A stretch of DNA of 64,000 bases from Asterias rubens (taxonomy: Eukaryota): positions 6,138,001-6,202,000 of the forward strand of contig NC_047072.1 in assembly GCF_902459465.1 (NCBI RefSeq). The letters are read 5' to 3'. Below are positions 1 through 64,000 of this stretch, piece by piece; positions within the stretch are counted from its first letter, which is position 1; each line of letters starts with the position of its first letter. The notes under the pieces were generated by a model. It was not told the origin of the DNA, ran no database searches, and saw nothing but the letters and a program-made list of their open reading frames with translations. The position numbers were made by a program, and so were the translations under genes.

Positions 1-189
1 CAACGTTACTAGGCTTTCTACGCTTACAAGGCTAGCGCAGAAATTCGGCGCTTGCACAGAAGCGGGGAATCGTGATCGTAAGCATGGAATTCGGCGGTAA
101 GCAGAGCCATGAAATTGGGCCCTGGTCTGACACTACAATCACCAGCCTCTGGTGAGCTTGGCTTCAAGTGAAACTAGGTTTCACTTACG

Positions 190-221
<32 letters not shown>

Positions 222-400
222 TTGCACTGTATCCTGCAGGACGTTGGCTCCATGAATTTTCTTTCTCCACTCTTGCCTATCTTCTCGCCTCTTCAATGTT
301 CCGGGTAGAAGGTGCTGTTCGTGATAATGTCATTTTCCCACCTCTTCCGAGGCCTACCCCGTCTATTTTTTCCAGTTACTGTTTCAAGTAGGATGCATTT
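190..400 (-). mobile_element. 3' end of an RTE-type non-LTR retrotransposon with (ATTG)n tail
   Basis: The minus strand encodes GKNRRGRPRKRWENDI, typical of LINE ORF2 C-termini, and ends in an ATTG microsatellite. Confidence 0.65.
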
Positions 401-776
401 TGGGAGTCTGTTCTTACGAATGGCAATTCTAAACAATTTAATCATTAATAAACAGTCATTGGTTGCGAGCTCAGGCCGCAGCTTTCCGCCACTTCGGGCT
501 CAAAAAATTACATTTGTGTTAACTACTTATAAAGGCCCTTTTCGAAACCATGGCTTCGGCTTTGGATTTGGCTTGTTGAGGCTCCGTTGTCTTGTCTGAA
601 GCCCTGAGCGCGTACGCCCAAAGCCTGCGCACTTGTCAAAACAACTGAGCTGAAACTGAATCCAATGCCAAATCCGATCATTTCGAAAAGGGGCAAAAAG
701 ATATTTTTGATCATAAATTGTAGTTTCAAAATGGCTGTGATTTTTCAACAGTAGCCACACTTTAAAGTCAACTCAC

Positions 777-835
777 TTTGGCGGTTCTCGCCTTGCTTTC
801 ATCCACTGGAAACAGTTCGCCATCAGGCTGAACAT
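777..835 (-). CDS. ARL13B: ADP-ribosylation factor-like 13B, first coding exon (MFSLMANCFQWMKARREPP-K); gene continues beyond the left edge
   Basis: Not in the ORF track. The minus-strand exon has acceptor ttgttttcag at 843-844, ATG at 835 and donor GTGAGT at 776. The 59-nt coding part resembles the human ARL13B N-terminus [20 protein letters not shown] and, as I recall, its 59-nt first coding exon. Confidence 0.85.
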
Positions 836-3800
836 TCCCTCCCTGAAAACAAATAACGGACAGAAGAATATCATTATAAAGATGAGTGCTCAAAACTTAA
901 ATTGCAACAATAATAATAATAACCCGTTTTTATATAGCTCTTTTCACAACCGGAGGCTTGAATCACTCCTTTAACCATCTCAGCTCCCTAGTGGGGAGTA
1001 TGCAACCTGTGCAACATTAATATGAACTACTCGGCTATAAATCAATCACAAGAACCATCTCTGCATTCACAGGTACCCATCGACAAATTTGATCTACATG
1101 TACATCCTAATAATTGGAGATATTAAAAGGCACTGGACACTATTGGTAGTTACTCAAAATAATTGTAAGCACTAAAAGTTACTTGATACGAGCAAACAGC
1201 TCCCTCTAACATCTAAAGTAACATTGTTTTTGAGAAAGAGGTAATTTCTCACTCAAATATTAAACAAATTCAGACCTGAAGCCTTTTAACAGACATCTAA
1301 AAGCACACACATTTGTGCAACAAGGATGTTTTATTATTTTTACTATTCTCTTGCAACTTTGATGACCAATTTAGTACAAATTTTCACAAATTTGTTATTT
1401 TATTCATAGAGTGTAGTACACTGAGTGTATGGTGATACACTGAGTGTACATGTATGTTGGGATACACAAAGTGAAATACTAGTCTACGACAAATTACCAA
1501 ACGTGTCCAGCGCGGGGCCTTTAAGTCAGTCAGGAAAACGTTTGCGATAAAAACGTCTACCGACACGAGGTGGTTATGAATTCCAGTACATGTAGAGGGC
1601 AGTCTACAAACAAGATGTTGTTCAATGAAAACTTACAGTCACAGTAAATATCTTGTATTCTTGTCAGAATCCTCAAGGATGATTCTCATATACAGCGTTG
1701 TGGTGAGAACTAAAGATTGAAATCTCACACCGACGACCCAAACTGAAACGATGACTCCCAATGGCCAGCTTCCTAATAATTCTCCTCCCTGGTACAGTAC
1801 CTGTGAATCATAATAATAATAAATAGTAATAATAATAAGACTTGTAGTGCGCACATATCCACCCTGCTGGGTGTTCAAGGCGCAGTCAAACCAAAAACAA
1901 AACAAAGAAAAACAGACACAACAAAATTAGTCCTTGAAAACCTGTGAAGAAAATTTTTGAAAATTAAATCTTAATGAATGACCCTGAGATGATTATGTTT
2001 TGATCTTGAACTTTTCGTTACATTTACACAGCTGCTGGTGACCATGGTGACTGCGTTGATTGATCACACAAGCAGGCCTGGAGTGCGTTTTGGCGGCGGT
2101 AACCAAAAACTGTTTCGGTTGTTGGTCGTTGGTTCTGCTGTTCAGACTGAACGATAACCGAGTTGCGAGCTTTTGGTTATGACGTCAGAAACAATTATTG
2201 GTTACAGCCGCCAAAACGCACCCCCTGATACTTCAGGAAGGCAACAAAGGCGATTGCCTCCATGCCCCAGGGTCGTTGCCTTGGTGCCCTTGGAATTTCC
2301 CTAGTAGAAATTTAAAATTTCTGCATAGGTTGCCCTTTACCAAGGAGAAAAATTCAAAGGTGCCCTTTCAAAAACTAAGCATGCAGGACCATTCCAGCAT
2401 GAAGGATGGATTTTTATAATAAAACAAAAAGGTTTTGTTCAAAGGCCATTCTAACAAACTCTAATTAACACCTTGAATACATTGATTAACAACAAAATAA
2501 GACAACAGGCCCGATACCTCACGAAGGCAACAAAGGCGTTTGCCTCCATGCCCTCTGTTCATTGCCTTACTGCCCTTGAAATACTACAGTGAAAATGTAC
2601 AATTTCCTCATAGGTTGCCCTTTACCGAGGAGAAAATGCCTTGGTGCCCCTGCCCTTCCAAAAACAAAGCATACAGGATGCCCTGTGACAACTTCCTGAT
2701 CAATGTGAATAAAACTTTGTGAGACTTTACATGCAATACCAAAAGTTTTGAACTTCTATAACTCACCTGCTACTCAAGTTTTGTCACAGCTCTCCATTGC
2801 TAATGTAAAGTACGTCAACCTGAAAACCAGATGAGAAGAACTATAAAAACAATGCTTGTAGATGCAGTACATGTACTTTACCTAGAATGTTTAAAAACCA
2901 AGTTTCAATTGCAGGGTTGCAGCGAGACCAATTTCAGTGGTGGGCAATGAATCAAATTTCACCAAAGGCGAGCGGTTAACAAAATTATTTTGTTTTGAAC
3001 AGCTTTATGATGCACAGTGTTGAATTAGTGGTGAATAATAAATTCCTTATGAAATTAACTAGTTAATTGAAATTCGCTTGGTCGTATAAATAACTCTTGC
3101 AGCTAGTGCTAGTGACTGCCTTGTTTGGCCACTCAACTCAAGCATGTATACACAATTGCATTCTTCAAAAGAAAACTCTCTTCGAAAAAGAAAACTTTGA
3201 CAAATATCTGCAACTGAAGATATTGAACTTTGAGCAAAATGATTTGTGTACATGACCAAAGAAATGGCATTGTTGTTTAGCTGCGATCACCCTCCTGTCC
3301 TCTCGACGGCCACGAGGAGGGTTCTGTTATCGCAAACTAACAACATGCCATACGTGCTTGACATATTTCCAGGATCTTTCTGAATTTGATAAAGGATAAA
3401 GGGATTGCTTTGACTTTGAAATGCAACTTCTGTAATACATGTACATCTATAGCAACATTCATTTTGTTTTTCATTATATATACAAAACTTGTATAAAATA
3501 TAAATTATACATTTTAAAACTTGAATTATCCGATCTCTTTCTTTTCAACAATAATTAAATTTGTACGCTTGGATTGGTCATTTGGTGGGTGAGTATTTAC
3601 CTAGCATGACCGATAATGATAAAATTTCTAAAAAAGGAATACAGCACCCCAGTTACTGGGTCTAATCTAAGGCCAGGGTTCGTTGCAATAACGTAATGCA
3701 CCTCCCGACGGGACGAAGGTTACGTTATCCCAACGAACTAGCCAGGGACCCAAGGGTGACCAACCGGTCCTACTAAAAGCCGACAACAAGTCCAGAGTGC

Positions 3801-3980
3801 CGACAACACGCCAACAACAAGTTCTAAATACATGTACCTCAAAAACAGCAAATAAACCAAAGACTTATTAATTAGAACTATGTGTGCTTTGTAATAAAAA
3901 CAGTTAGGCCCAAGTTATGACAAAACCTCACGACAAGTCTGAATATTTAACCATGAAAAAAAAACTTACACAGAGAGATG

Positions 3981-4169
3981 TCAGACGGACTTCCCACAAC
4001 TCCGACGGAATTCCCACAACAACGACGGAATTCCCACAACAACGACGGAATTCCCACAACTCCGACGGAATTCCCACAACTCCGACGGAATTCCCACAAC
4101 TCCGACGGAATTCCCACAACTCCGACGGAATTCCCACAACTCCGACGGACTTCCCACAACAACGACGGA
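3981..4169. repeat. Minisatellite, 20-bp unit TCCGACGGAATTCCCACAAC, 9 full copies plus a partial
   Basis: Units read directly; variants differ at the first three bases (TCC/AAC/TCA) and at GGAA/GGAC. Confidence 0.97.
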
Positions 4170-5459
4170 GGCTGTCCTCTATAGAACACCGCTGTTCAGA
4201 GCTCTACATCGAGTGCCAATTAGTTTTGCGCATGCGCGAGATGTTCAGAAAGTCCAACATGAGATGAATTATTCATAGCAGTGACCCCATCGCTGTTTTG
4301 TGCATGTTTCTATGACTTTAACAGCGAGACCGAATGACGTCAACGATGAGTTTTGTTAGACTGTTGTGAGTAAAATTGAATTTCCCTGATATTAAAACAA
4401 TGTTTGTTGTAGAGGAAAATTATTATTTTATCAAATTATTCCGTTTATATAGCAGCAAACCCTCTCTGGAATTATCAAAATCAGTGGGATTCCACCGACG
4501 TTTTTCTGACGCGGCCTACATGTTTCACATACAAACTTAACAAACGCATACACTGCACAATGTTTATACAATGTGCACACGTCACAAAAAGCGCAATTGC
4601 CCAATGCTTGTGTACATTACCCTTGATAAAAATTCTTCACCAGAACGTCGTCATGTGTTACAAAAATAAACAGGGAATTGTTTTCAAAGGGTTTGCTTTC
4701 TCAATTTTGAGTGGAAAACATCAGTTGTTATATATTTCTTACGTGTGAGGTCTATTTCTCAACAAGAAAATTCACATTACGTAGATTTTGAAGGATCAAT
4801 TCGACTCAAAATCCGACCATCGCAACTAACTTCATTGCATATTCATGTTTAGTTTTCCATCTTGGCTTTTAATTGGTCAAAAATCGCGATGACCCCAGAT
4901 CGTTTTCAACGGTTGAAAGGCTATGTTTTGTTTACGATTTTGACTCAAGAGGGCGCTCGTCAACAATTTCCCACATGCGCAAAACTAACTGTCAGCGAGT
5001 AAGCAGCGGTGAGAACACCATACCCGTGACCAACAAGTTGTCAATGACAATGCCATTTTTCTAACTAAACTAAAGAACATTTTTAGCTTAGTTAGCCTTT
5101 TTAATAAGCACGAAAATGTGATTACCGCAAAGCAGCACTAGTGAAATTAGCCCTGGGTTATGGAGTGTGATGGCTGGGAATGGCTTCCAAATTAACTGAC
5201 GTTTATTCAGCAAATAAAATGGTGTAGGCCTAGAATTCAAACAATTGAATTGAAAATGAAAACAAAATAAAAATTAAAATCGTATTCGTAGGTAATTTAT
5301 TTAAAATCTGCTCAGTCCATTTTTGCACTAAAATTAACATTTATTTTGGATTTCAGTAAATATTGACAATATTACCTATCATCAGCTTTACTGCACACAA
5401 ACTAATCTCAAAAAAAATACGAAAAAGAAGATTTTACTTGTAAAACAAAATATCCTTAC

Positions 5460-5600
5460 CACACAGCGGACTTTTTCTGTATAATTTCCAGTTTAGTCAG
5501 TAGAGCAACACAGCGTAAATTAGCACGACGTCGTGTCAGGGAACCATACACGATAAAAATACCAATTAGTCACGTGATATTGTTTTGTTTCCGCAGCAAC
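5460..5600 (-). promoter_or_regulatory. Probable ARL13B promoter and 5' non-coding exon: X-box-like GTTTCCGCAGCAAC (5587-5600), E-box GTCACGTGAT (5569-5578), CCAAT (5562-5566), donor G/GTAAGG at 5459
   Basis: Motifs read directly. The ARL13B coding exon has an acceptor 7 nt upstream of the ATG, so an upstream exon is required. Assigning this donor to it is inference. Confidence 0.45.
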
Positions 5601-5823
5601 ATTTATTATTTTGTTCATGTGATGGGGCGCCCTCTTAAGTTTCAAAAGCAACTCCTGTTTAGAAGTCATTTTATGCTTCAATGGTCGTCTTGTACAACAA
5701 ATCTGGTTAAAGAAGTGTACTAAAAATGCATACTTCTATTCAAAACACCAAGTTTTCCTCAAATTAAAATTTACGTGAAATATTTAATAATATAGAGTGG
5801 CATACCTCTTCAGGTATGTATGG

Positions 5824-5906
5824 AACACGGTGGCCGAGTGGTTAAGGCGTTAGACTTAAGTTCTAATGGACGTAAGTCCTCATGGGTTCGAACCCCATCC
5901 GTGTTA
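5824..5906 (+). tRNA. tRNA-Leu, anticodon TAA, long variable arm
   Basis: Acceptor stem AACACGG/CCGTGTT, A-box TGGCCGAGTGG, anticodon arm TTAGA-CTTAAGT-TCTAA, variable arm GGAC..GTCC, B-box GGTTCGAACC, T-rich terminator a few nt downstream. Confidence 0.96.
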
Positions 5907-7788
5907 GTAATTTTCAAAAATTTTTGAGTTTGATTTTTTTTTTTTTTTTTACACACTTCCTCGGATTACACCAATATTTTCAGCCACTCTTGGTACTTTA
6001 TGTTGGTCCAGGGAATAGAAAATCCTACTTCCGTCCCGTAACTGTATTTAGAAATTTATGTAAAAAGAAAGATTTACTAGAGTGGGATTCAAACAACGGC
6101 CTCCGGATTAAACGTGCCGCATTATCTGTAGGTTGTTGGTTCAAATCCAAACTCTAGTCAATTTTTCTTTGTTCAACCCCAAAAATCATTTAAAACTTTA
6201 ACCAGTCAGTTTCCCTTGTGGTTTATATCAGTTTCTGTGACAAAACCAGTTATTCCAATAGTCCGCGCTAGCCTGCGACCCTTTGGTCAAACTGGTTTAG
6301 CAAACTTGGTTCTTTTGACTTTGAAAATTATAACAGTGCTACAGCAAACAACACTCCTAAAATATTCAACAATTTAACGCAAGAACATCTTCATTAAATG
6401 ACACTTTATTTTTCACAGGTCAGCCCTTCCCTAAAGCTCCATTTTATTTTAAACAAAATTAATGCATTTACAAAATTTCACAGGAATGCATAATTTTACT
6501 ATTTCATTAATAAGTATGATTTGATATCATGTTTCTCATGTATGCTTTACCCAACCTCAACAAATAGCAAGATGATCAACAATGTCTGTGTATGATTTTC
6601 CGTGGAACATTATAGCTCATCGGAGATTACTTCCCAAACTTCCACTCCTTACGTTTGACAAATCCGACATTTCTAACAGCTGCTAGGTTTTGAATCCTAC
6701 TTAATGTAGTTTTTGAAAGTTTTGTTTCATTCAATGAAGTAAATAAGTTAATCAAACTAGTCAGTGAAAACTCTATGGGAGACATTGGAACAATAGGTTT
6801 ATGGAGTTACTTTAGCACAAAAATGAGCTAAGCACACAAAATGTTGCTTACCATAACAAGATTACCATCATAAACACCGTCTGTGACTGGTTTCCTGCAA
6901 TTTTTGCTAAGCAGACAATGACAATTTTCTGCTTAGATCATAAGAAATTCTGTGAAAGCACAAAAAGCAGAGAAGATGAATTTACAAAGACCTTTTCGCA
7001 ATTACCCATTGTGCAAGGTGTTGAATTAGGTGCATGCTGGTCTAGCTAGCGATCAAACTATATGGCTAGCTAGACCAGCATGCACTTCATTCAACTTCTC
7101 TGTCGTCTAACATGTCTAACGCGTGCATATCAAGTATTTGCTATAAGGTCCATGTAAGTCTCCAACCACCAAGTATAAGTAACACTCCGTTTGAAATGCG
7201 TATTGTAAACATAGCTACATGTAAGATAATAAAGTAACACAAACCACTGTCAAATTTGTTGTTGTTTTGTTTACAGGGCCTAAATAAATATAGAACAAGT
7301 GTAGAAAAACTACATTTGATCCTTTTACAATGTTGCTCTGCAGAACAATTTTTTCATTTTTCAAGCACTGCATAATATAGAACAACTATATAACTAGGCC
7401 TAATGGTAACTGAGCCATGACATTGATTTTGATCTCTCGTATTTTCTCTAGCAATTTGTTGGCAATGGGGTCTATTTTGTAAACAAACAATGTCAGAGGT
7501 CAAATTATTGATACAAAAACTCACCTCCTAGCATACATAAAAGACATGTTAGACTCATAACACACAGGGAAGAAAAAAAAATCAACAAGAAAAACATCAC
7601 ATGAACTGTATAAAAAAAGTTTATCGGTCCTGTATTTAAAAAACAAACAAAAAGACATCTAGCAAGTTTTAAAAATGGAAACATAAACCACTAAAAAGAA
7701 CAACTTACAACACAAAGCACTTTTAAGCTTTTTAAGTTTGTATGAAGGTTAGTCCAGAAATTCCTTGAGGTTTAAAATGATTGCGAAT

Positions 7789-10700
7789 CTACTCTTGTTG
7801 GTAACCATTGGCAGTCTCAACGTCACCATATCCTAAGTCTAGCTTTTCCTTCTTGATTTTAACCTCATCCTCATCTTGAGGCACCTCTTCTTCATCGTCA
7901 GGTGGATACGATACCAGGCCAACATCCTCAGCTCCTTCAATCTTAACCTTGACATCTGGTGGCTCCTCGTCTCCATAATCGGTACGATCACGTTCTCGCT
8001 TACGGTCACGTCCGCGGTCCCTGTCACGTCTGTCCCGGTCTCGGTCACGGTCACCACGATCACCACGGTCACGATCCCTGTCGCGATCTCGCCTTCGTCG
8101 GTCACGGTCTTTGTCACGGTCCTTGTCACGGTCTCGTCCGCGGTCCCTGTCGCGATCTCTCTCAATGGCTTCTTGGAGGTCCTTGTCCTGGTCCTTGTCA
8201 TCATTTTCTGCTTCGACGCCTTCTTTTTCAACGTCTCGTTCACCCTCTCGCTCTCGATCACGGTCCCTCCTGCGCCTTTCCCGATCACGGTCCCGATCGC
8301 GGTCCCGATCGCGATCACGATCACGATCGCGATCACGGTCTCGATCACGGTCCCGCTCCCTGCGCTCTCTGTCACGATCCCGATCCCTATCACCCCTATC
8401 TCCTCTGTCTCCCCTATCTCCTCGATCCCCTCTGTCTCCTCGATCCCTTCTTCCGCGGTCCATGTCTCTACTATCTCTATCGACACGCTCCCGGCGGCGC
8501 TCCCTGTCTCGATCATGGCTCCTGCTGCGATCTGGTCGTTCGTGTTGATTTTTGTCTCGATCCTCTTCATCTCTGTTTGAAAACAAATCAAAGATTGGGT
8601 CTGTTGAGCTTATAGCTTCACCCGGCAGGCTTAAATATTTAAGGTGCAGGCTACATAGCTGTTGTGCCTACAGTCACAACGAAAAAGCACTTACATTGGG
8701 TTGCTTTTTGAAAACAAATTATACTTATTTCATGTGAGAGGGGGTGGGCGGAGGTTCACAAAAGGATTGGGGTCCAGTGTTTACACAGATGAAAAGGCAG
8801 AACTAAGTGTCTGGGACATGTGACATTTTTTGTTTGCAATGATATGAGAATGGACGAAAGAGACAAAAAATACTTTGTAAGAGCAAAAAAGAAGGAATTT
8901 GTAACCAGCGTTTTCTGCTGATCAGCTGAGAAGTTGAATGCCCCACTAATTTTTTCCGTTTATAAATATATGTATTATATACTAACCAGGGTTTGCCATT
9001 AACATCTTTAGTGAATTTTAGCATAGAGTTATATATATAAGAACTAGAGGGCGCACTGGCCTATATAAGTGGCCCGACATGCGCGCAGGCGGCCATTTTC
9101 TAAGTTGACAAAACATCATTGCACAGCGTGTGTTTGTGCTGCCATTTTCTAAGTTGACAAAACATTATCGCGTAGCGTTCAATAAACACAAACTCCAGCG
9201 TGTACTTCATATTCAACGCGCGTACAGAATGGCGCATGTGTCTCCTTGCGGCCCCGTCGTGTTTATGCAAGAAGCATCACCAGTGCGCCCTCTAGTTCTT
9301 ATATATAACTCTATGCTTTTTAGTGACTAGCCAGCAGGACCAGTGAGCTTCTTATTTGTCTAGTCCATCAGCTTGTTCTAAATAGTCTGTTTGAACTGAA
9401 TACAGAGATTTTGTTCAACAATGAACTAGTTAGCCAGACCACTTGCAGTTAATTTTTTACTGCTGCTCATGTGTTGTCCTTCGGATGGGAAGTTAAGCCG
9501 TTGTTCCCTGTGTGTTGTGTAATGCACATTAAAGAACCCAGTGCACTTATCTAAAAGAGAAGGGGTTCGCCCTGATGATCCTGGTTTGATTAGTAGCATA
9601 TTGCACCACAGGAGTTTGTTAACCATTACATTACAAAGGAACTGTACATGTTTGGTAATTGTCAAAGACCAGTGTTCTCACTTGGTGTATCCCATCAAAA
9701 GCATAAAATAACAAACCTGTAAAAATTTGGGTTCAATTGGTCATCGAAGTTGCGAGAAAATGACGAAAGAAAAACCACCATTGTCAGACAAATTTGTGTG
9801 CTTTCACATAGGAATAAAAGACTTCTAGCTAGAAATCTTTTAGTATTTTAGTGAGAAATTACCTCTTTTTCAAAATCTACGTTACTTCAGAGGCAGTCGT
9901 TTCCCACAATGTTTTATACTATCAATAGCTCTCCAATGCCCGTTACCAAGTCAGTTTTTAAGTTAATATTTGTTTTGAGTAATTACCAAACGTGTACCCT
10001 CCCTTTAACTGGCATTTGGCCAGTAGAGCACTGTTAACACTGCTAATGCAAATGACTCACCTTGCAGCTGCTGCTTGTGAAGGTTCCTCCCTTCCAGAGT
10101 GACGGACATTGTTTTCAGGGCCACCTCGTCTAGTTCCTCCCAATCCACCACCTACCGATTAAAGAAAAACACACTCATCATTGTCAGACAACACAGACAG
10201 TTGTTTAAGCCAGTGTTTTGGGTCATCATTTGTGATGCGATCCAGAAAAAATTAGTAATTTTCAAAACTTTTTTTCAAAATCAGGCATCTTCTATTTTGA
10301 ATGGTGTTTTGACAACTATCAAAATGGAATTAATCAAGATTGGCTCAAATAACATTTTTGTTGTTGAATATGGCAAAAGTTTGATTTACACTGGTTGCCA
10401 AAGGGAAACATTTCATGTGTTAAATTGGTTGAAGCACATCCACCTTGAGAGATACTGAGAACAAAATGGTTTCCTGTTCAAGAAAAAGATGACTTAAAGG
10501 GTCTATGTACTTTTTCTAGGACAAAAAAACACAAAGTCCACAGATTTACATTAAAATTTACACATTTTGAAGATAATGATATAAGAAAGCTTCCCTGAAA
10601 TTATTACTTGCTGAGGTGCTGTAGTTTTTTAAAAAAACGAGTAAAACAATCGCATAAAAATAATTTACATCTCAGTGAACTTGAGACGAAAAAATTTGTA

Positions 10701-13700
10701 CCATGTAAAAAGGTATTTTCATGACATTGTTTTACTCACTCAGCTACAGCACCTCAGCAACAAATATTTTAAGGTACGCTTTCTACTATCATTATTATCA
10801 AACGTTGTAAGTTTAATGTAAATCTGTGGACATTGTGTTTTGTGTTACAAAAAGTACCCAAATCCTTTAAGATCTAAAGTAAAAAGAAATGGTCACAAAG
10901 CAACTGTTGTCATCATAAAGACAAAAAGACACAAAGACATAGGAAATCTCCGCTTACGTTAAGCATGTTTCACATGTTGGCATGTGAATCTTGGCTTGTA
11001 TGCATGCGTACTTCATGTTACTAGACATTCTTCGCTTACAACGCAAGCGGAGAACAGTGATCGCAATCGCAGAATTCGGCAGAAAATTAGACCCTTCTGT
11101 ACAGGGCGCTGTAAGTGCAGAATACCGTGGTAAGCAGTCTTTGAAATTGTAACCCAGATTTGTTTGGTTTTCTTTACCTAGTCTCCGTGGCAACCATCCT
11201 TTAACCGTCCCCTCTCTCATAACATCCACCAAGACTCTCCTCCCATCAATCTTCTTGCCGTCAGCATACTTGTAGGCATCTACGGATTAAAGACAATTAA
11301 AAAGTCAGAACATGAAGCGAACGACGCCGAAACATGCAGACTACTGTCACAACAAAATCGCAATATCACCTGCAAGGGTTGAAGGTCATTCGAGGTGTGT
11401 CAAAGGTCATATCACTTCTGATGACATCATGTCTCAAGCTTGACGACACGAGAGAAGAGAAGCTTTGCACATCTTGAAGTTTGACCGATATTTATACTTA
11501 CAACTTTACCCTGTTATTTTAAAAGTTTTTTTTTATTTTTTTACAATGGAGGAAAGACATTTAAGTTAATCTATTACGTACATCTGTAAACATGGGAGAA
11601 CAATTTGAGAAGTCTAGGAATCCAAGATTAAATTAGTTGACGATCCAATAGAAAATATAGGAGTGTATAAATTCTCAGAATGTCAAATGTACATTTCTTT
11701 AGCCGCCACTTCAATAGTATGGAATAGTTCACCACCTGAAACTCAACATCACAAATCCACTGACATTTTAGGGCTATGTCAAACAAGACAATCTACAGGC
11801 AATAATTTTCAAGCAACTTTTGCGTAATGTTTGAAGCTTGAACAGTGTGGAAAATAAGAAAGAGTAAACTTGTGGTAAACCATGTTTTAAACAAAATGTA
11901 GGGATATACGTTGGCTCTAAAAATAGCAGGTGTGGTCTTGACACGTCGTGAACAGTAGATTCTGCTCTGAGCATTCTCCCGAGTACCAGCCGAGCATAGA
12001 CGATGTGACCTATGTTTACATTTAAACCGCCCTCTGTTGACAAAACACTGTACACGTCATGTTTCGCCGGGCAAATAAGTGCGTAGTCATGGTAAGATTG
12101 CATGTACTTGCTAGCTGGCTGCCAAATCACAAAGGTTTTGCCCGGCGGTATGCGCGCGAATCATGTTATGGTTTTCGAGTGACGTCAGAGGTCACAACGC
12201 CTATACATGTACTGTTTGAAACATGGAGCGACAACACTACTCATTAGCGTAGCATGGTTTTACCTGGGAGTATACTTTTTAATTTCAAAATACCTGATCT
12301 TAAACTTTAAACCAGGGCTCAGGAAAAATTAAACTGCAGATAGAGCTTTAAATAATTTGATGATGAGCAGTGAGGTCCTTGGTGGCAGTAGATGAAGCCT
12401 TTCCGTTGAAGGATTGACAATGTCTGCTCTCACCAAGCTTCACCCTTCATCAGGACCTTTTCATTACCGAAGCTCCAGCATTAGCTCTGGCTGAAGCTCT
12501 AGCCTAGGCTCGGGCAAGCCAGAGCCAAAGTTTCCAAAAGAGGCCATTACTCATACACAGATCACTCACCACATATTTCTCCATGTTATGATAAATGATC
12601 AATATATAATCAAGTTTTCTGAACATCCCCAACCCCAGCTGGGACCAATTTCCTAAAGCCTTTACACACAAAACATTGCTGAGCAAAGACGAACCATGCT
12701 GAGCAAAGACGAACCATGCTGAGCAAAGACAAACCATGCTCAGCAAAGCAATTTTTTACGAATTTTGTTTTTGCCCAACAGACTTTAGCAAATTGGCCCC
12801 CCATTTGCACAGTTTCATACCTACTCATGTGCAAGAACAATGGGATTACCAGCTATACAAGAAATACACAAAAACTTTTAAGGACAAATGTTACTAAAAC
12901 TGTTGTTACCATTTCTGCTGCCGGCATAGATAGTAATATTTTACGCAAATGGGCTTACCACCCCAGCTAAGCTTTGTCACAGAATAACTAACAACAATTA
13001 ACTTTACCACAATGACTACTACCTTACAGGTCACAATAACCAACCTGCATCCATGTTAGAAACTCACCGTTAAAACTTACAAAAGGTTTGACGGAAGATA
13101 TCTTATTGTCACCAAAATCAACTTTCTGTCCCTCGTGTTGAATATTTTACAACAGAGAATGTTTGGGCTTACCAAACCCAGTGTAAATCATACCACTGAA
13201 AAATGTAACATTAAAAAAAAAAAAAAAAAAAAAATACACAAAGACCACTATACAAGTACATGTACCTGTTTCCCAATTAGAGTTTTAAAAACGGGGGAAG
13301 AAAAAAAGAAGCAAATAAACAGGCGGCCAACAAACCCAAAAACTCACACTCCCCGTCCATAACTTCTTCATTACCTTCAGTTCTGATAACTGCAATATAG
13401 TAATCTGGCCTGCACTTTTCCTCCGTGGGTGCAGTTCTCTACAGACATGTGCACACCAAGTTGGGCTTACCGACCCACCATCATTTCAGACTTTAAAACC
13501 AGCTTACCCAGGCCCTCCCCTTCCCCCGAACAAAAAAGCAAAACATAATAAGTTGGTTGCTTACTCTGCTCCCTACAACTATTGTTGACCACCATATGCA
13601 TCGTTGACTCCGCCAAAAACTTACAACACTCAAAAGAACCCAGGTTCCACCTCAGCTGTGCACGGTCCACCAACGTTGGGCTTACCAAACCCGATGACAA

Positions 13701-16700
13701 CAATCACTTACATGAAGGCTTTACTTCAGCTAACAGTGTTTGTAAGTCAATCAAAAAGGCAAAACATGCTTCTAGGTAGTTCTTAAGAGCAAATCACTTA
13801 CGTAAAGAGGGGACATCGTCGAAACCTCCAAACAGGAAAAGACAAAGGCAGTCAAATCTTTCCGGTAAAGTACTTCAAGATGTTCAACAAATCATGGGCT
13901 TACCAACCCGGAAAATTTACAAAATTGAGTTTTACAGCACAGGCCTTACCAGCCTGTCATCGGTATGATTATTAGAAATTGTTTTGTAACAAAGTACATG
14001 TATTAGGTCTTGTCCAGAACTAAGATCTTTAAACAATTTTACATAAAAAAAAGACTTCGAAAAAAAGTTAATGTGCATTCTTTGGTAAAACTTTTCCAAT
14101 TCTATTTAAGTTTAAAAAGTGCAGTTTCTATTCGAAATTGTCAAAATGCATAGTTTGACACCAATATCTGAATAAGAAAAAACCAAAGACACAAATTTAC
14201 CTGGCACCTTACCAAGTCTTGCCAAAACACATCACACGCCGAGCCATCAAGATGGGAACAAGGTTGACACATTCCAGGTATGAGGTTGTGACGCTGGGTA
14301 ACTTACCCGGAACATGACACATACCAGGGGTCCAACAATTTGGGCACAAAAAATAACAGAGTTTTTAAAACGGTTGAGCTTCTTAGCCGAAGACTTAAAA
14401 CATAAAATGATTGGGACCACTATTCGTTGTTGTTTTTTTCAATGTAATGCCGATTAAAAGACCAAATTATCAAGAAAGATACAATAAAAGTTGCCAGTAA
14501 AAGTTTTAGGTGAATAAAGTGACTACTTGTTGAAAAAACAGCAACAAAAACTGGCATAGTTTTTTTTGTTACCAAAAACACCAAATCAATATGAAGGTCT
14601 ACATGTTTGTGGTTATTGTAGTTGATTTTTACAGGATCAAACAAAGAGTTATCGCAGGACCCCCTGGTATGGTCTGCACGTTTGTTACTTTTTAATTCCT
14701 TACTTTGGTTTATGATTTCTGATGTATGTCTGTTATTGTGATATATGCTTGAGAAGTCTCATCAATGCATGCATTATTGTTTGGTTTGTTTTATAAAAAT
14801 TCAGAAACGTTAATAGCCCTAATGAGATTTTGGTAGCCCGAAAAACACATTACGTCTCGAGTCACAACACAAATTGGTCACCGAAAGTATTTTATTTTAC
14901 AATACCATCAGCACAGTTCATTATTGTTTGTGATGTTAATCTTTGCATTATTTTTCCACTAGCTCGCTGGGCTATCAAACTGGGTAAATGAGTTGACCGG
15001 CTGTAAATCTGGAAAACCCGGGCTAGCGGGCTAGTGGCAATTCCGACCCCTGCGTGTATGTTGATAAAAGAGAATGTAGGTTCAAACTAACCTGTTCTTT
15101 GTTGATGCATGTTGTAAAGATATTCAGCACAGCTAGCTTTTTGAACTCATTGAAATGAGTACTCTTCTACAGTACAGTACATGTATGTCTTCTAAGACGT
15201 TTAACATTTTGGTGTCTTGTGACTTTGTGAGAGAAAGTTTTTACTGTATGGTTGTTAAAGCAAATTCCCCTCCCCCTTTCTATACCCACCCACCCCCATT
15301 GGCCCCTTGGGTATGTCTGTGTGTTGAATATGGGGAGGCCAGTGTACCGCTTACCATATCATATACAAACCCAAATCCATGAAATGGATTAATGACTAGG
15401 CTTAGAGAGACAGCAAGGCTGAGGCTTTGTCATGCCAGGCCGACTGACTGAGTGGGGGCAGCACACTATGTGTGGCTGTATTGAAAGGGTGACAAAAAGA
15501 TACATTTACGTCAGTGTGTGGTATAGGCAACAAGGCTAGATTACAGTGGGGTGGGTAACTTGAGTTACCCTTATACATGTAATTCCCTTAACAGTTTAGT
15601 TTCTAGAAATTACAAACTACTCCTAAATACAGTAACTTCGGTAAACAAATACCAAACTCCTTGTCTGTACATGTGTTATAACCCTCATGACACAAATGCA
15701 TGAAAAGACTCTTCCCATGAAATATTTTGTAAATTGCACATCATCGCAGGTGCACACTAACTGCACTACTGCTGGGCAAAATGAGGGGACATCCTGCTTT
15801 TTGGATGGGGGTTGAATGTGGCGTGAAACTTACACATTTGTTCGTCTGCCTAGTGCACAATTCTTTGGCGCTTGCCATAGTGTCTGTGCCCATGCAAGAA
15901 TATAATTAGCATATTTCATGGGAAGGACTCATCGAAGGGGCCAATGAGTGATACTCACATGTGATTGCTTGAAGGCACTGGACACCTTTGGTAATTGTCA
16001 AAGGACAGTATTCTCACTTGGTGAATGAAATAAGACATCTGTGAAATCACTTGGTCATCAAAGTTGCAAGAGAATAATGAAAGAAAAAACACCATTGTGC
16101 ATACATTTGTGTGCTTTCAGATGCATAATAAAAGGCTTCAGGCCTGAAGTCGTTTAATATTTGAGTGAGAAATTACCTCTTTCTCAAAAACTATAATACT
16201 TCAGAGGGAGACGTTTCTCACAAAGTTTGAAACTATCAACAGCTCTCCATTGCTTGTTACCAAATAAGTTTGTATGCTAACAATTGTTTTGAGTAATTAC
16301 CAATTAGAGTCCAGTACCTTTAATGCCAAAACCAGGCACTTCCTGTCAGAACTTAAAACTGGGTTTACTTGCTTTCCAAAAAGATTAGAAGAAAAAAATT
16401 TTTAAAAAATCTATAGCACCAAATCCATATTCATGATGTCACATCGATCAGTTATCATGGCCAATGTTTCCGTTGTTCTAAATTTTAATGCAAACTGAGA
16501 AGTGACTGATTCTGGCTACACATCTGTCAGTAGACCTCTTGTGCTTTAACATCCATTGCTGAAGTCAAATAACGCAAATGTGCAAGCGTGTACATGCCAC
16601 GCACAACTCTCAGCCAATGAAAGTTCCTTCTTTGACCTCAGTGAGGGCGCTGTTAGTGTTTGTTGCATCATGTGCGCATCATGTGCAAGGGGTCTACAGA

Positions 16701-19700
16701 ATTTTTCTTCAATCTGGGGAACACTGCCAACGATAGTGAAGGTACTGATTGAGCTCAACATCTCAAACAGCATCTGCAAAGTTTACACCAATCTGTGGTG
16801 GATCCAGCATACAGGGATGTCAAAGGTCATCTAAAGGTCATTGGTAATATTTACAGATACACCGTATACAAACCTATCTCTGCTTACCATAGGAACACTC
16901 TTACAGGTACCAGCTTAATTTTGGTATGTCAGTGCAAACAAAACGCTGTTTTTTTTTAAATGAAATAAACTCTTTGCGACTCAAGCTTTTCAAAATTGCA
17001 ACAATCTTGTATTTCATATAGTGCAAAGATATCCCTTTTTTAAGTGTGCACATAACCTCCCTCACTAGAGATTCATTCTGAAATTGAGCCGATACTTTTG
17101 AACTGAAAACTTGTTTAATTTAATAAAATCCCTGAACACAATTTTAAAAAACAGGAGACGGCGGTTTCAAGACCTGTATTTATCTTGGAACTGCAGTTTA
17201 AAAACTACCCTTATTAGTGTTTAATTAACTATAAAATTGAGCATCCAAAATGTATCTACGAATCCCAAACCAACGCCCAGTCTAAAATATTGTTAATTCA
17301 ATATTTCTGTGACAGTCTACGGAATCAAATGCCAGGAGCATTCCTGCCTGTTCTAGGCTAATGCCTCTGAAGATGAGAACACAGAACTTGCCAAAGGAGT
17401 TTTACATCATTCCCTTACAAATTTTTGGGTTTGTATATACTCAGCGCCTTGAGTATCTTGAGTACCTTGTTTGGTAGATACGTGCGCTATATAAGACTTC
17501 AATATTATTATTATTATTATTATTATTAAACATATGTGACCCGCTCTGACGGAATGAGGAATGTCTAGTAAAGTCTCATTTCGTGTAATTTGACACCGAA
17601 CATAATCATAACAAACAATTATTGAAAATTATTGAATTTTTTAATTTTTTGTATTTCTACACTTTTAGGTTGCCTAAATCTTGATTAAACTTACTATGGT
17701 CTTACCTTTTCGTCAAAAGATTACTAAAGATGTAAAAACAGACGATTTCTGAGCCATGTTCTTGACGTAATTATCCAAAAATATTCCAAATCCCACGGGA
17801 CAGACAGCGAACATTCATTGAAAACACCAAATTTGGCGAGCGTCGCAAAACTTTTCACACAACTTGCATAGCGCCACCAGGAGTACCATTGGAAAGCCAA
17901 AGATTAGAGGTGTCTAAATATAGCCACCAAAAACATGTGTCAACACTGAAAGGGGTTCAAAGGTCACCAAAGGCAAACCCTGTTTTATCAGCGATGACAT
18001 CTCTCATTCATAAATCCGCGTCGCGAGATTTAGTATGGCTCACAGACCGAGGCGTTGTTTATCCATGCAGCTTGAGAGTCCGATCACCCGACCCGGTCTT
18101 GTTGCCATAGCTAGTTGCAGCGCTGGTAATACGACAATGTACACACGAACACTGCGCGGGTACCATGCACAAACTTTGCTACACGTACGACGTATGGAAC
18201 AGTGGAATGTTTATCGAACGTTGGGAAAACAGTGTCTAATTTCCATCATTGTTTCGTGGTTTTTCAAGGTTGAATTGTTCAAAACCAAAATAATTCTGAA
18301 TGTTAAAGGAACAATCTTTCAGTTAAACTTCATGCTGGGTAAGAAATTTCGCTAAAATCATGAGAAACATGCACGGGGAAATTGCGAATGTTACCTGGTC
18401 TTCAAGCCGAGTATACCCGTGGGGGTTGATGCTATGCGCTGAGTGACAGCTGTCTTTACTATGTTTTGACTTGACGGAACAAAACTCGCCTTTCAAGTTG
18501 GAAATATCAACGCAAATTGCTCTAAAATTTCAGGTAAACATTGTCAAACTTATTGGTGAAATTGTCTACACATTATAATCTAACTTCTCGTTGAGTTGTT
18601 TGTTCATTTTGGTAATTTTGTTTGCCTGACTACGGGGGGTTAAAAATTGATATTTTCATTATCGTAAACAAAAATATTAATATTATTTTAATGAGTGTGT
18701 GAGACGTCGCGTTTTTTCAAATCAATTTTTCTGGAGTTTGTGTTTTCCAAAACGGGTCGTAAAATTAAGCGTCAAGGTCGTCGTAAAATTCCACATTATT
18801 TCAGACAGGAAGGTCGTATGGTCTTGATTTTTATTTCATTTAAAATGTAAAGATTTGCTTGTTTGGAATATTATGAAATATGCAAATGTGAAAATCACTA
18901 GACATTCCTTATTTCGTTAGAGCGGGTCACATATAAGAATTTACTAGAGAGTAACTAGAACCTGCGACCTTTGGATTAACATGCCGGTGGTCAACCAACT
19001 GAGCTTATCAAGCCCTTTTGTTAGCGGTCTCTCCCTAGTCATCTATCTTATTTAAAGAATTTAAGAAATTTGTGACTAACAAACCCATACAGAACGGTCC
19101 GAATACATGTTAAAAGTCCATTTTGTCATTTCAGTGGAAAAACATTTGTCTCTGGATTTTGCCAAAACATTGCATCTCGCACATAAAAGCTTGGTGCAAC
19201 AATGTCAAATCTCGGTCTGCACATATGCACTTCCTAAGTTAGTCCTTACTCTATGTGAGATCGTGAGTAGCCCATAAGGATTCATGCTCGAGTTTAATAA
19301 CACAAGCGCCCTCTAGTTCTATTCAATAACAGTAGGGTCAAGACTCGCTGTATTCAAGCTATCTGGACGATACCATTGTTTACGGGAGGGAGGGGATTTG
19401 GTACTTACTGTGCATGTCTCTCTCGTGTTCATACTCTATAAATGCATATCCTCTTGGCTTGCCAGATTTCTTGTCATGAACAACGTGGATCTGGTGATTA
19501 ATTAAGGGGTGAGAGTCATTGCTGGGAAAGATGTATAAAACTAGAATAAAAATGGTAAGCCCGGTTTTCATACTTCCCACGGATACGAAGCCAATTTTGA
19601 CGTCGCACGACAGTTTTCACAACGATTCTTTCGCAGGCGTTGAGTACAAGTCAATAATTTGTTGCAAATTTGTGGCGTAAAAATGCGTATCGCATTCGCA

Positions 19701-22700
19701 TGAGCAACAAGTATGAACCGGGTTTAAGGCGGCAGGTTCAAAGGATTGATATTGATATTGTAAGCTTTTGCAGGCCTTTGAATGGGCCATTGAAAACGAA
19801 AAAAAACCTCATTATTGATTCACATCAAAGATAGACAATGTACTTGTTACTTCTTTCTGTAAGCCACACAAGCTGTATTTACATACATGTAGGTAACAGC
19901 AAGCAAGAAGCATCAAGGTGTTTCTGTACCTGGCGTTTACTACAAAGTAGAGTATGAGCCACTCAACCCTGTGAAATCACCAGGAAAGCATTCAATTAAA
20001 TTTTCTTTTCAATGGCCTAATTTTTTCACTGAAAGGCGCTTTTTCAAAGAATTATTTCTCTGAGTGAATTTCTTCAGATTAACAGAGATTTCACAGGCCT
20101 GTTTTCGTTAAAGATTGCAAGTAAATGTAGCTTCCTAAGACAGTACTATAAGAACTTAATCAAAGAGCAGGATAGAGGAGAGATGAGAGAACCTTTGACT
20201 TATACTGAGCAAAAGTGAAAAACTCAGCAAAGTTCAAGTTGACTGGTTGAGACCAAAAGAAAGTTTGTGAAGTTTAACCTTTGGGTGCCTTGACTTTAGG
20301 TGCAATTTGTCAAAAAAAGAATAATAGCAACTGTTACAGAATATTTTGTTACAGGGCACTGCTAGGGTTAACATTGAAAGGAAAACTACATGTCCAAAAC
20401 AACATACCATCTTGATAGGTCCGTAGGATTCAAACTCACGACGAAGCTTAGACTCTGATGTGTCGTAGTTCTGTGAACGAAAGAAAAAGTTATACAATTT
20501 AACAACAGAGCAACTGCCACGCAAACAAAGTTCTAAGCCACAGGATTGTAATCATGAAAAAAAGACAAGGCCACTTGAGAAATATAACACTCTACATTGT
20601 ATGAAAGCAATGGGAACTTTACATGAACGGGGCACCGAAGCAACACATGGTACACATGTACATTACACATGTACATCAATCATTGTAGCAGCGTTCTCCC
20701 AATGCAGAAGATAGCGTATCGTATTGATACATGCATGTTTTTGGGTCCATGCCTATTAGAGCAGACAAGACACGTAAACAAAGTGTTTTTTTGGGGGAGG
20801 GGGGGGGGGGCCTTGAGATCACATTCACAAAAATCATGAAGATAACTCTTATTTATAATGTTCCAAATTGCATAGTAGGACTTTTAAAACCAAAACCAAA
20901 ACAATCAAAGGGCCTTATTTAAATTGAGTCTCAGACAAAACTTCCCAAATTTTGTTATAAAATGCCCCCAAGTTTTGAAAAATCCGAAGAACCCTGCCTA
21001 GTGAGGCAATCATGTGTTTGCTTCGTCTCATGACGATGACTAGAGCAAGGTAGTCGAAATGTTGGGACCAATTCGAGAACGACTCCGCGATAGTGCAATT
21101 AATTATGATCCTACAAGCTAAAGTAGTAGTCCCAGCCAATTTTCTATACCTTTCGCCCGGGTAGTAATTAAATAGCAGGACAGTTCTTTTCAGAACTGAG
21201 AAGTCTCCCGAACAACCGATAAATATAATATCCGCGGTAGTAGAATACAGACAGACAGTTCTCTAAAAACAAACTCTACCTGGCAAGTAGATGCACACAT
21301 GGTGTTACCGCAAACCAAATATAAAACATAATTTAGTAAACATTATTCATATTTGGAGCCATATAGGTCTAAAATGTGTGGACAGGTTTGTTTATAAAAA
21401 AAATCAAGATTTCTGTTTTTTAATGCCTAAAATACTTACAACCCTTGCGATGAATAGCGTCTTGAATGGGTCTCCGATAGTGGCTGCTGCAGGCTCCCCT
21501 GTATCAACAAAGAAAACATTGAATCAGGAATTGGCGGCTATGGCTACGACTGTTGCTAAGAGTGTTGCTAAGGATGTCCTATACTCCAATACAATGTATA
21601 GGACATCCTTAGCAACACTCTTAGCTCCTAATCATACATGTATGATTAGGAGCTACTGGCACATTAGAATTGAAAGATCAACTGTTGCAGTCGTTCAGCA
21701 TTATTCTGGAGTGCCTTGGTTTGAGACGCAGATCTTGTTATGAGCCAAACCTACTTGTTCTGTTAAAGGAACATGTTGCCTTGGATAGGTCAAGTTGGTC
21801 TTTGAAAAGCGTTTGTAACAGTTTTTATAAAATGCATATGGGTAGTAAGATGTTAAAGTAGAATACAATGATCCACACAAACATGCCTTGAAATTACACG
21901 TTTTTTTTTTACCTAGTCGACTAACACGGTCGGCCATTTATGGGAGTCAAATGTTTGACTCCCATAAATGGCCGACCGTGTTAGTTCGCACAGCAAAAGG
22001 AAAACCACGCAATTTCGAGGCAAATTTGTAATGGATCATTGTATTCTACTTTTACAACATCTTTCCAACCATATGCATTTTATAAAAAAACAATTACAAA
22101 CGCTTTTTATATACCAACTCGTCCGATCCAAGGCAACGTGTTCCTTTAATTTTTGCCTGTCTGAAACCAAAATTGTTTTGGGTGTACATAAAGTCGCTCC
22201 TAATATTTTTGGTTCGCCGCAACTTGATCAATTCAATGTTTAAGTTGCATGGCCTAATTTTTTCAATGAAAGTCATTTTTTCAAAGAATTATTTCTCTGT
22301 TTCTGTTTCAAATTGAAATTCGCCAAAAAATTTGATAACATCTTTAACTAACCTAGAATTTTCTACCTATCCAGAATGCTTCATCATATCTTGAACAGTT
22401 TGAGGAATTCCTTAAAACCCATTAAGTTTTGATTTCTGTTGTTTTGTTGTTCACATCATTTTGGATTCTTTAAAGGCCCTTCATAAAATCCATTTATTTT
22501 TTTAACATGCTTTGTAGTGAAACACACAAAAGAACAAGTAAAAACTGCGAAATACGCTTATATGTGGGCTGTCTCTTTTTTTAAACCTAAAAGAGATATC
22601 AGTGATTGAGTTCAAGTGTGATTGGATCAAAACGTGAAAAATATGAACCTTTATTTTTTTTTTTTTAATTCTTTTTTTAATTCCAACTTACAGTCTGTGA

Positions 22701-24010
22701 TTGCGGCTTCTGCCTTGGCTCTGTGGGCTTCTTCCTTCTCTTTTCTCTTTCTGTCCTTCTTCTCTTCTTTAGTCTCCACACGGGTTGGAGGGGGTGTGTC
22801 TTTTGGATCCTGCGCAATCGTGAGTAAAATTCAGACTCCGTAAAAATTAGAACAAGTGTTCACATTCACAACTTAGAATCAAGCTTACTGATACTGTCAG
22901 TAAGTTGAATACATTTGGGGTACGTCACAACTCTATAAACCAAGCGCAACCATGTTTGTGTGCACTCCTTTTCAAATGCTTTATTGTAGAAAACTAGTTT
23001 TGCTGATCCAACTATTTGCCGTCATTAGCTTTGACCCAAGACGTCCGTGATCAATTTAAACGAAGCACAGCACATAATACACTATCGATATCGATCATTG
23101 ACATCTTTATGCCAAGACTATTCCATAAGCAGGAAAGCGCCTTCTGTTGTACAAGCTGTGTAAAAAAGCAAGATGGCGGCCGACTGCTTCGCTGACTAGA
23201 AATAATTTTGTTCACGAGAAAAAAAATTAAAAAGTATGAAAATTCTCTTAAATAAAGGAGTCAGTTAACTCTTTACAGTAATAAACATAGTTCTATGCCT
23301 TTTTCGTGGATTTTAAATGTATTGGAGGAGTTGACGGCGAGTTGACGGCACCAAGAGAGTTGATGGCAAGTAGTAGGTCGAGTTGTCTGACATCCATTCT
23401 TGCTGATGATGTAACTAAAGCGTTCATTCACCTTTATTACATTTAAATTTCCTTTTAAATAATTGTCAGTCAGTCGCTGACATTGGCTAACAAAAACGTG
23501 TTTTGAATCAGTTGAGGAGAAAAAGACAACTTCATAAAAATGCTGAAAAACTTTTAAATAAAACTAAACATTCATTTAACATTTAATTCAACCACTGATT
23601 TTGTAAACGAATATAATAACAAAACTTTGTACAAAAAATGATGGCTCCGATGTTCACAAATGGCTCCAAATGAAATGAGCCAGTAACTGCACCAACTGAA
23701 GGAGTTGGAATCCATTGACCAGAATCCATTTTTCCAGCAGTGAATAAAACTGAAAATATAATTTACTCAATTGAGAATATGATTAAAATTCCTTTTGTTA
23801 ATCAAGTGAGAGAGTGGTGGCAGGAAAACTTGCACCTTTGTACTGTTAAACTACCCTTCAACTCACCTCAAATAGACGAACATACTCCGACATTCCCATG
23901 TAGCCATCGTCTTTTTTCTCGTGCCGTAGTTTGTCGTTCGGCGGCATGAACCGCAACGGGTCGCGTGGGGCAAACAACGCCAACAAATTTGGTGGTAAAT
24001 ACTGCGTCAT
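7789..24010 (-). CDS. SNRNP70: U1 small nuclear ribonucleoprotein 70 kDa, about 480 aa; coding exons 24010-23867, 22809-22692, 21498-21440, 20470-20408, 19490-19409, 11279-11178, 10151-10061, 8572-7789
   Basis: Begins [21 protein letters not shown] motifs [22 protein letters not shown] and [17 protein letters not shown], then [18 protein letters not shown], an RD-rich tail and terminal NGY. All introns are GT-AG with consistent phases; total 1443 nt. Confidence 0.97.
9021..9316. mobile_element. MITE with about 38-bp terminal inverted repeats carrying AGAGGGCGC (CTCF-like) motifs
   Basis: Left gcatagagttatatatataagaactagagggcgcactgg, right ccagtgcgccctctagttcttatatataactctatgc. Confidence 0.8.
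12677..12748. repeat. Tandem repeat, 20-bp unit TGCTGAGCAAAGACGAACCA, about 3.5 copies
   Basis: Read directly. Confidence 0.9.
14112..14167 (-). other. Candidate start of a premature-stop (poison) alternative exon of snRNP70
   Basis: Strong acceptor tttgtgtctttggttttttcttattcag with AG at 14169-14168. Joined to the exon ending at 19409 it reads [18 protein letters not shown]-stop (TAA 14114-14112). Its use is inferred, not shown. Confidence 0.45.
17532..18934. mobile_element. 1.4-kb non-autonomous DNA transposon with 38-bp TIRs; superfamily undetermined
   Basis: atatgtgacccgctctgacggaatgaggaatgtctagt at the left and its near-perfect reverse complement (3 mismatches) at the right; no transposase ORF in the track. 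Confidence 0.8.
21767..22145. mobile_element. Palindromic TTAA-flanked MITE (AGGAACA(C/T)GTTGCC termini), Kolobok/T2-like; other copies at 51978-52359 and 61896-63362
   Basis: TTAA on both sides, AG...CT termini, the whole element is an imperfect inverted repeat; three copies in the window. Confidence 0.8.
23169..23180 (+). promoter_or_regulatory. YY1 consensus site CAAGATGGCGGC in the first coding intron of snRNP70
   Basis: Exact match to the established YY1 motif, about 0.8 kb from the start codon. Confidence 0.5.
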
Positions 24011-27000
24011 TTTTCAATATTTTTCGTCAGAATGGACAAAAAAAATGACTGCAAAATAATCCTTACCTTTTCCTGACACTACAAAGTTACTTTAAATTTC
24101 ATTATTTACGGAATAAAATACCAACTTGTTATTTTAAAGTCATTTTCATTTAATGATTCTCTGCGGTCCTTTCTCCACTCAAAAGAGACGTGTGTAGTGT
24201 GTGGATGCGTGCAACAACCTCGTGCAAATTTTGTTTATAGATGTACAGTACAATCTACATAGTTGAACAAGAGAACGAGCGAAAGTGTAGATGTCGAGAT
24301 CGAGGTGTTGTAAAGTATGAACCACAAGAGGGCACTGTTTACTATTTCCACGCGAACTTTCCTTTTTTTCACAAGAGGGCGATATTTAATACATTTGTAT
24401 TGCCACACAACTTTCTTTTTTTTTCCACAATAAATAAAAGCTATGAAGGATGAAAAGCTTTGTAAACTTTTTATTATTGGCCAAATATTGCACTAAACTC
24501 TGTCTAACGCAAACAGCAGCCAGAGAAGTAACGATGTAAACAAAATTTGCGAAACCTTCCTTGAGGCTCTTCCTATAGTATTCGTGTGGGCCTGTTCCTG
24601 GGGTCTGTTGTACATTATTCCCTGGGTTTCTTCCAGTTGACTCTTCCTCCCCAGGTATCACGGGGTGGGGGTTAATTATGTTCAACCCCACCCGGGGTAT
24701 CTCCCTTGAAGATGAGGCTCTCCTTAGGTGGTCTCCGTGGGTATGACGTGTAAGGGACAGAATGCCTGGGGTGCTCGTAGGTTTTTCCGCAGGGGAGGCG
24801 GGGGAGGCCGGTTCTTAAAAATAAATGAGTTATTCCTGGGGTGGAAAGTTTGCCTATAGGGGCCCTCTGTCAAAATATTCTTCATTGGTCACAAAAAATA
24901 ATAATGCCAAATCTTATTTTGTGCTGATTAATAAGATTTCCATTCCTATGTAACAATATAACCACTAATTAATATTGTAATTTATTTATTAGCATATTAA
25001 CAGCACAATTAGTGCCAAGAAGAGGATATGACACGATGATGAAAAATGTTAATTTTTAGATGTGGAAGGGAAAAACTCCCAATGGGGAAAACACACACAT
25101 TCAAGTATGAGCTTGAATCCCAATCCACATAGGTCTGAGTTGAGATGCGAACTAGGGTCCAGAGAGAGGTGCAAAGGCAGGAAAAGGAACTGTGGGCCAA
25201 CCTTGGAGTCATACACAATTAATACAAACACCCAAGTACACCACTTTGACAAAATACAACCAGATTGTTTTATCAACAGTAAGCTTTATTGTGCATTGGC
25301 AACATTTACTGCAACAAAATAATAGTATAATAGTAAGTCCATTGTACCTTTGATCACAGCATCAATCATGTATGTGTAGCAAGATCTAGTGCAATAATCA
25401 AGTGTTTAACAGCATGTCTGTATAACCCAGCCGTTTGTTTTTGTTTGTAGACTTTTTAGTTATTCCAGTTCAATCCCAAGTTTTAAGAATTGTATCTTTG
25501 GACTGGACCTAAGTTTGAAACAGAACCGTGTAAAGTTTAGTTCTCATCCCAAATTTATAATAAGCACAACTTGCTGAGCACAATCAAATGTTGCTTAGTT
25601 GAAACAGTTTATCAGTCCACTTTCAAAAAGTTTACATTGTTGCCACTGGTTCCCACATCATTCAATGCTTGGCAAAGGATTTTGTTAATCAGTATTTTCT
25701 GCTAAGCAGCTTTATATATGGTGGCATAAATTTAACAAGTTTTTAGAATACTGTCTGAATCTGAATTATTTAGTCGGCAAATCATCTTATAGAATACAAA
25801 CATCACATACACTTTTTACAGGTAAAGTATACCCTTTGGTTTGGGAACCATTTTGATTGTTGTAATCCTACATAAATAGTATAAAATAAAACTAGATATG
25901 AAAATTAACATTTTTGAGATTTTTCAGAAAATCTTGAGCAAAGTCGATGAAGACTTCAGCTTCAGACAATGGAAAAAATATCCCTAATAGGACAAAACAA
26001 TGTGTGCATTAATTTTGATCACATCACATTCATGACATATTATTATAAAACAATTGAAATGTCAGTTGTGTTCCACAGATGAGATTGGATGAAAGTGGCT
26101 TTTGAGTTGGGTCCCTCTTTTCTGGGACAAGAATGTTTGCAAATTTAGGAGGTTTACTAACAAGCTAGACTTTGTGCATCAATAGAAAAACAACAGTACA
26201 GGTTTGGTCACAACGTGGACTATTTCTTCCTCCCTTTGGTCATTGCTTCATCTCTCAAGAAAATTTGAAGGCTCAAAGGAAGTTTTAAGAAAATCCATTA
26301 ATCAGGACAAATCCAAAGCAATAAATAATGACAGGGCCTAATCTCTTAACAATTTTCTGCTAAGCAGAAATGAGCAGGGTAACAGTCACAAATTGTACAT
26401 GTGGCATTGTAGTTTGGCTGGTAACCTTATTCTGGTAAGCAACATTTGATTGTGCTTAACTATATTTTGTGATTAAGCAGCTCTACAGTGCAAGCAAAAA
26501 CGGCCACAGACATTTAAATGGTGTTACAATCAAGCTACATTTATCTTGTTGAAGTCCCTATGTAACCTTTGAACCAATCAAGGCTAAAAACTTAAACTTA
26601 TAATAATTAGCTGGTGGAATGGCGAGCACATGGCATATCTCTGACAAACCGTGTGATCATTTTGAACTGATTTTATACTCGACTAATAACAAGTTTTATG
26701 TGATTGTTGCTGGGCAGGTAAAATATGATTGTTCCATAAAACAATTTCAAAAGTAAAAAGGAAAAAAAAAACAAAAAAATGTCACAATGATACAGGCATG
26801 ACTTGGGCCTTTGAAAAACAAGAAAGGAGAGTGTGTTACTGAGTACAAAGGTTGACATACATACATCTAGTGCAAGCTACCTTTTATAGACGTTTCAGGA
26901 AATTAAATATTTAATTTGCTGACTTTTTTGACGGCGAAAACATCAGAAAAATCAGATTTAGGTAAAAAGAATATCATGCCTGAGAATACATGAATGAAAT

Positions 27001-27365
27001 CACACAATATTCATTCAATGTATGTTTGTAGGTGATCGACAATTTGATGGATGCTGTACCATGGCATGAATTTTAAAACATATAATTTAAAGTAGCCACA
27101 ATTCTGTAAAAAAAAAGTCTTAGAACTTTGGTTTCTTCTAAACAATACTCATAATATTGAATATTCTTTCTTCAAAATATACAGCTATCTGTACAATGAA
27201 ATCTACAATGTGCCTTTTTTCGTACTTGACATTTAACACATTTAACAAACATTAATAATCTTCTATCAAAAATATGATTTTCAGAAACTACATTGAAAGC
27301 GAATACTGATAACGTACAGCAGTTTCATGTTGACAAGTAGGCTACAGAGACACACAATAGCTAAA

Positions 27366-27602
27366 AATATGGAAAGGTTTGCGGTAACACCATGTAATAA
27401 CTATCTTTAATGAGTAGGGGTGGTTCTGAAAAGAACCGTGGGTTTAACTCGTCGTTTCGATCAGTATGCTCTGATCTTCTTCCGCTTTCTCCAGAAGACG
27501 ATCAGAGCATACTGATCGAAGCGTCGAGTTAAACCAACGGATCTTTTCAGAACCACCCCAGAGATAGTTATTACATGGTGTTACCGCAAACCTTTCCATA
27601 TT
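27366..27602. mobile_element. Fold-back (inverted) repeat resembling paired Penelope-like pseudo-LTRs, with degenerate minimal hammerhead motifs; partial copies near 20960-21320 and 50850-50930
   Basis: Near-perfect 237-bp palindrome. Each arm has an xxGAAGA-N-GATCAG-loop-CTGATC-GAA(A/G)C-G(T/A)C-GAG motif. Confidence 0.55.
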
Positions 27603-30127
27603 GTATTTCCACCATGCAAAGTTTCAAATCCTAATTAGCTACAAATAAATAGTCAAACTGAACAACAAAGAACTCTATCAGATTTCTTGATTACATTTGT
27701 AGTAAGGCATGAGCTAAATTAATTTTTTGTATTATGCCTTGATCTTGGGTTTTAAAGGCACTGGAAACCTTTGTAATTGTCAAAGATCAGTATTCTCACT
27801 TGGTGTATCTCAATATATGCAGAAAAATAAAATAACAAATCTGTGAAAATTTGGGCTCAAATGGTCATTGAAGTTGCAAGAAAATAATGAAAGAAAAAAC
27901 AACCTTGTTGCCCACTTGTATAAACTTTCAGATGCCTGAAAAAAACTTCAGGCCTGAAGTCTTTTTGCAGATTCAAATGAAGTCGTTTCTCACAATGTTT
28001 TATACCACCAACCATGTCAACAGCTATCTGTTGCTTGTTATCAAGTAAATAAGTTTTTTAGCTAAAAGTGTCCAGTGCCTAAAGCGGTATGGCATATGGC
28101 CCAGTATCCTTACTGTGCAAGTCTTGTGCATATATTTAAAGTTCTGGGACTAACTTGGTCTAGAACAAATGAGTTGACTAAATTCTATATCTTCAACTTT
28201 TTGTTTACCATAATAAAAAGTTAAATAATATTTTGGAAAAATAAAATGCATTCATGAAGTTTATGAAAGTTAAATACATTTTAAACAATTCAGCACAGTT
28301 AACCACATTTAGAAACCTCATTACCAAGATACAAAACGATGCCCCGTGGTCATTATGTCTACTATCTACATAAGACATCATGAATACCGATATACCAAGA
28401 ATAGGGGCCCGACTACTCTCCCTTCAAGCCTCTATAATGGCAACATTGGCTCTTTTTGAAACCGCTTCGCTTGCCTGTTTGAGGCACTATAATGAAAGCG
28501 CACTCTTTCTAAATTACCAACAGACCTCGAAGCCCTAGCCCCTACAGTCTGTGGTTTCAAAGAGGGCTATAAGGTTTATCGCGATTCAGAACCGCAATGC
28601 GGTATGGGTAGGCAGATGGGGCATTTGCTACTGCGGTGTATGTTGTCATGCACGACGTGCGCACACATGGCTTATATCTTTGTGTGGTTCAACAGCGCCC
28701 TCCCTTGATATTTTGCTATCCTCGAAAGGGGAAACAAAATAAGAATGCTCTCTTCTATCCATGATGATGTAGGTGTGCAATTTGTTTGTTCTCGCCAACA
28801 TACTATTACTAAAAAATCAGTGATGAAATTTCCAAGTGGTGAATACATACATGGACATAATGATTAAATGTTCTTGACGTTTGTGTGTGACTGCAAACAA
28901 AAATCACAATTTTATTATGAACAAAGGGGAAACTGACTGGTTGTGTTTTACTATTATCGGTTACAATTTTCATTAAAAATCGTTGGACTGTACACAAGTT
29001 TCAAAACAGTATCATAATATTGCACATCAAATCAAAAGTGTCTCCAGGTTTTTTTTTTGTCAAGACTGTAAAAAAAACAAAAGAGTTCCAAGTAATAAAA
29101 ACAAATGGTCAAAGTAGACACTTGGCTTGCGCGTGTACTCATAAATATTTATGTTAAAGGGTTGTTAATAAAAAATGAAATTAATTTACGGTATTTATTT
29201 ATCTTTGGTTTTTGGTCACAGCACAATGAGAAAGTGTAGATACTTTCAGTTGACAGCTCAAGATAAAGCCCAGACATATTGTTAGCCCAGCTTAACCCAG
29301 ATACACAAGCTGTAATAACACATTCTTACCCCATCTGCACCCAATTAAAGAAAACAATTCTGCTAAGAAAGGGCTGAAGGCCATGATGTATGTGTCTTAC
29401 TTAATTCTGTAGCCACAAAAACATTAGCCTTTTTGAGGTATGGTGGACAATATAGGAGTACATGCACATGGCTCTGCTTACTAAAGCAAAGAATTGGCGC
29501 TTACCAAAGCAGGGAATTCTGCGCTCTCATCAAGCGTATTTCATGGGTTAGCAGGAAATTTTGGCTTGTTCGAGGCAGACTCCACGTTACTAGACAATCT
29601 ATGCTTACACAGCGACGGCAAGCGAAGAATGGTGATCGTAAGCAAAGAATTAGGCGGTAAGCAGAGCCATGAAATTGGGCCCAGGGGTCGATTTTCACAA
29701 TGACTTACATGTAGGACTACTCCCAGCTTAGTCCTAGGAGATATTACAAAAAATGAAGGCTAGCCCTAAGTTAAGATAAGACTAGTCTTAACTCTTTGTG
29801 AAATCCACCCCTGCTCTTTTGGCTTAGAGCTAACACACAACCAGATGTAAGAAATTGCATCAAACTCCAGTGTGTGGCATGCGGTATTTGGTTATAAATA
29901 AACGCACTTGTGAAAAGATGTACATTATGTGTGTATGTATGTGTCATTGCCCGGAAAGCTGGTGGACTTTACTTGGTGCGAGACGAAGTCACATGGGAAC
30001 TATCCACAAAGTGTGGTGCAATTTTGGTTTCCTTAAAAAAGGTATAACATAAATGCTAACAATTGGTAGAAATAACATTATCTCCAACAATGAGTATTGA
30101 TTTTGTACAAACAAATAATCTCGCATT

Positions 30128-30590
30128 ATTATACACATATTGACTGGCAATGAGGTAACTAGTATACGTCTATTCCCACGAGGGACTTTGAGTGACCAGA
30201 AGAGCGACCTATTTCCCAAGGCCAAAGGCCGAGGGAAATAGGTCCCTCTTCTGGTCACTCCCCAGGTCAAAATTCCAGTTGAACCTAGTTAAACTGGGTT
30301 TAACTGGAACTAGTTGATAAACTAGTTAAACACAGTTAATACCAGTTGGTTTAATATGGAAAATGGACAGAAACCTACTGGTTTATAATTTCAACCTAGT
30401 TGAACTCAGTTAAACCTAGTCCAAACCAGTTGGTTAATATGGAAAATGGACGAGTTTGGTCACTATCCAGTTGAACCAGTTGACACCAGTTAACTAGGTT
30501 CAACTGGAATTTTGATCTGGGTCACAGGCCCGAGGGGGAATAGACGTACACTAGTTACCGAATTATGCCAGTCAATATGTGTTTTATAAC
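30128..30590. mobile_element. Nested inverted-repeat elements: a 260-bp MITE (30261-30521, TIR cccaggtcaaaattccagttgaacctagttaa) inside an older palindromic element
   Basis: Both pairs of inverted arms are visible. Confidence 0.7.
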
Positions 30591-33258
30591 ACAAATCGAA
30601 TTTACATGTCAAATATGAAACAGAAAAAGGAGTTTTTGTAGTCGTGTTCACGGTTCAAGTCAAGAGAGGGCGCTGTTACCGCGGGCACTATTTTCAAAGA
30701 CTAGTGCCCGCTCTGGTACTATTCCCGCAAAACACGCGCGCGCGACCACTAGCTTATAATTATTAGTTCATATTTGTTTCAGCCAACCAGAATACAGAAC
30801 AAGCAAGAGGTGTGTTATAATTATTAAAAGAGTGACATTGTGCAAACTTTGCCCAAAGAAGAAAGGAAAGCGCAAGTTTTGACACTTGTGTTTGTAAATT
30901 TTTACACAATTAAGAAACAAGTCCAGCGAAGTTAACTGATGAATGAATGCCCGGTTAACTCAACTTGAGTTTCACAACATACAAAGGGATGACCTACTAA
31001 TGCATAAACGATATATGATTATTTCAATATTTAGATTTTGTTTACCTGAAATCTTTAATAAATAGAAATAATTTAAACTTCAACTTAATTTCCCTTCTGT
31101 TTTGGGTGTTCCTTGATCACATATTTCAGAATTAGTTTTCTCTTCATTTCAAACAAAACCTTTCAGGTCACTTATAATCATATTTAAATTACTTCATTTA
31201 AACACACAGGGGCCAATTCTTGTGCCCTTTAAAGCATATAATCCCATAAGCCCTAGGCACAGAATTCAGCGGTAAGCACAATTATGAAATTTGGCCTTCA
31301 TAGGTGATGATACATTCGACAGCCAACGAGTACATAATTACATGTAGCTATTACGACTAATAAAATTTTGCTTGATGAACGAGAGTTTTTCGACAATTTA
31401 CACTTGGGTCCCGATACAAAACTATTAAAGACACTGGACACTATCGGTAATTGTCAAAGACCAGTCTTCTCACTTGCTGTATCTCAACATATGCATAAAA
31501 TAACAAACCTGTGGAAATTTGAGCTCAATTGGTCATCGAAGTTGCGAGATAATAATAAAAGAAAAACACCCTTGTCACACGGAGTTGTGTGCTTTTCAGA
31601 TGTTTGATTTCGAGACCTCAAATTCTAAATCTGAGGTCTCGAAATCAAATTCGTGGAAAATTACTTCTTTTGCGAAAACTATTCCACTTCCGTTACGTGC
31701 AAGGCCTAGCAATACCCACAGGCTACAGAGGCAATGGCCACTGTCACCCTGGTCTCTGCCTTGGCGCCCCTTCAAAGGTTTCCAAATTGAAAATAGCCTT
31801 GCCCTCTCGAAGATGAAATTCATGACCAGCACAGACAATAGATTCATCACTCTGTAGGGTTACGTGCAAGGCAAGGTTACGTTTTAAAACCACATTTTGA
31901 ATATGGAAGTTGGGAATTTTAGAAAATGAAATTCTGCAATTGAGTGCATTTTTCTGCAAAGGAAATTTTTGTTACGAAGCAACAGCCCCTCCATTTACGC
32001 AGGATTGTTCTTTTGTTTACAGATTTTGTAAACCAAATTCCTTTAGTCTTTGACTTGTTATTTGGTGATGTAGTTTTTTGATATATTGTTTTAAAAAAAA
32101 CAACAACAATTTTTTCTCTACTTAACAATATCGTCAATGAAAACAAAAAAAAGCAACTGAATACTTTTTGTTGTTGATTGACACACAATTTCATTACTTA
32201 AAAGACACACACATTCACAGGCTGGTCTTCCCGATCAGTCTCGGTTCACACTTGTTTTAAAATAAAGGTCAAATTCACGAACTCAAAACCAACGCTCAGC
32301 GTTTTGGACGGGACCATTCCCCACACCCATTGGGAATGTTCAGCACTTTGCAAATAAATCATTGTTGACTTTGTTAGGTTTCGGCCGTCAATTTCACAAA
32401 ACTCTTCCTAACTTAGGATTAATCTTAGGACTTAGGACGAGTCCCAACCCTGCACTGTAGCATGCAGACCTTAAGATTAATCCTAAGTTAGGAAGAGTTA
32501 CTCGTCCTAACTCGAGATAAGACGAGTCCTAACTCTTTGTGAAATCGACAGCAGGCATGCTTGGCCCCATGGCCAGCATGGTAAGTATGGCTGTGTGCAT
32601 TGCTACACATTAAAACTCATCCAAATCAACACCAATCTGAGAAAGAAAAAACAGATTTGGAGAATTTGGGGCAGTTAGGGTTTAAGATTTCTACCAAAGC
32701 TCATTTCCTCCTTTAGAAAATAAAATGTCTACTACTTTACAAGCTGCCACTGAAGATGGGATAAAGTAACAAAATTTAAATGCACTTGGTTCCTTTGAAT
32801 AAAAGTTAGATTTTCAATATCACTTGTAAGCTTCAACCAGGGGTAGTTTAAAAACAAGGTTGTGAACTTGGCAATAGGCAAGATAGGCAGAACAGGGTAA
32901 GAGGTGGGCTTTATAACTAGCATACCAGGGGCAAAATTTCATAGAGCTGCTTAAGCAAAAAATTTGGCGAAGCACGAAAATAGGTTGCATATTTTACACA
33001 TGTTACTGGCCAAAATTTCATGCCAATATACATGTACGTTGCTTGTGACTGGTATTGAGCTATTGTGTACTTAGCATTTAGTGGAGTCTTGGCCGGTAAT
33101 CTGATTTTACTAAGCATGGATTATTTTGCTTTAAGCAGAATTTTGTGCTTAATCAGCTCTATTTGGGCCCTGGTCAGAAACCTTGTAGTTTATTCTGGAA
33201 TTAAACTGTGGTGCTGTAATAAACTTCCTACATTTTGTTACCCAAAGGCTGCGTTTAA

Positions 33259-36200
33259 TCAGATATGATTTAAACACTGCCGTTTGCTCTCCGGTTCCTT
33301 TGAGTCTTCGTCCTCAGACTCAATGACCAGAGCATGCGACTCGCCTGTTTGAGGTGAAGGCTGCTCGTCCTCATACCCTTCCTCTTTCCCGGCCTGATTC
33401 CTACAGCTTCTCTGAGTGTTGGAGGAGGTGGAGGAACAGTAGCTGGGCGAGGAGTAACCATCGGTCAACTCCGGAAGCTTATCCATGTGATTTGGCTCTG
33501 TGTACCGAAGCCTGCTCAGGCTTTGGCAGCGGCGCAGATCATCCTGGAGGCTTGGAGCTCTCCCGACCTCCGTGAGGTTCAGAGCTGACTGTGAGAGGCG
33601 TTTCGTTAAGTGGCAGCGCAGGGCTTCACGTACCTTGGCGGAAGACTCGCCGCTGAGATGTGTATGCTCATCGGATCTCAAGCTGCTTTCTCGGTGGGTA
33701 CTGATGTTGTTGCTGCTTTGACTGTGGCAGTCTGGATCTCTCTCCATCCTGGGGACTCTGTGAACTGATTTGGAAGTGGATTCTTCTGACGGCCTGGCAA
33801 GGCTTAGGTCCATGCTGGCACTACGCTGCAGCATCTTGTACTTAAATAAGGGCTGCCAGGCCTTATGTCGTCGGTCGGTATAGCTGGATGGTTCATTTGT
33901 CCTGGCGTAGTTCATTGAATCCCCTTGTTGCAAAAGTCCTTGGAAATGTTTACTCCCCGTGGTAGTGCTCAGCAGATTGGGTTCAGCTTGTTTATGCAGT
34001 AACGATTCATTAAATAGTGTATGAGGATATCTACTAAAGTCTAGGCTGCTGGACGTAACCCCTGGAGTTTGAGTTGATGAACTGCTTGCTGTATTTTCTT
34101 CAAAACCTGGAGAGGTGCACGTGCTTGAGTTTGCCTTATTTGGGCTACGTCTACCAGCAGCCATGGCGGCTCTCATGGCATGAAATTTGTCTACTGGCAC
34201 TGGGATCGGTATAGGTATGGGAAAAGGTACAGGAATAAAAATGGGTTGAGGTACCATAACTGTTACAGGTGGCAGAAGGTGACTCGAGCTAGCTCTTGGG
34301 GGCTGGGAGCTTTCATATGAGTTCAGGTCAGGGAGTTTCTGAGGAAATACTGATGATGAAGTTGTTGAAGCTGAGGGCTTAACATATGAGGGCGAGGTGA
34401 CTGGAAGGCCAAGTTGTGGTACCTGGGACACTGGGTGCTGCTGGCGCGGAATGGCGTACCCTGGAACTTGTCTCACCACCGGAGGCCAGTGTGTGCCCCT
34501 GACCACTACCGGTGGGCGGGCAACAAGTTGTGAATTTCCAACCCCTGGTTGAAACATAGTTTGTAGTCCATACACCTGCCCTGCTGGGGGGTTGGACGGG
34601 GACACCCTGCTGGAAAAAGCATTTGGTGAGGTTGCTGTCAGAGTGCCACCTTTCTGGCGTGGACTGGCTGATGTAACCTTTGGAGCTATAGCAACATGTT
34701 GCACCCCGATTATAGTTCGGTTAGAATGCTGTTTTGATTTGGTAGTTTGGATAAAAGCCATGGGCAGCTGCTTCTCCGATCCTGCAGCAGCGGGTTGAAG
34801 TCCGTTTCCGAGAGAGTGTGATTGTGGACTGCTGTCTACTGCCACACTCAGCAGCATATTCCCTTCACCTCGTTCAGCTCCTCTCTCAATCTCATCTGAG
34901 CTGTTCCCTGCCGCCGCACCACCCTGCTCACTACCGCCTGGGTCAGCCCCAGAGCTGGACTCCATGGACGAAGACCCCAACACATGAGTCTCATGACAGA
35001 AGGCGTCCATCTTGTACTGGTTCAGACACTTCTCGCTGCAAAACTGGAGCTTTCGCTCCCCGTCTTGAAAATCGATGTACTCTTTTGTGTGGCGGATGTG
35101 GCGACACCAGTAGCACATTTTACTCCGTTTGAAGTAGGCCCTGCGACAGGCGGCAAAGCATTTCTCGCTACAGAAAGCTTTGGATTCGGTGGCAGTGTTG
35201 AGCGTGTAACGTTTAAAGCCAAAATGTTGACACCATGCGCAAACAATCTCAAATTCCGATGCTGTATTTTCTGCAAAGCACGAAAGAAATATAAAACAAA
35301 TTATAAAATTTAGTTGTGGAAATATCTCGTATGAAATTACTTATGACAACAACAAAAACATGTTCTTTGTGTAATAAACTCGCAACAGAAAAGACATTAC
35401 AAAAGTATTAGACTCTCTACAGAAAATGGCATCAAAACAGGAATGTTAATTACATACTTACAGTATACAGAAGTTTCTTAAAGGCACTGGACATTATTGG
35501 TTATTTATTCAAAATAATTTGTAGCACAAAAACTTACTTGGTAAGTGATAAACGGCTCTCTATTAAGTAACATACTTTTTGAGAAAGAGGTAATTTCTCA
35601 CTCAAATATTAAAATACTTCATTCTGTTCAAAGCCTTTTATTAGGCACCTATTAGCAAACAAATGTTTGCAGGCTAACATGGCTAAGGGTTTTTTCCTTC
35701 ATTATTCTCTTGCAACTTCGATGACCAATTGAGTCAAAATTTTCACAGATTTGTTATTTTATGCATAATGTATGACAATTGTTTGACAATTACCAAAGGT
35801 GTCCAGCCGTCGATTTCACAAAGAGTTAGGACTCGTCTTATCTCGAGTAAGGACGAGTAACTCGTCCTAACTAAGGATTAATCTTAAAGTCTGCATGCTA
35901 CAGCACAGGTTGGGACTCGTCTTAAGTCCTAAGATTAGTCTGAAGTTAGGAAGAGTTTTGTGAAATCGACGGCTGTGCCTTTAATTTGAGTTTGAACTGT
36001 GTCCAGACAGTGAATGTTGCTGATGTCTCTGGTACATGTTTCAATATATTTACCTCCATCACTGCATTCCCAGGATGTGCTTACAGCCGTGCCAGAGTTG
36101 TTACTATGGTCGTCCAAAGTGGGTGAGTTGGGTCCACTGTACTGGTTGTTACTACACCCAGGGGGAGGCTTAATGTCATTTAAGCCGTCGTCCGCCTCTT

Positions 36201-39200
36201 GCTTGATACTGATGACATCATCGGGGGTCTCCGCTACAAAATACAGAAGAGAACGATCACGATTAGGGTTTGTTTTAACAAAATTATTACTAATATTCTC
36301 AAACAGCATATCCTCTGTCCGATGTGTCATAATAATAATAATAATAATAGCAATAATAATAATAACAACAAAGTTTGATAAAGCACACATATCCACAAAA
36401 ATTCTCAGGGCACCATTACCAAAGAAACCAAACCCAGTCATTTACTGTTCCCCTGGCGTAGTAAACCTTACGTATGAGCACAGCGAAGTATGAAAAATTT
36501 GGGAAAAGGGGAAACAAGATCCCTTGTACATCAAAACATACAAACTTTTGTTTTAAAGGCAGTGGATACTATTGGTAATTACTCAAAATAATTATTAGCA
36601 TAAAACCTTACTTGGTAACAAGTAATGGGGAGAGGTTGGTAGTATAAAACATTGTGAGAAACAGCTCCCTCTGAAGTGGAGTAGTTTTCAAGAAAGAAGT
36701 AAGTTTCCACGAATTTGATTTCGAGACCTCAAGTTTAGAATTTGAGGTCTCAAAATCAAGCATCTGAAAGCACACAACTTTGTGTGACAAGGGTGTTTTT
36801 TCTTTCATAGTTATCTCGCAAATCCGACGACCAATCAAGCTCAAATGTTCACAGGTTTGTTATTTAATGCATATGTTGAGATACAGCAAGTGAGAAGACT
36901 GGTCTTTGATATTTACCGATAGTGTCCACTGGCTTTAAAGGGAAGGTACATGTCCATGTTTGGTAATTACTCAAAACAAATACTAACTTAAAAACTGACT
37001 TGGTAACAAGCATTGGAGAGCTGTTGATAGTATTAAACAATGTGGGAAACAACTCCCTCTGAAGTAACAAAGTTTTTGAGAAAGAGGTAATTTCTCACTC
37101 TCTCTGTATTTTGTTTTTATTATATTGTTACCCTCCCCAGGGTTATGGGGTGTGTTCCAGTTTGGAAATACTAAAAGAAATTCCTATCTGAAAGCACACA
37201 AATTCGTCCAACAAGTGTGTTTTTTCTTTTATAATTTTCATGCAACTTCAATGACCAAATGAGCCCAAATTTTCACAGGCTCGTTATTTTTTTTCAAGTG
37301 AGAACACTGGTCTTTGACAATTACCAAACAGTGCCTTTAAAGACGTTAGCCCTAAGTTAGGACATGAAATTGTATACTTCAACATTTTTTACTGATGCAA
37401 AGTTAGATTACATTTTGTTTCTCTCTCCTGGGCTTCATCTTCCTTGAAATGATTTAAGTGCAGCTCTCTTGTCATCCCTTCATCCACTTTCTCATATCCG
37501 TAGATAGCAAGCAGCTCATTCATTGTGTCTTCTGCATAGTCCTGTGCAGTGAGGAAAATGGATAGAGTCTTAAATTATAAATAAGGGAATCAATGTGTGG
37601 TAAAGAGGTTTTCAGCTAGTGGTTTAATCCCAACGAGGCCTGGTTCTTGATAATTTTACCGAGACGAAGTCTAGGTAAATTATCAAGAACCAGGCCTCGC
37701 CGGGCTTAAACCACTAGTTGAAAACCGATTCAAAAATTATAATTGTTCAATCATTGAACAGTTATAACTTCTTTCAACCAACGCCCCTCCAGCTCTGAAA
37801 AAGGCCCTCCGCCGCCCTCAGGTAAACAACTCATTGTAAGGGAATGATGTGCGCGTCGCGCGTGATGTGGCACAACTGTCCCAGCCTTGGCTCTCGACCA
37901 ATAGCAGACCTTCCTTTTTGAGGAGCGCGAACGCGCTCGCGCTCCTACCGCGCTCCTGGGGCTGTCTTCAGGTCCGCGATCGACAGCGCTCCTCCTCGGT
38001 CATTACGGTGTATTTTATTTATAACACAAAAGCAGATTTCACGCCAGTCGTTGTTACTTTGCGTGCATCAATAAATAAAAGAAACATTGAACGCTAGAGG
38101 TCGCTTTGGAACGATGCACTAGCGTGATATTAAATGCCCTCTTTTGGTAAAATCTACGCAAACCAGCAATAAACGCATTGAGACAAGACTCGACGTGTCA
38201 CGTGGGCATTTTAGCGCATTTCCACCAGGCGGCGCAAATGCGAGGGCGAAGCGCATACCGTCGGCGTACGTAGCTCAATCAACATCTGTTGTGCAATCTC
38301 GAGATTGAGCAGCACAATTAACAGATTGCTAGCTTTACGAACTCGCAGCCGGGTACATTACTACACGTACGTACACACACACGCTACTGTATACGTCATC
38401 CGTGCAATATTAGAACTAGTACTACTAGATCAACCGTGGATCAAGGACGTATTTTCTCATAAGAAAATGTGTATTTTCTAAAGCTTTATATCAAATGTAA
38501 AAACATTTTAGAAAAAAGGAAACATTAAACATAAAACCTTAAAATCGCGCAGTATTTTGTCACACGGGAGTGGGATCGGGTTGTTTTATTTGATTTTGAT
38601 CCGACCTGACCATTTTTAGTAATCATAAACTGAGTATGCTAGTCAAACAAATTGAGCTCCTGGACAATCTAAGAAGAGTGATTTTTTAGGAGCTCAAATT
38701 GAGCTCCTGAGTATTCTCAGGAGAGCGATTAAAAGAGCTCCTTCTATTTCTATAAACGAAGGTCTGCAATAGGAATGAAGAAACTGTCTTATAAGCACAG
38801 GTGCAAGCTCACGTGTCACGCCCATGTTTCAACACTTTTTACTGGTCATAATCAAAGGTTTATACACACCCATGTGACGCGCTCTCCACCAATAGGAATA
38901 GCAAAACTGTTTGAGGTATTTATGAATATAATATAATAACAGTGACTTCTTATTAAAGCATGCATATCCGTCACTCAGTGGTGACGTTCAAGGCACTTTA
39001 ACATTTTCCTGCAAGGTACATGTATGTTGGGAATACGTTTGAATTACGAGACCTACTCCTTTTATGCTGCCAATCAAACCAGGAACACCGGGGCGAACCC
39101 CTTCTCTTTTCGATAAGTGCACTGGGTTCTTTTACCTACGTTACACAACATACGGGACCAACAGCTTTACGTCCCATCCGAAGGACGAAGCATCACAGTT

Positions 39201-41044
39201 AAGTGCCTTGCTTAGGGACACAGGTGCCACGACTGGGACTCAAACCCCCATTCTGCTGATCAGAAATGCTAGATTTTGAATCCAGAGCTCTTTACCGCTA
39301 GGCCAGGACACGCCGCAATCAAACAAACCCATTGATTAATCAATACACAGAGTGATTGTCCCTATCCATTTTTTTTCCTAAAATAAACAAAAACCGTGTT
39401 GCACATTTCCATATTTATGTTTTCCACAATTGCACACAGTTAATGACAACTGGGGGAGAAATCTCTGCAAAAAATGTTGGGCTTCTATTTGAAAAATAAT
39501 TTTACCTCCTGGTGCTATGTTATGTAGGCGTAGGGCCAGGCCTAAGTCAACAGTAACAGTCTTAGACTATGAACATGTAGGGCGCAAAGGGAGTCCTGCG
39601 TATTGGCATTAGGATTAGCAAAAGCATGACTACCAATTCATTTGATTTGATTTGATTTTTAATCTATTCACTGAAATTAAAATACACCTGTACAGCAAGA
39701 ACATAATGCAATGCAAAAAAATTCTTCAATCGTTAGATATAAAATTAAAAAAAAAATAATATTAATAAAGAGTAAATCAATCCATCCAACATTATTGAAC
39801 AAAATCATACTGGACCCAAACTAAAACTTTTCTTAATATTTGGGGCAACTTGCTAGGAATGCAACATTGGCTGGGCTGGGGCGACATTGTCAGGGAGCAT
39901 ATTGCAGGGGCGACTTTGTTGGGGGCGAACTGGCTAGTTAGGGGACGAGATGACCAGCCCCCAACTTTTGTAGAATTTTGGGGGGGGGGGGGGCATTCCC
40001 CAGCAGTGTGTAGTCTCTACTATTGCTTATGACAAACAGAACGTCAGAGCTTTAGACCTACACACTATACATGTAGTCATCGAACAGATAACTTTCCAGA
40101 TGGCACCACTACACTACTGTTTCACTCATTTTTTTTTTAACAAAAAAAGGATATCTCAATCTTATTGCGATAAATTAGATATTATTTAATTTCATTTCAT
40201 ATCGAATGAAAAAGTAGTGGCGACATACCATACATAAACTTTTCCCATCGAACTATCAATCCCTATATAATATAGGCCCTATATATGCTGTGAAATGAAA
40301 CATGTCATTTTTTTTTTTTTCCAATAATTATTAATATAAGAGTTAGGCTATACTATACAAAACGGTGAACAAAACATGATGATCAACCAAACGCGTTTGC
40401 CGTGTTTACGAATATGATACATCATTGATTGTTAGACCCCAGTAACTGGGGCGCTGTACTCCTTTTTTAGAAATTTTGACATTATCGTGTAGGCCTACCT
40501 AGCTACTCCTTTTCTCAAAATTTTGACATTATCGTATGACCATGGTATGACCGATAATGTCAAAATTTCGAAAAAAGGAGAACAGTCTGAGTCTACAGCG
40601 ACCCCCAATAGCATAAGGGTCTACATTACTCCTCTAGAACTATTTCGGTTTCGTCCACTATCGTCTCCCATTACGGGAGACGATAGCGGATGAAACCGAA
40701 ATAGTTCTAGGACTCAGGAGTAGCTAGATGGATTACTTTCCGTATGGCGCCACCACTTTTTCACTCATTTTTACAAAAAGGGATATCTCATTGAGGTAAA
40801 TTAGATACTGTATTATTTCATATCGAATGAAAAAGTGGTGGGGCCATACGGAAACTTTTCCGAGTAGATCTACATCATCTCAATGAATCATTGACATAAA
40901 TAATATTTTGTCAATACCATGATTAATGAATCCCCATACATTTTTATTATGTGTCACTCACTCAGTTACCTTCATGTCTTCCTGAGGTTCTGTTTTCACC
41001 AGAATCTTTTCCCCGGAATCTTCAGAAATGTTTTGTGGTTCCAT
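33259..41044 (-). CDS. SOBP: Sine oculis-binding protein homolog, about 798 aa; coding exons 41044-40970, 37541-37412, 36233-36054, 35270-33259
   Basis: [19 protein letters not shown] matches SOBP box 1. Two FCS zinc fingers ([21 protein letters not shown] and [36 protein letters not shown]) and a Pro-rich [22 protein letters not shown] segment. Total 2397 nt in frame. The donor at 37411 (GTAATC) is weak, so that boundary is less certain. Confidence 0.93.
35804..35975. mobile_element. Harbinger-like MITE (TIR CAG(G/C)(G/C)GTCGATTTCACAAAG, internal TTAGGAC repeats) inserted in the right TIR of a TTAA MITE (35482-35980); related copies near 29680, 32385, 45710, 54312
   Basis: Inverted ends read directly; the host TIR gtgtccag|tgcct is split. 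The superfamily call is tentative. Confidence 0.65.
36557..37336. mobile_element. Two tandem TTAA MITEs of the AGGCACTGGACAC family (36557-36934 and 36939-37336) sharing one TTAA; roughly 15-17 further full or partial copies in the window (e.g. near 1128, 9640, 15970, 27755, 31425, 35482, 48395, 50281, 51178, 55293, 57722, 61435, 63868)
   Basis: Shared TIRs and internal blocks (ggtaattactcaaaataatt; ggtaattgtcaaagaccagt). TTAA with AG..CT ends points to Kolobok rather than piggyBac (inference). Confidence 0.8.
39060..39315 (-). mobile_element. tRNA-derived SINE with Deu/Nin-like core, 3'-truncated copy
   Basis: Reverse complement of the 46547 SINE; core gtccttcggatgggacgtaaagc. Confidence 0.8.
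40725..40870. mobile_element. Short palindromic MITE (ttccgtatggcgccaccacttttt...aaaaagtggtggggccatacggaa); copies near 40085-40230 and 58118-58250
   Basis: Inverted termini and three related copies. Confidence 0.7.
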
Positions 41045-42156
41045 GATTCTTTAATATATCAACACAATCCGTTACAAAAATGGTCTGTGCAGGTAAAAAA
41101 TACTAAACACAAAAATGAACGTCAGACTCCCGACTTTTCCTTTTCGTCTGCCATTTTCTTTTTAACGATTTTTCAGTAAACAAATGTTTGTTTGTAAAAT
41201 TTCTCCAGTAATTTCAATACTGTGGCGGCTATGGCTATGGCTACGACTGTTGCTAAGGATATTGCTAGGGACGTCAACGCGTGCTCTGCATGCGGCGACC
41301 CGCCGTAGGCTAGCCGTAGCCTAATGCGATGATGAAGAGCCACATGGGAACTGTTTGTAAATAATATTTCAGTGAAATATTTTGCAAATTCGGCGGAGAA
41401 ATGCTTCAGAACCTAGCCTTGCTCAAGGCAGTCGCATTATTCGGTCCGAAAAGATGCCGCTGTAAACCCACCCGTATACCCTGTGCGTGGTGCGTGCGAT
41501 CACACACCGCATGACCCACCCGTATACACACTGTCACTATACGACTACTGACGAAAGTCATCCGCACTCGTACCACTAACCGCATGCGGAGGCCGTCAGA
41601 CCGACACCTGACGGTCGACGCATGCGGATAGTGTATATATGTCGTGCGATGTTACGCACAGTGAAGCAAGGCTATTCAGAACCATACAATTAAATGTAAT
41701 TCCGTTCAATTCACAGTTTTGCCTTCTCCAACCACAGCAGGTTCAAAATGCAATGGTGAAATTGCCCATGGAGGTATGCTACCTCCATGCATTGCCTGAC
41801 CGTGCCTGTACCTCCCATATAGACTGTAGTGTAGAAATATTATTGAAAACTTGAATTTACGGAAATATTTCCGTAAATATTTCCAATCCATAACACGCAC
41901 GGTCCGTCTGCCACCTTTAAAAACAAACCGACCGAGAACCATGAGATCAAGAACCCATTGCCTCCCCAGGCGGCCATGAAATGGGTCAACTCATCTTGTT
42001 GAAACAATGTTTTTGTGAAAACACACGCGAAAAGAATATTGTTTCCAATAAATTCAAAGGGTGATAAAATTAAAAAAAAGCAGTTTAAAATCAAGTCTGT
42101 AAAACTTAAATGGGATGATTATATCCGGAATTCGATTATCCCCCGGTCGCCCCCAC

Positions 42157-42184
42157 TGTCTGTGTGTCTGTGTGTCTGTGTGTC

Positions 42185-42237
<53 letters not shown>

Positions 42238-42238
42238 G
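42157..42238. repeat. (TCTG)n/(TG)n microsatellite
   Basis: Read directly. Confidence 0.9.
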
Positions 42239-42847
42239 TTTTTGTGGGGGGCGAGGGGGGGGCGGGGCATTAATTTTGGTGCGGTTCCCTCCTTGATTAC
42301 CCCCCCCTCCCATCCATAATAGACCTTTTCGCAAATACTGGGGCGCGCCCGTAAAGCTTGGAATTAGGTGCATTGTGGTCTAGCTGGTATCCAAATTTGA
42401 TCCATATCTATCCCACAATGCACCTCATTCAACAGTCTGCGCTTGCGCATTGGTATTTGCGATAAGGTCTATAATTTAAACCATTGGAGCTGTCTGGCGC
42501 CCTCTACGTTTGCTTAGTCTTCAACAACAAATCGGGACGGCCACTGCATGATACCAGCGATTCTCGATTTGGATATTAGTTATGTAGGGAATTCCCATTG
42601 ACTATTGCTTCATAATCGGGCACCATTGTGCACTGAGCTAATGAATTTATCGCACATTCGTGACATGAAATGTCGACGGGTTGGGGTACGTTTACGTGCA
42701 GCTAAAACTAAACTAAACTAAACTAACATGGTACATAAAATAGTTTACATTGTCAGAAACTATGTCAGGCATACTTGTGAGTGTGTAAATGTGTTTAAGT
42801 GAGTTATGGCCATCGCTGGACAAGGTAGCAAAGGGTCGATCTTCATT

Positions 42848-45800
42848 ATGGGGGATGAGAAGGCCGATAGCCTGACGACGGTGCTACAACGGAGATTCCC
42901 TGAAATTCCCGTGGATGTCGTTTCCGGTATCTTGCAGAGGGTACGTAAAGAAACTGGATGTGCTATTTGGGTGTATTGAGTGTGAAGTGAATTGCCCCTT
43001 GTGACACCCCACGGTTTGGATATTGCAAAAGAATTTCGATTGATTGATTGATTATTTATTGCTTAGTTAATCAAGACACAACTGATTGTTAATAATAATA
43101 TAAATACAAATTATGTTTTTGTTTTTAATTTAGAGGTTAGCATGGTTAGCTACACAACAAACGTACATGTCATAACAAAAAAATACAATCAATGATTCAA
43201 TCTTCTACTCCTTCCTAGAGAACTAGTATAATGGTTTGTTGCGCTATCGTTTCCACGAAGAGACGATCTAGAGTAACAAATGTTATCGACATCATATAGT
43301 ACAATAAAAAACACTTTACTTGAAGTAAAGTGTTTGTTATAAAATTTGTATTTAGTTTTTATTATTTATGTGTTGTGAACGTGAGACTTTTTTATCAGTA
43401 AGACTTATAAATTGAACCTTGGAGGAAGACTTCCTCAATGATTGAACTAAGTACGTTTTATAATGATTGTCTTGACGTTTGTTTCTAAACTTGCAGTTGT
43501 TATTTTCAGATGTATGTGTACTACTTCTAGAAACTATAAGGCTCCCCTTAGTACTGAGCTGAAAATTGTATTTTTTTGACGATGTTTTTTAATTTCACTC
43601 AACAAAAAGCATTATGAAAGTATATTGAGTAGGTTGGGGAAAGCTTTAGGTGTACAAACACAACTGTACAGTACACAGGAAACTTCAGTTCTGGCTGGCT
43701 AACGGTCGTAAAACTTTCACCCATCAACGCTGATTTGAAAAACGGTTAGCATTAAGGAGGCCCTAAATATGAGACCCCTATAAGGCTCTCAGGGGAGCCT
43801 TATAGTTTCTAGAAGTATATGTGTACGCACTATTCCTGTACTTTTATACCCCTACCGTTCTTAAAAACTTTACAGTCTACACTGTGGTACTTGCCCCCCC
43901 CTCGGTGGAAGTGAAATTTATATATTTTTTATGTCAACTCATGGACAATAATGACATGTTCTACAAAATTATTCAATCTGTTGTGTACATGGAACCTATT
44001 GTATTTTACGTACTAGCTAGAACTATGATTTTTGTGGAGAAGACAGCGGAACCTCATAGTTCTAGGAGTACGTGGAACCCACCTACATGTACGTTGTACC
44101 ATGGTTGTACATGTACAATCTGTAAGTGTTAATAGAGTAGTACATGTATGGACAGTCAAGTTGGCTCAGTGGTTTTTGTCCCACTTGCCATTTACCTCTC
44201 CTCTGGGTTTTCAGTCCCTACCTGACTGCGTGGGTTAAAATTACAAACAGAGGTTTTCTTTCCTCCCATGTCTCAAATAAATTGGTTTCTGATTCAAGTG
44301 TAGGCCCTACTGATTGGAAAACAACATTTTATTTATTTATTTCTAGAATGATGGCAACATGAGTCGGAGTATTGAAGATCTTGAACAGGCCAGTGCTATG
44401 TACATGTATGGTGACTTTGTAAGTAGCGATCAACAGCCACACATGGTGCACACAACCACCATATCGGGAACTAACAACAATGTAATAGAGGTGTCTATGA
44501 CCCATTCACCTGCCCATGATGAGCGAACAAGAGCAGACTCACAGAATATGAGTGGTCAACTTGTAGTTGATGTCGACCTAGATGAGACACCCAAGTCTAG
44601 TTTCACTAGCTGGGCTTCATTAGACACTGGATTCCCAGACGGGGAAACACCGACATCGTCTGCGCAAAACTCTTTGAGTTTTTACAAGGAGCCAAAACAT
44701 TTATCATTGGTCACAGTCGATATAAACGAACCGACACAAAGGACTGAGAGCCCATCTGAGGTTTCCAGACCATCTGAAGGCGATGTCAGTCCTATGCAAT
44801 ACAGTAGCCCTCACAAACGGACCACCAATGGTTTTCAACCAATTGTAAATCCACATGACTACCCATTTGAGCCACGCCCAAATGCTGCAGATGGTTCCAC
44901 AGGGTGGCATTTGCCAACCAGTGGCCAACGGACTCTGACTCATATTCAACCAGTGGAGTTACACGCAACAACTCAGATTGCCACCTCCTACCAGCTTGAC
45001 CCACTTAAACCCTCCAGCCCCGCAACTCGCCCCGCGAAGGGCAGCCGCAGTCCTGCCCCTGTGGCAACATACAACAAGGCCAACGACAGTACCACAATTT
45101 CAGTCAGCAGAGATTCTCCCAGGACATCGAAGAAGTCATCCGTCGTTTCAACTTCCTTGGAGGTAGACGCTTCACCTCTGCTCCAAGATCCTCCCGAGGG
45201 ACCAAGTCACCCGATAGTCGATCCAAATCTTCAAGATGCAAGGAGGAAATCAAGGGTGAAAAAGAACAGAAATCATTTGCCTCCTGAACCCGGGAGATCG
45301 CTTTCTAAGGAAGAGGTTGAGAAATCGTACACAGAATGTAAGCCTCATCAGGTTTTTGTCATTAAACTTTCATCATAAACAAAGAAACCAATTTTATGTT
45401 TATATAGTGCACACCAATTTTTCTTATCATTTTTCTTTAAGATGTACGCATATTACACAATCCTGACCTTTGTCATTTTTACTACACACCTTTTAGATGT
45501 GACTCACTGAATAAATACAGTGTGAGCCTTTAGACCAAAAGTTGTTTACAAAATAAAAAACACACCAAAATCATCGCTTGTAGATTGTAAAACACATTTT
45601 ATAGGCCTAGCAGAAATAAAAAAGTGTGAATCCTTTTAAATGGTGATCCCCTGGCTGCTGCTTCCCATACAGCAGCAAATAGTTGTATGGCTTCTGACTG
45701 GCATCCCAGGGGTGGATTTTACAAACAGTTGGACTAGTCTTGTCTCGAGTTAGGACAAGTTACTCGTCCTATCTTAGGACTAGCCACACGTTTTGTATAC

Positions 45801-48800
45801 ATTGCATCTCCTAGGACTAGTCATAGATTAGGACCAGTCCTAACTCTTTGTGAAATCGACCCCTGATGGTTTTGACAAAACAAGGAAACTTCAAACATAC
45901 ATGTAGGGCTAGATGGTAAAGCGCTGTCACATTAATCCGGAGGTCGTTGGTTCAAATTCTTCTCTTTTGTAAATTTTTCTTTGTTCAGCCGCAAAACAGT
46001 TTATAGCGGTGGGGATAATATTCAGATCAAAACAGGTCATTTACATAATTTATGACTCCTCTGTTTATTATTTATTTTTTGATATTGAGGTGTGCTTTTT
46101 TAATATTTTATGTCATATCTATTTAGACTCGTGTAATGACTCTGTAATTTAAACCTTCTGGTCAAGAAATTTGTCAATGTTAAAACAAAAGTCAAATTCA
46201 AATTTATCCACAGCTTTATTGATGCACCAGAAAGCGCGCTTTGAACGGCTCTGCAAGGAGTTGGAGGAAGAGAGACGCAATCTCAACGATATGAAAATCC
46301 AGACGGCTCAAATGGAGAGGGAGGTGGGAGACAAACTCAACCACAGATCACCGTATCCTAAGGTATTTCACCAAGCCTGGATTTCTATTCTTGAACAAGA
46401 AAGGCCAATGTTCATGAGAGTGTGTCTAAAAAAAATTGGAACCATCTAGAATTTGCTACCGTTCCGACACTTTGAAAAGGCGCTAACCCTCGCAGACTTC
46501 TTGTGCTAGTGTGGTCTCTCAATCCTTTCATCTTCTCCTATGTCGTGGAAGTGTCGTGGCCGAGCGGTTGAGAGCACCGAATTCAAACTCTGGTGTTTCT
46601 GATCAGCAGAGTGTGGGTTCGAATCCCCAGCCGTGACACCTGTGTCCTTAAGCAAGACACATAACCATTGCTTCGTCCTTCGGATGGGACGTAAAGCCGT
46701 TGGTCCCATGTGTTGTTTAAACGCATGTAAAAGAACCCAGTGCACTTGTCGAAAAGAGAAGGGGTTCGCCCCGGTGTTCCTGGCTGGATTGGCAGCATAT
46801 TGCGCCACAGCACCTTGTAAACCATTACATTGTGCTTAAGGATTAGGTCTTATATTATCTCAAAAATCGCCCCCACTCCTTGCAGTAATAATACCTGGCG
46901 CTTTGTATCCTTTGGCAAAAGGCGCGTTATAAATACGGTTATTATGTCAGTACATGTATGTTACTCCACACCAACACCAAGGCCCGATTTAGCAGGCCTG
47001 ATACTTCACAGAGGCAACGAAGGCGATTGCCTCCGTGTCCCCTGGTCCTTGCCTTGGTGCCCTTGAAATGCTCCAGTACAAATTTGCAATTTCATCTTCG
47101 GGTGCTCTTTACCGAGAAGAAAATGCCTTGGTGCCCTTGCCCTTCCAAAAACGAAGCATACAGCCCTGGATTTAGTGATGGCTTAACGTTAACGACCAGG
47201 GCCAAATTTCATGGCTCTGCCTACCGTAAGAATAGAATTGCTTGCGAAAGCGTTTCCACAGGTAAGTGAGGAACTTGAGGTCTCAAAATCAAATTCGTGG
47301 AAAATTACTTCTTTCTCGAAAACTATGTTACTTCAGAGGGAGCCGTTTCTCACAATGTTTTATACTACATGTATCAACAGCTCTCCGTTGCTCGTTACCG
47401 AGTAAGGTTTTATGCTATAATAATTGTTTTGAGTAACTACCAATAGTTTCCACTGCCTTTAAATATACCACTTTTGTCCCATTTTATGGTAGCCTGAGGA
47501 AATTGGCCGATTACGGGAGCAGAAGAGACAGCTTCAGATTGACATTGAGTGTATGAATCGAGAAATAGATCTCCATAAAAGCCAAGGTACTTAATAGTAA
47601 TAATTGATTTGATTTGATTTCTTGTTTTATTCAAAAAATAAACATACCCCATAACCCTTGGGAAATGTTACAACCAAATTTTAAATATACAAATTTCAGT
47701 TTACATTATGATGGAGGAGTAACATGCACATGTAGCAAAAGCCTCAATGTAATAAGTTCCTTAAATTTCTTTTGTGATTTGCAGGTTTGATGGATCTGGC
47801 CCAAGCCAATAGTTTCTATGGCAATATGGGATCCACTGGAGCACCAGGTCCAATTCCACCGATGTCGCCAACCAACTCATTCCCTGAGAGTAAGTCAGAT
47901 ATTTCAAAACCAAGATAGAGGTAACACTTAACCTAGAACTGTACACTTGTTGACCCTGTGTACATAACTACACATGTATCAGACAGGAAAGTGATTTCTC
48001 CTGCTGTAACCGGAAATCCGTTTTCTTGTTTCCATTTGTTTTTATAAATAAATCAATTAAATTAATCTATATATATTTTATTTTTTATATCTAAGATCAA
48101 ATTCATTAAAACCTAAAGCTAAAAACCAAATTGAATGCCCAATATTGCAGACGGCTTTCAAGATAAGTGTATGTAAGCAGGCTTCGAGCTCGCAAGCTTC
48201 CGCACACCTAAGCTTTCAAGCGTTGTACTTGCAGTTCAGGTTTTTTTTTCTCAACAGTCTATCACATCACTGTTCAGACCATATTACCAGATAAGAAATA
48301 ATAGACTGAGCGGGAACATTTCACATTCGTTGGCTTAGTGCTATCCAAGGCCTATTTCGGGAGTCAATGTGCCTGTGTTTTAATACAGTTAAAAGGCACT
48401 GGACACTATTGGTGATTACTCAACGACAAATGCTTGATAACGCGCAATGGAGAGCTGTTGATTGTATGCTGAAGCCTTTTATTAGGCATCTGAAAGCACG
48501 CAAAGTAATGCAACTACTTAAAAATGTTCACAGGTTTGTTATTTACACATTGTTGGGATACACCAAGTGAGAATACTTGTCCTTGACAATTATCAAACAT
48601 GTCCAGTGCCTTAGTACCATTTCTCTATCCCAACATTGAGATTTATATCCTGTATTTGCTTTGTGTGCTTCAGGTACCTCGCCTCTCTCCCCACCCTACA
48701 CCCCGACGGTCTTGGACACCGAAGAGGCACAAAAGTGGAGCTGCTCCGCTTGTACATTGCTGAACCACCCGGCACTCGACAAATGCGAGTGCTGCGAAAT

Positions 48801-48816
48801 GCCTAGGGATAAGTAA
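42848..48816 (+). CDS. TAB2: TAK1-binding protein TAB2/TAB3 ortholog, about 524 aa; coding exons 42848-42940, 44347-45337, 46214-46362, 47493-47586, 47785-47889, 48674-48816
   Basis: N-terminal CUE domain ([28 protein letters not shown]), coiled coil ([32 protein letters not shown]) and C-terminal NZF finger [28 protein letters not shown] introns; total 1575 nt in frame. Confidence 0.94.
43522..43817. mobile_element. MITE with perfect 27-bp TIRs (tacttctagaaactataaggctcccct)
   Basis: Both ends read directly. Confidence 0.8.
46547..46945 (+). mobile_element. Full-length tRNA-derived SINE (Deu/Nin-like core, L2-type 3' tail) in a TAB2 intron; core fragment also at about 9470-9640
   Basis: A-box TGGCCGAGCGG, B-box GGTTCGAATCC, core gtccttcggatgggacgtaaagccg, tail matching the L2 at 62050-62113. 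Confidence 0.85.
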
Positions 48817-49739
48817 AGCAGATATTGGGCCCAATTTCATAGAGTTGTTAACGCAGAAAATATTGTTCAACAATTTCTGCTAAGCAGAAACGAGCAGGAT
48901 ACCAGTCAAAAGTTGTACTCAAACATGGGAGTTTGGCTGGTAACCTCATTCTCCTTAGTATAATTTAGTTGTGCTTAGCTAGTTTTTTGTGCTTAAGCAA
49001 CTTCATGACATTGGGCCCAGGCTCTGATGTTGCCGACTGTGTTGCTGTCAGCGTGGCAGTAGGTTGCGGTGTAATGTATTGTAAATTTACTGTTGGGACT
49101 CTTGCCTCAGACATATAATGTGCTAGTGGCTATCGGCTGTGACCTTGTCTGATGAAGTGATCATGCTCGGCTATAGCTGGCTTTTGGCTTCAGCAGCAGT
49201 GAATAGACTTGAGTCGTATCTTTTGTCAAAGTGGTGGTGTTGAGTGCGACCTTTGACCCGATCAAAGGATGGAGAGGCCACTATTCTTAGGCTCTGTTTG
49301 AATCGGTGGCTACGACTGCGGCTGTTTCTATGGGGGTTGCCATGGGCATCATAGGCTTCAACGCATAACAAATACGAGATTCATTCTGCCCTGTAGTTGT
49401 GAATTTGTGTATTAAGCAGTCTTTTGATCTCAAAGCAGTTGCCGCCATCGATTAAGAATTGTATAAAAGCTGGTCATTACACGACTATGATCACATGCAT
49501 TTCAATGGCTTAAAATGGTTACTAGATATACACTCAGAGGGCTATGCTGATGTACATGTATATTAATTCAGATGTGTGCCAAATGTAGTGAAATGTGTAT
49601 TATAAGGTTGGTACAATAGGCCAATCACAGCAACCAGAGGTATTTTTTACGTTGAGGAATTTTTATTTTTTTTGCATCCGATGAACTTCCACATCTAGAA
49701 GGCTTAGGTGTTTATAATTTAGAGTGACAAAATCAACTC

Positions 49740-50090
49740 CAGTAGAATTCTAAACATCCACTAGCGGGACCATATTACAAACAGGGAAGTTTATATGGCA
49801 ATCTACCGCCACTATCCAAGACCATAATGCAGAGACGTCTACAGTTTGTCGGTCACTGTTTGCGTACAGCTGATCAACCAATATCGCACCTGATCTTCTG
49901 GAATCCTCCTAGCGGACATCCAAATCGCTGCAGAAGGAAAATGAGCTACACTGACACCATCACCTGACACACAAATCTCAATCTAAACGAGACTCAACAA
50001 CTCATGAGGGATAAAGCAACCTGGCACCATTTCATCAAAGCTGCTTCAACTATTCTGTCCAAGGACGAAGAATGATGATGATGATGATGA
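49740..50090 (+). mobile_element. 3' end of an RTE/RTEX-like LINE with (TGA)n tail
   Basis: Degenerate reading ..NLPPLSKTIMQRRLQFVGHCLR..QPISHLIFWNPP.. followed by a TGA microsatellite. Confidence 0.7.
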
Positions 50091-51977
50091 TAGCTGTCAT
50101 TGGCTCAATTGACCATCGAAGTTGCACACAAACAATGAAAGAAAGAAAACCTTATTGTAAACATGACTGAAGCCTTTCTCGGATTCAAATTTTGGTGTGA
50201 ATTTTGGTTCTTTAAAACTGCATTACTTCAAAGGGTGTTGTTGCTAAACAATGTGTTTATAATATCAACAGCTCTCCTTAAAGACAGTGGACACTATTGG
50301 TAATTGTCAAAGACCAGTCTTCTCACTTGGTGTATCTAAACATATGCATAAAATAACAAACCTGTGAATATTTGAGCTCAATTGGTCGTCGAAGTTGCGA
50401 GATGTGAATGAAATAAAAAACACCCTTGTCACACGAAGTTGTGTGCTTTCAGATGCTTGATTTCAAGACCTCAAATTCTAAACTTGAGGTCTCGAAATCA
50501 AATTCGTGGAAAAATTACTTCTGTCTCGAAAACTACGTCACTTCAGAGGGAGCCGGTTCTCACAATGTTTTATCTTATCAACCTCTCCCCATTACTTGTT
50601 ACCAAGTGAGGTTTTATGCTGATAATTATTTTGAGTAATTACCAAAAGCATACCCTGCCTTCCATAAACATGAGGCCTAAACTACTTCAAATAAATGATG
50701 ACAGCAAGTCACTGCTTGCAGAAGAAAGTGAAGGAAAAATTATAACAAGAAACATACATCTCCATTATAATTGTATACCAATGTAAAGAACCTTCCTGTA
50801 CAAAACAATATGCATTGTAGAATTTGAAACTTTGAAACTTTAACTCTGAGTTGAAACCAACGGTTCTTTTCAGAACCACCCCAACTCATTAGAGATAGTC
50901 ATTACATGGTGTTACCGCAAACCTTTCTATATAATATACATTGTAACAACATTAAATTGTCCCTCTTTTATGACATTTTGTACATGTTACTTGAAAAACT
51001 AAGAGTTTTGGATGAATGTACTCTTCCACTACCAATCATGTTCAAGTACATGTACTTGCCCTTGTGCCAGATTTCACAATTAAGCTGAAAACTGATAAGC
51101 AACAGAGAAATACTTTCATTTGTGCAAAAATGTAAATTCGGTCGGATACTTTTCTTTGAGCCTTATGTTTTATAATCACTGGACACTATTGGCAATTGTC
51201 AAAGACGAGTCTTCTCACTTGGTGTATCTCAACATATGCATGAAATAACAAACCTGTGAAAATTTGAACTCAATTGGTCGTCGAAGTTGCAAGATAATAA
51301 TGGAAGAAAAAACACCCTTATCACACAAAGTTGTGTGCTTTTAGATGCTTGATTTCGGGACCTCAAAATCTAATTCTGAGGTCTCAAAATCAAATTTGTG
51401 AAAAAATACTTCTTTCTCGAAAACTTTGTTACTTCAGAGGGACCCGTTTCTCACAATGTTTTATACTATTAACAGCTCTCCATTGCTCACTACCAAATAA
51501 GTTTTTATGCTAACAATTATTTTGAGTAATTACCAATAGTGTCCAGTGCCTTTAAGTGGAAGTTAGTCAAATGAACAATGAACTATCCAGATCTATTTAC
51601 CTGGACACATTTTTGCCGTTTCTGCAAATTTGTTGAGCTTAACACAAGCTATTATGTTGGTAAGTCATTGCTTCTAGCTCCAAAGCTCACATACGTTCGT
51701 AAGCAAAGAATCAGCACTTGCTGTACTACATGTACTAGCAGGGAATTCTGTGCTTAAGTTGGGCATATTTCACGAGATGGCAGTACCGTACAGCTAGCGC
51801 AGAAATTTTGCGCTGAGAATGGTGATCGTAAGCGCAGAATTCGTCGGTAAGCATAACCATGAAATTGGGCCATGGTGATGGTAAACGGAACCAATGACTT
51901 TTTACATTTTAGGGCAGTTGTATAAACTGCTAGACTTCGAAGCTTGCCCGGTGATTACAAAGATTTTCTTGTCTTAA

Positions 51978-52359
51978 AGGGACACATTGCCTTGGATCGG
52001 TCGAGTTGGTCTTTGAAAAGCGTTTGTAACCATTTTTTATAAAATGCATATGGGTAGAAAGATGTTGTAAAAGTAGAATACAATGATCCGCACAAACATG
52101 CCTCGAAATTGCATGGTTTTCCTTTTACCTCAACGACTAACACGTCGGCCATTTATGGGGGTCAAAATTTTGACTCCCATAAATGGCTGACCGCGTTAGT
52201 TCGCACAGTAGAAGAAAAACCACGCTATTTCGAGGCAAACTTGTGTGGATCATTGTATTCTACTTTTAAAACATCTTTCCAACCATATGCATTATATAAA
52301 AAACGGTTACAGACGCTTTTGTTTTGACCAACTCGTCCGTTCCAAGGCAACGTGTTCCT
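51978..52359. mobile_element. Intact copy of the palindromic TTAA MITE family
   Basis: ttaa|agggacacattgcc ... ggcaacgtgttcct|ttaa. Confidence 0.8.
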
Positions 52360-54548
52360 TTAATACAGGTACATTTTAGTGTAAATAATTGATGGAGAGA
52401 CTTGATCAAATCTAATTAGGCAGCCTCCCCCAACACTTTAAGTGGTTTCTTCTTGTATAGTTATGCTGAGTAAACTTAACGCCTTAACATGGTTATCAGA
52501 CTGATTGTGCTTCGTTAATTAAAGATTTATCTGATATTATGAGAAATATTACCATTTATATTATGCCAAACTACAAACAAAAACAAAATAAAAAAATGCG
52601 ATATTATGATTTGTGTTTCCTGAATTGTGTGTATAAAAGAGCGAGTTGATACCAATAGGATTTGAATGGACCCTTCCCATGAAATATGCTAATCACATTC
52701 ACGCATGCGTACAGACCCTGTTGGTTGGCAAACGCCATAGAGTTGTGCACTAAGCAGACGCACAATCGCGTCTGCGTCACGCACCCATTAGCCATGTACA
52801 GAACAGCGCGATGTTCCCTCATTTTACCAACCAAAACGTTAGTGCGCACGCGCTATGTGCAATTTACATATTTCATGGGAAGGGTCTATTGCCTTTAGCT
52901 ACCAAGCAATCTCAGTGCTCTAGAATTGCAAAGGTCATGGGTTTGAATCCCAGCTAAGTATTATGCCTGTGATTTTTTTCACATAACTCTGGAAAGTACC
53001 GAGTATACAGTGCTAACACACATCAGTGTAAGGGTAAAACCAAATTAATATTAAATAATACTCGAATAATAGTCCAGCTCGAGGCAAACTACAAAATGTA
53101 CAAATATGGTTTTAAACTCAATCACACAAATTATAAAGATTGAAATACAAGTGTTTTATTGGGCACAAAATCCCCATCTAAATCACCCCCAAGAACTAAA
53201 CGAGCCTTTTACAAAGTTAAGAAACTGTGCACTAAGTTGTTTTAAAATACTAAGGCAAAAATATTATCAGGACGAGTTCCACCAGAAACAGGCCATATAG
53301 TGCTCTTAAATAGAAAGTATTGCTGAACAAATTAATGAGCTTAGCGAGATGTAGTCGGGTAACAGTCAAAAGGAGTAAAAATGTTCACATGCAGGCTGGT
53401 AAAGTGTGTCTGCTAAGCATGTTTTTCTGTGCTTAGTAAACTCATGTGCTATGCAGCATCATGAAAATAATGTGAGTTTTTTCCCAGTGCTTGTATGCAA
53501 GTTCAGAACATGTTTTCCTTTGCGTTGGGGAAAGAAGAAAAACCCAATCAAACAAAAGAAACACCAAAAAAGTATTCAAGAACATGAATGTGAACATTAA
53601 ATTGTGACAACACATGAGTACCCGAGTTTAAAGATAGGGTAATAAATTGGTTTTAATCTGCGCAATACTGACTTATAAAGTCAATTTGTTGATACAATAA
53701 CCTGTGAAAGTTTCAGCTGAATACAGTTAACTGTATAAATAAAGAAAACCACCCTAAAACAGCAAAATAATTTTGAGCCGTCGATGTTGAGTGAGGTGAC
53801 GATAGGCACTAAACTGCGTCTGCAGCTTTCACAAAAGGACCCCTCATAATTTTAAATCTCCAAGACTTGCCTTTATAAAATTGTTGCCATACTTTTATTT
53901 ATTTCTGATCAATAGGAGCATTCCAGATGAAATCATTTTTGCAGGATGCCAATCAGAATTACAATCTTTTTGGCAAGTAAGCTTTCTGATTGAAATGACA
54001 AATTTCTTTTAGGGTCATTATTACCGAAATATGACCTTATTAAGTACCTACACAACATGCACACTATGAGCAGAACACCCCCCCCCCCCTATTTGGCTTT
54101 AAAATGTTAAAAAGAAAACTTTTGTCCACATATTTTCATTTCAAGATAAGCAACACACAATTATTTAAATAAATTGACATATTATAAACTAGACTTGTTA
54201 CAAAAACATGCAGAACCTAAGTTTCACTTGTCCTTATTGATGAAAATTTTATTTGTACCTTATTTCCAATTACTTTGAATGGATAACAAAATTTCAAGCT
54301 GTTACTATGAGACCAGGGGTAAATTTCACAAAGAGTTAGGACTAGTCCTAACTTAGGATTAGTCCTAGGAGATATTACAAACTTAAGGTTAGTCCTAAGT
54401 GAGGACAAGTAACTCATCCTAACTCGAGATAAGACTAGTCTTAACTCTTTGTGAAAATCCATCCTAAGCGACAGAGACAGCAGACAAAGCAAAGAGACTT
54501 GTAGCAAGTCTAATTCAGAGGAACTGGCGTTCCCATTCCACAGGGGGT

Positions 54549-57500
54549 TTATTTATCCTTCTGTTTGCTAAAGTACTTCAGTTTGTCCTCTGGATGCGGA
54601 ATAATCTGGTGGAAAAAGAAGAAGAGAAAGTAGAAGTTTATCAATTTGTTATAAAATTAACTGGCTATCAAAAGTGTATAACATCAAATCTTACACTGGA
54701 CCCCGTCAGGCCCAAGATTTTAGCGTTCCGAAGGTAAAGTCACGACTGGGCAAAGTTGGGTCTTGGGTTCGAATCCCACCCGAGTAATATGCCTGTGATA
54801 TTTTTTTCAGAGGACTCGGGAAAGTACTGAGTATACAGGGCTCACACACATCAGTGTATGGGTAAAAACCAAAATTAATATTCTTTATCCCGATGCAAAT
54901 TTAACATCTATTATGACTGGGCAAATCGGGCTGTCTTGTGTTTTTGTTTAAATGATGATTTTTCAGTTCGGAAAATCTCTTTTAATCCTATCCAGTACTG
55001 GAATTGTTTCTTTCCCATCATGAAATAAACTATGCATATAATCTTTTATCTTTACGGCAACTTATATTTCTACTTACTGTGTCACTGCCTGGCTTCCAAC
55101 CTGCTGGGCACACTTCACCATTCTTGTCTGTAAACTGGAAAGCCTGCACCAATCTCAAAGTCTCATCAACCGATCGGCCGACCGGTAAATCATTCATTGT
55201 AATTTGACGCAGAACACCATTGCCGTCAATTATGAACAGGCCCCTGAAAATGAAAAATAACAAGGTGAAGATGAAATAAATAGCAAAGATTAAAGGCACT
55301 GGACACTATTGGTAATTATAAAAATTATTGTCAGCATAAAAACTTCCTTAGTAATGAGCAATGGGGAGCTGTTGACAGTATAAAACATTGTGAGAAAAGG
55401 CTCCCTCTGAAGTAACATAGTTTTTTCAGAAAGAGGTTACTCAATATTAAAAGTCTTCTGGCCTGATGCCTTTTTTTAAGCACACAAATCTGTGCAACAA
55501 GGGTTTTTTTCTTTCATTGTTCCCAATTGCAACTTCGATGACCAATTGGTTCCAAATTTTCACAGACATATTTTATGCCTATGTTGGGATACACCAAGTG
55601 GGAACACTGGTCTTTGGCAGTTACCAGAAGTGGTTAGTGCCTTTAGAACAGCTCTTCCAGGTTTGGAACGTGAAATTTGGGGTAATACATTTATAAATAC
55701 TCAACAAAATCAATGGTCATAAAAACTTACTTGGCAAGAAGCACTGCAGCTATTCATATTGTAAACTATTTTGGTTAATTATGGTTTTGATAATTTTTTC
55801 ACCCAGAACATTTGAATCTTACACATTGTTTAGGGTTGGTCTCCATTCATGAACGCTGCATCAGGAGATGTGGTTAGTATGAGCTGTCACTTTGCTCATC
55901 ATGGACTAATTCAACGTTCTTGTGAAAATATTACTCAGGAAAAGATTCAGGAAAAGATCGTAATTAATTATTTTTAATAAAAAACTGCAACATCTTTTTG
56001 ATGTTTTCTCCACATTTAACATTGTATTCAGCTGAAGTGTTCACATGTGACTTTTCTTGTAACTTTCTATATATATTTTAAAAACAAAAAACATTTTGTA
56101 TGTGCGGGATTACCTGAGAGTGTGCCCCAAATCCTCCAATAGAACGCCATAATCCTTAGAGATCTGGTGTGTTAGATCAGATAGAAGAGGGATTGACATT
56201 GGTCCAAGGCCGCCTTTCTTCCGTGGAGTATTCATCCTATTTCAAACAAACAAACAAACAAACAAACAAAATGATGAGAAAAACAATAAAATACTGGGTG
56301 CAGTCGATTAGCTTCCCCGGGTCGACCCCGATGTGCTCATCCAAGTGAGCCCCTGACATGAGCTAATCGAACGCCAACTTCCCCCGGCATTGACGCCAAG
56401 GCATCTTGCGACAGCCCACCAAAACTCCTTTTTTTTGGGTGCATTATGTTTGAAACTGTTGGTGGATTCACAAAAAAGAATGAAAATAATAATTTTTTCA
56501 ATATAAAACTGCAACATTGAGTAAATTTATAAGCTCACAGTGATACGAATGTACCCATCTCGGAAAAAAAAAAACTAAATGCTCACAGATTCGATGATTT
56601 AAAGGTGACCTACTCCACAAGTAGATTGTAGGGCACTTTGAGTTGACCTGGGTGAGCCCCGTATATGTCGTCAAAGCTATTGAACGCACAGGCTACAAAG
56701 TTGTTTTCCTAACCTCATTGATGGTCATCACCCAGGGGTATAATGGGCACCAGCGAGGGTAGAGGTTGATATTGTGTATGAAAAAGCCTTTTGGCAAGGA
56801 TACCCAGGGGTATCAATGGGTACCAGCGAGGGTAGAGGTTGCATCGTGTATGAAAAAGCCTTTGGAGCGCTACGGTTGCCCAGGTTGTATAGGAATGTTA
56901 TTGGCCAATGACCAGGGCACTAATGTAATTAAAGCACATTGAGACAGTTTTTGTGAAATGCGCTATGTAAGAACTTGTTATTACTATTATTATGAGTATC
57001 CTTGTTGGGGGAAACAAACCCAAATCTAGGTACAATAAGTAAACCCCGTTCAGAGTAGTATAGGAGCAAACATACCATGCCAAATGGGTGAACTGAGAAT
57101 CGACAGAAACTGCAACCACATCGGTGTTGATTTTGTTGAATTCACTGACGCGGTCACTGAAGGCGATGATTTCTGTAGGACAGACAAAAGTACTGGAAGG
57201 CAAAATGTAATAAAAAATAGTTAGACAAAATCTCTGCAAAATATTCGAGAAAAATCCTCTAAATCTACTCATTAATTCTTCTTTTATAATGATTATTACC
57301 CAAAATATCGACATAAATACAGGAAAATCATGAAATAAACATAAACATGTACAATAATAAGAGCTTTATTCCAAATTGTATAATTTGCATTACAGGGAAA
57401 TCAAGGCAATAAATAACAGTGACAAAAAATTGTTATATCAAGACATCTACTCATGACTGAAGGAAGTGGGATTCAAAGAATGGGTTCTTACAAGTCTAGA

Positions 57501-59227
57501 GGATAGAAGACAAGCACAAGATATCTTCCTTTGTAGTCCGACAACTTCAACTCTTTAAATTCCCCATTGACCACTGCGGTCCCTTCAAAGTTAGGGGCCG
57601 GTTTGGAAACTGCATGGAAAGTTACAGAGAGAGAGAGAGAGAAAAATTAAACAATAATTTTAAAACCATTGATCCCCTTTCCTTGAGTGATGACTTGGAT
57701 CCTTCCTCACACCTCACATTAAAGGCACTGGACACTATTGGTAATTACTCAAAATAATTGTTATCATAAAAAATTACTTGGTAATGAGCAATGAAGATTG
57801 AAGAGCTGTTCATAGTATAGAACATTGTTCCTTGATGACAGAACAGCATAACCAAAATCAGCAGGTTTTTCGACGGAATATCAATACTGTTTAGTTTCAA
57901 ATTATTTAATAAAGTGATCACGTATTAAATAAACCTGCTGATGCAACACATTTTTATGGGGCCTCTATTCGCAGTTTCTGCATCTATTGCATTAACCCAC
58001 CTATTCAAATTCAACTGCTCAATTTTCAGGATTCAATTTCCATTTAGTAATAAATATTTATATTAGTCAGTGCTCCATACATCAATGCCTGATCTAAACA
58101 ATGGTTAAAACTGTGCGGATAACTTTCCGTGTGGCTCCACCACTTTTTCACTCATTTTTACAAAGAGGAATATCTCATTGAGGTAAATAAGATACTATAT
58201 TATTTCATATCGGATGAAAAAGTGGTGGCGCCACACGGACACTTTTCCAACTGTGCAAGCATTTAATAACACTAACAAATAACAGTGTTAACCACAATGA
58301 ACAGATGGCACTAGATTCAACAACATAGAGCAAGGCCACCAAGGATAAAGAGCATCAACAAGCTTGTCAAGTGGATATTATGACAACTTAACTGAAGTGG
58401 GTACAATCATTTCAATTGTAAATTCAATCATACTTGAAAAGCTAGCCAGCTGAAAGATTCTCAATTCTGATTTGATTAAGTCTCCCACATATTAATACGC
58501 AATTTTATGGCTGTTTGCGCCATCTTGTTCAATTGACAAGGGTAAGGTTTGTATATAATAATAAAACAAACACGTGTTTTCGTTTCCATTTGTTACATAT
58601 ATACTATTCGATTTATAAAAACTCTATATGTCATTGTCAGACAAAATTAGACAATTGTGATGCCAGAAAACTCCCTGTAGAAAGTGCCCTCATGCTGATG
58701 TGGTCAAAAATGCAGCGGTTTACAATCATTCTACCTCCAACTTCAATTCAACATAACATGTTCAATCAAGTTCAATCATCCTCCATGCCAATCCATCCAA
58801 CCCAAACAAAAAGAGTCCATGAATTGTAAAAAACACAATGTTTTTTCAAATATTTCACATAAGATAGGATCAAATGTAGCATTTATTTGCTCTAATTAAA
58901 AGATTGTTGTATTGCACTCCAAAAGCCAATATCATCTGAAAACCAATTAAATTACCCCTCCCACTTTTTCAACCACACGTACGTACGGGGCTAAAACCCA
59001 TAGCCACGCCCACCCTTTCTTTCCAAAATTATGTTTGTGTTACGTTCCATACTTTGCGCTTTACTCCAGTGAACAGCATGCTCGGAGGACCTCAGTCCCT
59101 CTCCAGGATAAACATGCCCCCCTCCGTAGCTGTAGCAGGCCTCTTCAGCTCCGGATGGCAACGAAAAAGCCAACACGAAGAGAAACCTGCACACGCTAAA
59201 TGCAACGAAAGACAACAAACGCGCCAT
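54549..59227 (-). CDS. PRDX4: Peroxiredoxin-4 (typical 2-Cys, signal peptide), about 251 aa; coding exons 59227-59053, 57609-57492, 57192-57076, 56236-56114, 55243-55078, 54605-54549
   Basis: Hydrophobic leader, [27 protein letters not shown] (peroxidatic Cys), [11 protein letters not shown] (resolving Cys). Internal exon sizes 118/117/123 match the human gene as I recall it; total 756 nt. Confidence 0.97.
54735..54915 (+). mobile_element. Second tRNA-derived SINE family; another copy at about 52930-53055
   Basis: B-box GGTTCGAATCC followed by a shared body (taatatgcctgtgat..gtatacag..cacacatcagtgta.gggtaaaa..caaattaatatt). Confidence 0.65.
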
Positions 59228-59648
59228 CTTGAACTGAGACAGCCAGGTGCCACTCTAAAAAACTGTATACACAGAAAACCGCTCGGTGGGCCGTCTGGGT
59301 AACTTACCAAAATTAATCTCGTTTTTTGTTTTTGCAGCAAAGCATGCAGTCAGAAAGACACGTACAAATTTAGACTGGCAAATATGTCCAGCGATGTTTT
59401 GTCAAGTGTCTATATATCTCAAGATAACATTTAAGTTTAAAATCATACTGGATGTAGTAAAAAATAATACTGCTCTATATATATAGTGTAATTAAAAAAA
59501 GTAATATAAAAAAAGAGAAGAAAAAAAAACTGTTTTTAAAGATTCAAAAGAACTAAATTAAAATTTTAAATGAAGAAGGACTTGACAAGTTCAGTACAAA
59601 CAATTCTCAATCGGGTATAAAATGATCGGGCACGTGTGTGTTGTTTTT

Positions 59649-59661
59649 AGGTCAAAGGTCA
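59649..59661 (+). promoter_or_regulatory. Perfect DR1 nuclear-receptor element AGGTCA-A-AGGTCA in the PRDX4/PEX7 divergent promoter
   Basis: Exact sequence match; function not shown. Confidence 0.45.
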
Positions 59662-60594
59662 AAGAACTGCCGATGTTCTTGTTTTGTTTTGTAAGCTTGA
59701 GAAGTGGGTAACTTCATCATCAGTCAACCACGATTATGGGTACTTCATGGAGGTAGAAAATGACCTGTCTTAATCTGTTGCTCATCAAAACAACGAAATG
59801 GTTTGTAAATAGAACAGGGCACGACACAGCATGCACTGCAGCAGGCCTACGTAGTAAAATCACAGCTGTGCCACTCTTCTTCTTCTCAAGTTCTTGTCTA
59901 CTCTAACTAAGTTAGAGTAGGCTAGAGTTAGAGTGGTTAGAGTCTAACCACTCTAACTCTAGGCTACTTCTATTCTAGAAACTTAATAGTTTCTAGAAGT
60001 AACTCTAGCCCCACTTGTGTGGCCAAGGATAGCTGAATCCTTAGCTATCCTTGGCCACACAAGTGGGGCTAGTATAACTATAACTCAGTCTAATTTATAA
60101 TATAATTATAAAATATTATTAATTAATAATAATGTGAACAGTCATTGATGATTAAACATAAATTAATGATTGTTGATTATGATTGATTCTTGAATGATGT
60201 GGTATACCTATAATGGAGCTGCTAAATATTATTATTATTATTACATCAACCAAGATCAAGAAGATGTTGTTGCGTAGGCCTATCACACAAATGTTGTTGC
60301 ACTCTCCAGCGCCCCGGTTATTGGGTCTACAGTGCCCTACTCTAGAATTATGAGGTTCATTCGCTATGACATCTCCAGATGATAGCAGAATGAACTCATA
60401 GTTCTAGGAGTACCATCGTGTCGCTTTAGGATGATAGGCGCTAATAATGCTTTTAAAATCCTACAGTGTTTTTAAAATTGAAATAATTTGAAACAAGTAT
60501 TTTTATCCCCAGAACCAGAATGGATGCCTTTGAATTGATCCTTCCCATCATTTACCATTGAAGTCTTGAAGACACAGCTGTTTGATCAAGTAAT

Positions 60595-61852
60595 ATGTTC
60601 AGGCCACCAGTCGCTTTTCGGTCTCCTGGACGTCAGGGATATGCAGTACAGTTCTCCCCATACCTCCCGCAAAGATTGGCCGTAGCGGCATCTCAGCATT
60701 TTGGTATCGCAGGTCAGTTTTTGGACACACTGCATTGGATGTCAGACAACTTTTCCGTCGGACAACTCGACGGTTTGGACCTCAACGGTTAATACAACTC
60801 CACTTTGAGACAACTCAAAGAATGGCCAAAACAAGCCAACGGTTTGAACGGTTGTTCTCCATTAATGACATGTTTACACAAATTTCCTGTGTAAATCCTA
60901 ACCGTATCCCTAACCCTAACCCTTACCCTAACCCTAACTCTAACCTTACCCCCCCCCCTTTACCGGCCCTGTGCGCGCCCCGTGGCGAGGCCCCCGTCAC
61001 AGCCATCTGTCGATTTGTCCATCTGTCGACTTGTCTTGGTCCTAAGTCTAGTTGTATGACGGTTAAAAAAAAATGTCCGTCGAGTTGTCCAAACGGTCGA
61101 GCTGTCTCATTCGTCAAGTTGTCTGAACGGTCAAGTTTTTCAACGGAAAAGTTGTCTGAACACCGCTCACTGCTTTGTATCGTATGACAGACAGACAGGC
61201 TAATTTGATCAGGTTTTGATTATTTTAATAAATAATAATAACAATAAAAAAACAAATTTTGTATTTAATTGGCCTCTACATCTATGACCAAAGATATTTC
61301 AAGATGCTGGAAAAAGAGGTTCTTCTAATTTTGTGATGACCGTTTTTCAAATGCTTTGCAATTCCAGCTGAAGTTGGTTTCAAAGTAGTACATAAAAATA
61401 CTTCATTGTTGTGCATGTGCATCACACCTTAATGCACTAGACACTATCCGTATTACTCAAAATAATTGTTAGCATAAAAAATTACTAGTAACAAGCAATG
61501 AAGAGCTGTTGATAATACATAACATTGTGAGAAAGGCTGCCTCTGAAGTGAGAGAGTTTTTGAGAAAGAGGTAATTTCTCACCTATTAAGTTATTAAAAA
61601 GGCCTGAAGCCTTTTATTAGGCATCGGTCACACAAATTGTTTCTCGAAATATTATACATTAACAACAGCTGAAGTGCTTTTTAATAAGAAGCACCCTTAC
61701 CAAGTAGGTTTGTTATGGTCATTAATTACCAAAGTATACCCTTCCTTTAATTAAAACGCATTCTTTTGTTTTTTGTTTTCCTCAATCTGTACAGGTAAAG
61801 GAAGCTTGTTTGTTATTGATGTTTTACCAGCCGGTGCTGTACTGTTAAACAG
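60595..61852 (+). CDS. PEX7: Peroxin-7 (PTS2 receptor, WD40), first two coding exons 60595-60712 and 61795-61852; gene continues beyond the window
   Basis: [41 protein letters not shown] resembles human [41 protein letters not shown]. The second exon is 58 nt with canonical splice sites. Confidence 0.92.
60743..61158. mobile_element. TIR element (cagacaacttttccg / cggaaaagttgtctg) with internal CCCTAA-like repeats, in PEX7 intron 1
   Basis: 15-bp perfect TIRs; degenerate (CCCTAA)n at about 60897-60948. Confidence 0.7.
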
Positions 61853-62047
61853 GTATATTATCTTATATTTTAGGGCTCAATTTCACTAAACATAAAGGAA
61901 CACGTTGCCTTGGATCAGTCGAGTTGGTCTTTGAAAAGCGTTTGTTACCATTGGCTATAAAATGCATATTGTTTGAAAGATGTTTTTAAAGTAAAATACA
62001 ATGATCCACACAAACGCCTTGAAACTGCAAGGTTTTCCTCTTACCTC

Positions 62048-63214
62048 TTATAATAATAATAATAATAATAACAGTATTTATAAAGCGCCAAATTGCCAAA
62101 GGATACAAGGCGCTGAGAAGGAATGAAGAGGGAAAAAGACAGAACAAAGATAAAGATGACCAGCTACGAAGAGGCAAAAAGGTGGGTTTTGAGAGCACGT
62201 TTGAAGGCTGGGACACTGTTGGAGCTTCTGGTAAGGGTAGGTAGAGAATTCCATAGTCGGGGAGCAGCAATTGAAAATGCCCTATCACCTGCAAGTTTAT
62301 GGGTTTTGTGAACTGAAAGGGATTTACCAGTAGTAGAGCGAAGAGAGTAAGAAGATGTCTGGAGTGAAAGGAGAGAGGAGAGATAATCCGGGGCACAGTG
62401 ATTGAGGGATTTATATGTGTGGACCATTGTACGGAATTGAATGCGTTGGGCAACTGGAAGCCAGTGTAATTGCTTGAGAAGTGGAGATGAGTGAGTGAAT
62501 TTGGGCAGCTGAAAGATAAGTCTGGCACAGCGGTTTTGGAGCCGTTGAAGGCGGGAAACATCTTTCTGTGAAACACCATTCAGGAGGCAGCAGCCATAGT
62601 CCAGCTTGGACAGAATTAAGGCACGGACAGCATTATGGCAGGCGCTGAAATCAAGAAACCTCCTGATCCGGCTTAGGTTGCGTATATGCCAGTTAAGAGA
62701 GCGACAGAGCTGAGTAATGTGAGCAGACATGGACATGTTGCGATCGAAAACAACACCCAAGTTTCTGACAGATGGAGAAGGATGAATTTGAGTGCCATTT
62801 AGATTAAAGGTGAGGTGATCCAGATTTTTGAGGTGAGTGGGAGAGGCTGCAATGAAGAATTCCGTCTTATCCGGGTTCATCTTGAGCTTATTGGTGACCA
62901 ACCAGGATTGAAGTTCGTTGACACACCGAGACAAACGAAACAAAGCACAAGCAGCATCTCCAGGGCGGGAGGGGTTGAATGTTAAGAACAACTGTACATC
63001 ATCAGCATACATGTGGTACTGGATTGAGTGACGTCGAATAAGTTGACCAATGGTGTGGGAGTAATAAGTGAACATCTGAGGTCCAATGACGGAGCCCTGA
63101 GGAACGCCATATTTGAGCTTTGCTTCAGTAGAGAGGGCATCCTTAACACAAACCTGGCTAGATCTATCACTCAAGTATGTGTGGAACCACTGGTGAACAA
63201 CTCCATCTAAACCA
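62048..63214 (-). mobile_element. 5'-truncated L2/CR1-group LINE: uninterrupted RT C-terminal half (stop at 62164), 3' UTR and (TTA)n tail
   Basis: YGVPQGSVIGP, YHMYADDVQL, KLKMNPDKTE, VRNLGVVFD, LHWLPV and RAFSIAAPRLWNSLP motifs in ORF 62164-63285. Confidence 0.93.
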
Positions 63215-64000
63215 ATATGGGAGTCAAATTTTTGACTCCCATAAATGGCCGACCGTGTTAGTTCGCAAAGCAAAAGGAAAACCACGCAATTTCACGGCAA
63301 ATTTCTAGGTTACAAATGCTTTTTATACTGCCAACTCATCTGATCCAAGGCAACGTGTCCCTTAAAGATTCAAGATAAGTTGAATTGACAATATTGACAT
63401 TAGGGCCTACTTATTTGCTATTTTGATGGTTGCCTTGGTGCCCTTGAGTTGGTCCTATGCAAATTTGAATTCCTTTAGCAGTGTCTAGCTGTCCCAAAAT
63501 TGACACCATATATAGATGGCCGTATAAAATTTATGGAATTTTGCATTCGAAGATGGCCTCGAACGTGGTCGAAAGCCAATCAACAGCCGAAGTAAAAGTG
63601 GGATGTCTACAGAAGGTTACACGATGGCAACCGAACCACACTTGAAGGCAACCCTAAAATTGAATCTTCCTATAGGGAGTATTCTTCCTGCGTGGACAAG
63701 ATGCCCTCACGATGGCCTTGCAGAGGGCAAATTACAGGAATTCAACACGAAAATGAAGCTTCCCAATGTCCTTCAGAAATTTGTCGGCATGCCGTAGATT
63801 TTGCCAATGCTCACTAAGTTGCTTGTATGAGCCTTAGAAACTCCACCAGCGGCCATACGGTGGCTTAAAGGCACTGGACACTATTGGTAATGACTCAAAA
63901 TAATTGTGAGCATAAAAACTTACTTGGTAATGAGCAATGGAGAGCTGTTGATAGTATAAAACATTGTGAGAAACGGCCCCCTCTGAATAATGTAGTTTTA

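Follow-up and report, generated by a model that had tools for sequence, protein, structure and literature searches.

A strand-biased array of U1-complementary pseudo-5' splice sites in an snRNP70 (U1-70K) intron of Asterias rubens

Introduction

Splicing, premature polyadenylation and RNA retention all depend on how abundant U1 snRNP is, which makes it important how cells measure U1. To our knowledge, U1 sensing has been worked out only for the vertebrate U1-70K switch and its 3-4 sites. For the minor spliceosome, the U11 snRNP-binding splicing enhancer (USSE) is made up of two U12-type 5' splice sites in tandem, with a AUAUCCUU-like consensus, that are read by U11.

In intron 7 of vertebrate SNRNP70, U1 binds 3-4 clustered cryptic 5' splice sites and thereby switches on an alternative 3' splice site that lies upstream of them, as the original prediction for this locus had described; what remains of the intron is left unspliced and nonsense-mediated decay (NMD) ensues, which cross-regulates U1C and U1-70K (Rosel-Hillgartner et al. 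2013, PMC3798272). When the snRNP binds to the USSE of the U11-48K and U11/U12-65K genes, a 3' splice site upstream is activated and an unproductive mRNA results (PMC5473595, PMC3584512). Decoy exons are cryptic exons with several competing splice sites in long retained introns of splicing-factor genes, among which SNRNP70 intron 7 is named; the SNRNP70 decoy cassette had low activity in an assay (2018, bioRxiv 10.1101/258897). An ultraconserved ENOX1/Enox pseudo-5' splice site is intronic, never spliced and bound by U1 snRNP as a silencer, making splicing sensitive to the level of U1-70K (Ding et al. 2026, PMC13100119).

The window analysed here, the whole 64-kb stretch of Asterias rubens DNA, contains an array of donor-like sites that is most likely an enlarged version of the vertebrate feedback switch gauging U1 supply. 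As in the vertebrate exon 7a switch, the sites lie in the same gene and in the same intron after ...ERDMH, the U1-complementary sites are downstream of a strong cryptic acceptor (in the window, a candidate from sequence) that would bring an early stop, and intronic RNA, in three of four libraries for the window, is more abundant toward exon 8. The array is larger, with ~18 sites over 1.4 kb versus 3-4 over ~0.1-0.2 kb, and lies 5.1 kb into the intron, whereas the human acceptor is at +643; in a comparison with one vertebrate (fish-like) locus, nothing beyond a 9-mer aligns. The USSE shares with the window an snRNP protein gene with repeated 5' splice sites of its own snRNP and the same homeostatic logic. 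The window sites, however, are all of the U2-type G/GTAAG (slash, splice point), presumably read by U1, rather than U12-type, and the genes are unrelated; the resemblance lies in logic alone. Decoy exons are single short cassettes, and no array as large as the one found here is described with them (bioRxiv 10.1101/258897). The ENOX1/Enox element belongs to an unrelated gene and is a single site of 9 nt whose sequence is conserved across animals, whereas the window has many sites that turn over rapidly between lineages.

Gene context

The intron and its flanking exons lie on the minus strand:

19409..19491, minus strand: snRNP70 exon ending ...EYEHERDMH, the vertebrate exon 7 equivalent (translation and sequence; covered exactly by mRNA contigs from four runs)
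11280..19408, minus strand: 8.1-kb intron flanked by the ERDMH and AYKYADGK exons
11176..11279, minus strand: next constitutive exon (exon 8), starting at 11279 after ccgtag

The exon 7 donor is CACA/GTAAGT, with its GT at 19408-19407. The exon 7-exon 8 junction can be read directly off an RNA contig, which beyond the loose end at 19409 runs on into the first bases of exon 8, and the joint 10149/11176 to the exon after exon 8 was seen in four runs. Because it is bounded by the ERDMH and AYKYADGK exons, the intron corresponds to vertebrate SNRNP70 intron 7; its placement there by the original prediction was thus correct, based on translations and the RNA contig junction. Two features of the vertebrate module are found: an intron between an ...EYEHERDMH exon and an (S/N)AYK(H/Y)ADGKKIDG exon, and within it a cluster of cryptic 5' splice sites predicted to be able to pair with the U1 5' end (18 in register).

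Excess and strand bias of donor-like sites

The array and its sites are as follows:

12950..14310, minus strand: array of 15 GTAAG and ~18 U1-complementary pseudo-5' splice sites; G+T-rich, C-poor, single-copy
GTAAG, minus strand: 12958, 13027, 13080, 13172, 13470, 13507, 13564, 13624, 13685, 13711, 13801, 13903, 13949, 14212, 14306
Further donor-like sites, minus strand: 13067 ACG/GTGAGT; 13374 AAG/GTAATG; 14200 CAG/GTAAAT; 12569 GTGAGT; gtatg near 12820

Between 12958 and 14306 the sense (minus) strand carries 15 GTAAG and the opposite strand a single one (13742), with 1.8 expected. All 15 positions claimed earlier were recovered, one base off their original coordinates, and the additional donor-like sites were all found. 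GTAAG is the most over-represented 5-mer in the segment, and in 5000 first-order Markov simulations of the 1.39-kb sequence it averaged 1.8 occurrences, with at most 8 in any of them. Defining a U1-type site as at least six contiguous in-register matches to CAGGTAAGTAT (U1 5' end pairing), there are 16 per 1.4 kb in the array (18 when G is also accepted at +3), versus a mean of 1.5-1.8 for the 64-kb window and a maximum of 6-8 per 1.4 kb outside the array (both strands). The entire 8.1-kb intron has 33 such sites in sense and 10 in antisense orientation, and the maximum density in the array is 5 per 300 nt. Predicted U1 duplex energies of the array sites range from -5 to -11 kcal/mol. For the sites with C at +6, which according to the original prediction would be poor donors, the predicted duplexes (-8 kcal/mol) are no weaker than the one formed by the real exon 7 donor (-7.0). 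Scoring of GTs by U1-duplex energy, which the original prediction proposed, was run within the window and places 21% of GT positions in the array at -6 or better, compared with 4.6% elsewhere.

The segment does not resemble a dispersed repeat or satellite: it has no aligning head-to-tail units, TRF finds no tandem repeats in the array except a poly-A run, and RNA contig word depth over 12338-14327 is that of single-copy sequence (0-42, versus 1e4-1e5 in flanking repeats). These data indirectly support the earlier statement that the segment holds no recognisable transposon. A search of the array against Rfam returned no known RNA family.

The repeated longer word

Five of the sites share the longer word GGTAAGCCCA, each copy with a run of G upstream:

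13895..13909, minus strand: GGG-TT-GGTAAGCCCA, copy 1
13677..13692, minus strand: GGG-TTT-GGTAAGCCCA, copy 2
13462..13476, minus strand: GGG-TC-GGTAAGCCCA, copy 3
13164..13179, minus strand: GGG-TTT-GGTAAGCCCA, copy 4, with the intron's second-best acceptor ahead of it at 13195
12950..12964, minus strand: GGGG-T-GGTAAGCCCA, copy 5

These are the only copies in the 64-kb window (12959, 13173, 13471, 13686, 13904), and their gaps of 214, 298, 215 and 218 nt are exactly those reported before. The sequence around them has no residual mutual similarity (mean z 0.5); since the copies sit in mutually unrelated surroundings, the motif was kept or re-created while its surroundings diverged. Recursive splicing was rejected as a reading of the array, since an AG precedes no more than 3-4 of the sites. 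A metagenome scan for two GGTAAGCCCA at 195-225 nt from each other returned 77 loci, which are chance matches because none resembles the window by blastn.

The 214-218 nt spacing suggests a tandem origin, and the array might be a functionless relic of an old ~215-nt tandem duplication combined with a chance donor-like word and G+T-rich composition. The skews of the segment (G-C 0.20, T-A 0.18) fit such a history, as does conservation: in a close relative the array differs from Asterias rubens by 1.5-5.6% and other parts of the intron by 2-7%, so that no extra conservation of the array over the remaining intron was found in this comparison. However, the units have the motif alone in common, and a tandem-duplication origin was rejected as unit alignments are similar through the motif only. 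Neutral decay should also have worn down the 10-mer, yet it is exact in 5/5 copies; ten more GTAAG sites stand at non-periodic offsets, the 15 GTAAG exceed the maximum of the composition-matched simulation, and independent clusters occupy the same intron of an invertebrate locus (L002) and of the fish-like locus. We consider a relic quite unlikely.

Candidate acceptor and RNA coverage

Two features could delimit an alternative exon, the first of them at the upstream edge of the array:

14167..14192, minus strand: candidate alternative 3' splice site, ggttttttcttattcag/ATATTGG, with 14167 as the first base of the exon
13941..13950, minus strand: first donor-like site downstream of 14167, CTG/GTAAGGCC, the same 9-mer as in the fish-like cluster

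By crude acceptor score, the site at 14167 ranks first in the intron, with 23.2 versus 20.3 for the real exon 8 acceptor, and translation from exon 7 into it reaches a stop after 18 codons, near 14114. The site at 13941..13950 would close a 218-nt exon begun at this acceptor.

In three of four Asterias rubens libraries (X1, X2, X14) coverage of the intron is higher in its 3' part than in its 5' part. Depth in X14 is 20 in the 3' part versus 5-8 in the 5' part (exon, 75), and in X1 and X2 it is 4-40 versus 0; X10 has even intron coverage at 0.7% of exon depth, like plain pre-mRNA. One contig crosses the exon 8 acceptor unspliced at 18% of exon depth, and in metatranscriptome contigs from two other organisms the ERDMH/EKDMH exon runs straight into the intron. 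RNA depth is only an indirect hint of partial intron retention. The junctions from array sites to 11279 anticipated by the original prediction did not appear, nor did 19409 to 14167, among the joints listed from eight run mappings; these are RNA contigs, which drop rare forms.

The array might instead bind U1 snRNP for a detained intron, held as a nuclear or chromatin reservoir and spliced later, with the acceptor at 14167 having no role. This would suit sites spread over 1.4 kb at no more than 5 per 300 nt, versus 11 in L002 and 6 in the fish-like locus, and also the continuous unspliced contig coverage over the array and the exon 8 acceptor with no cryptic junction among the joints listed; human SNRNP70 intron 7 is itself among the retained introns with decoy exons (bioRxiv 10.1101/258897). 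Against it, the best acceptor of the intron, with an in-frame stop after it, lies exactly at the array's upstream boundary, an arrangement that the vertebrate switch also has, and the contig data do not separate nuclear from cytoplasmic RNA. Detention by itself seems unlikely to us.

A proposed feedback model

With its motif excess and strand bias, its place in the homologous intron, a top-scoring acceptor leading to a stop, and clusters in the same intron of other animals, the array is probably a real, lineage-specific enlargement of the known snRNP70 pseudo-5' splice site module after the ERDMH exon. We infer U1 binding, acceptor use, NMD or retention, and feedback. Intact U1 snRNPs would pair with many G/GTAAG sites on the nascent transcript, occupancy climbing as the supply of U1 snRNP climbs. 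By exon definition, bound U1 may then mark out a cryptic acceptor lying upstream (candidate 14167), while the crowded, mutually interfering donors would seldom be spliced themselves. Exon 7 would be joined to intronic sequence with an early stop, and/or the 3' part of the intron would be kept in; NMD would remove such a transcript, or it would be held in the nucleus, lowering U1-70K output when U1 is plentiful. If it is true that non-vertebrate animals carry such a switch with five-fold more sites, copy number is a natural variable for concentration sensing, which raises questions of cooperativity, mutual interference of adjacent U1 particles, and exon definition versus intron detention. Autoregulation would then date before the split of the compared lineages, and the array provides compact sequences for minigene tests.

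A role in blocking premature polyadenylation, also suggested earlier, found no support. The interval 12283-14696 is free of AATAAA and ATTAAA, but its composition predicts only ~2, and the absence is therefore not significant.

Comparison across animals

The same intron was compared across loci that span it. Exon-1-only matches on 1-3 kb contigs stop short of the intron and did not enter the comparison, and Polistes locus L011, with 1230 N in the intron, was left out. A protein search with the last-exon reading frame found no close relatives, a search for orthologous intron DNA via a spurious intronic reading frame matched Asterias rubens only, and the matches to an insect protein query were all insects.

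The invertebrate locus L002 has 19 sense-strand U1-type sites per 1.4 kb in this intron, reaching 11 per 300 nt versus at most 5 elsewhere in the locus; its array uses GTAAGT and GTGAGT without the GGG/CCC extension. In the fish-like locus (L009), 6 U1-type sites fall in 300 nt, three of them GGTAAGGCC, and the cluster directly follows the best internal acceptor of its intron, which is strong. Two insect loci have 4 U1-type sites per 300 nt, a marginal density not above their own background maximum, and no U1-type cluster was found in the same intron of a compact genome; with insects at background and no sites in the compact genome, the array is not universal. The proposal of an expanded module gains comparative support from L002 and the fish-like cluster, while a function as U1 sensor stays at the level of inference. 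Local alignment of the fish-like cluster with the window array is no better than that of shuffles, and the two have only the 9-mer GGTAAG[GC]CC in common.

The extended word, GGG..GGUAAG(C/G)CC, could also be a small hairpin or a protein-binding word that is read by some factor other than the U1 5' end, with donor likeness secondary. GGG upstream and CCC downstream of the core occur in all five copies and in three fish-like copies, predicted stems of 3-7 bp place GGUAAG in or beside the loop, and the bases at +6 to +8 (CCC or GCC) are unable to pair with U1 positions 1-3. Yet predicted fold energies at the motif are indistinguishable from those of shuffled sequence (z -0.2 to -2.1), two thirds of the array sites lack the extension and have GTAAG alone in common, and the L002 array does without it; we judge this reading very improbable.

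For the enlarged U1-70K module, a more specific and rather doubtful proposal is that GGG-N(1-3)-GGUAAG(C/G)CC (six copies in the window, five of them ~215 nt apart; three in the fish-like locus) would be a specific element of ancient origin through which the U1-70K gene senses U1. As a pseudo-donor with weak structure, it would set the gain of U1 snRNP homeostasis through its copy number, and it would have expanded to ~18-19 sites independently in two or more invertebrate lineages. Its core, GGTAAG[GC]CC, occurs 6 times in the window array, 3 times in the fish-like cluster and once in the L002 intron, all ten in sense orientation; the one other occurrence in the compared loci is antisense.

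The intron that carries the array

The gene for U1-70K (snRNP70) lies on the minus strand, where its exons and an RD-rich tail are visible in translation. The features considered here are as follows (window positions; a slash in a motif marks the splice junction).

19491-19409, minus strand: exon 7, ending in ERDMH, with the 3' end CACA/GTAAGT
19408-11280, minus strand: intron between exons 7 and 8
14310-12950, minus strand: array of donor-like GTAAG sites
14167, minus strand: candidate internal acceptor
11279-11176, minus strand: constitutive exon 8, first base 11279, preceded by ccgtag

An mRNA contig from X10, an RNA library of A. rubens, joins position 19409 to the opening 30 bases of exon 8, and the joint between exons 8 and 9 (11176/10149) was found in four runs. 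The exon translations and the RNA-contig junction agree with the original prediction that the 8.1-kb intron following the ERDMH exon corresponds to vertebrate SNRNP70 intron 7; the two introns are positionally homologous. From the bounds of exons 7 and 8, the array sits 5.1-6.5 kb into the intron.

The U1-70K reading at 11179-11277 (minus strand) departs from the VDVER(G/A)RTVKGW of every other animal sequence compared; this departure is supported by RNA contigs of A. rubens and of a close relative, organism B.

Donor-like motifs are concentrated on the sense strand

We read through the minus strand from 12300 to 14500 and counted motifs on both strands. GTAAG occurs 15 times on the minus strand (12958, 13027, 13080, 13172, 13470, 13507, 13564, 13624, 13685, 13711, 13801, 13903, 13949, 14212 and 14306) and once on the plus strand of the array (13742). 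A first-order Markov model (5000 trials) yields a mean of 1.8 and a maximum of 8 in the same 1.39 kb, so the predicted excess (about 15 sense copies versus about 1 on the opposite strand and 1-2 expected) is borne out. Bins of 2 kb in the rest of the window hold 0-7 copies. Among the 5-mers of the segment, none exceeds its expectation as strongly as GTAAG; GGTAA, TAAGC and AAGCC come next. For U1-register sites, in which 6 or more consecutive bases match CAGGTAAGTAT, the U1 5'-end complement, in register, the count is 16 per 1.4 kb in the array, or 18 if G is permitted at +3, compared with a window mean of 1.5-1.8 and maxima outside the array of 6 (sense) and 8 (antisense).

The longer word GGTAAGCCCA has five copies in the window, all inside the array, and the predicted gaps of 214, 298, 215 and 218 nt were recovered exactly. 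GGG usually stands 2-3 bases upstream of these copies, and the remaining ten GTAAG have irregular offsets. The 5' part of the intron (14331-19408, minus strand) shows the same sense bias, more weakly than the array, with 10 GTAAG versus 1 CTTAC in 5.1 kb.

The array is not a recognizable repeat

Tandem Repeats Finder detected no repeat in the array except a poly-A run, and Rfam gave no match for it. Summed RNA word depth is 0-42 over 12338-14327, versus 1e4-1e5 over the flanking repeats at 11940-12337, 10348-10944 and 15810-16397. With the motif removed, the units that separate the five GGTAAGCCCA copies show no more similarity to one another than shuffled sequences do (mean z 0.5); because they align only via the motif, the 10-mer has been kept exact amid otherwise unrelated sequence. 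Both this exact retention and the independent clusters in other loci argue against the array having arisen as an old 215-nt duplication and persisted neutrally, a history that we consider unlikely. In organism B, which has the same intron, divergence is 1.5-5.6% within the array and 2-7% outside it, and the array is therefore without block conservation.

On the sense strand, the array is closely followed by a 20-nt unit, TGCTGAGCAAAGACGAACCA (plus strand), repeated 3.6 times at 12677-12748 with 96% identity; a weaker 24-nt pair lies nearby (12469-12515).

Predicted U1 pairing and a candidate acceptor

Predicted duplexes of the array sites with AUACUUACCUG range from -5 to -11 kcal/mol, and the five GGTAAGCCC sites (-8.0 to -8.2 kcal/mol) are predicted to pair as well as the authentic exon 7 donor (-7.0 kcal/mol). 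Scoring all GT positions by U1-duplex energy, a measure proposed with the original prediction, revealed enrichment in the array, with 21% of positions at -6 or better versus 4.6% elsewhere in the window.

On a crude acceptor score (pyrimidine tract, YAG and absence of upstream AG), ggttttttcttattcag/AT at 14167 outranks every other internal site of the intron, with 23.2 versus 20.3 for the real exon 8 acceptor. This candidate lies at the upstream edge of the array; three donor-like sites closely precede it and about fifteen follow. Joining exon 7 to 14167 gives 18 codons and then a stop in translation, and the next candidate acceptors, 13195 and 12852, likewise lead to early stops.

Over 12283-14696, a 2.4-kb stretch that spans the array, the sense strand carries neither AATAAA nor ATTAAA; 14 such hexamers occur in the remainder of the intron. 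About 2 would be expected in this stretch from local composition, and the absence may be due to chance.

The same intron in other animals

Loci of other organisms were fetched from U1-70K proteins matching a first-exon search; gaps in two of them (L005, L011) are written as N.

Donor-like sites in the intron after ERDMH of other snRNP70 loci (columns: locus; organism; intron length; densest sense-strand cluster in the intron; maximum elsewhere in locus)
L002; GCA_016584305.1, invertebrate, exon 1 67% identical to that of the window; 6.9 kb; 19 sites in 1.4 kb, 11 in 300 nt; 7 in 1.4 kb, 5 in 300 nt
L009; fish-like protein; 5.2 kb; 6 per 300 nt, sense; 3 per 300 nt
L004; insect-like protein (judged from sequence); 5.1 kb; 4 per 300 nt, sense; 3 per 300 nt
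L010; Anoplophora glabripennis; 4.6 kb; 4 per 300 nt, sense; 4 per 300 nt
L008; compact genome; 684 nt; 1 site; not applicable

The L002 cluster, about 1 kb before exon 8, consists mainly of GG/GTAAGT and GTGAGT in G-rich surroundings; it is comparable in size to the window array but different in flavour. Enrichment in the two insect loci (L004, L010) is marginal. The fish-like L009 cluster (10679-10950) places six donor-like sites right after the best internal acceptor of its intron, 4.2 kb in and 1 kb before exon 8, and three of the six are GGTAAGGCCC with an upstream G-run. GGTAAG[GC]CC occurs six times in the window array, three times in the L009 cluster and once in the L002 intron, 10/10 on the sense strand, and once elsewhere in the compared loci (expectation 0.14-0.49 per strand). 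The L009 and window sequences gave no alignment longer than this short motif. Two metatranscriptome contigs from marine organisms (L001, L003) contain spliced exons 1-7 followed by intron read-through after E(R/K)DMH, and such retention may be frequent far outside the vertebrates.

Separately, the L009 intron has a trio of sites from +450 to +590, the position to be expected from the published human sites.

A putative U1-sensing switch

In vertebrates, U1 snRNPs on cryptic 5' splice sites A-C switch on an alternative 3' splice site upstream; these cryptic sites rarely serve as donors themselves, the remaining intron is kept and the RNA is degraded by NMD, closing a feedback loop on U1-70K and U1C (PMC3798272). 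The window holds all sequence ingredients of that switch in the same intron; its sites are roughly five-fold more numerous and extend over 1.4 kb. Since L002 has a comparably large array as well, the most likely reading of these sequences, and one we judge somewhat probable, is that the array is a lineage-expanded form of a vertebrate-type U1-sensing switch. Its product could be either a poison-exon transcript or a transcript subject to nuclear detention. That a hairpin, or a factor other than U1, reads GGG..GGUAAG(C/G)CC is possible but weakly supported, and fold z-scores of -0.2 to -2.1 speak against the hairpin. Our literature searches turned up the vertebrate switch, a U11 analogue, decoy exons and, in ENOX1, one conserved pseudo-5' splice site, but no account of large arrays in the snRNP70 gene of invertebrates.

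RNA coverage of the intron

Among the joints listed for the assembled RNA contigs, a form of evidence in which rare forms get lost, none leads into or out of the array. Depth in X14 is 20 over the array, 0-8.5 over the upstream intron and 75 over the exon. Libraries X1 and X2 cover the array through to exon 8 at depth 4-52, with 14634-15809 uncovered, and a 773-nt X1 contig links exon 8 to intron sequence through the unspliced acceptor (depth 40; spliced form, 219). The increase toward exon 8 is similar to that of SNRNP70 in human cells, where the read pile-up begins at the alternative acceptor (PMC3798272). X10 covers the entire intron evenly at about 20-25 (exon, 3036), which is plain pre-mRNA.

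Contig cover at 17706-18931 of the same intron is 37-126, several-fold above the rest, and the contigs differ from the window by about 2%. In X1 this segment lies within a 2708-nt contig whose remaining 1.7 kb maps elsewhere. A duplicated fragment, a nested transcript or an element of low copy number could account for this.
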